DNA of 63,838 nucleotides, filler included, from Basidiobolus ranarum (taxonomy: Eukaryota): NCBI GenBank assembly GCA_040143965.1. It is 7 parts of 7 records of this genome, joined end to end, with 100 filler letters (N's around TTAATTAATTAA, not from the genome) between each part and the next. Parts side by side here need not be neighbours in the genome. Positions count along the whole stretch, not along the records: positions 27,433 to 36,464 come from JASJQH010000881.1; 6 more parts are not named here. The stretch is one strand, 5' to 3'. The notes under the pieces were generated by a model that was not told the origin of the DNA, made no database searches, and worked only from the letters and a program-made list of their open reading frames with translations. The position numbers were made by a program, and so were the translations under genes. Of this stretch, positions 1 through 63,838 are shown piece by piece (the stretch's first letter is position 1; each line of letters starts with the position of its first letter).

Positions 1-3000
1 GCATTGCAGTTTATGACCTCTGAATATGTCACTTACAGCCAACTCAATAGGAGAGCTAACCAGTTGGCTCACCATTTGATCCAGTTAGGCGTTTGCCCTG
101 AGTCGATGGTGCCACTCTGCCTTGATAAGTCGGTTTCCATGATTGTAGCAATGCTTGCTGTTCTCAAAGCGGGTGGTGCTTACGTTCCTCTCGATCCAAA
201 TAACCCAGTGGAACGAAATCGCTTCATACTCGAAGAGACTAAAGCCCAAGTAGTAGTGACACTCGATCAATACAAACAAAACTTTGACAATCAGAACTTG
301 ATACTTCTCGATGTCGACAATGAGATAATTCAACAAGAGGCCGAAGAGAATCCCCATGTAAGCGGACTTGATCCCTCAAATCTGTGCTATATTCTGTATA
401 CATCTGGCTCCACTGGTACTCCTAAAGGTGTAATGCTTGAGCACTCGGCCGTGAGCAGCTTTATCCAAGCATTAACTAGTGTTTGGAACCTCAGGGCTGG
501 CGATTCAGTTTTGCAATTTGCCAACTACACCTTCGACGCTTCAGTGATTGAGATACTTTTCCCACTCTCCTTAGGGTCTTGTGTAGCACTGGCTCCGAAA
601 GATATCTTACTAACCAACTTGGAGGAAACTATTGACCAGATGAAGGTGACATCACTGATGTTGACGCCAACTATCGCCTCGTATATTGATCCTGTGAAGA
701 TTCCATCAGTGAAACGATTGATGCTTGGAGGTGAGATGATTACAACTACAGTTCGAAACTCGTGGCTACCTTATGTTCAAGTTGGCAACGCTTATGGTCC
801 AACCGAGGCTGCTGTGGCTATTCTTGCAAACACTCTGCTAGATGATCAAACGGCATGTGGTAACGTTGGGTACTCACTTGGAAGCAGTCAGATATACATC
901 TTGGGTCTGGATATGTGTCCAGTCCCGTTAGGAGTAGTAGGTGAACTGTGCGTCAGTGGTCCTCAACTCGCACGTGGTTATCTTAACCGTCCTGATCTTA
1001 CGGAGAAAGTCTTCGTGTCAAATCCTTTTGCTGCTGGTGAACGTTTATACCGCACTGGTGATTTGGCTCGGTTCAACTCTGATGGATCTGTCGAATTGAT
1101 CGGAAGAAAAGATAACCAGATCAAGCTTCACGGTTTGCGAATCGAATTGGATGAAATAGAGAATGCTCTTTATGACCATTCAAAAGTTGCAAGAGTCTGT
1201 GTTCTCCCGTTAATCACTGATTCTCGCACAAACCATAAAGGCTTAGTTGCTTTCGTTACATTTGATAACTCTACCTATGGTGATCGTGAGGTTGAAGTGT
1301 TACAAGATGAAAACTCTGGCTCAGTCGCTATTTATATTGAACAATTGAGAGACCAGGTGAGAAACAAATTACCATCTCACATGGTACCGAACTTATGGAT
1401 ACCACTAAACCAGATGCCTCTCAACTCCAGTGACAAGATTGACAAAAAAGTGTTAGTTGTCCTCTTTGAGCAACTAGATAACCAGGTACTACGAGCTCTT
1501 GAATGTTCTGATGAACTCGATATTATTCAACCCAGAACTCCAGACGAAATGGCTATTCAAGAAATATGGTCAGAAGTTCTCAATATCCCAAGAAATACTG
1601 TGAGTATCCATCACTCTTTCCGTCAACTTGGTGGAGATTCTATATTAGCTATTCAAGTTTCTTCGATATGCCGAAAACGTGACTTGCACGTTTCTGTACA
1701 CAGTATTTTACAACATCTCACTATCAGTCAACTTGCGGAGCTGGCACCTGTACACGGCACGCAGATGTTAACGAATGATGGACCTACTGAAGGAATTATA
1801 CCACTTTCACCAAATCAGCACATATTCTTGAAATTCGAGCAAGAAAATAAGAATCATTTCAATCAAAGCTGGCTTCTTCAAATTCGGGAATCTGTAAGTT
1901 TGGATATGTTGACCAAATCAATTCAACAATTGATTTCGACTCATGATATTCTCCGTGCCCGGTTTACCCATACCGATAACGAATGGAAGTTACAAGTGCT
2001 TCCATCAGATGGATTTTCTTTTAAAGTTCACTTCTCTCGAATACAATCGGTAGAAGAGTTGAAATCGCATATTCACCAACTTCAGCGTAGCCTTGATCTC
2101 ACAGCAGGACCCTTATTCCAATGCTCGTTGTATGAAGTGTCTGACGGACAGCAATTGATATTCATGACTGTCCATCATTTCATCATCGATTTACTGTCAT
2201 GGGAGGTCATTTGGGATGATCTTGAATCGTTACTTCATGGGAAACAGTGTAGCTATCAATCAATCTCATATATGCAATGGAGTCAGATTCTGTATAATCA
2301 CGCACAGACCTTGGATATATATTCATGGCCTAAACAGCAACTTGCTAAACCATTAATCACTGATAATGCATTACTGGCGAAAAATACTCATGACACCACC
2401 CGCTCACTCTCCTTTAAACTCGATTCTCATTTCACGAAGTTAGCTAAACATTTATGTGCTCAATCTGCAGGCGTACAAATTGTCGATTTACTAGTCTCTT
2501 CATTGGCCTATTCGTATTGCTTTACTTTTGACCAAGAATCTCTTTCCGTCACCCTAGAATCTCACGGGCGCCAGTTCGAGGATGGTAGTGTAGATATTTC
2601 GAGAACCGTAGGATGGTTCACGAATTTATACCCAATCGTTGTTGCGGTAGGAAAAGCCTCATCCCTGATCGACACCGTTTTCCAAACTGTATCTCAGCAT
2701 GACCAAATTCGTGGAAACGAATCGACCTATGGACTTTTAAGATATCTGAATACGAAGACTGCTCCTCTGTTCCGCAAGGACCCTTATCAAGTAGCCCTGA
2801 GTTACATGCCAAATACTCTAGATCCTGACAGCTCCAGTTCCTACTTCCAGCCTGTTGATTCTAAATACAAGTTCGATTTAGGAAGAATCTCTCCCAAATG
2901 GGTACGCCATCAGGTTTTTGACTGTGCAGCTCGCTTTGTAGGAGAACAACTTGAAGTCACCATAGCATACAGTAACGTTATTCATTCTAAATCAGTGGTA

Positions 3001-3828
3001 CAAAGCTGGTTGGACTCGTGGGAAACATCATTAGTTGATGGTATTACATCCATCTCGAAAGGAGAGTTACTTGAACTTGAAGGAGCGTTGCCTCTATATA
3101 CCCATCGTGGGAGCAACGTAACGCTTAAGAATGATGGCTTGACTTTGATCTCCAAGTCGAATACGGAAACTATGTTTATAGTTCATTGTGTCACAGGCAT
3201 GGCTAGTTACTTCGAGTTATTACGAAAATATATGCGATGCACTCTTTACTCCATCAGCGATCCCACCCTCGGTACTCGCGAATCCTTCCACTCCATTGAA
3301 ATGATTGCTGCGACCTACCTCATGGCGATTCGTCGAGCTCAGCCTCACGGTCCTTACTACCTTCATGGGTATTCATTTGGTGGCCTAGTTGGCTTTGAAA
3401 TGGCGCGTCAACTTGAATCCCAAGGTCACCAAGTAGCGAGATTAACCATTATAGACACCATTGCACCAAACCATCAGCCATCGACTATTGAGAACCCATC
3501 AAAAGTCTATTCTGATAGTCAAAAGTATCTTGACTTAATCTCAACTTTGGGTCAATGGAATTTGAATGAATCCGTCACACAAATGATTTTAGAAAAAATC
3601 GAGAATAATCTACGGTTAGCACGAGAGTACCGACCTCCGATAAGAAAACTGTCCACTAATATAGTATTAGTAAAGGCAGTGGCAGTGTCAGTGTCACATC
3701 CAGAATTACCTGAATGTTATGGCTGGTCAGAATACACAAATAGAGTAATCATTCATCATGTGAATGCGGAACATCATCAACTTATGTTTGAACCTAATGT
3801 GTCCAAGATTGCCCAATATCTTCAATAG
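1..3828 (+). CDS. Non-ribosomal peptide synthetase, C-terminal part (A-T-E-TE); 5'-truncated, intronless
   Basis: Frame open from base 1. A-domain motifs LKAGGAYVPLDP, YTSGSTGTPKG, NAYGPTE, GELCVSGPQLARGYL, YRTGDL, GRKDNQIKLHGLRIELDEIE. Carrier motif GGDSI (1630-1644). Epimerase motifs HHFIIDLLSW, ESHGRQ, RTVGWFT, YGLLRYL. Thioesterase GYSFG (3367-3381), IIDT, EHH. Confidence 0.95.
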   Translation, partial: ALQFMTSEYVTYSQLNRRANQLAHHLIQLGVCPESMVPLCLDKSVSMIVAMLAVLKAGGAYVPLDPNNPVERNRFILEETKAQVVVTLDQYKQNFDNQNLILLDVDNEIIQQEAEENPHVSGLDPSNLCYILYTSGSTGTPKGVMLEHSAVSSFIQALTSVWNLRAGDSVLQFANYTFDASVIEILFPLSLGSCVALAPKDILLTNLEETIDQMKVTSLMLTPTIASYIDPVKIPSVKRLMLGGEMITTTVRNSWLPYVQVGNAYGPTEAAVAILANTLLDDQTACGNVGYSLGSSQIYILGLDMCPVPLGVVGELCVSGPQLARGYLNRPDLTEKVFVSNPFAAGERLYRTGDLARFNSDGSVELIGRKDNQIKLHGLRIELDEIENALYDHSKVARVCVLPLITDSRTNHKGLVAFVTFDNSTYGDREVEVLQDENSGSVAIYIEQLRDQVRNKLPSHMVPNLWIPLNQMPLNSSDKIDKKVLVVLFEQLDNQVLRALECSDELDIIQPRTPDEMAIQEIWSEVLNIPRNTVSIHHSFRQLGGDSILAIQVSSICRKRDLHVSVHSILQHLTISQLAELAPVHGTQMLTNDGPTEGIIPLSPNQHIFLKFEQENKNHFNQSWLLQIRESVSLDMLTKSIQQLISTHDILRARFTHTDNEWKLQVLPSDGFSFKVHFSRIQSVEELKSHIHQLQRSLDLTAGPLFQCSLYEVSDGQQLIFMTVHHFIIDLLSWEVIWDDLESLLHGKQCSYQSISYMQWSQILYNHAQTLDIYSWPKQQLAKPLITDNALLAKNTHDTTRSLSFKLDSHFTKLAKHLCAQSAGVQIVDLLVSSLAYSYCFTFDQESLSVTLESHGRQFEDGSVDISRTVGWFTNLYPIVVAVGKASSLIDTVFQTVSQHDQIRGNESTYGLLRYLNTKTAPLFRKDPYQVALSYMPNTLDPDSSSSYFQPVDSKYKFDLGRISPKWVRHQVFDCAARFVGEQLEVTIAYSNVIHSKSVVQSWLDSWETSLVDGITSISKGELLELEGALPLYTHRGSNVTLKNDGLTLISKSNTETMFIVHCVTGMASYFELLRKYMRCTLYSISDPTLGTRESFHSIEMIAATYLMAIRRAQPHGPYYLHGYSFGGLVGFEMARQLESQGHQVARLTIIDTIAPNHQPSTIENPSKVYSDSQKYLDLISTLGQWNLNESVTQMILEKIENNLRLAREYRPPIRKLSTNIVLVKAVAVSVSHPELPECYGWSEYTNRVIIHHVNAEHHQLMFEPNVSKIAQYLQ

Positions 3829-4373
3829 TTCCATTTAGCCTACTTTACATCTCTTTATATTATATCTCACCAAAGATTGTTCTTTCCAAAAAAATTCCCT
3901 CTTCTTTCTGCATTCTTACATGGTGCTCAGTTGTGTATGCAAAATTTAACTTGATTAAATAAATATTATATTGATTTACTCGTGGATGTGTGAACTTTCA
4001 TTTTATATCCTGCTCCTGCCTGATGTACTTTTGATCTGGATTCTGGAAACTCATTCTTGTGGTTTGTTTGTTGGCTTATATGTGCAGGTGGTAATTTCAT
4101 GCTATAAATTCTGTCATAACCGATAGTAATAATCTATTATAGACAGAGCAGTATTTTAAAAAAACTCGAGTGAATTATTTTCTGGAAATGAAATAGCATT
4201 GGTGTATTAAGTCACATAAGTGTATCATAGCATTTGGATAGTATAAAATATTTATGAATTCTGTAAATAAAATTGAAATCTCAATTCAAACAAATGTGCC
4301 CGGCTTACGTTCGGACACAAGCAATCCCCCCCCCCCCCATTTATCAAATCATAATTCTTCAAGCTTCATTGAT

Positions 4374-5340
4374 TCACCAAGGAAGAGTGTTTCCATCAGA
4401 ATCAAAGAATTTTCCATTATCCGAGTTTGATAAGCTGTCCACCACTTGCAGCATTTTTGAAATACTATTCTCAACAGTGACGAAGGCCTGTTTCCCACCC
4501 ATATCTAAAATGTTAGAATAATCTATTAAAATCAAATATTTGTGTGACTTCCAATTGCTCTCTAACCAGTTTGAACCCAACCAGGATGTAGAGAAATAAC
4601 AGTAAAGTTCTTCTCTCCAAGTTCCTTCGCTAAACAAGCGGTCACTATAAAAGAAATGGATTACATTCTTGATGCTCATGTAGAAATAACCATATAAGCC
4701 ATACAAACCCATATTCAGAGCTGCCTTAGTTACCCCATATCCCATGGTGGAAGGGGCATTACCATTGATTTTAATTGACCCCAGGATAGATCCAATATTT
4801 ATGATTAACTTCCTCTTGCCACGTTCTAACAAGGGAATAAACTCTTGAGTCGTGATCACTGGGCCACTAACGTTGGTAGCTAACATGGATTCTAACTCGG
4901 TCTTTTTTCTATAAAAATGGGTAAATAATTGCGGCCATCAAATATTCAATGATCAAACTCTCACTAACGTTTTGATTAGCCCGCCAGCCCTAATCATAAC
5001 ACCAGCATTGTTTATCAACACGTCGACACCATCGCTTGCAAGTTTCGAAATCTCTCCAGCACTTGCCTAAATTAATGAAAGTAAAGTTTTGGAAGGCTTA
5101 ATCCAATGATAATGCGGTATAAGTCTTAATAGTGCATACCTTTACAGATATTTCGTCCGTAACATCAAGTTTTTGAATACTTAATCTATCTCCCGATAAA
5201 TGTTTCAGTTCGGTAAGGTTAGCTGCTGACGAAGGATTTCTACAGCAAGCGAAAACCTTGGTTCCATTCTTCTGAAGAATTTGGCGTACATATTCCAATC
5301 CTATGCCACGAGAAGCACCGGTCACCACATAAGTAAACAT
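4374..5340 (-). CDS. Short-chain dehydrogenase/reductase, C-factor/CsgA-like (about 5 exons)
   Basis: TGASRGIG Rossmann motif; after splicing short GT-AG introns (first one 5067-5139): DVLINNAG, YGVTK catalytic motif, HPGWVQTDMG and C-terminal GKFFDSDGNTLPW. Confidence 0.9.
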
Positions 5341-6428
5341 TCAAGAAAAGTCAATCTGAAATGAACGCTATCTCTGCTTTTATACGGTCCTACTAAATGA
5401 TGAGTAATTCACCAATAAATAGGACTGTTAACGAGAGGTTTTATTTCACTCATCACAGTGATTATTTGGTAATTAAGTAGTCATCACCGCAGCAATGAGC
5501 CTAGTTTGTCTGAACTACGTGGGGAATTTTGCATGAATCGATTTTGATCTTCAGATAACCAATGTGATTGGTGCTTGGGTTTCAGAGATTAAGGGGGATG
5601 CGGTACATCTTACTCGTTTCGTCACCTTCAACAAGAAATATACAAAAATGTTAGTCAGGACACAAAATAACATTGTTAACGAAATTCATGAAGGAAGTAC
5701 AAGCAGCTATATCGCTTCAACTACGATGATCAATATACCATCTAGTGACTAACGGTTTATTAAAGAACATTAAGAAACAGAAACTTAGATGTAGACTTGG
5801 TCAAAAATCTGACATGGATTTATGTTGAAAGGTTTATATGAGTCATATCACATCTGAGCTATATGTTCAAATACCCATTCTATACAAATTAGTATTCTTA
5901 CATCATTCTCACATCAGACTTCTTGAAGCAGAGATGGCCTCAGATTTGGGAGAGATGAGACTTCTAAACTGGATGGGGAACAAATCATACCATCAGTAAT
6001 TGTTAAGGGGTTAGGGTTCAGCAGTTAGTACTAACCTGAGTAATGCAACCGATACCTTAAAGTATCAGTAACAGTTTTTATACTCTGTAATCTCATTACC
6101 GACGTGCTCAGAGATCTCTTCTCTATTGAAAGAATAAAGATGATTGCATTTCGACCTGTAGATGTACTTATTTGGCAAGTTTGCTTATTCTAAATATTAA
6201 TCCATCCAGGTAAACTCTTCGAATGTCTAATGCTTAAGATTAAGATTGAGTCATGTGATTTCTAAATGGTGGCTTCACCTACCGATATGTTAAGTTCCAA
6301 AAAAATATGCACACCATAATTTCTGTTCGATCCGGGTTTCTGGGCTTTCGATTCGCGATCGAAACACACATGAACGTTTATTCAAATTGATTAAAAACGG
6401 TGCCTGGTCATTCTTGACAATCAGGCTC

Positions 6429-7682
6429 TTATTGGTTAGAGTTGAAAACCAAAAGATTGGGAGTATTACCTCTCAATCCAGTAATAACATTCTTGGTGGC
6501 TCTGGCTGAGAGAGCGTCATAAACAGCTTGAGGGGAGTTAAATCCTTCCTGTGCCAAATAGAGAGCTGCAACTCCAGCAACATGAGGACTAGCCATGCTA
6601 GTACCGGAAATCTTATTGGTAGCGGTGGTACTTCCAATCCAGGCAGAGGTGATATCTTGGCCAGGAGCTGCAATAGTAACACATTCGCCGTAGTTGGTGA
6701 AGCTAGCGGCAGTATCGGAGATTGTAGTAGCGGCAACAGTATAAGCACCTGCAGCATTAGCTGGTGATACATTGCAAGCATCTTGACTCTCATTACCAGC
6801 AGCTACGATGAAACTGACTCCAGCCTGTACTGCAGAATCCACAGCTTGCTTCAACGCCTCACTGTTACCACCACCAAGCGACATGTTAGCCACGCTCTTC
6901 CTGCCTGAGCTTCTGGCTCTTTGAGCCACCCAGTTAATGCCAGAAATGATTCCGGAAGTACTACCGCTACCAGCACCACTCAACACCTTGACACCGATGA
7001 GATTTACTTTCTTGGCTACACCGTAAGTGTTACCTCCGACAGTACCAGCAACGTGTGTGCCATGACCGTTAAGATCATCAGTAGCTTCACCACTAATAAA
7101 GCTTACGGGAAGAGTGGCTCTTCCACCAAAGTCAGAATGTCTAACATTGATACCAGTATCGATGATGTAAACATCCACACCTGCACCAGCATTATCAGGA
7201 TAATTGTATGGAGCATTAGTATTTCTGGCTCTTTGAGAGACTCTTGGTAGTCCCCAACTAGGTGGGCTATTCTGAGTACCAGAAATAGTGAAAATCTGTT
7301 CAGCTTCAACGTACTCGACATCAGCGTTCCCTTTAAGATCTTTGACAAAGGAGTCGCTAAGAACACCTGCGTAAGCATTAAAGCTGGAAAGAGAGAATCG
7401 GGTCTTTATTTCATTCTTGAGAGTATTATTCCCACTGCGGCCACGGTTATATTGGTCCAACTTTGTCTTCAAGAACTGGTCAACTTAAAAAATAGAGAAA
7501 TATTAGAAGCTGGATTTGGGTTTAGTCTATTATGACACTCAAGTACCTTTGTTAGCATCAGCAGTATTTTTAATCTTGACGATGTAGCGATTGGCAACCT
7601 CCGGTGTTTGAGCTTCAGAGAAAGGCATTGCTAAAAGGATAGCGACCAAGGATCCCAAGGCAAAAGTACGAATGCTAATCAT
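6429..7682 (-). CDS. Secreted subtilisin-like serine protease (S8A, proteinase K type) with signal peptide and I9 propeptide
   Basis: ATG at 7682 gives signal peptide MISIRTFALGSLVAILLAMPFSEA; one intron 7484-7546; catalytic triad IIDTG, HGTHVAG, GTSMASPH. Confidence 0.95.
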
Positions 7683-9049
7683 AGTTGAATATCAAGTCTT
7701 TGTAGATAAGATTGTGTTGAAAAACTTGGTAGAATGGTGGGCTTTATATACAACTTGGTGTGTTTTACGAGTTTAATTGACAACAGAATACGACTCCTTT
7801 TACTTCTCACATATCCATCTTTCCCAAATATTTTAGTAATAATGATTGTTGATGAATTTAATAGACAACCACTTGGTTGTATCCGTGAGAAATGATTTCC
7901 AGGATATTTCACAAAACTGGTTGGTACCTTTTTTTTAATTCAAACATATACGGCGACTTCGAACCTGGTTAAACAAGGTCTAGAAGTCATTCGAGCTTTT
8001 TTCCATAAATATATACTTATGTTAGAGTTAATGGTCAGAATATCTATGGTAAATGATCAACATCATTCATTCAATAGAAGCCAACCAAAATGATGTCAAC
8101 AAGATGTGGGTCCACTACTTCATTTCTCACGGACAAGATTTATCCTCATAATCTACGCTCCTATGTAAGTTACCTTATGCCGTAGGTAACGTAATAAACA
8201 CTTTTTCTGGCGACGGAAAACATTCCCACCAGCTTCAATATGCTAACGATAAGACTTAGCATGACGATACAAGGTAAACACTTATAGGAAATTGAGTTAA
8301 GCATGTGATCGTTCCCGACATCTTTTCACTCATCTGATATTCTTTTCAAATCACTGCCTTATTTGAACTATTTTTCAGGCGATACGGAATATTGCGACTT
8401 ATTTTTGCTGTCTTGATGCTAGATATGATCTCCATACCAGATACCTGTAAGTCACTAAACCACACCGAAATACTACTCATATTTATGAATGCATAATGTT
8501 TCTAAAACAATGAGAGTAAGTAGTGCGGTGCGTTATAGAGCAACATGTTCTGAAATGGTCTGATAGTTCCAGATGCCTCATTTATAGCAGAGATTACATA
8601 ATATCACTTATCACAGCAGATAACTAGATATCCGGCAATTTACTCTCTTAAACTACTCTCCTTTAGTCAGAGGAGTCATTACGATACAGTCAGCGTTACT
8701 GTTATCACTAATGGTTAGTAAGTTTCGGAAGCTCTGTCAATGAATAGATGAAATACACAATAGATACTGTTACCTATGTAAAAGAATAAGATTCTAACGC
8801 TTATTGTCGAAGTAACTATGGATATTGATTCGTAATGGGTAACCTACCTTCAAAAGATCAATAACTTATTTCGTGGCTGCTCTAATATCACCTTCGCTAG
8901 CTGTTCATGCAAGGCTAATGTGCACATTAAGAGGATAGTTAATTGACATAAGCCAATGGAGAATATAATCCATTACAACCATGAGCTTCAATGCAAGATG
9001 CAGCCCTACCCTAACCCTGACTTCTTTCTTTCATTGTCTTTACGATGAT

Positions 9050-9149
9050 NNNNNNNNNNNNNNNNNNNNNNNNNNNNNNNNNNNNNNNNNNNNTTAATTA
9101 ATTAANNNNNNNNNNNNNNNNNNNNNNNNNNNNNNNNNNNNNNNNNNNN
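9050..9149. other. Artificial contig-join spacer (N44-TTAATTAATTAA-N44)
   Basis: Exactly 100 bp with a six-frame stop linker; identical at all six joins. Confidence 0.97.
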
Positions 9150-9448
9150 TAGGTTTAGATTTTGTACTATTTTTCTACTTTTTTTTAATGGTATTGTAAT
9201 GGCATTGAACCCATTTTCTTATGGTAACTCTACCAGCCTTCAATTCCTACCATTTTCTTACAACACTTCCTACCCCTATATTTGTGTTTTTTCTGGTTTT
9301 CCTGTGGTATTCATACCCATATTTTTCATAGGGAACTCTCAACTCAAAATATTACTTAGTGTAAACCACCTACTTATCCATTACTCCACACCACTTCAAA
9401 CAGATTCCCAAAGTACCTTCACACTAAGGACCATATGAGCATAGTTTG

Positions 9449-9787
9449 TGTTGAGATTAGCTTTGCCTAAACACCTATATAGTCATATATAGCTTAGTAC
9501 TTAGTTATCTTCTATTTCACAATGATATTATCCATTATTCTCATGAGGAATTTACTTAGAATATTGACACCAACTTAGAAGTTCTCAGATATATATATTT
9601 TTCAAAGAAGCCCCAAATTTTGCATACATGTTCCTGGGACCTTCTTTAACACATTCTACACGTTTTTTTGCTTACATCTTGACAAAACTATAAATGTCAA
9701 CTTTCTACTCAATAAATCAATAAGTGAAAACCACCAATTTCTCTAATTCTCCAAACCAATTCCAACAGGCTCCCAAATACTTTAACA
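9449..9787 (+). mobile_element. Solo LTR, copia-like family, copy A
   Basis: TGTTG...TAACA termini, 5-bp TSD GTTTG (9444-9448 and 9788-9792), internal CTATAAAT and AATAAA; highly similar to 46878-47225. Confidence 0.88.
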
Positions 9788-11092
9788 GTTTGCAGCTTCT
9801 AGGAAAAATTTAAAGAATGTATATAGCTGAGAACTTCCAAGTTGGCAAAAATATTCCCAGTAAGTTTGGATTAAAAATATTATATCGATGTTTAGGCTAT
9901 GCTAATTTTGTTATTATGTATTTCGGGTTTGTTCATGTATCTCTAATTTGAAGTATTAGAAGGAAGCAACAATATATATGTGTATCATATATACCAAAAG
10001 CTTACGTAGTGAATACATATCAAGTAACATTTGTTAAAACGTTTTGGATGTTCCAGAGATATAGTGATATTACGAAGCCTTCACCTTACCCAAAACTCAC
10101 GTTACCATGGTCCCCAATTCACTCGGTCTTTGAGAAGCGCAAATCTTATGATATATATCTCACCACCAACCTGAGAAGAAGTTTTTTCTTTCGACTCGAT
10201 AAAGCGTTTGGTACAAAGTAAACATTAGTCTTATTACACCCTAACCTAACCACTTCAAATACAGTGAAAGAACTTGAGTAATTTAGATCAGTTCAAAGAA
10301 ATACATTGATTTGTTAAGTAATTAAGAACTTTTGAGAATATTGAGATAATAACTGATAGCTTGTAAATGGTGTAAATGTGGAATAGGATATTTAGACTGC
10401 AATATTCAGTTTATCTTTTCACGCATTCCGCAATGTATTCCAAACATAACACAATATCAGATGTGACTAGCAAAAGAAATCTAACCTCATCATCAAACAA
10501 CATTGAATTACTAAATACGAACTACTGCGAGATCTCAATTCTGATATATCTGCTTTGAATCTATTGAGGTTATAGCTGACATTCATCACTAGTGAGTCTA
10601 GAGTAACTGCGATGATTAATAATGAACTTCTCTGAAATTTCACTCAACCTTACTTTACTACGGTTCCATTGAAACCAGTCACAAATAATGCTTGACATAT
10701 GGCTTGTTATAACTGGCTAAGATATTCACGAATACTTTGATAGGACCAATGATCTATCCCCAGATAGGCCATTCAAGTTGATATTCTAACGAATGAAACT
10801 GAGCATTCTAATAGGATTCCAATATTCATGATAATATTCCAATTAAATATGGGATTTCTCAAGAATCCCAAAGAAAGGTTAGGTGTATAGTTGTATACAG
10901 ATATATGTTATGGTAATCTGCGAAATGCAACTAAATTCATGTTAATTTTTCAAAATTCATAGAGAATTTCTTTACCTTACCCTTTATTCTATTCCTTCCT
11001 TCAAACTCCTATCTTCCACTCTCCTATCCTACCTCAAACCACCCACCTTATATTCTTTTGAAAGGAAACTTTTCTTTCAACTTATTGCTATC

Positions 11093-12031
11093 ATGGGTCT
11101 CGTTTGGATATTCTTGGTCCTTTTCATCCTTGGCTCGTTCTATTTTTTTAACGGTAAACTTATCACCAATAATAATTCCGTCACTGGGGATGTGAAAAAG
11201 GTAAATAAAAAGAAGAAAAAGAAGAGTAAAGGAAAAACAGATGAAACAGAAATACCCTTAGTGGAAACTACCGAACCTACTCAGAAAAAAGGGAAGAATT
11301 TAAAGAAAAAATCCCAGTTAGAACCCGTGAAGTCAAAAGTGGAACCAGTAGTGGAGATTCCAACTAAAACTCCTACTACTAACGAACCAAAAAAGTCCAA
11401 AAAATCCACCCCTGTAAAACCGGAGACTTCTCCTAAAGAAACCCCCAAACTTAATACTTCAAAGGTGGAAAAACCTAAGCAACAACCGGCTACTTCCCTT
11501 AAGAAAACCAAAAAAACTTCTAACCAACAAAAGAAAGGAACTCCTTCGGTTCAGCCTACTATCAATGAGAAAAAAGAACCTGAGGAACCTTGGTACAGAG
11601 AAGAAGCGGAAAAACCCCCAGCAAGAGTTATGAAAATTAAAGGACCTGATCCAGAAAGTGCTTCCGAGGAAGAGCCAGAAGAAGGTTGGGTAAAGATTAA
11701 GAGAACCGTTCATTCACCAAAAATGACTCCGGCTCCCACCAATATCGAATTATTGAACGAAAAAACTGTCACTGGTCAATCAGTTCTATCCAAAACACAA
11801 CGTAAGAATGCACGTCGTGCTTTGAAGAGAAAGGAAGAGAGAGAAGCGTTTCAGGGTCAGCAAGAAATACGTCTTCGTCAGCATCGTCGAGAGCAAATGA
11901 ACGCAAGAATCCATTCCAAGGATTATGCTCCTCAACCACAAGCATCTAGTTGGAATGTCCCTGGAGCTGCAGACTCCGATGAAGATTCGGAGAAGCGTTC
12001 TGAACAAGGCGGCTTAATCTGGGATGTTTAA
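11093..12031 (+). CDS. Hypothetical single-pass membrane protein with Lys/Pro/Glu-rich low-complexity region
   Basis: Intronless 312-aa ORF; N-terminal hydrophobic anchor followed by poly-K; basic helical C-terminal segment (SKTQRKNARRALKRKEERE); pyrimidine-rich 5' leader. Confidence 0.75.
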   Translation: MGLVWIFLVLFILGSFYFFNGKLITNNNSVTGDVKKVNKKKKKKSKGKTDETEIPLVETTEPTQKKGKNLKKKSQLEPVKSKVEPVVEIPTKTPTTNEPKKSKKSTPVKPETSPKETPKLNTSKVEKPKQQPATSLKKTKKTSNQQKKGTPSVQPTINEKKEPEEPWYREEAEKPPARVMKIKGPDPESASEEEPEEGWVKIKRTVHSPKMTPAPTNIELLNEKTVTGQSVLSKTQRKNARRALKRKEEREAFQGQQEIRLRQHRREQMNARIHSKDYAPQPQASSWNVPGAADSDEDSEKRSEQGGLIWDV

Positions 12032-12654
12032 ACACCCATTACAAGTTGATGCTGATGATGGCTACAGGCTTAGTATATCTTCACATTTCCACTCGTTGTC
12101 ACCATAATCTAAGTTTTGAAAGTCAATAAACCGTTTGCTCAAATGCATTAAACAAGTACAGCCATAAAATATTCAGTTGAACGATCGTGCAGATAAGAAT
12201 AAGATAACAAAGATAGTAACCCAAGTCCTGGATTTACACTTAGAGTTAAATACAACAAACAAAGTAAATTAATGCACACAGGTAGTAGAACCGATTGGAT
12301 CCCACACAATCGGAGTCGAGAATGGTACACAATGCCCCATGATGAAGAGATTCAACAAGCTAGAACCTTTACTGATGCACTACAATAAGCTAGAACGAAG
12401 AAACTTACCTGGCCCAATCTTTCATATCTTGTTTATCTGACACAACTCGACTGATTCCAGAGCTTGGCCAGAACTTGCGCAACCTCAGTTGATCTGGTAC
12501 ATGATCGAAAAAATGAATACCATCTAGGCAGAGCGGATTGGTATTATGGGATAGTGTGCTTTTGAAGTCTAACTCTATATGTTGAGATTAATCTGCATTT
12601 ATCTGGATTTACCAGGCAGAGTGGCATGAACAAATGGGGTCGATTTGTATTCAC

Positions 12655-12739
12655 CTAAGACTGGAGCTTTATCTGTATCGCACCTTGTATCGTACCTTGT
12701 CTTCATCTAAGACTGGAGTTTTATCTGTATCGCACCTTG
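12655..12739 (+). repeat. Two 33-bp direct repeats (CTAAGACTGGAGYTTTATCTGTATCGCACCTTG)
   Basis: Copies at 12655-12687 and 12707-12739, one mismatch. Confidence 0.8.
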
Positions 12740-13874
12740 GAATACTCAGTATCTGCATACGTATCCGTATCTAGTTTGAAACATAAACAATCCTGCTAAA
12801 TTTTTGTCCTGTAGCTAACCCTAACCCTATCCCCAACCCTATTCCGACGACTCCAACCGCGGTGGAATTACTTTAACTGTATCAGGAAATACCGCTGCGA
12901 AATTCCCATGGTTTATTTATAGAAAGGATTAATCAACACAAAGTCTCAAAAATCCGATAACTTAATACATCAGTTTTCCACCATCAAGAGAAAGCCCCTA
13001 ACTTAACTAGGAAATAGATTAAAAGTACAAGATCAAGTGATTAGGCACTGAAGAAAGTGCAGAGAAAGTACAGATTAAAAGAATAAGATCCAGTGCAGAT
13101 GAAAAGAATAAGATCAAGTGATACTGAAACTGGAGTGCTGCTGCCCAAGTGGAAGCGTAGTGTGACCTTAGTTGTTTAAGGATTGGTTTTCTTTGTGTGC
13201 ACACGATGTTGCTCTTCCATCGTTCTGCCTTGTTCGACTATGTCTTTAACGCTTCCATTTGCAGTCACACTTCATCTATTGTTGTTGTGGACACAGCTAG
13301 ATCAATTAAAGACGCAACTAGGTCAGATATACTTGACCTAGACTTCCGTTCTCAAGGCATTAGGCGAGCTGATTGAACTCTGAGCCATTCACTACAAGTG
13401 CCTGAATACCCAAATCCCCTAGAACAGGGCCAAAGCGTTGCGGATAATGCATGAGTCTCGACCAGGAATTGAGAATCCCATCAAATAATACACATTAACA
13501 AATTGATCGGATAAACCAATGAGCTTGTGTAAATCAATAGATTGAGGAGACACGGAAACGGTATATATTTCCTAATGAATCGAGGCCTAGAATAGCCAAC
13601 CCTGTACGATCTGGAAACTTCATTTCACTTGGCTAGGTGTATTGATGGAAGATGAGTGTGCGTCTGTTAACGAGGGTCTAGTTCTCGGCAAGCCTTCTGA
13701 CGTTATGTTGGGTCATCACTTATATATATCTAGCCGATCCTTTTTTTCTCTTGGATTTCAATATATCTGTCTTTACACATCAAATACCAACCAACTTTTC
13801 CTTTGCTTTTCCCAGTAGTATCCAAAATTCCTTCCCTTCACTTCGATACCAGTCTTTATACAAGCGTATTAAAT

Positions 13875-15284
13875 ATGCCACCGCTTCACTCCTCCCTGGG
13901 CTCTTCTCCTCCCTCCAATCAGCATACTCCTATCACAGTGTGTGTTGTTGGCGCTGGGAGTAAGGCCTCTACTTATTACCACTTTGCCCTAAAATATCCC
14001 CACTTAATGAAAGTCGTAGCTATCGTCTCACCTGTAAAGTTTAGACGTAACACACTAGCTCAGGTAAATACATCACACACTATAGTACGTTTGTAGGAAT
14101 AAGTTACTAACAGCTAGATACAATCTCACAGAGACTGGACCTTCCCTCAGAGCGAGTGTTCTCTGACTGGCGAGAGCTTGCTGCTATCCCCAAAATAGCC
14201 GACGCCGTACTTATCACCACTACCGACTCTTCTTTGTACGAAGCCAGCATCTTGTTTGCTCAAAAGAAATACCATATTTTATTAGAAGAACCTCAAAATA
14301 TCGACATCCAAAGATGTCACACTATCGTTGAGGTTGCTGCTCAGAATTCGGTGGTTTTCTCTGTGGGAAATCCCATTCGACACACATCATGTAATCGTAC
14401 ATTGAAAAAAATCATCGATTCAGGATCCATTGGCGAGATAATGAGCATTCAACATCTGGAAAGGATCGGATTCCAATCCTTACCTTACTCAGTACGTATA
14501 CACATTATCTATACTTCCCTTTTCCTCCTGTTCAATCAAGCTGACCTTTACTTTCTATTAGTTCGCCAAGAGCTCACGTAAACACCATTCTCTTGCACTC
14601 GTTTCCAAAAATATCGATGCCATCGATCTGGTCAGTTGGCTTATGGATGCTCCGTGCCGTAGAGTTAGTGCTTTCGGAACCATCTTTCAAAATACCAACA
14701 AAAAATCCGAACGTACTTTCATAAATAACAGCTCTTGTATGAACCCAGTGGTTATCCAAGAGTCGAGATGGGCACCTTACTCGAATGAATCTATATACTA
14801 TGACCTTTCCTCCCCTTTCAACGATCATGCCATCGATCCCTGTGGTCCCTTGGAAACTGAAAGTTATGATAACCATGTTGTCAACATGGAGTTTGACGAA
14901 GGAAAAACTTGCAGTTTCACCATGATTTCTGGTGGTTCAGTCAACTCCCGTACAACTCGTATCTTTGGCACACTAGGAGAGCTTGAGTGTGATGGAAATG
15001 TTATCCGACAATTTGACTTTCTCACTCGTCGTAGTGAATTGATTCGACCTGATGTAAATGCTGCATTCCAAGCAACCGAAGATGATGGTGATTATGGTCT
15101 CATGGAAGAATTTTTAGAAGACATTCGTTGGGGACGTGGTCAATGGGGTCGTGAATACGGCTTCGAGGGCCTTCGCTCTAGAATGTACGCTCTTGCTGCC
15201 GAACAAGCCAGAACATCTGGTTCAGTAGTGAATATTGATGATTGTTGTAGCAATTTGTTTGGCGATATTATGGAGGTGTGCTAA
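13875..15284 (+). CDS. Gfo/Idh/MocA-family oxidoreductase-like protein (3 exons), divergent active site
   Basis: VCVVGAG Rossmann start, VFSDWRELAAIPKIADAVLIT, HILLEEP, IIDSGSIGEIMSIQHLERIG, RTTRIFGTLGELECDG; introns at about 14064-14131 and 14492-14561. Confidence 0.85.
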
Positions 15285-17324
15285 ACTATGATCCTGATTC
15301 ACTTTGTTCGGTTTATTTCCATCGCTTTTCCTTCATACAATGTTCTATATCCACACTTGATTATCTAGAAGTAGTCCGCTACTACATTACATCCCCCTCC
15401 CCCTCTGCTTTTCTCATTTTATTCACCACTACTCTTATATCCTTGTTTAATTCACTTCTCTCTCGTGCAAAACCGTTTGTTTATATTACCAACTGACATT
15501 GACTTCCCTCGGCTTTTCCCTTGCTTTCCCAAACCTTGACTTTGCTTTTCCCAAACCCACACCTTGATTTCCTATGGGCTCTAACCCAACCTCGACACAT
15601 CTTCAACCAATATTTGACCATGTGTCGAGTGGTTTCATGGCAAAAATACATTAACCATCCTTGTATAAATCAGATGTAATTATGTTAATTTAAGACCCAG
15701 TAAAAGTAAGAAACAATAGAATTTTATCTATTGTATCTAATTTATTGGTTTATGATAATAGTAATGGTAATGATAATGGTGATAGTGGTAGGGGATTGGC
15801 TAGGAATGTTGGTCTGGAAGATTAGTAAAATTTGACTGATTATATTGTTCTAGCCTTCATCTAGAAATGGAAAATGGATTCGAAGAATTCTCACTGAGTC
15901 GTCATGTTGGTTTTAAGTAAAGTGGGTCAGAGTGGTCACTTTGTTGATTGGAAATTTTGAGGCTTCAAATTTGATGCCCACTTGAGTACTGTGGATGTCA
16001 AGTGTTGTGGGTGGTGGTTGTGCAGGTGAGCGGGTATGATATGCGGATATGTGGATCTACCTTCGAGAAGATATTCCCGACACTATTCCGTGAATGCCAT
16101 AATTATTCCATTCTCTTAATGCCTCCATATCTCGATCCTTACCATATTAAGAAGGAATTCTTAAGAATCCTAAATCTTAGTTCTGAGAATCCCTAGAGTT
16201 TAATAGCCATCTAACGCCATCCTTGTTAGATGGATGACTAAGAATTTTTCAAAAATATTATGCAATCTCATGTCTAGATCACTGTTCTTTTATGTAACTA
16301 TCACTGATGCACTTCGCACTTTACATGTTATATTTTCATTTTTACATCTAGTAAATGCTATATCCAGGATTAGATAATCTTAACGATGTGTATCATTTCT
16401 TTTATTAGTGTTTCAATACAAATAGTTCAGAGTCTAGCTTCATAAAATCTACATACATTGATCAAAATTCCATATAGAAGTAATGCTATCAATATGCGAC
16501 TTAATTTTACTTGTATCTATACTATCTATTTAGGTTAGTTCCTGCTTTTGTAAAAATTCTCTTTTTATGTGAGATAATGGTTGTTCCATGTTCGTGTAGA
16601 CAAGTTACATAAGCGAGTCCCCTATATACTCAATTTTGAATATAATTCATTACTCAGTTACTTCGAACTCTAAACTTGGTTTCAATGCTTTATCTTAGTA
16701 TATTATTACTGGACTTGAGTTGTATGAATATCCTGCTGAATTTTGCTTTGTTTAAATTAAAAGGTAAACCAACCAAAACATAAATATCGATTCTTGGTCA
16801 TGTGACCCTTGTAGAAAAATAATGTACTTAAATATAATGTTTGAATCAATAACGTAAAATAGTTATTGAATTTCAAAGAGCATAGCTCTACAAATATGTC
16901 TCTAATGCATTGGATGATGAGCTTATATATATGTACATGATAGCATCTGACAAGTGTTATTGCAATTCATGGTCTTGTATTTATCATTTTTTAATTATGA
17001 TTTTTGTTTCTCATTTATTGACATACACCACAAGGTTTTACATTAAACTTTCAATATTCTATCAGTTACTTCGGGGTAATGAATTTTGTGACTATATATT
17101 TGATTGCATATTATTTCGAGATTTTACTCTCATAAACATTACTATGTAACTGTATACATCTCTTTTCTAAGCAAATGTCAATCTTTTAGACTACTAGCCC
17201 TTTTTGACTGAAATGCCACAAACAAAAACTGGGACTAGATACTGAAAATAAGTGGGATGAAATGATCTCTTCTGGGGTTAACTTAGGCAGCAGTGAAATT
17301 TTCAAGTTCAACATTTCAAAGGGC

Positions 17325-17598
17325 TTGAAAGGCAGTGGGAAGCAATTTACAGAACTGGAAGAATTGGTGGTTTTCACCAATTGATATGTCTAGTAGAAAG
17401 TTAACCTTTATAGTTTGGTCACTGGATAAGCAAATACATGTGTAGAATGTGTTTGGGAAGGTCCTAGAAACATGTGTGCCAAGTTTGGGGCTTCTAGCAT
17501 TGGTGTAAGAAAGTGGGTGATATCTAAGAGAAGTGTACAGTAGCAAAAACTAAGCTATAAATGACTATATAGGAGTTTAGGTAATACTGATTTCAACA
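17325..17598 (-). mobile_element. Degenerate LTR of the same family, internally deleted
   Basis: Reverse complement starts TGTTGAAATCAGTATTACCTAAACTCCTATATAGTCAT and contains GAAAACCACCAATTC, matching copies A and B. Confidence 0.7.
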
Positions 17599-18059
17599 AA
17601 ATGAAGGTGATCAACTTTAGCAGCAGTTAACTGCCATGTCCATTCTATGCTTAGGCACATTCATACAACACAACATAAATATTCATGGTATTGAATGCAT
17701 GAAGCTTTCTAAGTAATCCTTACATCAGCAATGAGATACTAACATTCTGTGAGACAACTACCTGTCAGTTGATTAATTAATCTGTAATGCCTTAGTTACC
17801 TTTGGCTATGATACATATATCATAAGTAAGAAAGCCTTGCATTTATAACCCCTGGATTTTGATTTGGAATATTTGCAAATGAACAAAAATAGTATCATTG
17901 ATTACTTCACACTTAACTCTCATATTTTATTACACACCCATCAAAGTATCTCAAATAATTAACTTCACCATTATTAATAGATCTACATATTCTGCTAAAA
18001 ATAAAGCAGTTAAAATAGTATCCCAAGTTGCCTTTAAGTCTCAAAGTTTATCTTCTGTA

Positions 18060-18193
18060 TGTTGAAATTAGCATTGCCTAAACACCTATATAGTCATATA
18101 TAGCTTAGTACTTAGTTATCTTATAATTCACTAGGATATTATCAATTATTCTCAATTGGAATTTACTTAGAATATTTTTACCAACTTAGAAGT
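18060..18193 (+). mobile_element. LTR of the same family, cut by contig end
   Basis: TGTTGAAATTAGCATTGCCTAAACACCTATATAGTCAT... nearly identical to the 5' 134 bp of copies A and B. Confidence 0.85.
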
Positions 18194-18293
18194 NNNNNNN
18201 NNNNNNNNNNNNNNNNNNNNNNNNNNNNNNNNNNNNNTTAATTAATTAANNNNNNNNNNNNNNNNNNNNNNNNNNNNNNNNNNNNNNNNNNNN
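18194..18293. other. Artificial contig-join spacer
   Basis: N44-TTAATTAATTAA-N44. Confidence 0.97.
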
Positions 18294-19209
18294 CGAATAT
18301 TACGTGATCAAATTCCTCCTCATTTCCAGAATCGTCGCGAACAAGTGTTTTACCGTTGGAGGCTCGAGTGACCGAAGTCACGCCGGTGGAGGTTCTAACA
18401 TCCTTTAGCTTCTCTACAATCTTTTTAACGTAACTATGACTATATAAATCGGAATTAGTTTAATATATCAGGGCTATATTATATTCGGATTGACTACGAT
18501 ACCTTCCGTTCTTCACGGTTAACCATTGTGGCCGGTTAGTGATTTGGAGAAGACAATGGTTGTGCATGAATTTAATCAGAATGTAGGCAGGAAATTCAAG
18601 GCTACATTTATCGGGCGGGGTGGACCAGATAGCAGCTGTCATTGGTAACAAATAATTCCTCCGGAAAGCTTCTGAATAATTCTTACGGTCAAGGAACTCC
18701 CCCACGGTTATCTCACGGTCAGGGTGGCCTTCAGGTAAGGAAATAATCTCAGTGGCCTCGAAATTGAATTTTATGATATCATAAACGGTCTGCCACATAG
18801 GAATAGAATAAAGATTTTCGTGCTGTGCAAACAAGGTCAGCAGATTGTTCCCAGCCCATTCAAATTCACCTTTATCCCGAGATACGGAGAAAGACATGTC
18901 TGAGTCGATATATTCTACACCGAGGTGTCGAAAGAATTGTAAAAGATTGGGATAGGTAAGGTTGTTGAAGACAATAAACCCAGTGTCAACAGGCACTTCA
19001 GCTCCAATGTCTTGTGCTTTGTCATTACCCTTATCACCTGTGGGCCGAGTAGCTATGGAACAGCTTGGAACGCGATAATCCACAGTGTGAGTATGGCCAC
19101 CTACGTAATCATTCTTCTCGTAGAGTGTCACGTTATGATCGGAGTGCTCACTCAATGCCCACGCTGCTCCTAGTCCAGAGACACCAGAGCCAATGATTGC
19201 AACTTTCAT
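18294..19209 (-). CDS. FAD-dependent oxidoreductase (amine-oxidase fold, COG2907-like); 3'-truncated
   Basis: MKVAIIGSGVSGL, YVGGHTHT, VDTGFIVFNNLTYPNL, PMTAAIWS, RPQWLTVKNG; intron 18440-18502; second exon runs to FDHVIF at the contig edge. Confidence 0.88.
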
Positions 19210-20343
19210 AATTTCAGGCTTACAAGTCCAAAGATGTTCTCCTATTAGTGAGCAGAATTCGTTTTATAGGTGTACTGAAACCCTATATATCCCCCTGCTA
19301 GCGCCTCCAACCCTAGCAATTGTCGTTACCATTGCTCACGGGGAGTAATCAACGGTGTGATTGATTAATCGAAATCATGGTACAAACGGTTGAATATCGA
19401 ATCAAGCGATTTCAAGTTTATGGTGTGACAAACAATACATATCGGAGAGACAACGAGATCGAGAAATATTTAGATGGTTTCGATATGGATGCCAAAGAGA
19501 ATCTAAATTCAACATGCTCTGGCATCGCCTTAATTACATTTCACTTAATTTAGCCAGTATCTGACAGAAAATGTTGCCGATTGGCTCTGTCCAGACACAA
19601 TACCATTGCACCATATTATACTCTGCTGGTTACGTTGTTGTCTTCATTAGTACAAATTCGTGGATTAAGATGAGCATTATCCCACCACAAATAAGACCGA
19701 TTTATATTACTGATAGATAGGGTATTGATTACTGCTGTAACTGTAAAACACGTTTGGCACCGTCCGTGATGTTGTTGATAGATGTTTCGTTCTGTCATTT
19801 ATCATAGCAATCAATTTAAGAGCCAGGGTTACTTGACTTGATAGACATGGCACTTGTCTCAACAAAAGTGGATAGCTTGACTGCTTGCACTTAGACGTCG
19901 AATAAATCAAGATTTATCTTGACTTCGATAGCTAGCTTACAATACGGTATTTGTGTTGCTGACTGATTCAACAAACTTGTCAGCGATAACCCAGGATGAT
20001 CTGCTTTTGTGTTGAAAACTCGCTTAAACTAATACTAGAATAGTACATTGCATATCTGCTTTTGATTTATTTTACCTGCTTGTGTAGAATATGTGAATCC
20101 TATTTCCAGGTTGATATACGTATAGCTTAGACTGTAGAGTCAAAGGTCTTCGTTGTATGTGGTGTTCACCTCGATTAAGGTTACTATTCGTTAGCTACCA
20201 AAATGGTTGTTTGGATGAGGAAGAAATTCCAACGTAACTAACTCTATTCTCCAGCTACTTTCATTATGGCTGGGCACTATCTGGAGAGCTTTGTGTTAAA
20301 TATTTAGGATCAGAACATCAGTATTTTCAATAGTTTTCATGAG

Positions 20344-20665
20344 TTGTATAGGCTAAAGGCAACTATTAAAGATACTCAAAGCTTGAAGAAAGTTATAACC
20401 AAAGTTTGGGAAAAAAGGACAATCAAGTTTATTTCAGGATTAGTGGCAAGTATGGGGAGAAGGTGCAAACATTCATCTATGCCCAGGGAAACAAAGAGTA
20501 GAATAATTTGTTTTTATTTTCTAAAATGGAACATGTATAACTTTAAAAAAAATGCTATGATGTTAGTCTATGCTGTTCATCAGTAAGTTTGATATTAGAG
20601 GTGAGTGTTTATTATGCTTTTTTTTGCAATCTTTGGACAAAACAATACTAACCTTGCCCTGACTG
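20344..20665 (+). mobile_element. Tc1/mariner transposon relic (transposase C-terminus plus right end)
   Basis: LKKVITKVWEK...LVASMGRRC resembles the Tc1 C-terminal L...W...L..SM..R segment; the element ends ...GACTG followed by TA; CpG-free. Confidence 0.55.
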
Positions 20666-20667
20666 TA

Positions 20668-21827
20668 TGTTAACATAGATGGGAGAAGTCACAAAACTTG
20701 TCAAAAACTGCTAAACCTTCTCTCCCACTTTCATGGTGCTCTAGCAATATAAAACTGTGGTTATTTTTTTATTTAACACCCCCTCTTGTATTGAATTCAG
20801 TAAGCTAGTTCTATATTTTACTGAACTATGCTTGTTGAGCCCAAGAGAAAAGTGAATAAAAGGTCTTGAACTTTGCTCAACCAAAGAAATAGTTAAGTGC
20901 AGAATCTTAGAACAGTTTAAGTAAAGGTTATTAACTGAGCATATCTAACTAACATAGGTCTTGGGAATAGCAGAGGTTTGCTATGTTACACTTGAGAGTA
21001 GGTTTGCTAGGCATCTAGGCTTGGTATTCTGTATATGCTAGTAGATACTAGGCTTAGATAGAAAACTAGAATGAGAATGTGATAATCCTTGAGATACACT
21101 AGGCAGATATTGAGAAACTAGTATTTGTTGAGACACATACTATACCAAAAGGTTCAGTTAGCTTTATTAAATACTTTTGCTTAGCAAAGTGAATTAGTCA
21201 GCATCAAGATAATGGATGACTAATTCTGATAAAAGAGAAGTATGTTTAGATAGATACATAGGTGAGTCATACAGCAGGAGAAGTCTTGGCAGTGAAAGAT
21301 CATTGATTCTAATTCTTACAACTCATGTTGACTTGTGTCTTGCCAGAAGACTTGGTGGTTAATACTGATTGGATAATGATAATATGATTGGGTACATGAT
21401 GGAGTGGCTAGATAAGGTCAGGTGGCTGGTTAGCCATAGTGTTTAACTAAGCAGATACTTATGCAAGTTAAATAGGGCTGGCATAAGTTCAGTAACTTTG
21501 TGTGTTGGTTCACAACATTGCTTGAAGTATTTTGGGAGCTGTTGGAAGTTTTTTGGGAACTAGAAGCATTGGAGGTTTTCAATTAATGATTTATTGAGTG
21601 TAAGTTGACATTTACACTTTTGTCACAAGGTAAGCAAACCAATATGAACAATATGCTTAGGATGGTGCCAGGAATATGTGTACAAAGTTTGGGGTCTCTT
21701 GGATAAGTCTGAGAAAAGTCATATAATCTTCAAACTTCCAAGTAGGTTCCTCATGAAGATATCTCATAATAACATATTGAAATTTAGGTAGCTGACTATA
21801 CAACTATATATAATGTCATTATCAACA
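20668..21827 (-). mobile_element. Decayed LTR-retroelement remnant: diverged LTR (21520-21827), degenerate internal DNA, polypurine tract
   Basis: 21520-21827 aligns by eye with the LTR family, closest to 55077-55413; PPT-like AAGAGGGGG directly before TGTT at 20779-20787 on the minus strand; no intact ORF. Confidence 0.5.
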
Positions 21828-23363
21828 CTATGCTCAAGATTTTTGATTCATCTCAAACTCACAACACATATATTGGGCCCAGCCTGATGGTACAGATTTA
21901 GAATTTAATATAAGAGAGAACTTTTGATTAAAACTGATTACCTGAGGGTGCTAGAGGGGGCTAAATGGACCTGCACAGAATATTTGATCTAAATATGAAA
22001 TATACAGTACTACCTGGTCAATATATGGAAACTAGTTGAATAAAATACATTAGTGACTAAATTAAATTAGGTGACTGTGTTAGATATCTAGCATTGAAGA
22101 TGGAAATCGGCAATTCAAGTACCTGTACCATCGAAAAGTATAAACAGTAATGCGTAATGGAAATTTTACTTACCTCCAATGAGGCTCACATAGTATATCT
22201 GGCGCACTATATACAAGAGAACTACCTTTGTCAGCTTCTAAGGCTTTTTATATCTGATTTGCCTAGAGTCGGCCCCAATAATATATACATTTAAAAACCA
22301 TGCTAACCAAGATATCAGTAATTATTGAAGAGGAATATCGGTATTCTGGATCATATAGGTCCTACAAATCACCCCATATGTCTCTAAATGGCATTTTAAA
22401 ACAGTATCTCATGATTACATCAATCAAGTAGCTCTAAGATTGCCTCTGTGAACTGAGTTGTCATACTGATTATATTCATTAAAATTGATAAGAATGGATT
22501 ATCGAATCTGCTTCATCTATCCACTTTCTAGAACTGTGGATCGCTATATCCTTGAAATGTTTAGAGGATTCTTACTTAGGGTTGGGGTTAGGAAACTGCT
22601 CCTCAATTGTATGGGTGATTCATTTCTCGTACTTGTTTTCCCCATAAGATCAGACAACGAAAAATATGGGCTCACCATTAAGAGCAAACACTTCTTCAGC
22701 CACTTGGTGATTGGGTTGGGGCAAACGGCATCAGGGGGACTACGTGTTCATAACACACGCAAACCATTCCCTGAACGCTACTACTTATTTCCATCATGAT
22801 TTCCAATCTGAAATATCTGCCTTGCCTTAAACACCTCACTGAGTAACAGAACTTTTCTGGTCACAAATTGGAGGAGCTCTTGCATCCATCAACAGCAAGA
22901 AAAAAGAAAATATAGCGTGGGATTTATTAAAAAATCAGTATGAGTCACAGAAGCCCAATCCTAGTACTTCTTGGATCGCATCTGGATTGAGTGGTTTTAT
23001 TCAAGAGTCAACATATACCAACTTGGGCAACCAGGTTCAATCCAGTTTTCAGAGAAATTCTACTCCACATTGTTTATTGAATAAGAATTGGTTCCTAGAA
23101 CGTATAGTACAAATGTAACTCGACCGATTTAGAATCCGAGTTGAGATTTGGTTCCCCTTTCTTGGTTTTCAGAACATATATGCTAGGAATAGGTACTATA
23201 TAGTGTTAGATTATCGAGTGTCGAAATCTAAATTGATCCGAAGCGTGCCGGTCGCGAAATTGACCGATTGTTCCAAATAGAATGTCGAATAAGATATTGT
23301 AGAGGCGAAGTAAACAAATGTTCATATGATGCAATCCATAGAATTCATTGAGAGTAAAGTAGT

Positions 23364-25937
23364 TTAGAATATATAATAATTTTGAGTCATAGGCAAATCA
23401 TCTGCAGGTGGACATGTGCAAAGAACATCATCGGCATACACTTCATATGTTTCTGGATCTACTCGAAGTTTCGGCAGAGTGTTATTAAGCTTCATATCCA
23501 ACTTGCTGATGTTACGACAGTTCTTCACCGCAACTGGTTTCTTGTTTAGATTGTATTTTTGAACTGTTCCTGAGTCAATACTCAGTTGACTGGTCAGGGT
23601 GATCGAACCGTAGCCAACTCCTTTTCCACGAGCTCCGTACATTTCTCGAGCAATCATGGGTTCGGGGGTTGGAATCGAACCATTAGCATCGCCAACAACT
23701 GCCCATGGTATGATACCACCCTTGATAATCAAATCTGGTTTTGTTCCAAAGTTCGCTGGGCTATACATCACAAGATCAGCCAACTTTCCTACTTCAATAG
23801 ATCCAATAATGTGCGCCGCTCCGTGTGCAATGGCAGGGTTGATAGTGAATTTGGCAACATATCTTTTAACTCTGAAATTATCATGTGTACAATCTTCTCC
23901 ATCTTCAGGTCCTTGAAGATGTCCTCTTTGGTCTTTCATCTTGTGTGCAGTTCTCCATGTTCTGGAAACAACCTCACCAACTCTACCCATAGCTTGAGCA
24001 TCTGAGGAGATAATACTAATGGCCCCCATGTCATGTAGAACATCTTCAGCTGCAATAGTCTCCGCACGGATACGTGACTCGGCAAATGCTACATCCTCTG
24101 GGATCTTTTTGTCTAGATGATGACACACCATCAACATATCCACATGCTCATCTAAAGTATTTGTCGTGTAAGGTCTTGTAGGATTGGTAGAGGATGGTAT
24201 GACACAAGGCTCTGCGCATACGCGAATAATATCTGGAGCGTGACCACCGCCAGCACCCTCTGAATGATATGTATGAATTGTACGGCCTTTGAATGCAGCA
24301 ATGGTGGTTTCCACAAAACCGGATTCATTCAAAGTATCTGTGTGAATAGTAGTTTGAACATCATATTCGTCACAAATACTGAGGCAGTTATCAATGGTGC
24401 ATGGTGTAGCGCCCCAATCCTCGTGAAGTTTTAGTCCAATGCAACCAGATTCAATCTGTTCTCGAAGAGCTTCTGGATCGGAACAATTACCTTTACCGGT
24501 AAAGCCAAAGTTCAATGGAATATCGTCAGTGGCAGCCATCATATATTCCATGTGGAATGCACCAGGTGTAACCGTTGTCGCATTAGTTCCAGTATTAGGA
24601 CCAGTTCCACCTCCGATGAGAGTGGTGATTCCACTACTCAAAGCCTCATAGCACATCTGTGGGCAAATGAAATGAACATGAGTATCGACTCCTCCAGCCA
24701 CAAAGACCTTCCCTTCACCAGCGAGTGCTTCAGTGGAGGCGCCTACAATCATTCCAGGAGTAACTCCTTCCATGACATCCGGGTTTCCAGCTTTACCAAT
24801 CCCAGCGATTAGTCCATCTTTTATTCCAATATCCGCTTTAACAATACCAGTGTAATCTACGATAACAGCATTGGTAATGACCAAATCTAAACAATCAGCA
24901 TCCAAAGTATGAGTAGATTGACCCATACCCTCTCGTAATACCTTACCACCGCCAAATACACACTCATCGCCGTATACAGTGTAATCCTTCTCAATTTCAA
25001 TAAAGAGGTTGGTATCACCGAGTCTAATGCGATCGCCAACGGTTGGGCCAAACATATCCTTATAAATAGAACGGGGAATAGTAAAGGGTGCAGGGGCAGG
25101 AAGGACTTCCTGATCAACGTGGCGGAATCCAAGTTGGTTGCATTTTTCCACTACCTCAGTAATTTTCTCTGGAGCGAAGACACCAGTGCCTATACCATTG
25201 CCTCCCGAAATATACTTTTTACCCGCAATTTCAACAAGTGCTACTGTCTTCATTTCTCCAGGCTCGAAGCGAACAGCGGTACCCGCAGTGATATCTAACC
25301 TATAACCATAGGCTAAGCCTCTGTCGAATGAAAGTTCAGAGTTTGTTTCGACGAAATGATAATGGGAGCCAACCTAAAGGAAAATAAATTATAAGATGAA
25401 TGGTTTGAATTTCTACAATTACTATTTACTCACTTGAATAGGTCTATCCCCCATATTAGTAACCCTAAGGGCAACTCTTTTTCTATCGGGGACCATGACG
25501 ATATTTTCGGGTCGAATAATCAGTGCACCAGGCAAATCCAAATCATCCACTGGTTCCGGCAGAGGAAAGGCATCAGCACTTGGAACGGGGAGGAAACTTC
25601 CGTACAAAGCCAATTCCAGATTTCCGTCATCTGTACAAATAGGCGATTGAATAGTGACCAGGAAAGTTCCCTCATTGAAAGTACCTTCCACTTGAACATC
25701 ATGTAAAGTGGCAAATACTGCGGGGAGGACGTGGCGACGACCTAATAGATGTCTTCCAATATCCATAAGCTCAGACACGGAATGATTTCCATCTCTGATG
25801 AATTCAAGTGTCTGTGAAGCTATGAGAGCGGTAGCTTCGGCATGGTTGAGTCTCACTCCTCGAGCCAAACGCTTTTGGGCGAGAGAACCGACGTGATGAA
25901 TGAGAAGTTTATCTTGTTCCCTATGGACAAGATTCAT
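23364..25937 (-). CDS. URE1: Urease, single-chain gamma-beta-alpha eukaryotic type (one intron 25374-25433)
   Basis: [71 protein letters not shown]. Confidence 0.97.
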
Positions 25938-27332
25938 TGTTGTTGAAGGCTACAGGAAGGTGTGAAGTACTATAGCAAACGAGAAAGCAAGGTAGGGAGC
26001 CCAATGTCGTCGGTAGCGAGCAATACAAGTTGTAAGTTATGTTGACTACCATCTAATCTTAATATATACTTTCTATGTGTTGTGGTGATACTAATCATAT
26101 GACTTGATCTAAGAGAATAAAAATACCTATTGAAGTAGCGAAATTTATCACGATATCAGGATATCAAGAAATAGGTACAGATTGAATCTGCTAAAATACC
26201 AATTTAGAATTAACTGATGAATATTATCTTAGGTGGATTAGATTGCTTCAGCTTTGGCCCAAGGCTCTTCAGAATCTATGAATGGCTTACATAGCGGTTT
26301 AAGCAACGCCAGCATCGAATATAATGTCACCACAAGGCCCACTGTTGAGGAACTGAAAAAAATAGCATGAGCAACGATAGATGTAGCATCATGAATTTAA
26401 GATCCATTCCTTCCGTCTGGTTGATAATCTGGCCTTACCAGCAAATAGACAAACTGAATGAATGCCTGTATGACTAAGTAGAAACTGGTTTACACTAAAA
26501 ATTCACACCAATCAACGCGCCTATTAAAAACAACCATCGAAGGCAATTTCCTGTATGATTGGTCTATGAATCCCATGACACAGAGATTCAAGGATAACGG
26601 CACAGATATCGATATACTGGTAGATGCTAGTTCAGGTACGCAAGTGAACTCATTCAGGCCACAAGCACTACAAATTTTTGGTAATGGGAAGAGTTTATCA
26701 GCAAATACAGGATTTTGTAGACGAATATAGCGAGGTATTGCTTCTTTTATGGTACAACAAAGCCACAAATCAGTCTGTCCAAACGGTAAATCTAAACGGA
26801 TCGATCTGGTACTCGCTTGCATTGACAAACATCAACATGTTCTTACTAAGGATCAAAATCGATGACGTTTCTCCGAGGTAAGTGAAAATTACAGCATTAG
26901 GAAAGCACCTCCTAAAACTCACTCTACCCTTTCCCTTTGTATTGTCCAACCTTCAATTACTTCGTCAACTAACGGCTGCGTTTATCAGGTCATCGCGAAT
27001 ATACTGGAACATTTTGTATCCTGTTTACCCACGAGCTGCATGTTGTGTTCAGCTCTTCATGGTGTTCTTCAGATACATTTCACGTAGCATGATCAAATGT
27101 AACTTTACCTAACTGTATCTTGTGAATGTGTTTTTGTTCTGGGCTGACTGGTGGATAACCAATAGTAGGGTTAGCCAATGGTCGGTGATCCAAGTTGAAT
27201 ATTTGGGTTGATTTATTCAGATATCCTCTTGTGCCTCAAAGCACATATTAGTTCCATCTAAGCTGCGGTTTTGATTCTTAATTGGAAAGAACCCTTTCCA
27301 CAAATTTGGACTCCCTCTGGATTACTACCACA

Positions 27333-27432
27333 NNNNNNNNNNNNNNNNNNNNNNNNNNNNNNNNNNNNNNNNNNNNTTAATTAATTAANNNNNNNNNNNN
27401 NNNNNNNNNNNNNNNNNNNNNNNNNNNNNNNN
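27333..27432. other. Artificial contig-join spacer
   Basis: N44-TTAATTAATTAA-N44. Confidence 0.97.
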
Positions 27433-27614
27433 TAAGTTATTTTTAAGCATTTAGAGTACCATTCTAGGGTGCCTTAGATGCATGAATCTGCAGGGTAAGA
27501 AGCGACACCGAATTCATAGGTTGCTGAGTTTTATCTAGTCAAGCATCTTATTGTGGCATGCATTGATATCAGACTTGATAATGTGAATTGCCTGCGCGTG
27601 AACCACGATATCCT
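27433..27614 (+). repeat. 182-bp direct duplicate of 33385-33566 (3' end of the secreted Cys-repeat gene plus downstream DNA)
   Basis: Identical except for two substitutions; similarity stops abruptly after GATATCCT and runs leftward into the contig edge. Confidence 0.93.
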
Positions 27615-27843
27615 TGTATAACAATTCCGTAATTAGATCAAGTTAAAATTACTATAATCGTATTGATGAATTTAGATAAACGTTACTCCCGATTTGAAAA
27701 TATTTATTTATATCTTTAAAGAAAAATTTTCTTCCTCATAATATCTCAAATAATTAGACGTAGTTTTGAAAGGAAGTAGTAAGAGTTCGAAGCTAAATTT
27801 ACAGTGGACATTATTCATTAAGGGTAACTAAGAATCCAATTGT

Positions 27844-30359
27844 TTAGTTGTTAGCTTCAGACATTTTGTTCAAAGCAGAACCGGCCTTGAACCATTCAAT
27901 TTGATTCTCATTGAATGTGTGATTTACTGGGATTTCAAGGGATTCACCGTTATCACGTTGAATACGGAGTGCCAAAGGCTTACCAGGAGTGAAAGTGGTA
28001 AGACCAACAATAGACACCTTATCGGAAGGTTGGATTTTTTCATAGTCAGCAGGATTAGCGAAAGTCAAAGGAAGAACACCTTGCTTCTTCAAGTTGGTTT
28101 CGTGGATACGTGCGAAGGACTTGACAATAACAGCAATACCACCTAAATGACGAACCTCAAGAGCAGCGTGCTCACGGGATGAACCTTCACCGTAGTTTTC
28201 GTCACCAACTACAACCCAGTTGATTCCCTTAGCCTTGTAGTCTCTGGCAACGGCTGGGACGGCACCGAATTCGGTGGTCAATCTATTTTTAATATTGTTA
28301 ACTTCACCGTTTTCGGAGTTAACAGCACCAATCAACATATTGTTAGAGATGTTGTCCAAGTGACCACGGTACTTGAGCCAAGGACCAGCCATAGAAATGT
28401 GATCAGTGGTACACTTGCCCTTAACCTTGATCAACACTGGGAGGTTTTCGGCATCTTTGCCATCCCACTTGGTAAAGGGATCAAGAAGTTGCAATCTGTT
28501 GCTCTCAGGTGATACCTTAACTTCAACACCTGAACGATCCTCAGGGGGAGCTTGATAGGTATTTTCACCAGCATCATAACCGCGAGGAGGAAGTTCAGCA
28601 CCATGAGGAGGAGTGAACTTGAACTTTTTACCGTCAGCACCAGTAAGCTCATCGGTCAAAGGATTGAAGCGAAGATCACCAGCGAATGCCATGGCAGTGA
28701 CAAGCTCAGGAGAAGCGACGAAAGCATGAGTGGCAGGGTTGCCGTCGTTACGTCCGGTGAAGTTTCTGTTGTAAGAGGTGATGATAGAGTTTTTGTCACC
28801 TTTCTTGACATCCTGACGATCCCATTGACCAATGCAAGGACCACAGGCGTTGGCAAGAACGACACCACCGGCTTTATCAAACACATCAATTTGTCCATCA
28901 CGAGCAATGGTAGCACGGATTTGTTCAGATCCTGGGGTAATAGTGAATTGAGATTTTACCTTAAGACCATGATCGAGTGCTTCTTGAGCAAGAGAAGCGG
29001 AACGGGACATATCCTCATATGAGGAGTTAGTGCAAGAACCAATAAGACCAACCTTTAAATCAGTGGGCCAGTTGTTCTTCTCTACGGCTTCCTTGAATTT
29101 GCTCAAAGGAGTGGCAAGATCTGGAGTGAAAGGACCGTTGATATGAGGTTCAAGTTCAGACAAATTGATTTCGATCACTTGATCATACTTGGCTCCCTCA
29201 TCAGCGCGAAGGTTGTGTGCAAACTCTTCGGATGATTTGGCGATATGTGGACGGCTGGTAGCACGAAGATAGTCACCCATACGTTTGTTGAAGGGGAAGA
29301 CTGAAGTAGTGGCACCAATTTCGGCACCCATGTTACAAATGGTAGCCATACCAGTGCAAGATAAGCTCTCAACACCTGAGCCGAAATATTCGACGATAGC
29401 ACCAGTACCACCCTTGACAGTTAAAATGCCAGCAACCTTAAGAATAACATCCTTGGCAGAGGTCCAACCACTAATTTGACCTGTCAATTTCACACCAATA
29501 ACCTTGGGGCACTTGAGTTCCCAAGGAATATCAGCCATAACATCAACAGCGTCGGCACCTCCTACACCAATAGCGCACATACCTAATCCACCACCATTGG
29601 GAGTATGAGAATCGGTACCAATCATAAGACCACCAGGGAAAGCATAATTTTCAAGAATGATCTGATGAATAATTCCAGATCCTGGCTTCCAGAAACCGAG
29701 ACCATATTTGGCAGTAGCAGTAGCAAGGAAATCGTAAACTTCCTTGTTAATGTCTTTAGCTCTAGCCAAATCCTTGGGGCCACCTAATTGCGCTTCAATC
29801 AAATGGTCACAGTGAACAGTGGATGGAACGGCAACAGTAGGCAGACCAGCGGACATGAATTGCAAAAGTGCCATTTGGGCGGTAGCATCTTGACAAGCAA
29901 CACGATCGGGTCTGAGCTTCAAATAGGAAGATCCGCGTTCAATATCTTGGTTCTTGGCGTCATCCAAGTGACCATAAATAATCTTTTCGGCAAGAGTGAG
30001 AGGATGGTTCAAGCTAAGATAATTCATGAAATGTTTTGTGAGTGGAGACCCCAAATAAACGAAAAATCAAATACCTACCGGTTTCTAATGATTGCCAAGT
30101 TATCCTCGATTCTTTGGTAGTTGATGTACTTCTCCTTCTCCAAGTTAGAAATGGATACTTTCTGAGGTGCAATCCCACCAACAGAAGTAGCAAGACCTCT
30201 GGAGGAAATGGCTTGGCGTACTGAAGGAGTAAAGCTCTGGTAAAAAAAGAGAAGGATATGTTAGCTCCATTATGTAGATAAAACTAGGTATTAACAAATA
30301 GAAGGCTCTGGGTCAAATGAACATACTTTAGCAGCACGACTGAAAGTAGATAACACCAT
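27844..30359 (-). CDS. ACO1: Mitochondrial aconitate hydratase (3 exons)
   Basis: Presequence [77 protein letters not shown]; strong codon bias. Confidence 0.97.
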
Positions 30360-32320
30360 TTTGGATTGGTGACGGAGCAAAGGGAAAGAGGATGTGGAGA
30401 ATGGATGTGGGGTTAGCCTTTTTGTATGTTTTTCGGTTCGGGATCAAGCCACCAATCACTTTGGATTGGAAGAAATTTTCAATGCATTCCACCAGCAGAG
30501 TCATTGGGATACAACACCTTACCATACATATAGCATTCATACCAGGTATAAATGGTATATATACTTTGAATAATAGGGATTAATACAAAACGAGCTATCT
30601 TGTCATTAAGTAACTAGGTGTCCAGGTGTCAGTGTAGTAAATCTGGATCATCTTCGATATATTTAAACAATTTGATCAGTATAGCCGTAGTTGTTCATCC
30701 GTCGGGTTCACTGAAAGGTTTACGGAGTCAACCATGAACCATTATGTAGCTTCCCGTTTTGATAGATCATCAACAATCATCCGACTACGTCTTGTACATC
30801 CCGAAACCTCATAATCCTTAAATTTTTCCTATGAGGACCGAAATTAGGGATGCTGCACAGCAATTTTGGTTCGGATCCGTAGGAATCCTTTTCCCAGGAG
30901 ATCGAGGCATGAATCCACATCAGTAATCTTATGTGGGGAAGAGTAATGAGCGCGGATCTTGTTGAATTCTTGAGGAATTTCAACGCTCCGGAGAATCCTA
31001 TAAGTTGTCTTTGGTGAGTTCAGGATCGAATATTAGCTGCAGTCGTCGCAACAGCCCAAAGGTCATTATAGCCAACAGCAAAGTAAGCACGTGAGATGAT
31101 GACAAAGTATAAATCTCCATACATTAGTTTGCTAAAGATCCGGAATCGACAGGGGTTCAGTAACAAACGATTTAGCAACCCTCCGATTATGGGTTTGTGC
31201 TACGAGTGGTTTTCCAATCGGTAGCTAGAGACCATATGGAACGAAGTGTATGTCTATTTGTGTAATAGAGTCTTGTCGAACGATGTGCTCATTATTCAAG
31301 CAACCTGTTTAGTGAGCTTGATATTCAAACCCTGTATGCTCAGTCCTTCACCAGATGATCCGTGTCAACTGAGAATAAGTGAATTCAGTATCCGCTCCTG
31401 TGAACAAAACAATGAGCATCAGCTCATAATGTCCCCAAAATACGTTCAATTTCCCCATAGGATTATCCAAGGGTTCGGAGCTGTTGTCGTTCGTAATATC
31501 GCGGGGCAGAATGTCAGCACGTAACTAGAATGCTTCCTGGTCTGCTGATTGTGGTCACGTTCATTTAATAACAGCGCATTTGATATTCACATGCACAAAA
31601 GGAATAAATTGTACAAGCTAAAATGAGCATGAACTCTGCCAGCCTGATCTCGCCAAATGCTTGCACGATCGTGTAAACAGGTAGGAGGTATTCCTAGGGT
31701 AGTAAATCGGTTTCTCACCTAAAACTCAGTACGGTCGGAATCCGAATCAAAATTCTTCTTGAAATGGTACAAAACTGGGGCTCGATGCCGAGTTTCCTTA
31801 CTAGGAATTATGCTGTCTAACCCAAATTTGTAATCTCACAAACTGATTTCTCACCTCAGTTGCTAGAGCGGTTCGGCTAATATGTGATCAGGAATGGACA
31901 CTATCTTAGTTACCTTTTATAGGCTATATTGTCAATAGTTGAAGACAAGATCCGCCACCATGTCCATGTCTGAGGCATTGAATCAAACTGAATGTAATGG
32001 ATAATAAACATTAGAGTCGTATCATGGGTGTGAATCGCTCAGATGAATTTCCACCGATACAGCAGTTTCGGATAAAATATTGTCAGCTCACATTAACCTG
32101 CGATGGCGCCCCAGATCATTGCCGATGAGCTGAATTTTCTCGCGTGTATGATTTGTTTGACGCTTCATAGATTTGCCATTCATCTTAATGTGATCCGCCG
32201 CAACCATTCAAAATCGTGATCATCAGCAGCACTCGGCGCTAGCCGATTCTGTCACATGATAGAAGCATGCTAGTGAACTAAAATTGAACATTCCATAATT
32301 TGTCATCAGAATCGATTTAG

Positions 32321-33034
32321 GTACTGAAACTCCTCTTCTAAAGCAAGAGACTTTGACTTTGCGCCACCGCCACCCTTCTTCTTGGTATTGTGGTTTTACT
32401 TTAACACCAACATACCTACACCATCTGTATACATCATACCTCTAAACTTCATTGACTTGCTTTTTCCTTGTGGTTTCCTTGTCTTTGATGTGAGGTCAAT
32501 AACAGTTCCCCATACTATTTCTTTATCCAAGTGGCTGGTGATAGAATTTTCCAAGATTCAAGTATTTAAAATATACATGTCAATTACCATGTAGGATAGT
32601 ATGAGGCTTTTTCTTAACGGAAAACAGTTGAATGGCTTGTTTTGGAGAGCTTTGTACATGCTTGACAGTCTCGCATACGCCTTTATATGCTTGAAAGGGT
32701 TGTTTTTGCACTGAAAGTACTTATTCCGATACTTGGGTATTAGATCTTTGGAGGCTCTTGATTCTGTTAAAGCTTTCTGTTTGCCTGGCTTGTAGTTATT
32801 GAGGAGTGACAAAAAGACTTCTTTAAAACAGCCAATATTAATGCAAGCCTCCAAAAGAAACTCAGGATCAGCTTCCAGTTCATGGGTAAAGATGTACTTC
32901 AAAAAGGAAAACGTATGAGACACAAAAGTATGAACGTTAGCTATAAGTGACATGAGTAGTGGAACGGATTGTGGCTTCTAACCAATACCAGCAAGTGAGC
33001 TTTTGACTGCTACAATCGCTAGAGGTGGTTCCAT
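32321..33034 (-). pseudogene. Decayed Fanzor (eukaryotic TnpB/Cas12-like) gene: N-terminal and pre-RuvC parts only
   Basis: Reading through a frameshift and stops (32978, 32558, 32396) gives GIG*KP...VHTFVSHTFSFLKYIFTHEL...FKEVFLSL...CKNNPFKHIKAYARL...FNCFPLRKSLILSYMVID...KFRGMMYTDGVG...KKKGG...EEEFQY, which matches motifs I recall from Mucoromycota Fanzor1 proteins just before RuvC-I. No search was run. Confidence 0.72.
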
Positions 33035-33063
33035 AAAGAGAAAAAGTGAATTGCCCTCTCTTT

Positions 33064-33371
33064 TAGTTTACGGATAGAAAGGTTTGCTAAGCATATACTC
33101 TCAAAAAATATCTGATGAGTTACAGCAATGAATCACACAATTTGTCTACAGTTGTTTTGTTCACTTATCTCATAGTTGTCTTATTACATTTGCTTAGGTA
33201 AGTGGCTTAGTTCAGCTGGATTTGGTGGATTTGACAGATTCATTTGTGACAAGGTTCAAGGTTAGTGGCTTAGGCATGAGAACGAATGCTAACATGAGAG
33301 TGTAGTTTACAGATAGAAGAGTATGCTAAGCATATACTCTCAAAAAAACTGATGAGTTACAGCAATGAATC
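33064..33371. repeat. Two ~70-bp direct repeats with a hairpin, upstream of the Fanzor relic
   Basis: 33064-33134 and 33303-33371 share TAGTTTAC.GATAGAA...TGCTAAGCATATACTCTCAAAAAA...CTGATGAGTTACAGCAATGAATC; copy 2 folds as GAGTATGC-TAA-GCAT(AT)ACTC. Confidence 0.8.
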
Positions 33372-33486
33372 TATTGACCAAGTCTAAGTTATTTTTAAGC
33401 ATTTAGAGTACCATTCTAGGGTGCCTTAGATGCATGAATCTGCAGGGTAAGAAGCGACACCGAATTCATAGGTTGCTGAGTTTTAT

Positions 33487-34557
33487 CTAGTCAAGTATCT
33501 TATTGTGGCATGCATTGATATCAGACTTGATAATGTGAATTGCCTGCGCGTGAGCCACGATATCCTGGCATTCCATTGTATCTATATCATCTTTGGTTAA
33601 TCCGCTATCGATTTTAAGTGTGGAGCACACGACATCATCCACGTCAATACCGAAGACACGAAGCCTAGTGTTTATAACTTGACATTCTGAATACTTTGTT
33701 CGCTCTGGTTTTCGAATGCTATTGGAGGCCAACGAGTTTCTTTGGCAAATGTTCGTCTCATTTTTAAGAATTCTAAGAGCTTTAGCATGAGCTACGATCT
33801 CATCACATGTCATTTTATTAATGACTTCTCTGGAAGGCCCGCTCACTATTTTTATATCAAGACAGGCTTTCATGTCTGCTTTATAGCCCAGATCGTGTAG
33901 CCTTGAGGCGATATTAGGACAAACGCTATCGCCATCTTCTTTCTCAAGAAGGCCTAGCTTACGGTTAAGAAATGGGTTTTGGTTATCACTTATTCCAACG
34001 ACAACACCACGACAGATACTGCTGCTTAACTTTAGCCCCATCTTCTGAGCCAATTTTACCAGGTCGTGGCAGGTTAGGTTAGAGATATTTGCGTCATTTA
34101 TGATGTTGTTGAGAACGTCTTTTGGCTTCTGGTTAGTTGTGATTTTAGAGCAAACTAGTGGATCGATTCTAGCATGGAAGGGTTTAAGCCTTTCAATTAG
34201 TTCATTACAGTGACCTTCATATTTGCGGACGATATCCTCAAGACTCTGGCCATTGACTACGTCGGTTGAGCAAATACCAGCATCCGTCTGGATACCTCGT
34301 TCCTTTACTCGAGCAACAAGCTCATGGCACTGGAGCCCTGTTGGATTCACAGATTTAGTGCTTGCATTGATTATTTCGAGAATATCAGCACACTTCTCAG
34401 GGAGAATGTTTGCTTTATATCGGGCATTTAGTTGGGACACCATTTCTTGACAGTATTTTATCTCAGTCGAGAGAGTGTATCCTCTCTCCACCACGTAACC
34501 TGAAGCAAGGATAGTATTAGAGATGATTAAGAGGAGGTTATTAGCGGTTAGGTGCAT
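33487..34557 (-). CDS. Putative secreted protein with eight Cys-x18/19-Cys repeats, family unknown
   Basis: Intronless 356-aa ORF with a short hydrophobic N-terminus, 16 regularly paired Cys, and an upstream TATA-like TTATAA. Confidence 0.8.
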   Translation of the reverse strand: MHLTANNLLLIISNTILASGYVVERGYTLSTEIKYCQEMVSQLNARYKANILPEKCADILEIINASTKSVNPTGLQCHELVARVKERGIQTDAGICSTDVVNGQSLEDIVRKYEGHCNELIERLKPFHARIDPLVCSKITTNQKPKDVLNNIINDANISNLTCHDLVKLAQKMGLKLSSSICRGVVVGISDNQNPFLNRKLGLLEKEDGDSVCPNIASRLHDLGYKADMKACLDIKIVSGPSREVINKMTCDEIVAHAKALRILKNETNICQRNSLASNSIRKPERTKYSECQVINTRLRVFGIDVDDVVCSTLKIDSGLTKDDIDTMECQDIVAHAQAIHIIKSDINACHNKILD

Positions 34558-35388
34558 GCTTGCGGTCGGTCTTGTGGAGAAGAGAAGTTACTGGTGTGAC
34601 ATATGGTTGGAATGGGCTTATAAGCTTTCATTAAAATGAGTTGATCTAACCAAACTCCTCTAAAAGCTTGCATCCATTATCTTTAATCACCGATGCAAGT
34701 CTAATTGTACTCTTATTGTGGAGCAACCGTGTAATAATCATTCCATTGGAGTAAAGTCAACTCCACAGCTGCAATGATTCATTTTGTACTAGCATCATTG
34801 TTATCTTGCAGTACTCCTGCTTGAATTAATGATTAGCCATCCACTGCATACTTGCGTATTTTATCTTCGCGCATTAATGCTGATTTATTTCAAGAGCATT
34901 CATCGTGTCATCTCCGAGAGCATGGCATCATGGCCTGTCTACATAATGGCCCAGGAAGGTAGTGCAGACTAAATGGGAAGCAAAGTTAGACATTGCCAGC
35001 AAGCGCTTATAGGAAACTGATTGATTGGAAAATCCTATATCATGGTTACCATATTTGTAAATGGATGACTAAATTTGCAGTCAGAAACTAAGCTGAATAT
35101 GGCTTCCTCATTTCACATGCAACAATTGGGATGCCGAGGAGTTCACTCATTGATAGTTGCGATTAGCCATGTTTGCATCTTTTTTTTTCTCGTTCAATAG
35201 GGATAAAAAAACGATCTACGATGGCCTGATTGATTGAGGAATTCTCGCTAGTATTTCCATCAGTTCCTTATCCCCCTCCCATTCACCTTGGACTTTTTCA
35301 ATCAGATTCATCTTATTGATTTACACAATTTGATATTTATATCATTCTGACGAATTCCTTTAATTGTCCATTATCAAAATACTTTGGC

Positions 35389-36464
35389 ATGCCCAAACAT
35401 ATTCCTGTATCAAATAAACCACGTATCTCGCACTCTTCCACACATACCGAAGTAAAATATTCTTCCGGTGGAAATTTTAAGAGGAATTGGATATGGGTTG
35501 ACAATTGTAAGTTAAGCGAAATGTCCCCCCTCCCTTGCGAAGTGAATCAAGCCTTCATGAATATCTGCCACTCACTCTTTGTTTTTGCCATTAGCTTTAG
35601 TAAGTGAACCGGAGGAGGAATTCACTCTAGTGAGTTACAATATTCTGGCTGATTATTTGGCATTCAGAAATAGACACTTATACTCATATTGCTCGAACTC
35701 GGTATTGACATGGTCCAACAGAGGACGTAAGATTTTGAAAGAGATTCAAGGTGGGCTTTCTCTTTGATACAAGTACAATTAGGCGAGGGGTTCTTTCTTG
35801 CATGCCAAACGTATACTTGGTTCCTTTGCTTTTCGAAATTCCTTACCTTTTTTCTTTCTAGCCTATAAAGCAGATATATATTGTCTACAAGTAAATATTC
35901 TCAGTTATTTTTCATGGATCGTTTTGGTTGGAAATTAACCTTTCATTGTAAGGAATGTGAAAAAAGGCACTTTCACTGTGAATTTGCGCCTACATTGAGA
36001 CGTCTGGGATACCGATACGTGTTTAAGCAACGCACTGGAGAAGATATGTGGGACGGATGCGCCATACTCATAAATACCAAGAGGTAAGGTTTATTGACTA
36101 GAATGGATGCTTGTTGGACCCAAGTCTAGCTAGATAGTTACCTATGGTGTTTATGCTAAATGACAAGTATTCTCTTTTCCTCCTTAGATTCGAATTGGTC
36201 AAGCAATGCTCTGTCGAATATAATAGCGATGAGTTTATGGATAGAAATAATGTTGGCCTTATAGTGGTCTTGAAGGATCTAAGTAAGTTCTATTGGTTTT
36301 ATTAGTGAGACACCATCTAGCAAGACTTTTCCTTTCGTTACCTAATACCATAGATTTTAGAAACCAATAGAAAGCTATGCGTTGCGAACACTCATATCCT
36401 GTTCAATACCAAACGAGGCATTCTCAAAATCGCCCAACTACACAAACTGTTGATGTCGGCATAC
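35389..36464 (+). CDS. Angel/CCR4-nocturnin family EEP phosphatase/nuclease; multi-exon, 3'-truncated
   Basis: Spliced motifs FTLVSYNILA, ADIYCLQE, DGCAI, RNNVGLIVVL, LCVANTHILFN.KRG.LKIAQL. Confidence 0.88.
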
Positions 36465-36564
36465 NNNNNNNNNNNNNNNNNNNNNNNNNNNNNNNNNNNN
36501 NNNNNNNNTTAATTAATTAANNNNNNNNNNNNNNNNNNNNNNNNNNNNNNNNNNNNNNNNNNNN
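36465..36564. other. Artificial contig-join spacer
   Basis: N44-TTAATTAATTAA-N44. Confidence 0.97.
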
Positions 36565-38853
36565 GGGTGATTTTAAACACCTCGAGCCGGAACTTGCCTA
36601 GAAATGTAACTATAATTCATGCTTATTCTCCAAGGACTCTGTGGGTAAGCTATTAGGGCTTCTCCACAAAGACGTTGCTTATGTAAAAAGGATAAGCATC
36701 ATTGGTAGTTATATGCAATCTGATGATCATTCTAGATGGACTGAGGCACATGCGCAAGCCGGCTACCTCCAGATTGTATTCATGAAGTGCGTAAACAGGT
36801 CTTTCGTGTAAATTCTCTCAACTGGCTCCTGATTTGACTTTGCTACAGATGAGTCATTCCCTCACGGCTCTCGAAAACTACTATGACAAATGGATCATCC
36901 ATTAGGAAAGCGGAGTTCTTTATGGAACATGAACAGTTGATTCATATCATATGAATCCCCTCAGGTGAGTTATGTACCAAATGAGCCCCAGTTTCTTGGA
37001 TTTTAAGTTTTGAATCTTGGAATGATCGATAGTTACGAAAATGTTAGAGCCTTGACCAAATTTAGGGAAATCATAGCAATCATAGAAAGTTCTGCCTCTG
37101 ATTGGGAAACAGTGTAAATTTGGGTTTGTTTGCGCATCCCATAATTTATCTAGTGCTCACAAAATGAACAAAACTGACCGCCCTTATCACGTCACTTATA
37201 ATTCACATGTTTACTACACTCTGTGGCCTTTCAAACGATTTAAGGACTCAATTTTTATGTAAACTAGAGCTGGGACAGTTACTCACCGTGATACCCTCAT
37301 TGTATGGGTTTGATGGTCTAAACTCTCGTCCAACATATTATTTATCTATCATCAATTAATTCTGAAAATCAAGAGTAGTGTTTCCGATTGGCCATGTGAT
37401 ATTCATTCTGTCACACTAGATCCATTTCATGAAAAAGTTTAGTTTGCTACTCTACAGATGTTGCTTAAAGCACTACTGTTGACTGGGAGCCAAGGCAATT
37501 GTGAACCTACTAACGGCTGGATGTAGCTTGGCAGTGTCAAGTATTGATATACAACTGATAGCTTCGTATTGAAATCTAATTATTGTATTATAAAGTCTGC
37601 GAAGAGAGAAATGAATTAAGCCCGAGAATCTGAATATCAGATTATAGGCTCAGGGTTGTGCTGACATTCTAGATAGGTTACGGATAACTAAGATGGTGTT
37701 GACTATGAGGAATATTAGAGCAATGAGGATAGAGTAAACACAGCCATTAGGAATATTCGATGAGTTGAGTAAAGTCTAGATAATCCGAGTTAATGATTGT
37801 CTTTTGAAAGTATGCGTGCTACAATTTACCCCGTATGAAGCTCCAAAATGAGTGATAATCACCCATATAAATAGATAAGAAGACTTCGAGCCAACTAAGC
37901 CCTCAAATGTAAGCATCATCCAGGTAATATGAAGTAGAGTGAATAGAGCCGTAATGATAGCTGATGATTAATTAGAGTAGTATTAGTGTCATTCTTGTGA
38001 AGTTGAAGGAGTGTATAAATACCAGAAACAAAATATAGTGATACTGAAGGACAGGATATACAGGGCAACATCCCTGGACCTAGCGCCTCAGCTAAAAGAG
38101 TAATATAGCTAACCAGCCCGCTAACCCATCCGAAACCCAAACCAGTTACTAAAAAGATGCTTAGTTGCGGTTAAGTTTTTCAGAAAAGTTATGAAAGGAG
38201 TATACCAAAAGCATAAGAGTGCTTGTTGAGGGGAGATTTCGGGTTTTTTGAGACGACGTTTAGGCCGCTCTCAGCACGTCTATGAAAGACTGAGTGTCAG
38301 AGATAATTTATACTTCTTAGTTTAAAAAGGCAACGATTTACCTCATAAGTATATAGAAAAGGACTCTGAAGCTCTCTTGAAGCAATACACTGTAGAAGAT
38401 GGTGACTGCATGGTTTGATTGTGCAGGTTTGGCAACATACCATATCAAAGAAGTGAACAATATCGATATCAGCCAAAAGAATGCACTACATATGGAGTGA
38501 TAAGTGAATGTCTATATATATGGTAATTTTCAGTAAAACCAAGTAAAGCCTATTTTGAAGTATACCTCGTCATCATTAGTAGTACTAGCTGAGCATTTCG
38601 AGCAACATAAAGGATAAATATACAGCTGGGCGGTCCATATGCTGTTAGCATACAACCGATGAAAGATAACCAACCCATTTAGCGTATCGTAGAAGTTGCT
38701 CTCTCCTTCATAGCTCTGCAATTTTATTCAAGCATTCCTGGTCACAATTTAATATCGACTTGTGATTTCAGAATTGCATAGATTTCAGATGAGGGAGCTT
38801 GGGATCAGTTACCCAACATTAATAAAATTTCAGGTATGTAACAGGATATTATA

Positions 38854-39251
38854 CAGTGAAGCTGGGAAATATTGGTTAATTTAGAAATTTAAATGGTGAT
38901 TTTAAAAAAATATTGGTGAAAAAGTGAAAAATGATTGGCTATTATTAAAGTGACATAAGTGAAAAGTTGTTGAGCACTTCTAAAGCTAATCTATTCCCAG
39001 AGAATTGCCAATGCTTGCAAAAATGTACGTGTTAGTGATCTTTGTAGCCACTCTAACCATCATATCAGTTATTGTCGAGATAAAGTAGAGTTTAAGGAAT
39101 TACTCAAATTTCAGAAGTGCTCAATAAAAAATTTCAAAATAACCATTCATTTTTTAGTTTTTCACCAATGCTTTTGTTAGTAAGCTCCAAATTATTTTTG
39201 TAAAATCACCATTTAAATTTCTAAATTAACCAATATTTCCCAGCTTTACTG
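38854..39251. mobile_element. MITE of the Tc1/mariner superfamily
   Basis: About 51-bp TIRs CAGTRAAGCTGGGAAATATTGGTTAATTTAGAAATTTAAATGGTGATTTTA (one mismatch), TA on both sides (38852-38853 and 39252-39253), weaker inverted similarity further inside, no ORF. Confidence 0.9.
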
Positions 39252-39329
39252 TATATATCTTTTATTCAAAAGTAAATGGCTATACATACAGGAAAATCAC
39301 ACTGACACAACTCCAGTAACACACTAGGG

Positions 39330-40895
39330 TTACTTGTTTTTGCTTAGCCTCTTCTGTACATCCTCCAACAGTGCTTTTTTCTGTTCCAATTCTGACTGCC
39401 ATATCTTTATCTGCCCTTCGTGACGACGCTAATTTCAATAAATTTTAGTAACAAACCAAGCATAACGTTCTTTTAGCACAATTTACCTTGATAAGAATAT
39501 TACGCGCAGAGAAGAGCTCACCTCTCTTTTTGTTGATCGACGACTCAAGTTCAGATACCTTATCAGTTAGTAACTCTTTCTGTTGTAAAAGTTCTTTATC
39601 CTGCTCCTCATTATCAGATCCGCTCTCTTCATCTTCATCTTCGTCCTCGTCTTCACTCTCTTCGTCCTTTTCATTTTCATCATCTTCCATATTAATATTC
39701 ACTTCTTCAAGCTCCACCTCGGCAGCTTCCTCCTCTTCCTCTAACTCTTCTAATCCTCTGTCGATTTCAGCAGCTAGATCCAAATCTGAATCGTCATCTT
39801 CATCTTGCTCATGTGATATAACCTCTTCCATTTCAACGTCGCTGCTACCGAAGTTATCGTGAGTTGTAAATGGTTCAGGTGTGCCGACTTCAGATTCATC
39901 TCCATAGCCTCCTTCGTGAAGATCGTGGACCTCTATAAAATGTATGCGATATTAATTCAGAAAAGTAATGAAACGTACGCCATATTTCATTCAAGAATCT
40001 ACCGTATTGTACATCTTCTGCCTGAGCATCTTCTTGAAGTAGTCGCTCTACCTCGCGCTCCACTACTTCAATAGTCTGTGTGTTGGTTGCTTGTTAGTAA
40101 AAGCTTTATGTAGCCTCAGGTATAAGAGGGAGTCCTTACTCGTTTTGAAACTCTTTTTCTAAATCTTCTTCTTCGGCAGTTTTTCAAAGGCCTTGCCATT
40201 CCATCAGACCAAACAAATCATCTGGATTGTGAGAGCGGCTCTTTGACTGATCTGTCTCTTTGTGAATGTCTCCAACAACTAACATCTAATTCAGGAGAGA
40301 GGTGAGAGCTAGTTTATAATAGAATTAGAATGAATACAAACCTGACAGACATCGGCCACCTTGAACATTCTCTTATTGTCCAAAGTTTTCTGAGATTCAG
40401 TGATGGTGGGTAAATCCACTAGCTTCGTATCGAAAACAAGTCCATCAAAATGAAATGTTCCCGTTCTGTTATCTATACTTGATAACTTCAGTATTATAGA
40501 ATGGAAAGAAGGTCTTCAAAAAGGTGAACAAAAGTGATGAAATATCTACGTAGATTCAGCGCAGCACGAACACAGAAAATAGAAGCACTCTTACCTTTGA
40601 ACATAAAGCCTGTATCTTCAGGAACTTCCCTCTCTTGCACATACTTCCTTAACTTATCAGCAATCTCTTTATCTGATAGCCTTAGTACGAAATGCTCTTC
40701 GATCGCTGCTGCTCTTTCATCGTCTTCGTCCTCGTCCTCTTCACCACCACCAACCCCTCCTATTTTAGTTGTACCGGTCTTTTGTGCTTCACGAAACTTG
40801 ATTTTTATCTTATCTGAACTCTTACGTCGTGGACCAGGTTCTTGCTGGTGTGTATTCTTGATGCCCTTATTTCGGATCTTTGCATGTGAGGACAT
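39330..40895 (-). CDS. TAF7: TFIID subunit 7 (TAFII55_N domain, acidic region, C-terminal coiled coil); multi-exon
   Basis: [49 protein letters not shown], acidic tract, NILIK|RRHE; stop at 39330-39332. Confidence 0.9.
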
Positions 40896-41496
40896 TTGGT
40901 AAAGTTAATAACTTTAAGTTCAACGAAAAAATGAGACTAAATTTTCGTGACTGGATAAACAAAGTGATTAGTAAGTAATTTATGAACTGTATAAATTTCG
41001 TAACTATAAAGTTGCATAAGATAACCGGAAACCATGAATATTTGTTGAGTTTAAACTCATGATTAAAGTATCTTTCGAGGATATGTTGTTTGTAAGAAAA
41101 TAATTAAATACGTTTACTTCTAGGTTAAAATAATGATTAGATGTAACTATTTTTTGACTCTTCCTCACCCGGGCTTCATTCCTGCAGAGGTCAAAATGAT
41201 CTACCCTTTTGCTAGCGTTAGGTGTGCTTTGACCAAATGTATATCAATCGGATTAGCTCGTACAGTCATATTTCTCACTTGTTATATGGGAATTTTGATT
41301 TTTACGCTCATAATATTGCATGCATTTAGAAATTTAAGATAATTCCTGGCGTTTCTAAATTCCATTTTTATTCAATTGAAGTGACTGAAGAAAGATAGAA
41401 TCTTAATCGTTAGGTTAGACCTGGCTATTGATTTGCATAGAGACACCTGTTGTCCAACTTAATCCATGATTCTCCTGTGATATCAGCCAAGCTTGA

Positions 41497-42884
41497 CTAG
41501 AGTTTCTCAAGCTCAAGAATCCAAGCGCCTACTTTGACGCCCATAATCTTGGGGAATTCTAGGAAGTCCCAGGAATGTTAGAAATAAGCGTAAAAATTTC
41601 GAAGAATTTATCTTGACATTTACCAAATACGAATTCGTGAGGGATCTTATCTTGACATAAATAAGCGTTTGCTGAAGTTCGAAGTAAATGAAGATGTTAG
41701 CCTTGGTTGAAGAATGTACAGCTTGGAAGATTCTAGTAATACCTTCAGGCAATTTATCCTTCAATGACAAATACCGTTCTACTGGCACCCAACCATCGAT
41801 GGTTCCATAATAGAAAACGAAGTAATCCAGATTATACGAGTAGAATTCATCGTTCAACTCTTTCACCACGTCCATCTCTTGTCCGGCTAGGAATAATGAG
41901 TTATTTACGGAGTTGAAGGTGATTTTCAGTTAGGGATACTAAGTTGATTTTGCATATGAAAGCTTAAAAGATTTGAAAGAGAGAACAAAGGATATTTGAT
42001 AAATTTCCTCGCGGTAAGGTCAGCTCCCCAGTGTGGTTGTCCAGTAAGCAACTTTATGACAAAGGCTAAAGCGGGTTTATATATAGTGCCTAATATTTGA
42101 GCAAGAACACTGCTGATATTACGAACGGCCGGACGGAACAATGGCTGATAATATTTACATTAGTAATTGATCTGGGAGTTTCCATGAAAGATATGCAATT
42201 TACCATCATTTGCTTTCCTCGAGGGGTGTCAGCAATATGTTCAATGGTTGGAAACAGAGAGAATACTTTAATGATATTCATGTTTGGTCTTGCTTTGAAA
42301 ATCTGTGCTTGTTGAAATTACTAAAATAAACAGAATAGAATATCCTCTAATCGTGAGTCCTTACCTTTTCACAGATGAATGCGCCGATGCTATGTCCAAC
42401 AAGAATAAATCTTGTATTTTTGGGATAACTTCTATGGAGAATATCTAAACATTCCACCTTGTGCAAAATTTGCTCATCAAGCGAGTATACTTTTCCAAGA
42501 GTAGTATCATGCTCACCTTTACTATGCCCAAGATGGGAGGCTAAATAATGTGTAAGGTCAGATATTGTTACTTGTCATTGTTGAATAAAAATTTCTGGTA
42601 CCTCCGACTATTTCTATTTCTTCGTTTAGCTCCGTATATATGGTGTTTAGAAAAGGGGTATAAAATTCTATAACTCCAGGATTACCTACATCAATAAAGT
42701 GATCTTAAATCAGCCGAAGTATCGAGTAAAGATTAGGATAAATTAAACACACACCGGGGACCATGAATAAAACGGTCTTTTGCTCCTTGGTTGAGCGAGC
42801 GGGCCACCATATAATTTCAGTTCCATTATCCTGGATTTTCCAAGTGGCCTTTAAAGGTAGTTCAAGTTCTTTCAACAACGTCAT
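41497..42884 (-). CDS. Lipid droplet-associated serine hydrolase (LDAH/DUF2305 alpha/beta hydrolase); multi-exon
   Basis: Spliced motifs MVPG|NPGVIEFY, SHLGH, YSLDEQILHK, GHSIG nucleophile elbow, LFPTIEHIADTPRG, YYGTIDGWVP, HEFV. Confidence 0.87.
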
Positions 42885-44056
42885 TCTAAAAAGTGGATGC
42901 ACTTGGGAAGAGAAAGTGAAACTACTGTTATTGCTTACTTAGTTGGCTATGTTACCAATGCAAATATAGTACAAGTATTTGATACAAATTACCCATTCAA
43001 CTATAATTTGCTAGAAGCGATAGTTCAGATTTCCAAATCAAGAATAGCAAGAATAAATTTCAATCTATCTTAAGATCCCATATGTTGAAAAGCAAGTGTG
43101 GGGAACTGTGGTGGATTTATTTTAAGTAATCCTTCAACAAGCCAGCTATCAAGTCGAAGCATGAATTCATTTGGATGGTAATAGATTACTACAAGAATAA
43201 TAGATTGGTAATAGCTTGGAAGAACGAGCGAAATACAGAAAGAAACTATTAGACAAAAGTATTAATCTACGAATAGAGTTCACTGAGCCACAGGGCTTGG
43301 CGGAAAAAAGCTGGTGCTAAAACTCAACAACAAACTTAGACTACGAAATGTATTCATTATATTCCTCACAATACCTACCCAAGACCGAAATTTGCAACAT
43401 ATATACAACGAAATAAGGTATGTACATGCAGAAATGCTACATCGATTCAAAGAAGCGAGAGTCAGCTAATCCATCCCTTATTGACCAAAATTTCCGAAGT
43501 CATTTATCTGGCAACAACGATAAGTAGAATCATGAATCTGACATACGAGAATTGGAACTTTTATATATCACCATTACTTGGGAGATATCAGGTGAATTTT
43601 TGAAGAGCTCATGTAGGTCTGAAGCAGCTATAGTTTGGTATCTTGAGCTTGACTCTGTAGGGCTATTTGAACTAAGGTATTTCTATGCTGTAGATGGACA
43701 TGTTATGATGGCCATTTGATAAATGTTGAGGTTGAGGTGAGAAGAGAATACATCGATGGTTTAACAATTTTATGTTAGCAATTTACTCTAATAGTGGCTA
43801 ACTAGTAAGTTAAATAATGTAGCAATATTAAAAGCATAAAGAACGGTGTATCGGTAAATATCGTTTATTTCTACAATCAGAGTTAAATGATGATTGCTAG
43901 ATGTTTTGCTACATATTTGTATTTGGACTTGCCGAAGACCATATAACCTTATCAAATGGAGGAACTGGAAGGCTTATATTCAATGTTGTTTTTATTGATT
44001 AGTCAATATTTAGTAGAAAGAAGATAGATACAAGATATTCAGAAGAAGTGGAAGAA

Positions 44057-44594
44057 TTAAAGATCTTTGGTCAGCTGGAGGAATTCTTCGAAATCGATAT
44101 GTCCATCACCATTAGCGTCAACTTTGTTAAACATATTGATGACTTCCTGCTCCTCAACTTGTTCTCCTAAATGTTCCAATACGCTTTTCATTTCTTCCAA
44201 GTCAATCACGCCATCTCCATCTTTGTCAAATACTAAAAATGTTTGTCTTATCAGCTTATTGCCATCTGCATGGTGTTCTTTATATTTTTTAACAGTTAAG
44301 TTTGTGAACTCGGAAAAATCTATGACACCATCTCCATCTTTATCTGCTTCATCCAACATTTCATCAAGATCCTCATCGTTAGGTTGTTGCCCTAAAGCCT
44401 CCATAGTTTCACGTAAATTATTTTTATCGATATAACCACTGTTGTCACGGTCTAACTCCTGGAATACCTCTTTGCACTCCGAAAATTGTTTGTCAGTGAG
44501 TTGGTCAGCCTTTGAGAAGATAGAACTTTAGTTAACAGACAGATAATATTCACTTTAACGAACAGTATTGAAAATATAGATCAATATGTACCAT
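44057..44594 (-). CDS. Calmodulin-like EF-hand protein (divergent paralogue, about 151 aa)
   Basis: ATG followed directly by an intron (44510-44591), then ADQLTDKQFSECKEVF; four EF-hand loops. Confidence 0.9.
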
Positions 44595-45594
44595 TTAGTT
44601 ACTCTTCAAGTGTTACAAAAGAGCTAAAGAAAGGTTTGTCTTTAACGTTTTTTATATTGGTCGAAACCGAGCGATGTGATATTGGTGTTTTGCTAAAAGA
44701 TTCACTCTACTCTTAGAAGACGAATAAATTAACTTCAAATCGACAATGAACAAAGCGTTCCCTACGTCATATTAATATTACTTACCATCATCTATACTCC
44801 TCATTAGGTAGTTGGCCGACGTGATGCGTGATATCAGCAGCTAATGATGATATGGTTTATTGCCAATAGTATGGGCCTAGTAACTGAGTGGTATAAAGCT
44901 TTAAAATCCTGGCCATGCACCATTAAAGTAAAAAAGTGAACAATTCCAATCTTTCACTTTACTGAGGAGCCATCTTAGGTAGAGTCAACAGGAGACCTCT
45001 ATCGATATGAATCCAACCACTTTGGTTGCAGGCCTTTAGTGGAGTTCTTTAGCATTTTGGTGAGTGAATCTGGAAAAGCAATCAGAAATTCTACTCAGAG
45101 GTTTTATCTCTATTTTCAACTTGTCACAGCTTAGAGTTATGACTCTACTAAGAATCTTTTAGATGAACTCCATGCAACCCAGAGTGCTCAATAGTAACCA
45201 ACCCTAAGTGTACGAGGTGTAATGAATAGCCAAAGTCCCTCGCCCCAATATATAAAGGCAATGTTTAGGGACTAGTGGCGATTCTAGCTGTTGCTAATGG
45301 AAGAGTATGAAGTAGGTGTACTAGATCTCTAATGATAATATATGGGAACATCTAATTCGTCAAGTGGCTCGGTCTATGCTTGGAACCTGGATATGATAAT
45401 CTAATCTTGGCTTCATGAATTTGTAGAAATGGCCCATTCGAGTGAGAATTATCAGAAACGATCATGATATAGATGGAAGACAGAGATCTTGGTGTGAAGC
45501 TCTTTTACCTTGCAATATAAATCTTGAAATAATCATGGTCCATCTCGTATCACCGTTAACACTATCATAACTATCACCATACACACTTCTACAA

Positions 45595-45694
45595 NNNNNN
45601 NNNNNNNNNNNNNNNNNNNNNNNNNNNNNNNNNNNNNNTTAATTAATTAANNNNNNNNNNNNNNNNNNNNNNNNNNNNNNNNNNNNNNNNNNNN
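45595..45694. other. Artificial contig-join spacer
   Basis: N44-TTAATTAATTAA-N44. Confidence 0.97.
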
Positions 45695-45799
45695 TTCTAC
45701 TATATAAGTCACCATATACTCTTAAGAATAAACTAACTAAAACTCACTATCATAAGTTGCTTCTAATACTCAAAGTCTACCCCATTATGTCAAGATCCT

Positions 45800-46170
45800 C
45801 CAACAAAAGTAATATGTGATGATGAGATGTCTGTTATACCCTTGCCAACAGTAGGTCAGTTTTTAAAATGATGCTCTTATTTATAGTGTGTCAATCAAAA
45901 TATGATCTTCATGAGACCTATAAAGTCAATAGTGAAATATAATCACATGGTGTCTGTTATTCACATGACAAAAGTAAAAAAGTCTTTAAATATACTCACA
46001 TTTGTAGTGTGAGTCAAAAGACATATGATTGTCATAGCTGCTTCCAAGTCAGAGATTAATTAGCATGATATGGTAGCTGTTATATGCACCAAGGAAGTAA
46101 ACAAGTTTTGAAAAGATGCTCACATTTGTGGTGCATGTGGAAAAATTTATAATTATTGTGGCCTCTTTTA
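45800..46170 (+). repeat. Three degenerate 123-bp tandem units, fossil of a 41-aa Cys/His repeat ORF
   Basis: Anchor CTGTTAT at 45831, 45954 and 46077 (exact 123-bp period); partial translations GVCYSHDKSKKVFKYTHICSV and GSCYMHQGSKQV..DAHICGACGKIY. Confidence 0.6.
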
Positions 46171-46877
46171 AATGGAGAGTACAGAAAACACTGAAATATA
46201 CCAGTGCAACACAGCTTAAAGGTGATATGGTTTTTTAAATTTTACAGAGTTCTGTTATGCATGTTGTGATGACTCAATAGGCCCAATTCAGAATTCCACT
46301 TGCTGCTAATTATTGGAATCTAGTGACCCTTAGAAACTAGTTTCTTTACTTTCTCTTGGATTTTTCTTTCCTGGTTCCTTGTTCCAGTTTATAGTAGCAG
46401 GCACTTTCTGTATTTTGGATGTCTCACTTGCACTGGTCCCTTCAGAGCTGTAAAATGATGTGATCACTAATCCAATAATCTGTTAAAGACTTTGAATATT
46501 TTAGAATTGGATTTTATATACTTAATCTTCAATATGTCAAGCTAAATAGTGTCAAATATTTGAGCTAAAATTGGCAATAGCCTTCCATTCACTAAGACTA
46601 TGGTATAACCTTACTTGAGTATTGTGGTAGATATGAATAAAATATAAAATAAACATAATTTCCAAAATGATTGTTGGACTTTGAAATCTTGGGTGTGTGA
46701 GTAAAGTGGGATGCAAGCTACAACTGCAAGTTTTCAATATGGCTTGAATATAAAGAAACTTTATCTAATATTTAGTTTATGCGTTGATGAGGTGAAAATT
46801 GCAACATCATGTTTCTTTTATTCATTTTAATTACATCACATTTCACTCCACTTTTTAAATTTATACCACCTTAGTAG

Positions 46878-47225
46878 TGTCGAAATTAGCTTTGCCTAAA
46901 CACCTATATAGTCATATAAAGCTTAGTACTTAGTTATCTTATAATTCACCAAGATATTATCCATTATTCTCATAAGGAATTTACTTAGAATACTGACACC
47001 AACTTAGAAGTTCTCAGATATATAGATTTTTCAAACTTGTGCTAAAAGCCCCAAACGTTGCGCACATGTTTCTGGGACCTTCCTTAACACATTCTACACG
47101 TTAGTTTGTTTACATCTTGACAAAACTATAAATGTCAACTTTCAACTCAATAAATCAATAAGTGAAAACCACCAATTCCTCTAATTCTCCAAACCACTTC
47201 CAACAGGCTCCCAAATACTTTAACA
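46878..47225 (+). mobile_element. Solo LTR, copia-like family, copy B
   Basis: TGTCG...TAACA termini with 5-bp TSD AGTAG (46873-46877 and 47226-47230). Confidence 0.9.
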
Positions 47226-48454
47226 AGTAGTGCCCAACTCATCTAGTTCAAGATTTAATTGTGCCATTTATATCACTCGTTGCTTTTCGCAAAATGTTAG
47301 TTAGAAAAGTAACACTAGTAACAAGTTATCTGTAAAAAATTGGTTTCAAATGTTGAATACCAACATATGTTCAACCTTGCATATTTTGAGAATTTTTCAA
47401 GACACTGAAAGCACATAGATATTCACTGACTAAATACTTCTGAATCTTAATTTCAGCTTTTTCAATATATATTTATTTAGAATGTGTTGCTAATAGAATA
47501 TATAAAATATAAAACAAAGTATTTGCGAAGATCTAAATATGCAAAAGGTTGCAAAATTGATAAAAGCAATTCAAGTTAGAAAGTACATGGTAGCAATATA
47601 TAGTTAATGAATCTAGTTTGAACGGAAATATTTTTCCAAGTGCACCACAATGATATGCGCCTATAGTGTATTGGTGAAGAATTTTCGAATTCATTCATTC
47701 ACACACTGATGTTTCAGCATACTGGTTATAATCACTGTATAAGCGTAAAATAAAGCCAATTACAAAAGATACAACCTGATTGATTCCTTTTGGTAATCTC
47801 AAAACTCCAACTATCTTAACCCTTTTTTAGATTGACGCCAACAATTTGAACATGTATGCAGATCCATTGTAGCATATGTGTTCCTGCTAGAAACAAGCAA
47901 CACATGCTGAATTATCTTGTTACCACATACGTATCTCTACCCCTCTGCGAGCTAGGCCGAACTAACCTTCACCAGTGTATCTTTCAAGAAGATAATCAAT
48001 ATTTCAATAGCACACAATGGTGTTTTGTGTTCACTCAGTCAAAACTAGGAATCTCAAAAGTGGCACCTTTTTCTTGTAGAATATATATAATAGTGGCTCA
48101 ATGCCATACATTTCGCTATTATTTGGGACAGCTCGCCATGACTTCAAGACTGCAGTTGCTTAAAGTTGTAGTGGCTTCATAATACCAATCTAGATGCTGC
48201 TCATCCACTTGGCTAGTAAAATATATCCGAAACAGTTTAATGCCACAAGTAACACAGCCTGAATTAGCAGTGAATATTTATTTTCGTACCATATAGTATA
48301 AATGAATGGCTCATTTTGTGGGAAATGAGAAACTCAATATACTAAATGTACGGTTACAAAAAAATCAATGTTCTTTACGGCAATAATGTTAAAGAGTACT
48401 CTTTGCTTCGTGACAGTGCACTGAGCCAAGCAACTATTTGACAGGTTTTTAAAA

Positions 48455-49101
48455 TTAGAAAACAAGAGCAGCACCCTTGGTCTTCTTGTCACCACCAAGC
48501 TCAAAGTGCTTGCAACGCTTCAAAGAGAGCTGCATCTTATATTTGCAAGCAGTACATTCGAGACGAAGAACTACCTTTTTGGTAGTCTTAGCCTTCTTGT
48601 GGAAGACAGGCTTAGTTTGACCACCATAACCGGATTGTTTGCGATCGTAACGACGCTTACCTGTGCGAAGTATCTATAAGTTTCCGTGCACAAAAGATTA
48701 CTATCATTGACGCTTTACCTTGGGCAAAGAGGGAAGCCTTTCCGGTCTTATATTGAGTGACCTTGTGAGGGGTGTGCTTTCTGCAGGCCTTGCCTTTGCA
48801 GTAAGTGTTTCTGGTTTTGGGAATGTTGACCTAGAATAGGAGGTAAAATTTAACGTGCTTCCATGTTCTATGACTTATTGAATTATAGTGTGTGGAGGAT
48901 TCGGATTAGAACAGATACAAAATCTAAAGTCTATCCGCGTCATATACACAATCCCCTGTCCACAATCTAACTACTTTAACGTTTAAACGAAGGAAGGAAC
49001 CAGAAAGGGGTCATGTCTACATTAATGGAGATGGATGTAACTAATACGTGGATGGATGCGTGATGTATGTATTCAGATGCAAATAAATTCCTCCTTACCA
49101 T
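48455..49101 (-). CDS. RPL42: 60S ribosomal protein eL42 (L36a/L44), 3 exons
   Basis: ATG | intron 48831-49098 | [28 protein letters not shown]...[29 protein letters not shown]...; absent from the ORF track because of introns. Confidence 0.97.
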
Positions 49102-51150
49102 CCTGACAGTATTTCACCAGACGGAGATTGAGAAGGAAGCCACAGCCCCTTAATGTCAACAAATTTTAAACCGATCCGTCCTACCAATAGACTATTCCTT
49201 TCATAAACCAATTTTTACAGGCTGATTAATTTTAATCAATCGGGCTTTCTTTTTTTAGGCGAAATACCAACGATCGCAGCCAATAAGGAGATGATAGTAA
49301 TAATAATTATAATATATAACCATATATATTATAAGTAGAGCAAACAGCAGTGGTGTGAAGAGACTTTTAACTCAATGCACTAAGTCATTGCACTCCTTGG
49401 GATTGATACTCTGTCTGATGGTGCAGAAATTCTCCGATATATAAGCGACGACCTGGACGTCCCCCAACCCTAAATGGAATAGTCACCCTCGACCAACAGC
49501 ATGCCATCGTTGGATAAGGGTCGCGCTCTTTCTCCCCATTAGTAGCTCCTCCCTCGGGGCCATTAAGTCTAGTTAGCGCAAGTGCTCTGATTAGTACTCA
49601 GCCAATCACTTGAGATTACTGCATGATGATATCTCGTAATTGGTCCGCATTGCACGATTGCAGATCCAATGATAGCTGTGAACAGTTTAGGCTTATAATT
49701 TAGAGGTTTGTGATTGATTCAGGACTTCCAGCTTCATGCCTCTATAATTTTCTGGTCCACTGTATGACAAGTGTTGAGTAACAGTCTTTTATTTAGCAAG
49801 GAATCGTGGACTTGAAAGGATATAACTAAGACATACATGGTGATGTCATTGTGATGCCGTTTTTCACCAGTTTGAAATCATCCTTCCAGGTCAAACAAGC
49901 AGTCGGCCATTTGTCCACGCCTCCTAGTGTTTCTCAGAATCCCTGTACCCATTGGAAACAACCTCCATTGGCCGTTGTATAGACTTGGAAGGTGTATTCT
50001 GAGGCACAAGCACCATGCTAATGAGCACCTCACATGGCGCAGCATCTGTCTCCTTGCCTACAGTTGATGTTGTGACTTATTCCTGCAAATAGGCGAATAG
50101 CACAATGAACATCACCACTGCTTCAGGCTACAATAGCAGAGGTTTATGCAGGCTCCGGCACCATTGGCTGGGCAGAAGTCTCCTTAAGCTAGATGTTGGA
50201 AAACGTAATTTTAGAGTTTGTTTCCATTCGTAGTGGGGCAGTTCTATATACGGAATATGAAAATTCTCAATTTCAGTTTTAGTGGTTCAGTTATGCATGT
50301 TAATAAATTCCCATTGCTAAAATAGGTAAAGACCGTCCAACGATTATGATCTTCTTGCTTCGTTTGTTTTCTTGGGGGAAACTTGATTGCTTGCTTAATT
50401 TATATTCCTCTCTGATTGGCCGATAGAGTGGATTCTGTTCAGTAGACGAAGCAGATGCCTTCATACATGCATTGTTTGACTAAAGATAATCGACTCTACT
50501 GTACTTATAAATGCATTTGCTATTCGGCCAGTGGAGGGTAATACTTGCAGCTCAATTAATGTACTACTTCAATAATTGTCAAGCTGTCCTACTTTCATTG
50601 TCTGGCCGCTTTATAGATTGTCCATCATACTTTTTTTCAAATCCTCCCCTTTTCCCTTCAACGTCTACGTTCTTCACCTTACCTTTATCCCGTTAACCTT
50701 TCCCCTTTTTTCTTCCTAACCTTAACCTCGCGTTGATTGTTGATTTTAATATAATCCTTCAACCTGTATCATTCCTCCTTTTCACCCACTTTTGTACGTA
50801 TTCCATTTAAGGGTGTCTGTACTTTTTGTTTAGTTCAGGTTTTGCCTTTACTCTTATCTTTTCCTTGAAGTGTTTAATACTCTAAATACTGACGCTAAGA
50901 GAAGTGAATAGTACTATATTTCCCTTATCTAACCTTCCTGAAAACTCTATTCATTTATTTAAACTTAGCTCTTTCCAATACGTGTCAGTTCGTATATATA
51001 TACATATACATAACCTCTGAGGACGTTTCCTGGCACACCTTTTTGTGTGTTTTACATTGCAATTGCAGATAAGCACTCCACTTTATCTGGCTATTCGCTT
51101 TTCACTCTACAAAGGCTTTTCTCGTTGCCTGATAGAAGCTTACACTAGAG

Positions 51151-52770
51151 ATGACCCAGTTTTGCTTTCAAAATTCGGGTTTCTACCAGGTGGAAACCAC
51201 ACCAACAGCACGAATCACCCTTTCAGGGGTTCAAGAGTCGTTACTTCAAGAAGCTGAGAAAAATATTATTTGGTATCGGGAGCATTTTTTTGGTCGAGGT
51301 TTGGTTTCTTCTGTTTTATTGTACCCTATTTTGGATGACTAAACCAAACCAACATTGAATGTCCATAGCGCACCAAAACTACCTCGCTTTAGAGAGTCAA
51401 TATGGCCCTGTATCCGTATCTGTAGTAGAAGATTTTCATGAGAATAACATATTTGTCATCATTAGAACATCACAGGTACTGGTGAAGTGTTTAATCTTTA
51501 GCGGCATCGATCATGTGAAATGAAGGCCTGAAGTTGAGATCTCTAAGATTTAAGCTAACAATTCGATGTTTTCTGTCACTTTTGTTTCAAGGGGTCGGAA
51601 TTCTTAGTGGTCAACACCAAGACCATACACAACCCATGGTTTCGTAAATGCCTGTCTCTTCCACCTACCATCAATGCGATCATGAAACAAGCCAAGCCTG
51701 GATTCCTGAACAACATGAGGCTCAGTCTTTGCAAGAGCCCTATGCTACCTAGTGCTCTATTAGAAACTGAGGAAAGACAAGTAAGTTGATATTGAGAGAT
51801 TGTGGAGGTTTGTGTGGCAAGAAGTCTGATCGGTCTACTTCCACCCAATTATAGATCATTCGAAGCTATAAATTTGGTGTGTGTTATATTGGGCCTGGCC
51901 AATCCAATGAAGACGATATGTTTTCTACCACTTGGGGTAATACAAAGTTCTCTTAATGACCAATATTGAAGTTACAATGTGGTTAACTAATCTCCAAAAT
52001 GGATCTTTTAGAACAAACCTCCCCTGCCTTTTCTGGGTTCTTGAACTTTTTGGGGGAAAATATTAGACTAAAAAACTGGAAAGGTTATAGAGCTGGATTA
52101 GACGTGACAAGTATGTGCTTTTATATTTATGAAGAATGTCTTGAAAGTTTCGAAATTGGTCCCGAATATTTACTTTCATCAATTAGGTGACAATACCGGC
52201 ACTAACTCCGTGTACACTAGCTGGCAGAACTATGAACTGATGTTCCACGTGGCTCCAATGCTACCATATGATGAAAGAGACACTCAATGTTTAGAAAGAA
52301 AAAGACACATTGGGAATGATATCGTTGTGATAGTGTTTCAAGAGAGCGATGAACCATTTCAGTTGAGTAGCATTTCTTCCAACCGGAATCACATCATTTG
52401 TCTTGTAAAGCCGTATAAAGAGGGTTACAGGTAAGAATACACCTAAGAGTGGTCTTATTCCTATGGAGTAGGTGCTAACACATCTGAACATCTAGCATAT
52501 CTTTGGCTCGCCGAAAGGATGTTCCCGCGTTTCAACCTGAGCTTCCAGAGCCAGCCATCATTCACAAGGATGCCACGTCACGTGACTTCCTGTTACATAT
52601 ATGTAAGTGTTCGACTTTTGATGTACCACTCTGTCCTTGTAACTCACTTTTTTCTACGCAAAGTAATTAATGCTGAGCGCGCATCGTATAAAGTCCCGGT
52701 GTTTGCTACACAAATTTCTCGGACACGATCAGTGTTGTTGTATGATATCACCGAACGTTTCACCAGCTAA
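51151..52770 (+). CDS. Rap1 GTPase-activating protein (Rap/Ran-GAP domain); multi-exon
   Basis: WYREHFFG, HQNYL, IIRT, YKFGVCY, LKNWKGYRAGLD, TGTNSVYT, LMFHVAPMLP, LERKRHIGNDIVVIVFQE, INAERAS. Confidence 0.92.
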
Positions 52771-53655
52771 ATGAGCCCAGAATTAACCCAATCTAAATCC
52801 TACATAAAGAAAATATCCACAGTTCTCTCGTCAACAGAGCCCATTGACTACCCATACCATTCCCATCCACTGAATTCTTATTTTTCATAGTTTGTTCAAA
52901 TTTCTTTTCATTTTTCATTCAAGGTTTTCATGCCAAACAAGACAATCATTCGAATTTCCAATTCTCCTGGATTTCACCGGAGAGTATTTGGTTCACACTT
53001 ATCCAGGGTTTTAAACCCAAGTTCGCCAAATTAATTGGGATTTTCTTTTTAGTAGAGCCATATACAGACTGTGGGGGCTTTGGGTATCATGGTCGTACAT
53101 AATATAGCTATAGAGTCTCCATTGTTCACTGTAAATTCCTCGGCAAATCCATTAAAATCTGAATGAAAAATGAATTTTACAAGAGAGCTAGAGTGGGAGG
53201 AGAAGAGGGAAGGAGTTCTAATTAAGAAAGTTGGACAAAGTTATCCACATTAAAGTTGAAAGAGCTAGTCCAACATTATCGATATTTATAGAACCTAATT
53301 GAGGGTTATTTCATTTTCAAGTAGACTGATCCTTTTTTTAGTAAAAGGGTAGCGGTATCAAAGGAAGTGGGTGTTTACAATATAAATACAAGGGAGAAGA
53401 ATAACGGAAGATAGTTCATAATCAAAAGACTCCCAAAAATACTGAGTGATTCACGCCAGACATGGTCAATGAGAGATGGAATGATTGACTTTAACTACGT
53501 ATTTGAGGAAAGAATAGGTGATTGTTTTTATACAACTGAAGATTCATGTGAGAAATGTGAAGGTAAAGATAATTCATGTTTTTCTACAATACTTTGCTCA
53601 TTGTATCGTATGAGAATACGGATGAAATGAAAGCATAGATATCACCCTAGACAAT

Positions 53656-54720
53656 CTAAATAGCTGTACTGGTCTCTTCGTTAAGCCGACTCAATCCTTT
53701 GCTCTGTCTCTTGGGGATTGCTTGCATACTACTTGTCAAGGTATCCTCGTCAAGCTTCGAGTTTTGGCCACGATTACCTTGATGCCTCCAGACAATAAAA
53801 GTGTAGAAATGAGTAACAACGGAGTAAAGAATTCCCAGACAACTGGTAACTAAGGAGAGAAATGGGAATAGTTTAAAGTAGCCGTTGGATGTCTTGTAAA
53901 TACTCTAAAGTTTGGTAGAAATGACCAGAATTTGTCTATTAGAAGGAATTTGGGAGTTATGTAACTCTTGGGAAAATAGAATGCTTACCTGTATGATTAA
54001 TTGCGGAATATCCTCTATGACTACTCCAATTGCTGTGCAAAAGAGAATCATACGGGTCACTCGTTTCGAGAATGGTGCGCACAATGAGTTGAATCCCATA
54101 AATCGAGATCTCAGTATATTCAATAGCACCGGGTTCGTAGCCGCCAATACAGAAACTAAGGAGGTAACCAAGGTATGTCTAGCGAACCATTCATGGAATA
54201 AAGGATTGTTGGATACTTCCTTGACAATGATGTATGTAGAAGCGACCAAGTTGAATGAAAATGGCAGTGTTAAGAACAATATCGATGGGGCTGCCAATTT
54301 GGGTATATCGAACGAGTTTGAGATAACAAAAAGCAAATCAGCCACAAAATCGAACAGAGACAGCGCTAAAATGAATATGATGGAATTATCACTGTTGGGG
54401 AATTTTCTATGGCAAACGATGAACCCAACGATTACTGCGACCACCGCGACAACAACAGCAACCAAACTTCCCCAATTATCTTTGAACAAACTTTCCTCTC
54501 TTACCAGGCCAAATTTAGGATCTATAAGTTGACTATACTCCCCGTAATTGAGAGGACTTCGGTCTTTATTCTTTATCATCAGAGAGAACTCATTGGCCAA
54601 GTTGTAGGCAGTCCGTCTTCCATCCGTTCCAATCTTCTTCAGTTTAATTTGATAGATCTCTCCAGATTCGGTGTTTCTCAACTAGGTGCATTGGATTCGC
54701 TTGCTCTCAATCGGCAATTC
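53656..54720 (-). CDS. C-terminal multi-pass membrane region of a large hypothetical protein; 5'-truncated
   Basis: Open frame from the contig edge with several TM helices (DFVADLLF, FHEWF, EDIPQLIIQ); intron about 53905-53988; final exon ends at TAG 53656-53658. Confidence 0.75.
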
Positions 54721-54820
54721 NNNNNNNNNNNNNNNNNNNNNNNNNNNNNNNNNNNNNNNNNNNNTTAATTAATTAANNNNNNNNNNNNNNNNNNNNNNNN
54801 NNNNNNNNNNNNNNNNNNNN
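54721..54820. other. Artificial contig-join spacer
   Basis: N44-TTAATTAATTAA-N44. Confidence 0.97.
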
Positions 54821-55076
54821 TAGCACTTTAATCATCAACAAGGTCTGCAGAGATCTACTGATACATTGACAGAGCTTACTAAGCACAAGAAATGATAACA
54901 TTAGTGCTCTTATTGATTCTCTTTTTTGCATGCCAACTTAATGTGTGTCTGCACCAATCAAATCTCATAGCTTAAGTCAAAAACAGATGGGATTTACCAT
55001 ATTAGCAGAATTCTAAGAAAACACAATTACAATCTGAATTTCATACAACTTTCCTACTTTTTTTAATGGTATTCTT

Positions 55077-55413
55077 TGTAGAAAAATACATAGCTTAAGC
55101 ATCACTATAGTCCTATAGTTAGCTACCTAAGTTCTGTTATGTTATTATTCAATATGTCCATGAGGAATTTACCTAGAATGTAGAGACCAACTTAGCAGTT
55201 TTAACATTATGTGATTTTCTCAAACTTGTCCAAAAGTCCCCAAACTTTGTATACATGGTCTTGTAGCCTTTCTGCACATATACTAAATATTAGTTCATCT
55301 GCTTCTTGATAAAAGTCTAGATGTCAACTTGCACTCAATAAGTCAGGAAGTGCAAATCACCAATTCCTCTAGTTCTCCAAACCACTTCCAAAAACTCTCA
55401 AAATACTTCAACA
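55077..55413 (+). mobile_element. Solo LTR, diverged subfamily
   Basis: TGTA...CAACA, 337 bp, TSD TTCTT (55072-55076 and 55414-55418); shares CATGAGGAATTTAC, CCAACTTAG and CACCAATTCCTCTA with copies A and B. Confidence 0.8.
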
Positions 55414-56035
55414 TTCTTATGGTATTCCTCCCCCTCTACCTTTTATTTATTTAAAATATTTAGTAAATTTTGAAACTTTTAGAAGAAATTACTTTGGGAG
55501 TCACTTTCAAAGTAACAATTGCTGAGAAACAGCATCCTTTATATATGTATGAAGTTGCTGTTAACATAGAGATATTTGGTATAAAGAACTTCTGTTAATT
55601 TGGTACTTTTACCCATTATTGAAAGATTATGAGAGATTTGATTAGTGCTAGCAAACACGATTTATATGCAACACGTAATGACAATCGCCAAAACCATCAT
55701 ATCTAAGCTTTGGATCGTAAATAACATGTAGATAAATATATGTAGACCATGAGAATTTGGTGGAAATAAAGAGAGTGTTTGGCCTCAGGTACGAAATTTC
55801 CTATTGTTATTGGCTCCATTGAACATATAATTGCTATATGCATCCGACACCTACGTCTCACTATAGTGTCTGATAATAATCAGTGTATATTATGCTACCT
55901 ATCAAGTACCAGTTTACCTCAAAGGTAAAACTTCAATTGTGATTCAGTAAATACTAGAGAGTCAATGCTGTTAGCTAATAATAGGGATTCATTTTTTATC
56001 AGGCCTGAACAAATGCTCACTGTAGATGGTCACAA

Positions 56036-57272
56036 ATGAACAGTCTCAGAAATATCCATTGGTTTATTACAATTCATGTAGAGAATCCATTCGAAGTCTG
56101 GACCCAAAACTACAGTTTGAACTTAAATATTGCTCCGTCACTAATTATGTCTGGAGAAATTCCACTCTATAGGCTTCCAACTGATATTCTTGAAGAGTTC
56201 TGGAGTTTAAAACAATTGTCCAGTTACGGAAATGATCTAAGCGAAAGCAACTTGGAAAGATATATTTTCTTTCATCTGGCTGAGTACGTATTCAACCTAA
56301 TTGTTAACGACTGGGTGCTCTGTTCTAGATACCTCGTCAAGATGACTCATATTGAGAAGATAGTAAATCTACCTGACGTCTAAGTTTGGTTACTTACTAG
56401 AGTTGCAAATGAAGCACTAGAAACTAAAATTAAAAATGGAAAAATCAAATCGGTAATTGGGACATTGAGCTTCATTAAGCAAGGTTGAGTAATCAACTAC
56501 CTTATAGTATGGAATTTCTAGCAACAACTTTGTGTTGCTACCAGAGCAACCTCAACTCTTCCCACCCAAAGATTTAACCCAGATGGCTGAGAAAGCAGCA
56601 CAGAGCATCAGAAGAACTCCAAACCATAAATTTCCAGCCAATGTAAAAGGGATCAATATCAACGAGGGACTGGAAAGCAAAATCTGCAGGTACAAGCTTC
56701 TTATTGGCGGTACACAGGTATACATATTTGGGAATCTCCATTTTCAAGTGATGACTAGCCGACTTTTCCTGAGCTCTTTCGAGCAGGCGGCACATGGAAA
56801 CTAGTCAGTACACCTCAAACATCGTATCAAGAAGTGCTGGTGAAAACACTAGTTATGCAAAAGAACACCGCCTCTATTGACGATAAGTCTCATTTCTTAA
56901 TGGAAACAATCAATAGACTAAATTCAGAAATCCCGAGGATTCATTCAGTATTCAGATATGAGGAGATTAAGCAGAGTATATTCCTTGAGCCATCAAAAAT
57001 TCGATGAGATCCTTCATCATGGGTTAAAATATTTGCACAAGTTCTTTAATGAATACGAAAGAGAGACCTAGTACATCGGCTCTGTTTGTTTAAAGAAATA
57101 TCTTGACGGACGCAGAATCGAAGTAGGCGAGGAGGAGAGGAACTTTAAGGAGTCTACTGTACAATTCTTATTGAAACATGACGAGATACCCTCGGTCATA
57201 CTCGAAGTTGGGACGGAAAAGCATATGGGTTTTGCTAGGAAAACGTTGGAAATTGGTTTGGAAGTGGACTGA
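56036..57272 (+). CDS. Possible multi-exon hypothetical gene or pseudogene, no family recognised
   Basis: Protein-like open segments separated by short GT..AG intervals; the exon structure is uncertain. Confidence 0.4.
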
Positions 57273-57713
57273 ACCGTTTGCACGTACCTCTACATCTGGT
57301 CTCTCTGCTACACATATATCCTTAGGATGTAGATTCTTCTCATGGTTCCTTCTGTGTATACGAATCATGATGGGTAATAAATACTTCGCTTTAGCACCAG
57401 CCATACTCCAGTGAACAAAGTTGATCTCGTGAGCTAGGAATAGAAACCGGAATAGCTCCACCATAGCCTAAACCGAAGGGAACTAGCTAAAAGTGACATC
57501 AGTGATTTCATCACCACGCCCTCATGGACATGGTGACAATTATTTCTTGATTTTCATCTACCGAATATGGACCTTCATCATCTCGAAATAGAGTTAAGCT
57601 TTGTTTAAATAGAGTCGATTGGCTCCACCAAATTCCAAACCAATCTTCCTTGTCGCCATCACTCAATTCACACTTAACCACCCCCACTCTCGCTGCTTGA
57701 GTTTGGTGTAATA

Positions 57714-58564
57714 ATGAAATCTATTCAATCTTGCTCTAATGATTTGCTTTTGGTCATTCTCTCCTTCTTATGCTTCATCTGCAACTTTACTCTCGCGCAA
57801 GATGCTAGCTACCCAATCCAAGTTCAGACAAGCATCATTGCCGTTCTTATGATCATAGCAGGGTTTGTGCTCTGCTTCTGGGGCCAACGACTATTCCCGT
57901 TAATGCTTTTCATTGCTGGGTTTATGGTATTTGGTAGGCATCAATTTATATAACAATCGGCATTTCGAATCATTTATATACGCAATCTACCAGAAAAAGA
58001 CTCGGTTCCTTAATTATTGTAAATTTAGGTTTTATTGCGTATGTGAGCTGTATTGAGATCTCCCCGCCGGTCCCCACGCTCCAATCACCACCTAACCTGG
58101 TTATAGGAGTTGTTGTCGGCCTCATTGGGGGATATCTATTCCGTCGCTTCTGGACTTTGGGCGTCCTGGCAATCGGTGCATTGGCTGGATTCGCCCTCGC
58201 AATGTTTATATTATCACTTGGAAATGGTTTCTTGATTTCCAGTAGCATTGGTCGTACGATCTTTGTCATCCTATGCGTAGTGGTTGGTGTGGTTCTGATG
58301 TGGTTCTTTGAAAAACATACACTGATAATCGGATCGGCTTTCTTTGGAGCTTACCTACTTGTCTCGGGTATTGACTATTTTATTAGAACTGGATTCGCAC
58401 AACATATCTACGGCTTCCTTAGAGGTGGCTCATATGCAACTAGCGGAAAGGTTTATGCCATGATTGCTACCTGGGTTGTTCTCGCTATCATAGGAGCTGC
58501 TATTCAGTATCGGACATATAAGCCTTGGGAGCGCCATCATACTCACCACCGTCGTCGAATTTAA
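57714..58564 (+). CDS. TM7S3/TMEM198-like (DUF4203) multi-pass membrane protein, 2 exons
   Basis: Signal-like N-terminus, GFVLCFWGQRLF, Gly-rich TM helices, IIGSAFFGAY...GIDYF; intron about 57934-58028. Confidence 0.85.
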
Positions 58565-59513
58565 ATTTCAGCATCCAGTCAGAAATTCCTCCCCTTCAGG
58601 AACATTTGGATCCCACCAATTTTAGTAAATAATAGCTTACATTTTTCAGCCCCTATCTTTGCAATTCATCTGTTTCGATAATAAAAATTCCTGGATATTT
58701 TGTACAATTACAGTCAAGACTCATTCTTGTCAAGATACGTGTGATAAAATGGAAATGTATGAGGGCAACTTCTATGCTTCAACGCCATAAAACACCTATC
58801 TGATACGCATGTCCTTCGCCTTAGCATCACCCCTTTAGAATGAGATAGCAAGCATCTTCACTACACAAATAAAGAAAGGATTTACATATTACTGTGTTAC
58901 TCTGAGAGGTTGAGTTGTTTAATTTAAGGCCGATCCACAAGAAGAAGCTAGTAAATATACAATCGTTCATAAAGGTAATAGAAGACCTAACCTGTTATAT
59001 TATAATTTCAATAGCCACAATTCTCTATAACTCAGTCGAAACCTGTACTCTAATGCAGCATACTAAACCTCTTAACCCTAAGTTGGGATGCACAGCATTA
59101 AACTTAGCATATCCTAATTTCCACACATCAATGCGTTAAAACAAAGCTAATTCCGAACAAGGTGGTTGGGTAGAATATTGGCACAATGGTTTGACGGACT
59201 GTGTTTGTTATGATGTAAGTCACTAAAATTCGCACTAATAACAGCCGTTCTGCAGAGATAACTAGATCTAGAAATCATTATCGATGCACCCCTTAGGGAG
59301 GCTCAAAGTTGGATGCTTGAAAGCAGGCATTGAAAATCTGACAGTATTTCTCTTTGATATGAAAATTACATTGCATGCAAATAGTCTTTAGCTCAGTATA
59401 GGCATCGAAATACTTTTAATACCTTTGCATCAACCGATTCTGGAAATGTTATATAAAAAGAAAGTATCCCCATACTAGAAATTTACTATCAACTCTTTCA
59501 TATAATCTAAAAT

Positions 59514-60550
59514 ATGACAGCAAAGAATCCAACGGCACTTCAAGAAGAGAAATGGAAGACGAGTGATACGACGATCACTTTTGAGACGAATGATGAGACT
59601 ATTAAATGCTTCTTAAATGAGTCGCCTTTACTCAAGCGGCTAGCAACTGGTGAAAGCATCCCTTGGCTTTCTAAGTTCCGTCTTCAATATCGTGAATATT
59701 TAGCTGAGTACTTTGGCACTTTATTGCTGGTTAGCCTCGGGTTGTCAGTCATACATCAAGTAACATTAAACAAAGGTACTACTGGCACTTTCTTGAGTGT
59801 AAACCTTGGTTGGGGATTTGGATTGACTTTGGCCCTTTTGATCTCTGGCCGTATTTCGGTAAGTTACTTCTTTTGCTCACGCCATTGTTAATATACGAAT
59901 TGTTTTTGATCTTTGTTTCTTAAATATAGGGTGGACATTTGAACCCTGCTGTGACAATCGCAGTTGCCTTGATTCGAGGAATGCGATGGAGCAAAGCATG
60001 CGGCTATATCATCGCTCAGCTAATGGGGGCATTCTCTGGTGCAGCTCTGGTGTATCTTTACTTTTGTCCACTTATTTTGGCATACGAAAACGGAGTCCGC
60101 CAAGTTGGTGGAGAACGTGATACAGCTGGCCTTTACGCCTCGTACCAAAACCCCGCGATATCGACTTTCTCTGCATTTGTTGGAGAATTCTTAGCAACAG
60201 GCGTCCTTATAATAGGAATTTTCACCGCTACAGACAAAAGAAACAATATTCCGTCGTACTGCGTGCCATTCATAATTGGATTAACTGTGATCTCTATTGG
60301 GATATCTTTGGGTAAGTGAATGTTGAAGTTAACAATCTGTGTCTTTATGATCTAACAAAGCTTGTAAGGTTCCGTGACTGGTGGATCTGTCAACCCAGCT
60401 CGTGATTTAGGACCTAGAATTTTTACAGCAATTGCTGGGTGGGGTCGTCCAGTGTTTACTGCTGGAAATTATTATTTTTGGATTCCAAATGTTGCGCCAA
60501 TCCTTGGTGCCATTTTCTCTGGGATGTTGTATGAATTCTTTGTTTGTTAA
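59514..60550 (+). CDS. Aquaglyceroporin (MIP family), 3 exons
   Basis: YLAEYFGT, IS|GGHLNPAVT, VNPARDLGPR, YFWIP; upstream TATATAAA at about 59450. Confidence 0.93.
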
Positions 60551-62361
60551 ATTGAGCCCATATCTATGCAAGTAGTCTCTTCATCATTCAAGGATTAATC
60601 CTGCTTTGACCTTTCTGAAAAGTTCGCTGGCATGAACCGTATCCGTATCCATTATATTTATATTCTGTTACATATTAGGCCGAGCTTATTTCAAATAATA
60701 AATCAATACATATTTACTACGAAATACACCCATGTTAATCATGGCATTGCTGATATAACTATGCGGAAGTGACAGTCATTAGAAGTAGCCGAACTGAATT
60801 TACACCAGGGCTTAATGAGGAAATTGAAATTGAATTAATATCAATGAGACTCCCCAATATGTAGATTACAAGCCCAGTCCGTCTAGACCAAATGATCCAC
60901 TGAGTTTAAGGTTGAACTGAGGCGTAGTTGGGTGAGTTGGACTTTTGATATCAATTGAGCCTTGTTTCAGCCCCATAATTCGCTCTTGCCAAGATCCAGG
61001 AGTGCTGAATAAAAGCTACTCCCTGTGACTAACCGGTTTTCGGTGTAAACCCTAACCTAACGATTGAGACACGCGCAACCCTTCCAGTAGTATATTCGCG
61101 ACACTCTAATTTGAATGGAGATTGTAAGGGCCGACGACCGTGGATGAGATTTCTCGCATCACTCATGTATATGTTGTCTACACACTTCTGCTCAGAGAAT
61201 GCGTCAATGATTCATGTTGACTTGAGACTGTCCGTTGTGTTTCGTCACTCACCCCTGCACAGTATAGAAATGTGATTGGGAATAGACATTGCTGTCGTTA
61301 GTTACCTATAGAGATCTTTAAATTAAATCGTAAATCGTCTTTATATCCATGGCTCCTATCAAAACCAGATGTTGATGTTACTCTGAAATCAGCAAATGAG
61401 AGGCATATAACCGCTTGAAGGGTTTATAGTTCATTAATATTGTTGGTAGAACATGAGATACGCTTGTGGCACAATTAGATCCAAGTCTAGTAGCATCTCC
61501 GAACACGGATACTCCGGATACAGTAGGTATTAGTAATACTCCTTCAAAATCAACTAAAAGTTGGTTTACTTCATTCATCCGAGGGGTCTGGTCAAATCCA
61601 ATCTTCATATGATCTTATCATCTTGCGTTGGCTGTGTGCACCTCTAATCTCATCTAAACCAATAAAGCTCCAGTAGCTTCTCGCGCTGTATGTATTCTAC
61701 CAGGTGAGGTATGGTGCGGAGAAGATTCAGAGGTGTGAACATATAGAAAGCGTGATTACCTGGTAATAACTTATGATAGGTTATTTGTAACACGGCTCCT
61801 AGAGTGACTTTATCTAATCGAATTGTGCAGCCTCTGGATGATTCATGAATTATTTTCTAGATTAAAAATGCCCTTCTCGATTAAACTGACTTACACTTGA
61901 AAGTTGGTTCATGTCAAAACCGCATTGTTCCTCACGGCTTTCGTGCGAATGACCTTCCTTTTGTGCCTCTAGTCCCTCCTCCCATTCCTGATCTATTACC
62001 GGATTGGTCGATATTCTATCGCTACTGAGCAAGGAAAATAAAAGGCACTGAATTATTTGGTGTCTCCCGGTATTTGTCCATTGAACTAATAATCGACTAA
62101 GGATCTCTTCCATATTATTTCTCTTCTAATTGATGGCAAAGTGTAGTTGCTGATTCTCCTTAAGCTGAAGAATTATACCTCTTTTGATAAAATCAACCTT
62201 AATTTTTCAAATTGGACGAACTTTCCACCAAGATTTTTTCTATTCTTACGGAGAAAACAATCTTTATCCTTCTTTAAATTAAACTCTACCTCTTCTTGCA
62301 TCCCTTGATTGACCTTTGAGCCTTTCGCTCAAATTCACTTCCTCCTTCACATTCTTCCTTG

Positions 62362-63838
62362 ATGAACTACACACAACAGGAGCAAGGTTTGGTTGTCCAC
62401 CCTTCGGATTCACTTCCTCCGAATTCTGGACATCCATATTTTGAAATGAGAGATGTTGACGATGTTGGCACTCAGATACGTCAACAGCTAACCAATTTTC
62501 ATGCAACTCTAGTTTCACACATTGCTGTTGAAATGAGATCTATTCATGAGCGTATCGGTACCATCGAGGGTAAACTAGATCAAATCATGAACACTGAATC
62601 TCGTACTCTACAAATGAGACTTTCCGAAATTGAAAACAAATTGAACGAGATTACCTACTCACAACCCCCCAAAAGTAGTGCTAGATCTACTGCAAATGGA
62701 ATCACCGCAACAAACAGTGTCAATAATGTTAATAATAACGGTATCTTGACCGGCAATGCGAGTGTTGGAATCTCCCAACCCCCAAATTCTCTAAATAGAC
62801 TAGGAGTAAATGTGCCGAGTCTAAATCAAACCCCTACTCCGATGACTCCGTCAACCACCGGGACTAATAGTTCCGAACAAAGTCCAGCTAGTTTGGCTCA
62901 AACCGGAATGATGGTCCCTATAATGTCCAATTCTAGTCGAGAAACCCTAGTATCACAACTTCCTTCCGAGGAAGGCGCCAAAGTGAAAGTTCTACTTCGA
63001 CAGTTTGCTGGTAAAGCAATGGCATATATTGAACAAAACGCGCCGGCTTACGTGAGCATCAATAACCATGTTGGAGGTATTTTTTTATTCTTAGCCTTTA
63101 TCTTTCATGAACTTTAAATTAAATTCATTATGCTATAGCGACAAAGACTATGAAACGCTTCGATATTTATGACTCTGCTACCTGGGATCAATTTGTTGAA
63201 ACAAACTTTCCTCATATATCCAAATCTGATTTGAAAGATGAACTTGTCAAAATTGTCAGCGTTAAGGTGAAGAATACGAAGGCTCGGTACAAAAAGGTAA
63301 ACCATATCTGCATACGTACGCGTTTCTATTACATACGCGAGATGTTATTGTAAAACGAAGAGTTACTTACATAGCTGCCATATACAGAGGGCCTCGGATT
63401 CTCATCATCCTCAGCCAAATCAACAACTACAGCTCCCAGATACCATGTCTGAGGTATGGGTTTTATTATTTGCATTTAAGGATATTTTCAATAGTTCCTA
63501 AATTGTTCCATCTATAGAGCGAAGCAAGTCCGTCTCCCAAAAGACTTTGTGCTACACCCACTGCACTCAATGAGAATGAATTACTAGTTCAACAATCAGT
63601 GCAACTACCACAATCTCATTCACACCCGCTTCAGCAATCCTCCAATCAGCAGCGGCAACCAGGAAATCCCTCTCAGCTACATGTGCATCCGCAGCAGCAC
63701 CACCTACAGCGGCAGCATATGCAACAGTTACAGCATCAACATCAACATCCTCAGGGCAACGGGGTATGAAAGTCCATTTTCTCACACTTCACTTTGCATT
63801 TTTCTGACTATCCTTTTGTCTTCAGGATGGAACTGAAC
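62362..63838 (+). CDS. Hypothetical multi-exon protein with coiled coil and Asn/Ser and Gln/His low-complexity regions (possible transcription regulator); 3'-truncated
   Basis: Long first exon with heptad segment IHERIGTIEGKLDQI..RLSEIENKLNEI, a small helical basic domain, and a later Q/H-rich exon; GT-AG introns. Confidence 0.7.

Follow-up and report, generated by a model that had tools for sequence, protein, structure and literature searches.

The window analysed in this study is a 63,838-nucleotide stretch of the Basidiobolus ranarum assembly GCA_040143965.1, composed of seven pieces (9049 down to 9018 bp) that are parted, every ~9.1 kb, by pairs of 44-N runs around TTAATTAATTAA; the pieces are contigs of a fragmented assembly, in order of length. 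One piece, at positions 27433-36464 (9,032 bp, no N), carries an aconitase ORF and, 2.3 kb off, a minus-strand stretch (33034..32309) that is very probably a Fanzor1 pseudogene, fragmentary and without function. Fanzor1 proteins are eukaryotic, transposon-borne, omegaRNA-guided RuvC endonucleases related to TnpB and Cas12. The features of this fragment, called the relic below, and of the DNA upstream of it are as follows.

32309 to 33034, minus strand: whole relic (very probable Fanzor1 pseudogene), from the start codon (MEPPL...) to the end of all similarity
32711 to 33034, minus strand: N-terminal block, equivalent to residues 1-108 of the 626-aa Gilbertella homologue P0002
32309 to 32719, minus strand: second block, equivalent to P0002 residues 236-369 (~372) and to profile positions 237-372, just 5' of RuvC-I
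32708 to 32716, minus strand: apparent deletion junction, in frame (..YFQ/CKN..), a profile gap of 108-237 without intervening DNA
32978 to 32980, minus strand: stop 1, TAG, codon 19; Trp in homologues according to the alignments
32558 to 32560, minus strand: stop 2, TGA, codon 159; Gln in homologues; terminates the 131-aa ORF
32396 to 32398, minus strand: stop 3, TAA, codon 213; Gln in homologues according to the alignments
32558 to 32953, minus strand: 131-aa ORF, the longest open piece of the relic, beginning at an internal Met
33064 to 33134, no strand assigned: proximal copy of a direct repeat of ~71 bp, 30 bp upstream of the relic's ATG, 90% identical to the distal copy
33303 to 33371, no strand assigned: distal copy of the same repeat, 90% identical to 33064-33134

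The original prediction described a fossil Fanzor in a minus-strand frame that ran through three stops and one frameshift. On translation, a single frame (MEPPL...EEEFQY) with three stops was indeed seen from 33034 to 32321; the claimed frameshift is absent, and one frame suffices for the whole interval 33034..32309. The similarity ends at 32309 (EEEFQYLNRF vs. EEEFQYVEKL), 12 bases past the end of 32321 given before. All five motifs on which the prediction had drawn are present in the translation, in the form of HTFSFLKYIFTHEL, FKEVFLSL, KNNPFKHIKAYARL, FNCFPLRKSLILSYMVID and FRGMMYTDGVG. The stops of the relic fall at a conserved W, Q and Q, and are therefore nonsense mutations, not introns.

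Identity of the relic and of its host

The read-through peptide, with X at the stops, was matched by phmmer to the Fanzor1 of Parasitella parasitica (PpFz1, 9cf0) with an E of 1.1e-37 in two collinear blocks, and a search of solved structures also returned SpuFz1 of Spizellomyces punctatus (8gkh, E 3.7e-8). Among 1.84 billion representative proteins, HMMER found 264 relatives of the relic at E<=1e-3, 79 at E<=1e-10 and 5 at E<=1e-30, with a best E of 1.8e-44. A search among proteins of 418-2000 aa, in which 3 of 1599 candidates matched, retrieved the 626-aa homologue P0002 of Gilbertella persicaria (E 4.2e-66), as well as P0003 of Rhizopus arrhizus (69% identity) and P0004 of R. microsporus. 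By tblastn, the N-terminal block (33034-32711) is 50% identical to residues 1-108 of P0002 (E 7e-28); the second block (32719-32318) is 49% identical to residues 236-369 of the same protein (E 1e-32) and 69% identical to R. arrhizus P0003 (E 2e-45).

A check was made for homologues that lack the RuvC and zinc-finger parts, and for better matches to an unrelated family; it did not refute the Fanzor reading. The full-length homologue P0002 aligned with PpFz1 (9cf0, E 4.5e-140) through the N-terminal and both the RuvC and zinc-finger (TNB) parts; its alignment with SpuFz1 (8gkh, E 9.5e-39) covered the N-terminal and RuvC/zinc-finger parts as well, and it also matched the Guillardia Fanzor1 GtFz1 (9cer, E 8.4e-7). 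The hydrophobic-DP[GN] motif of RuvC-I occurs in 37 of 43 long homologues and the [TS][TSC]xxCxxC motif in 25 of the 43. A strict regular expression for the full motif was passed by just 9/43, because many of the homologue gene models are themselves decayed. The Cas12f1-like TNB model (PF07282) was weakly matched by 12/43 (E<=0.01), all below the Pfam cut-off.

Pfam found 0 families on the 131-aa ORF and on the read-through peptide, as might be expected if the similarity arose by chance or if the relic came from another family that merely has short motifs in common with Fanzor1. Such an explanation is extremely improbable in view of the match to a solved Fanzor1 in two collinear blocks (E 1.1e-37), the E values down to 1.8e-44 among representative proteins, and the collinearity with proteins in which RuvC and the zinc finger follow. 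The reading as a fossil Fanzor is upheld by the direct matches to both solved proteins, PpFz1 and SpuFz1, and by the collinearity with full-length homologues; its homology to these characterised Fanzor1 proteins makes the relic Fanzor1 by descent.

The host of the relic is Basidiobolus (phylum Basidiobolomycota), not a member of the Mucoromycota, because the aconitase ORF on the same N-free piece is 100% identical to that of B. ranarum (94% to B. meristosporus, 79-81% to Rhizopus). The nearest relatives outside the host are found in Mucorales. A Mucorales contaminant or a chimeric contig has two observations in its favour: apart from the B. ranarum proteins, the organism-named relatives are Mucorales, with Syncephalis for one distant cluster, and the first 182 bp of the relic's contig recur at 33385-33566 with 98.9% identity, a duplication indicating that repeats shaped the assembly. 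A foreign origin of this kind is nevertheless very unlikely. The relic lies 2.3 kb from the B. ranarum aconitase on a 9,032-bp piece without N, the GC is even across that piece (0.39-0.46), and its closest relatives, three B. ranarum proteins encoded on two further contigs, form a starred clade of their own. Moreover, the identity to any Rhizopus protein is at most 64-69%, unlike that of a contaminant.

Lost parts of the gene and of its element

A family profile of 662 positions, derived from 39 long homologues, was run against all six frames of the whole window with all filters off. It matched at positions 6-108 (i-E 3.8e-20) and 237-372 (i-E 1.1e-44), which are the two blocks of the relic, and no further Fanzor1 piece was found by it in any frame of the window. 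Tblastn of the 39 long homologues against the window gave 66 HSPs; nine were outside the relic, all with E>=0.088. Two homologues gave weak matches around 42.4 kb (E 0.97 and 2.0), which were set aside, being on another contig and not recovered by the profile. Neither the profile nor the repeat comparison revealed a second Fanzor1 copy on the other six contigs of the window. Three metagenome loci that had been considered as related loci on the basis of a 33-residue, 44% match are spurious, the family profile finding nothing there.

The relic lacks residues 109-235 of P0002 (~127 codons), or ~130 codons relative to B. ranarum P0324, and alignments to both proteins confirmed the large internal deletion that had been placed at KYFQ/CKNNP. 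The parental sites in P0324 (..YFQC-CSYEP.. and ..YYDC-KSNP..) each end with a Cys codon; judged from these alignments, the junction is an in-frame deletion of ~127-130 codons between two Cys codons. At the other end, the alignments of P0002, P0004, P0322 and P0327 to the relic all stop at 32309, ~18 residues short of the RuvC-I Asp (D390 of P0002). The copy thus breaks off just before RuvC, as first proposed: IDPGRRD comes next in full-length homologues, and the motif is likewise found in P0322 and P0327 (IDPGRRD / IDPGRHD). The catalytic residues of RuvC (D...E...D) are absent from the relic, and neither tblastn nor the profile found a remnant of them anywhere in the window; the C-terminal zinc finger/TNB is also absent, with no remnant in the window according to the profile. 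In total, ~38% of the protein is retained (roughly 235 of about 626 residues), native start included. This portion is the N-terminal region ahead of RuvC, and it probably corresponds to part of WED and REC, the domains that contact the TAM and the guide in solved structures of Fanzor1.

A functional Fanzor1 has an uninterrupted ORF, and here the frame is broken by three in-frame stops and the ~127-codon deletion; together with the loss of RuvC and the zinc finger, these lesions agree with the description of the copy as dead. Its missing parts imply that the relic would now be inert. The ancestor of the relic was probably a transposon-borne nuclease with an omegaRNA guide transcribed from the right end of the transposon (PMC10432273, PMC11423790). 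The decay of the copy comprises an in-frame loss of ~127 codons between two Cys codons and a second lesion that took away everything 3' of codon ~242, and with it all three RuvC residues and the zinc finger (TNB); the second lesion also removed the place where the omegaRNA of a Fanzor and the right end of the transposon usually lie. A third kind of damage is the three nonsense mutations at the conserved W, Q and Q, and a fourth is general drift, with only 68-74% amino-acid identity to the nearest paralogues.

The 131-aa ORF persists, and truncated Fanzor-like gene models in related genomes are often annotated as proteins; it might thus be supposed that this remnant has been domesticated and is expressed in a new role that does not depend on the nuclease, e.g. 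nucleic-acid binding. Such a role is highly improbable. The ORF begins at an internal Met behind a nonsense mutation and runs across the deletion junction, and 3' of it there is more homologous sequence in frame, with two more stops. In addition, no protein identical to the ORF was found in the search among proteins of 130-417 aa, and the paralogues are broken at other places, as expected of neutral decay. The preferred reading is that of a decayed pseudogene.

The omegaRNA of Fanzor has its place next to the right inverted repeat, downstream of the ORF (Saito et al. 2023, PMC10432273). The 20-nt core common to two Parasitella omegaRNAs, taken from the supplement of that paper, had 0 matches at <=3 mismatches, a weak negative given that the relic's subfamily has no omegaRNA model of its own. 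Rfam returned nothing at 29000-37000 but a sub-threshold MIR319 model; this match (36904-36997, 25.2 bits vs. a gathering threshold of 54) is on another contig and was rejected as chance. Six-frame Pfam analysis of 31001-32320, made in search of a carrier transposase (e.g. Tc1/mariner or MuDR), found 0 families of any kind, and a passing likeness of 'AMIWGAIAG' to Tc1/mariner transposases is unsupported by Pfam in that interval. An imperfect inverted repeat of 25 nt (31720-31744 / 33461-33485, 72% complementary) was considered for the element ends and not adopted, because its right arm is inside the duplicated 182-bp segment, beside the stop of the neighbour gene. No third copy of the ~71-bp direct repeat exists within the window; its proximal copy may belong to the 5' region of the element.

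Fanzor1 copies in Basidiobolus and in other organisms

The search among proteins of 130-417 aa yielded 7 matches from 266 candidates, and three of them are B. ranarum proteins.

P0322 (K7432_018652): 204 aa, 6,272-bp contig, 61% BLASTP identity to the relic
P0324 (of the pair K7432_010856 / K7432_010857): 247 aa, 9,789-bp contig, 72% BLASTP identity to the relic
P0327 (of the pair K7432_010856 / K7432_010857): 179 aa, 9,789-bp contig, locus tag adjacent to that of P0324, 77% identity

The N-terminal block of the relic is 72% identical to residues 1-107 of P0324 (E 1.4e-45), and the second block is 74% identical to P0327 (E 4e-33). All three proteins are fragments of the relic's Fanzor1 subfamily, broken in different ways: P0324 still has the segment that is deleted in the relic, P0322 and P0327 both extend, unlike the relic, through the RuvC-I motif (IDPGRRD / IDPGRHD), and P0322 has an internal deletion of its own that differs from that of the relic. 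These proteins and the relic share the host species and fall into one starred clade. A Fanzor1 family therefore exists or existed in B. ranarum, as the original prediction had it, with three further annotated fragments on two other contigs. A precomputed Pfam accession, PF26935.1, is listed for P0002-P0004, P0322, P0323 and P0327.

No Basidiobolus protein of at least 418 aa belonging to the family was found in the search among proteins of 418-2000 aa, which is a weak negative. Pseudogenes are absent from such collections. No intact Fanzor1 copy was seen among the B. ranarum copies (the relic and the three annotated proteins). With no intact copy and no omegaRNA found, the 'new programmable nuclease candidates' that had been envisaged therefore stay hypothetical. 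Better-preserved or even intact copies, together with an omegaRNA, might still be present where Basidiobolus genomes have yet to be sampled.

Among the characterised systems, PpFz1 (PDB 9cf0-9cf3) is intact and active as an omegaRNA-guided nuclease, and has an additional extension at its N terminus (Xu et al. 2024, PMC11423790), whereas the relic has ~38% of the protein, lacks RuvC and TNB, and showed no omegaRNA; it is only ~33% identical to the PpFz1-like Rhizopus lineage P0010. SpuFz1 (8gkh) is of the same family as the relic, at a far greater distance in sequence. Its loci have retained inverted repeats of 30 nt and, downstream of the ORF, an omegaRNA (PMC10432273), neither of which was found at the relic. 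In S. punctatus, 42 loci have full-length (19) or partial Fz genes (Saito et al. 2023, PMC10432273), and a partial copy is therefore the usual state. Bacterial TnpB (IS200/IS605, IS607) and Cas12f have a common ancestry with the RuvC and zinc-finger part of the family; the relic retains none of this shared part, and has no direct match to either TnpB or Cas12.

The closest named lineage outside the host is that of R. arrhizus G6F16_008848 (P0003), which is 64-69% identical to the relic and shares its motifs and architecture; the two hosts belong to different phyla. Four Fanzor1 families were reported from R. oryzae, 10 from Mucor circinelloides and 3 from Phycomyces (Bao & Jurka 2013, PMC3627910, Table 1). 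Some of the Mucorales Fanzor1 elements were placed in the MuDR superfamily, with 9-bp TSDs, and the motif described for the proteins was D-X(125,275)-[TS]-[TS]-X-X-[C4 zinc finger]-X(5,50)-RD (PMC3627910).

Origin of the Basidiobolus family

An organism was found for 10 of the 30 clusters that were looked up: eight are from Mucorales (Mucor flavus, Thamnidium, Helicostylum, Rhizopus [three], Backusella and Mucor mucedo), one is from Syncephalis and one from B. ranarum. In a common alignment, R. arrhizus P0003 was 70% identical to P0327 (178 columns) and 66% to P0322 (204 columns), 59% to R. microsporus P0004 (494 columns) and 50% to Gilbertella P0002 (495 columns). The identity of the Syncephalis copy to the Basidiobolus, Rhizopus and Gilbertella copies was 35-40%.

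A FastTree phylogeny of 59 rows contained a clade uniting N-only with C-only fragments. This clade was distrusted, since such rows do not overlap, and two block-wise ML trees were therefore used. Their rows were picked by coverage and identity to the relic, together with every organism-named row, leaving out the other representatives; several rows near the Basidiobolus clade are metagenome proteins, possibly from either host. In the tree of the second block (33 rows, 223 columns), the three Basidiobolus rows formed one clade (99/96, starred) within a clade of 15 rows (100/98, starred) that includes Mucor flavus, Helicostylum, Gilbertella, R. microsporus and R. arrhizus; the sister of the Basidiobolus clade was the R. 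arrhizus P0003 group (84/78, unstarred). The tree of the N-terminal and middle block (29 rows, 247 columns) agrees, with the relic and P0324 together (88/90) in an 18-row clade (100/98, starred). In both block trees, all named members of the clade enclosing the Basidiobolus copies are Mucorales. Forcing the five named Mucorales together cost a delta lnL of 24.3 (p-AU 0.040), a marginal result for a group chosen after the tree was seen.

Basidiobolus is a genus already noted for horizontal gene uptake. The nesting of its copies in a Mucorales clade, together with an aconitase that is only ~80% identical between the hosts, makes horizontal transfer somewhat likelier than vertical descent, and we lean slightly towards a gain of the Basidiobolus family by horizontal transposon transfer, not from the common ancestor of the two phyla. 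A more specific course of events, in which a Fanzor1 transposon passed between Basidiobolus and a Rhizopus-like member of the Mucorales, with later multiplication and decay in Basidiobolus, has about an even chance of being right. The relic and its three sister fragments would then be the leftovers of the transferred transposon.

Vertical descent from the common ancestor of Basidiobolus and Mucorales, in which the closeness to Rhizopus would reflect orthologous as opposed to paralogous lineages, is a serious competitor, with a probability that we put a little short of even. Fanzor1 is widespread in early-diverging fungi (Saito 2023, PMC10432273; Bao & Jurka 2013, PMC3627910), a member exists in Syncephalis (Zoopagomycota), and old paralogous lineages can persist in transposon families. 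The alignments are also short (223 and 247 columns), the sister-group relation to R. arrhizus is unstarred at 84/78, and the p-AU is only 0.040 for a post hoc group. Against this, identity to R. arrhizus P0003 reaches 66-70% in the Basidiobolus copies, as compared with 50-59% among R. arrhizus, R. microsporus and Gilbertella within Mucorales. Aconitase, which is among the most conserved host enzymes, is just 79-81% identical between the hosts. Two trees from different blocks both place the Basidiobolus clade within a starred clade in which every named member is from Mucorales, and the Syncephalis copy is distant (36-40% identity).

In sum, this study documents Fanzor1 in Basidiobolus (Basidiobolomycota); in Mucorales it has been known since Bao & Jurka (2013, PMC3627910). 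The searched literature contains no mention of Fanzor in Basidiobolus, the supplements of the Jiang et al. survey lying outside that search, and the word 'Basidiobolus' is absent from 8 supplementary files of Saito et al. (2023, PMC10432273), in which some cells are incomplete. The relic alone matters little, as partial Fanzor genes are common, RuvC and the zinc finger are gone, and no omegaRNA was found. Considering their place in a Mucorales clade and their 66-70% identity to Rhizopus, the Basidiobolus copies are a testable hint of transposon transfer between phyla. Such a transfer, if true, would be a concrete, datable case of the spread of an RNA-guided nuclease from eukaryote to eukaryote.

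Make-up of the window

The window comprises seven separate pieces of 9049, 9044, 9039, 9032, 9030, 9026, and 9018 bp, which are contigs from a fragmented assembly in descending order of size. Each spacer consists of N44, TTAATTAATTAA and N44. Since separate contigs are joined by these spacers, features on different pieces are not genomic neighbours.

Spacers between the pieces of the window
9050-9149
18194-18293
27333-27432
36465-36564
45595-45694
54721-54820

Repeats and the open reading frame beside the relic

Three features lie on the same contig as the relic, the dead Fanzor1 gene fragment.

Features around the relic
33064-33134 and 33303-33371, direct repeat of ~71 bp, copies 90% identical and 239 bp apart
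33487-34557, minus strand, 356-aa ORF, N-terminus hydrophobic, Cys-framed repeats
27433-27614 and 33385-33566, direct duplication of 182 bp, 98.9% identity

The ~71-bp repeat adjoins the relic's start codon on the upstream side, and no third copy was found elsewhere in the window. It might be a piece of the Fanzor element's 5' region that was duplicated. In the neighbouring 356-aa ORF, the Cys-framed unit is present in at least four copies (e.g., MTCDEIVAHAKALRILKNETNIC and MECQDIVAHAQAIHIIKSDINAC), and a Pfam search returned sub-threshold matches only; the product resembles a secreted protein built of repeats. The contig's opening 182 bp recur in direct orientation at the end of this ORF, where the internal copy covers its last ~80 bp and ~100 bp past the stop. 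This duplication may be a fragment of a paralogous gene, or it may have arisen in the assembly of a repeat.

Decay of the relic and its relatives

Of the nonsense mutations in the relic, two of three (TGG to TAG at 32978-32980 and CAA to TAA at 32396-32398) are single C:G-to-T:A transitions from a conserved codon. Our impression, from three sites only, is that these stops would fit cytosine deamination acting on a silenced repeat. Among annotated relatives outside the window, the gene model of the Rhizopus arrhizus homologue P0003 joins a Fanzor1 fragment to the beginning of ribosomal protein S24e (residues 510-549, Pfam E 2e-11); this fusion is probably a gene-prediction artefact beside a transposon insertion. 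Three others, P0005 of Mucor flavus, P0099, and the B. ranarum fragment P0322, carry different internal deletions, each its own, that remove roughly the same middle segment as that of the relic. Loss of this middle segment recurs among decayed copies of the Fanzor1 family.
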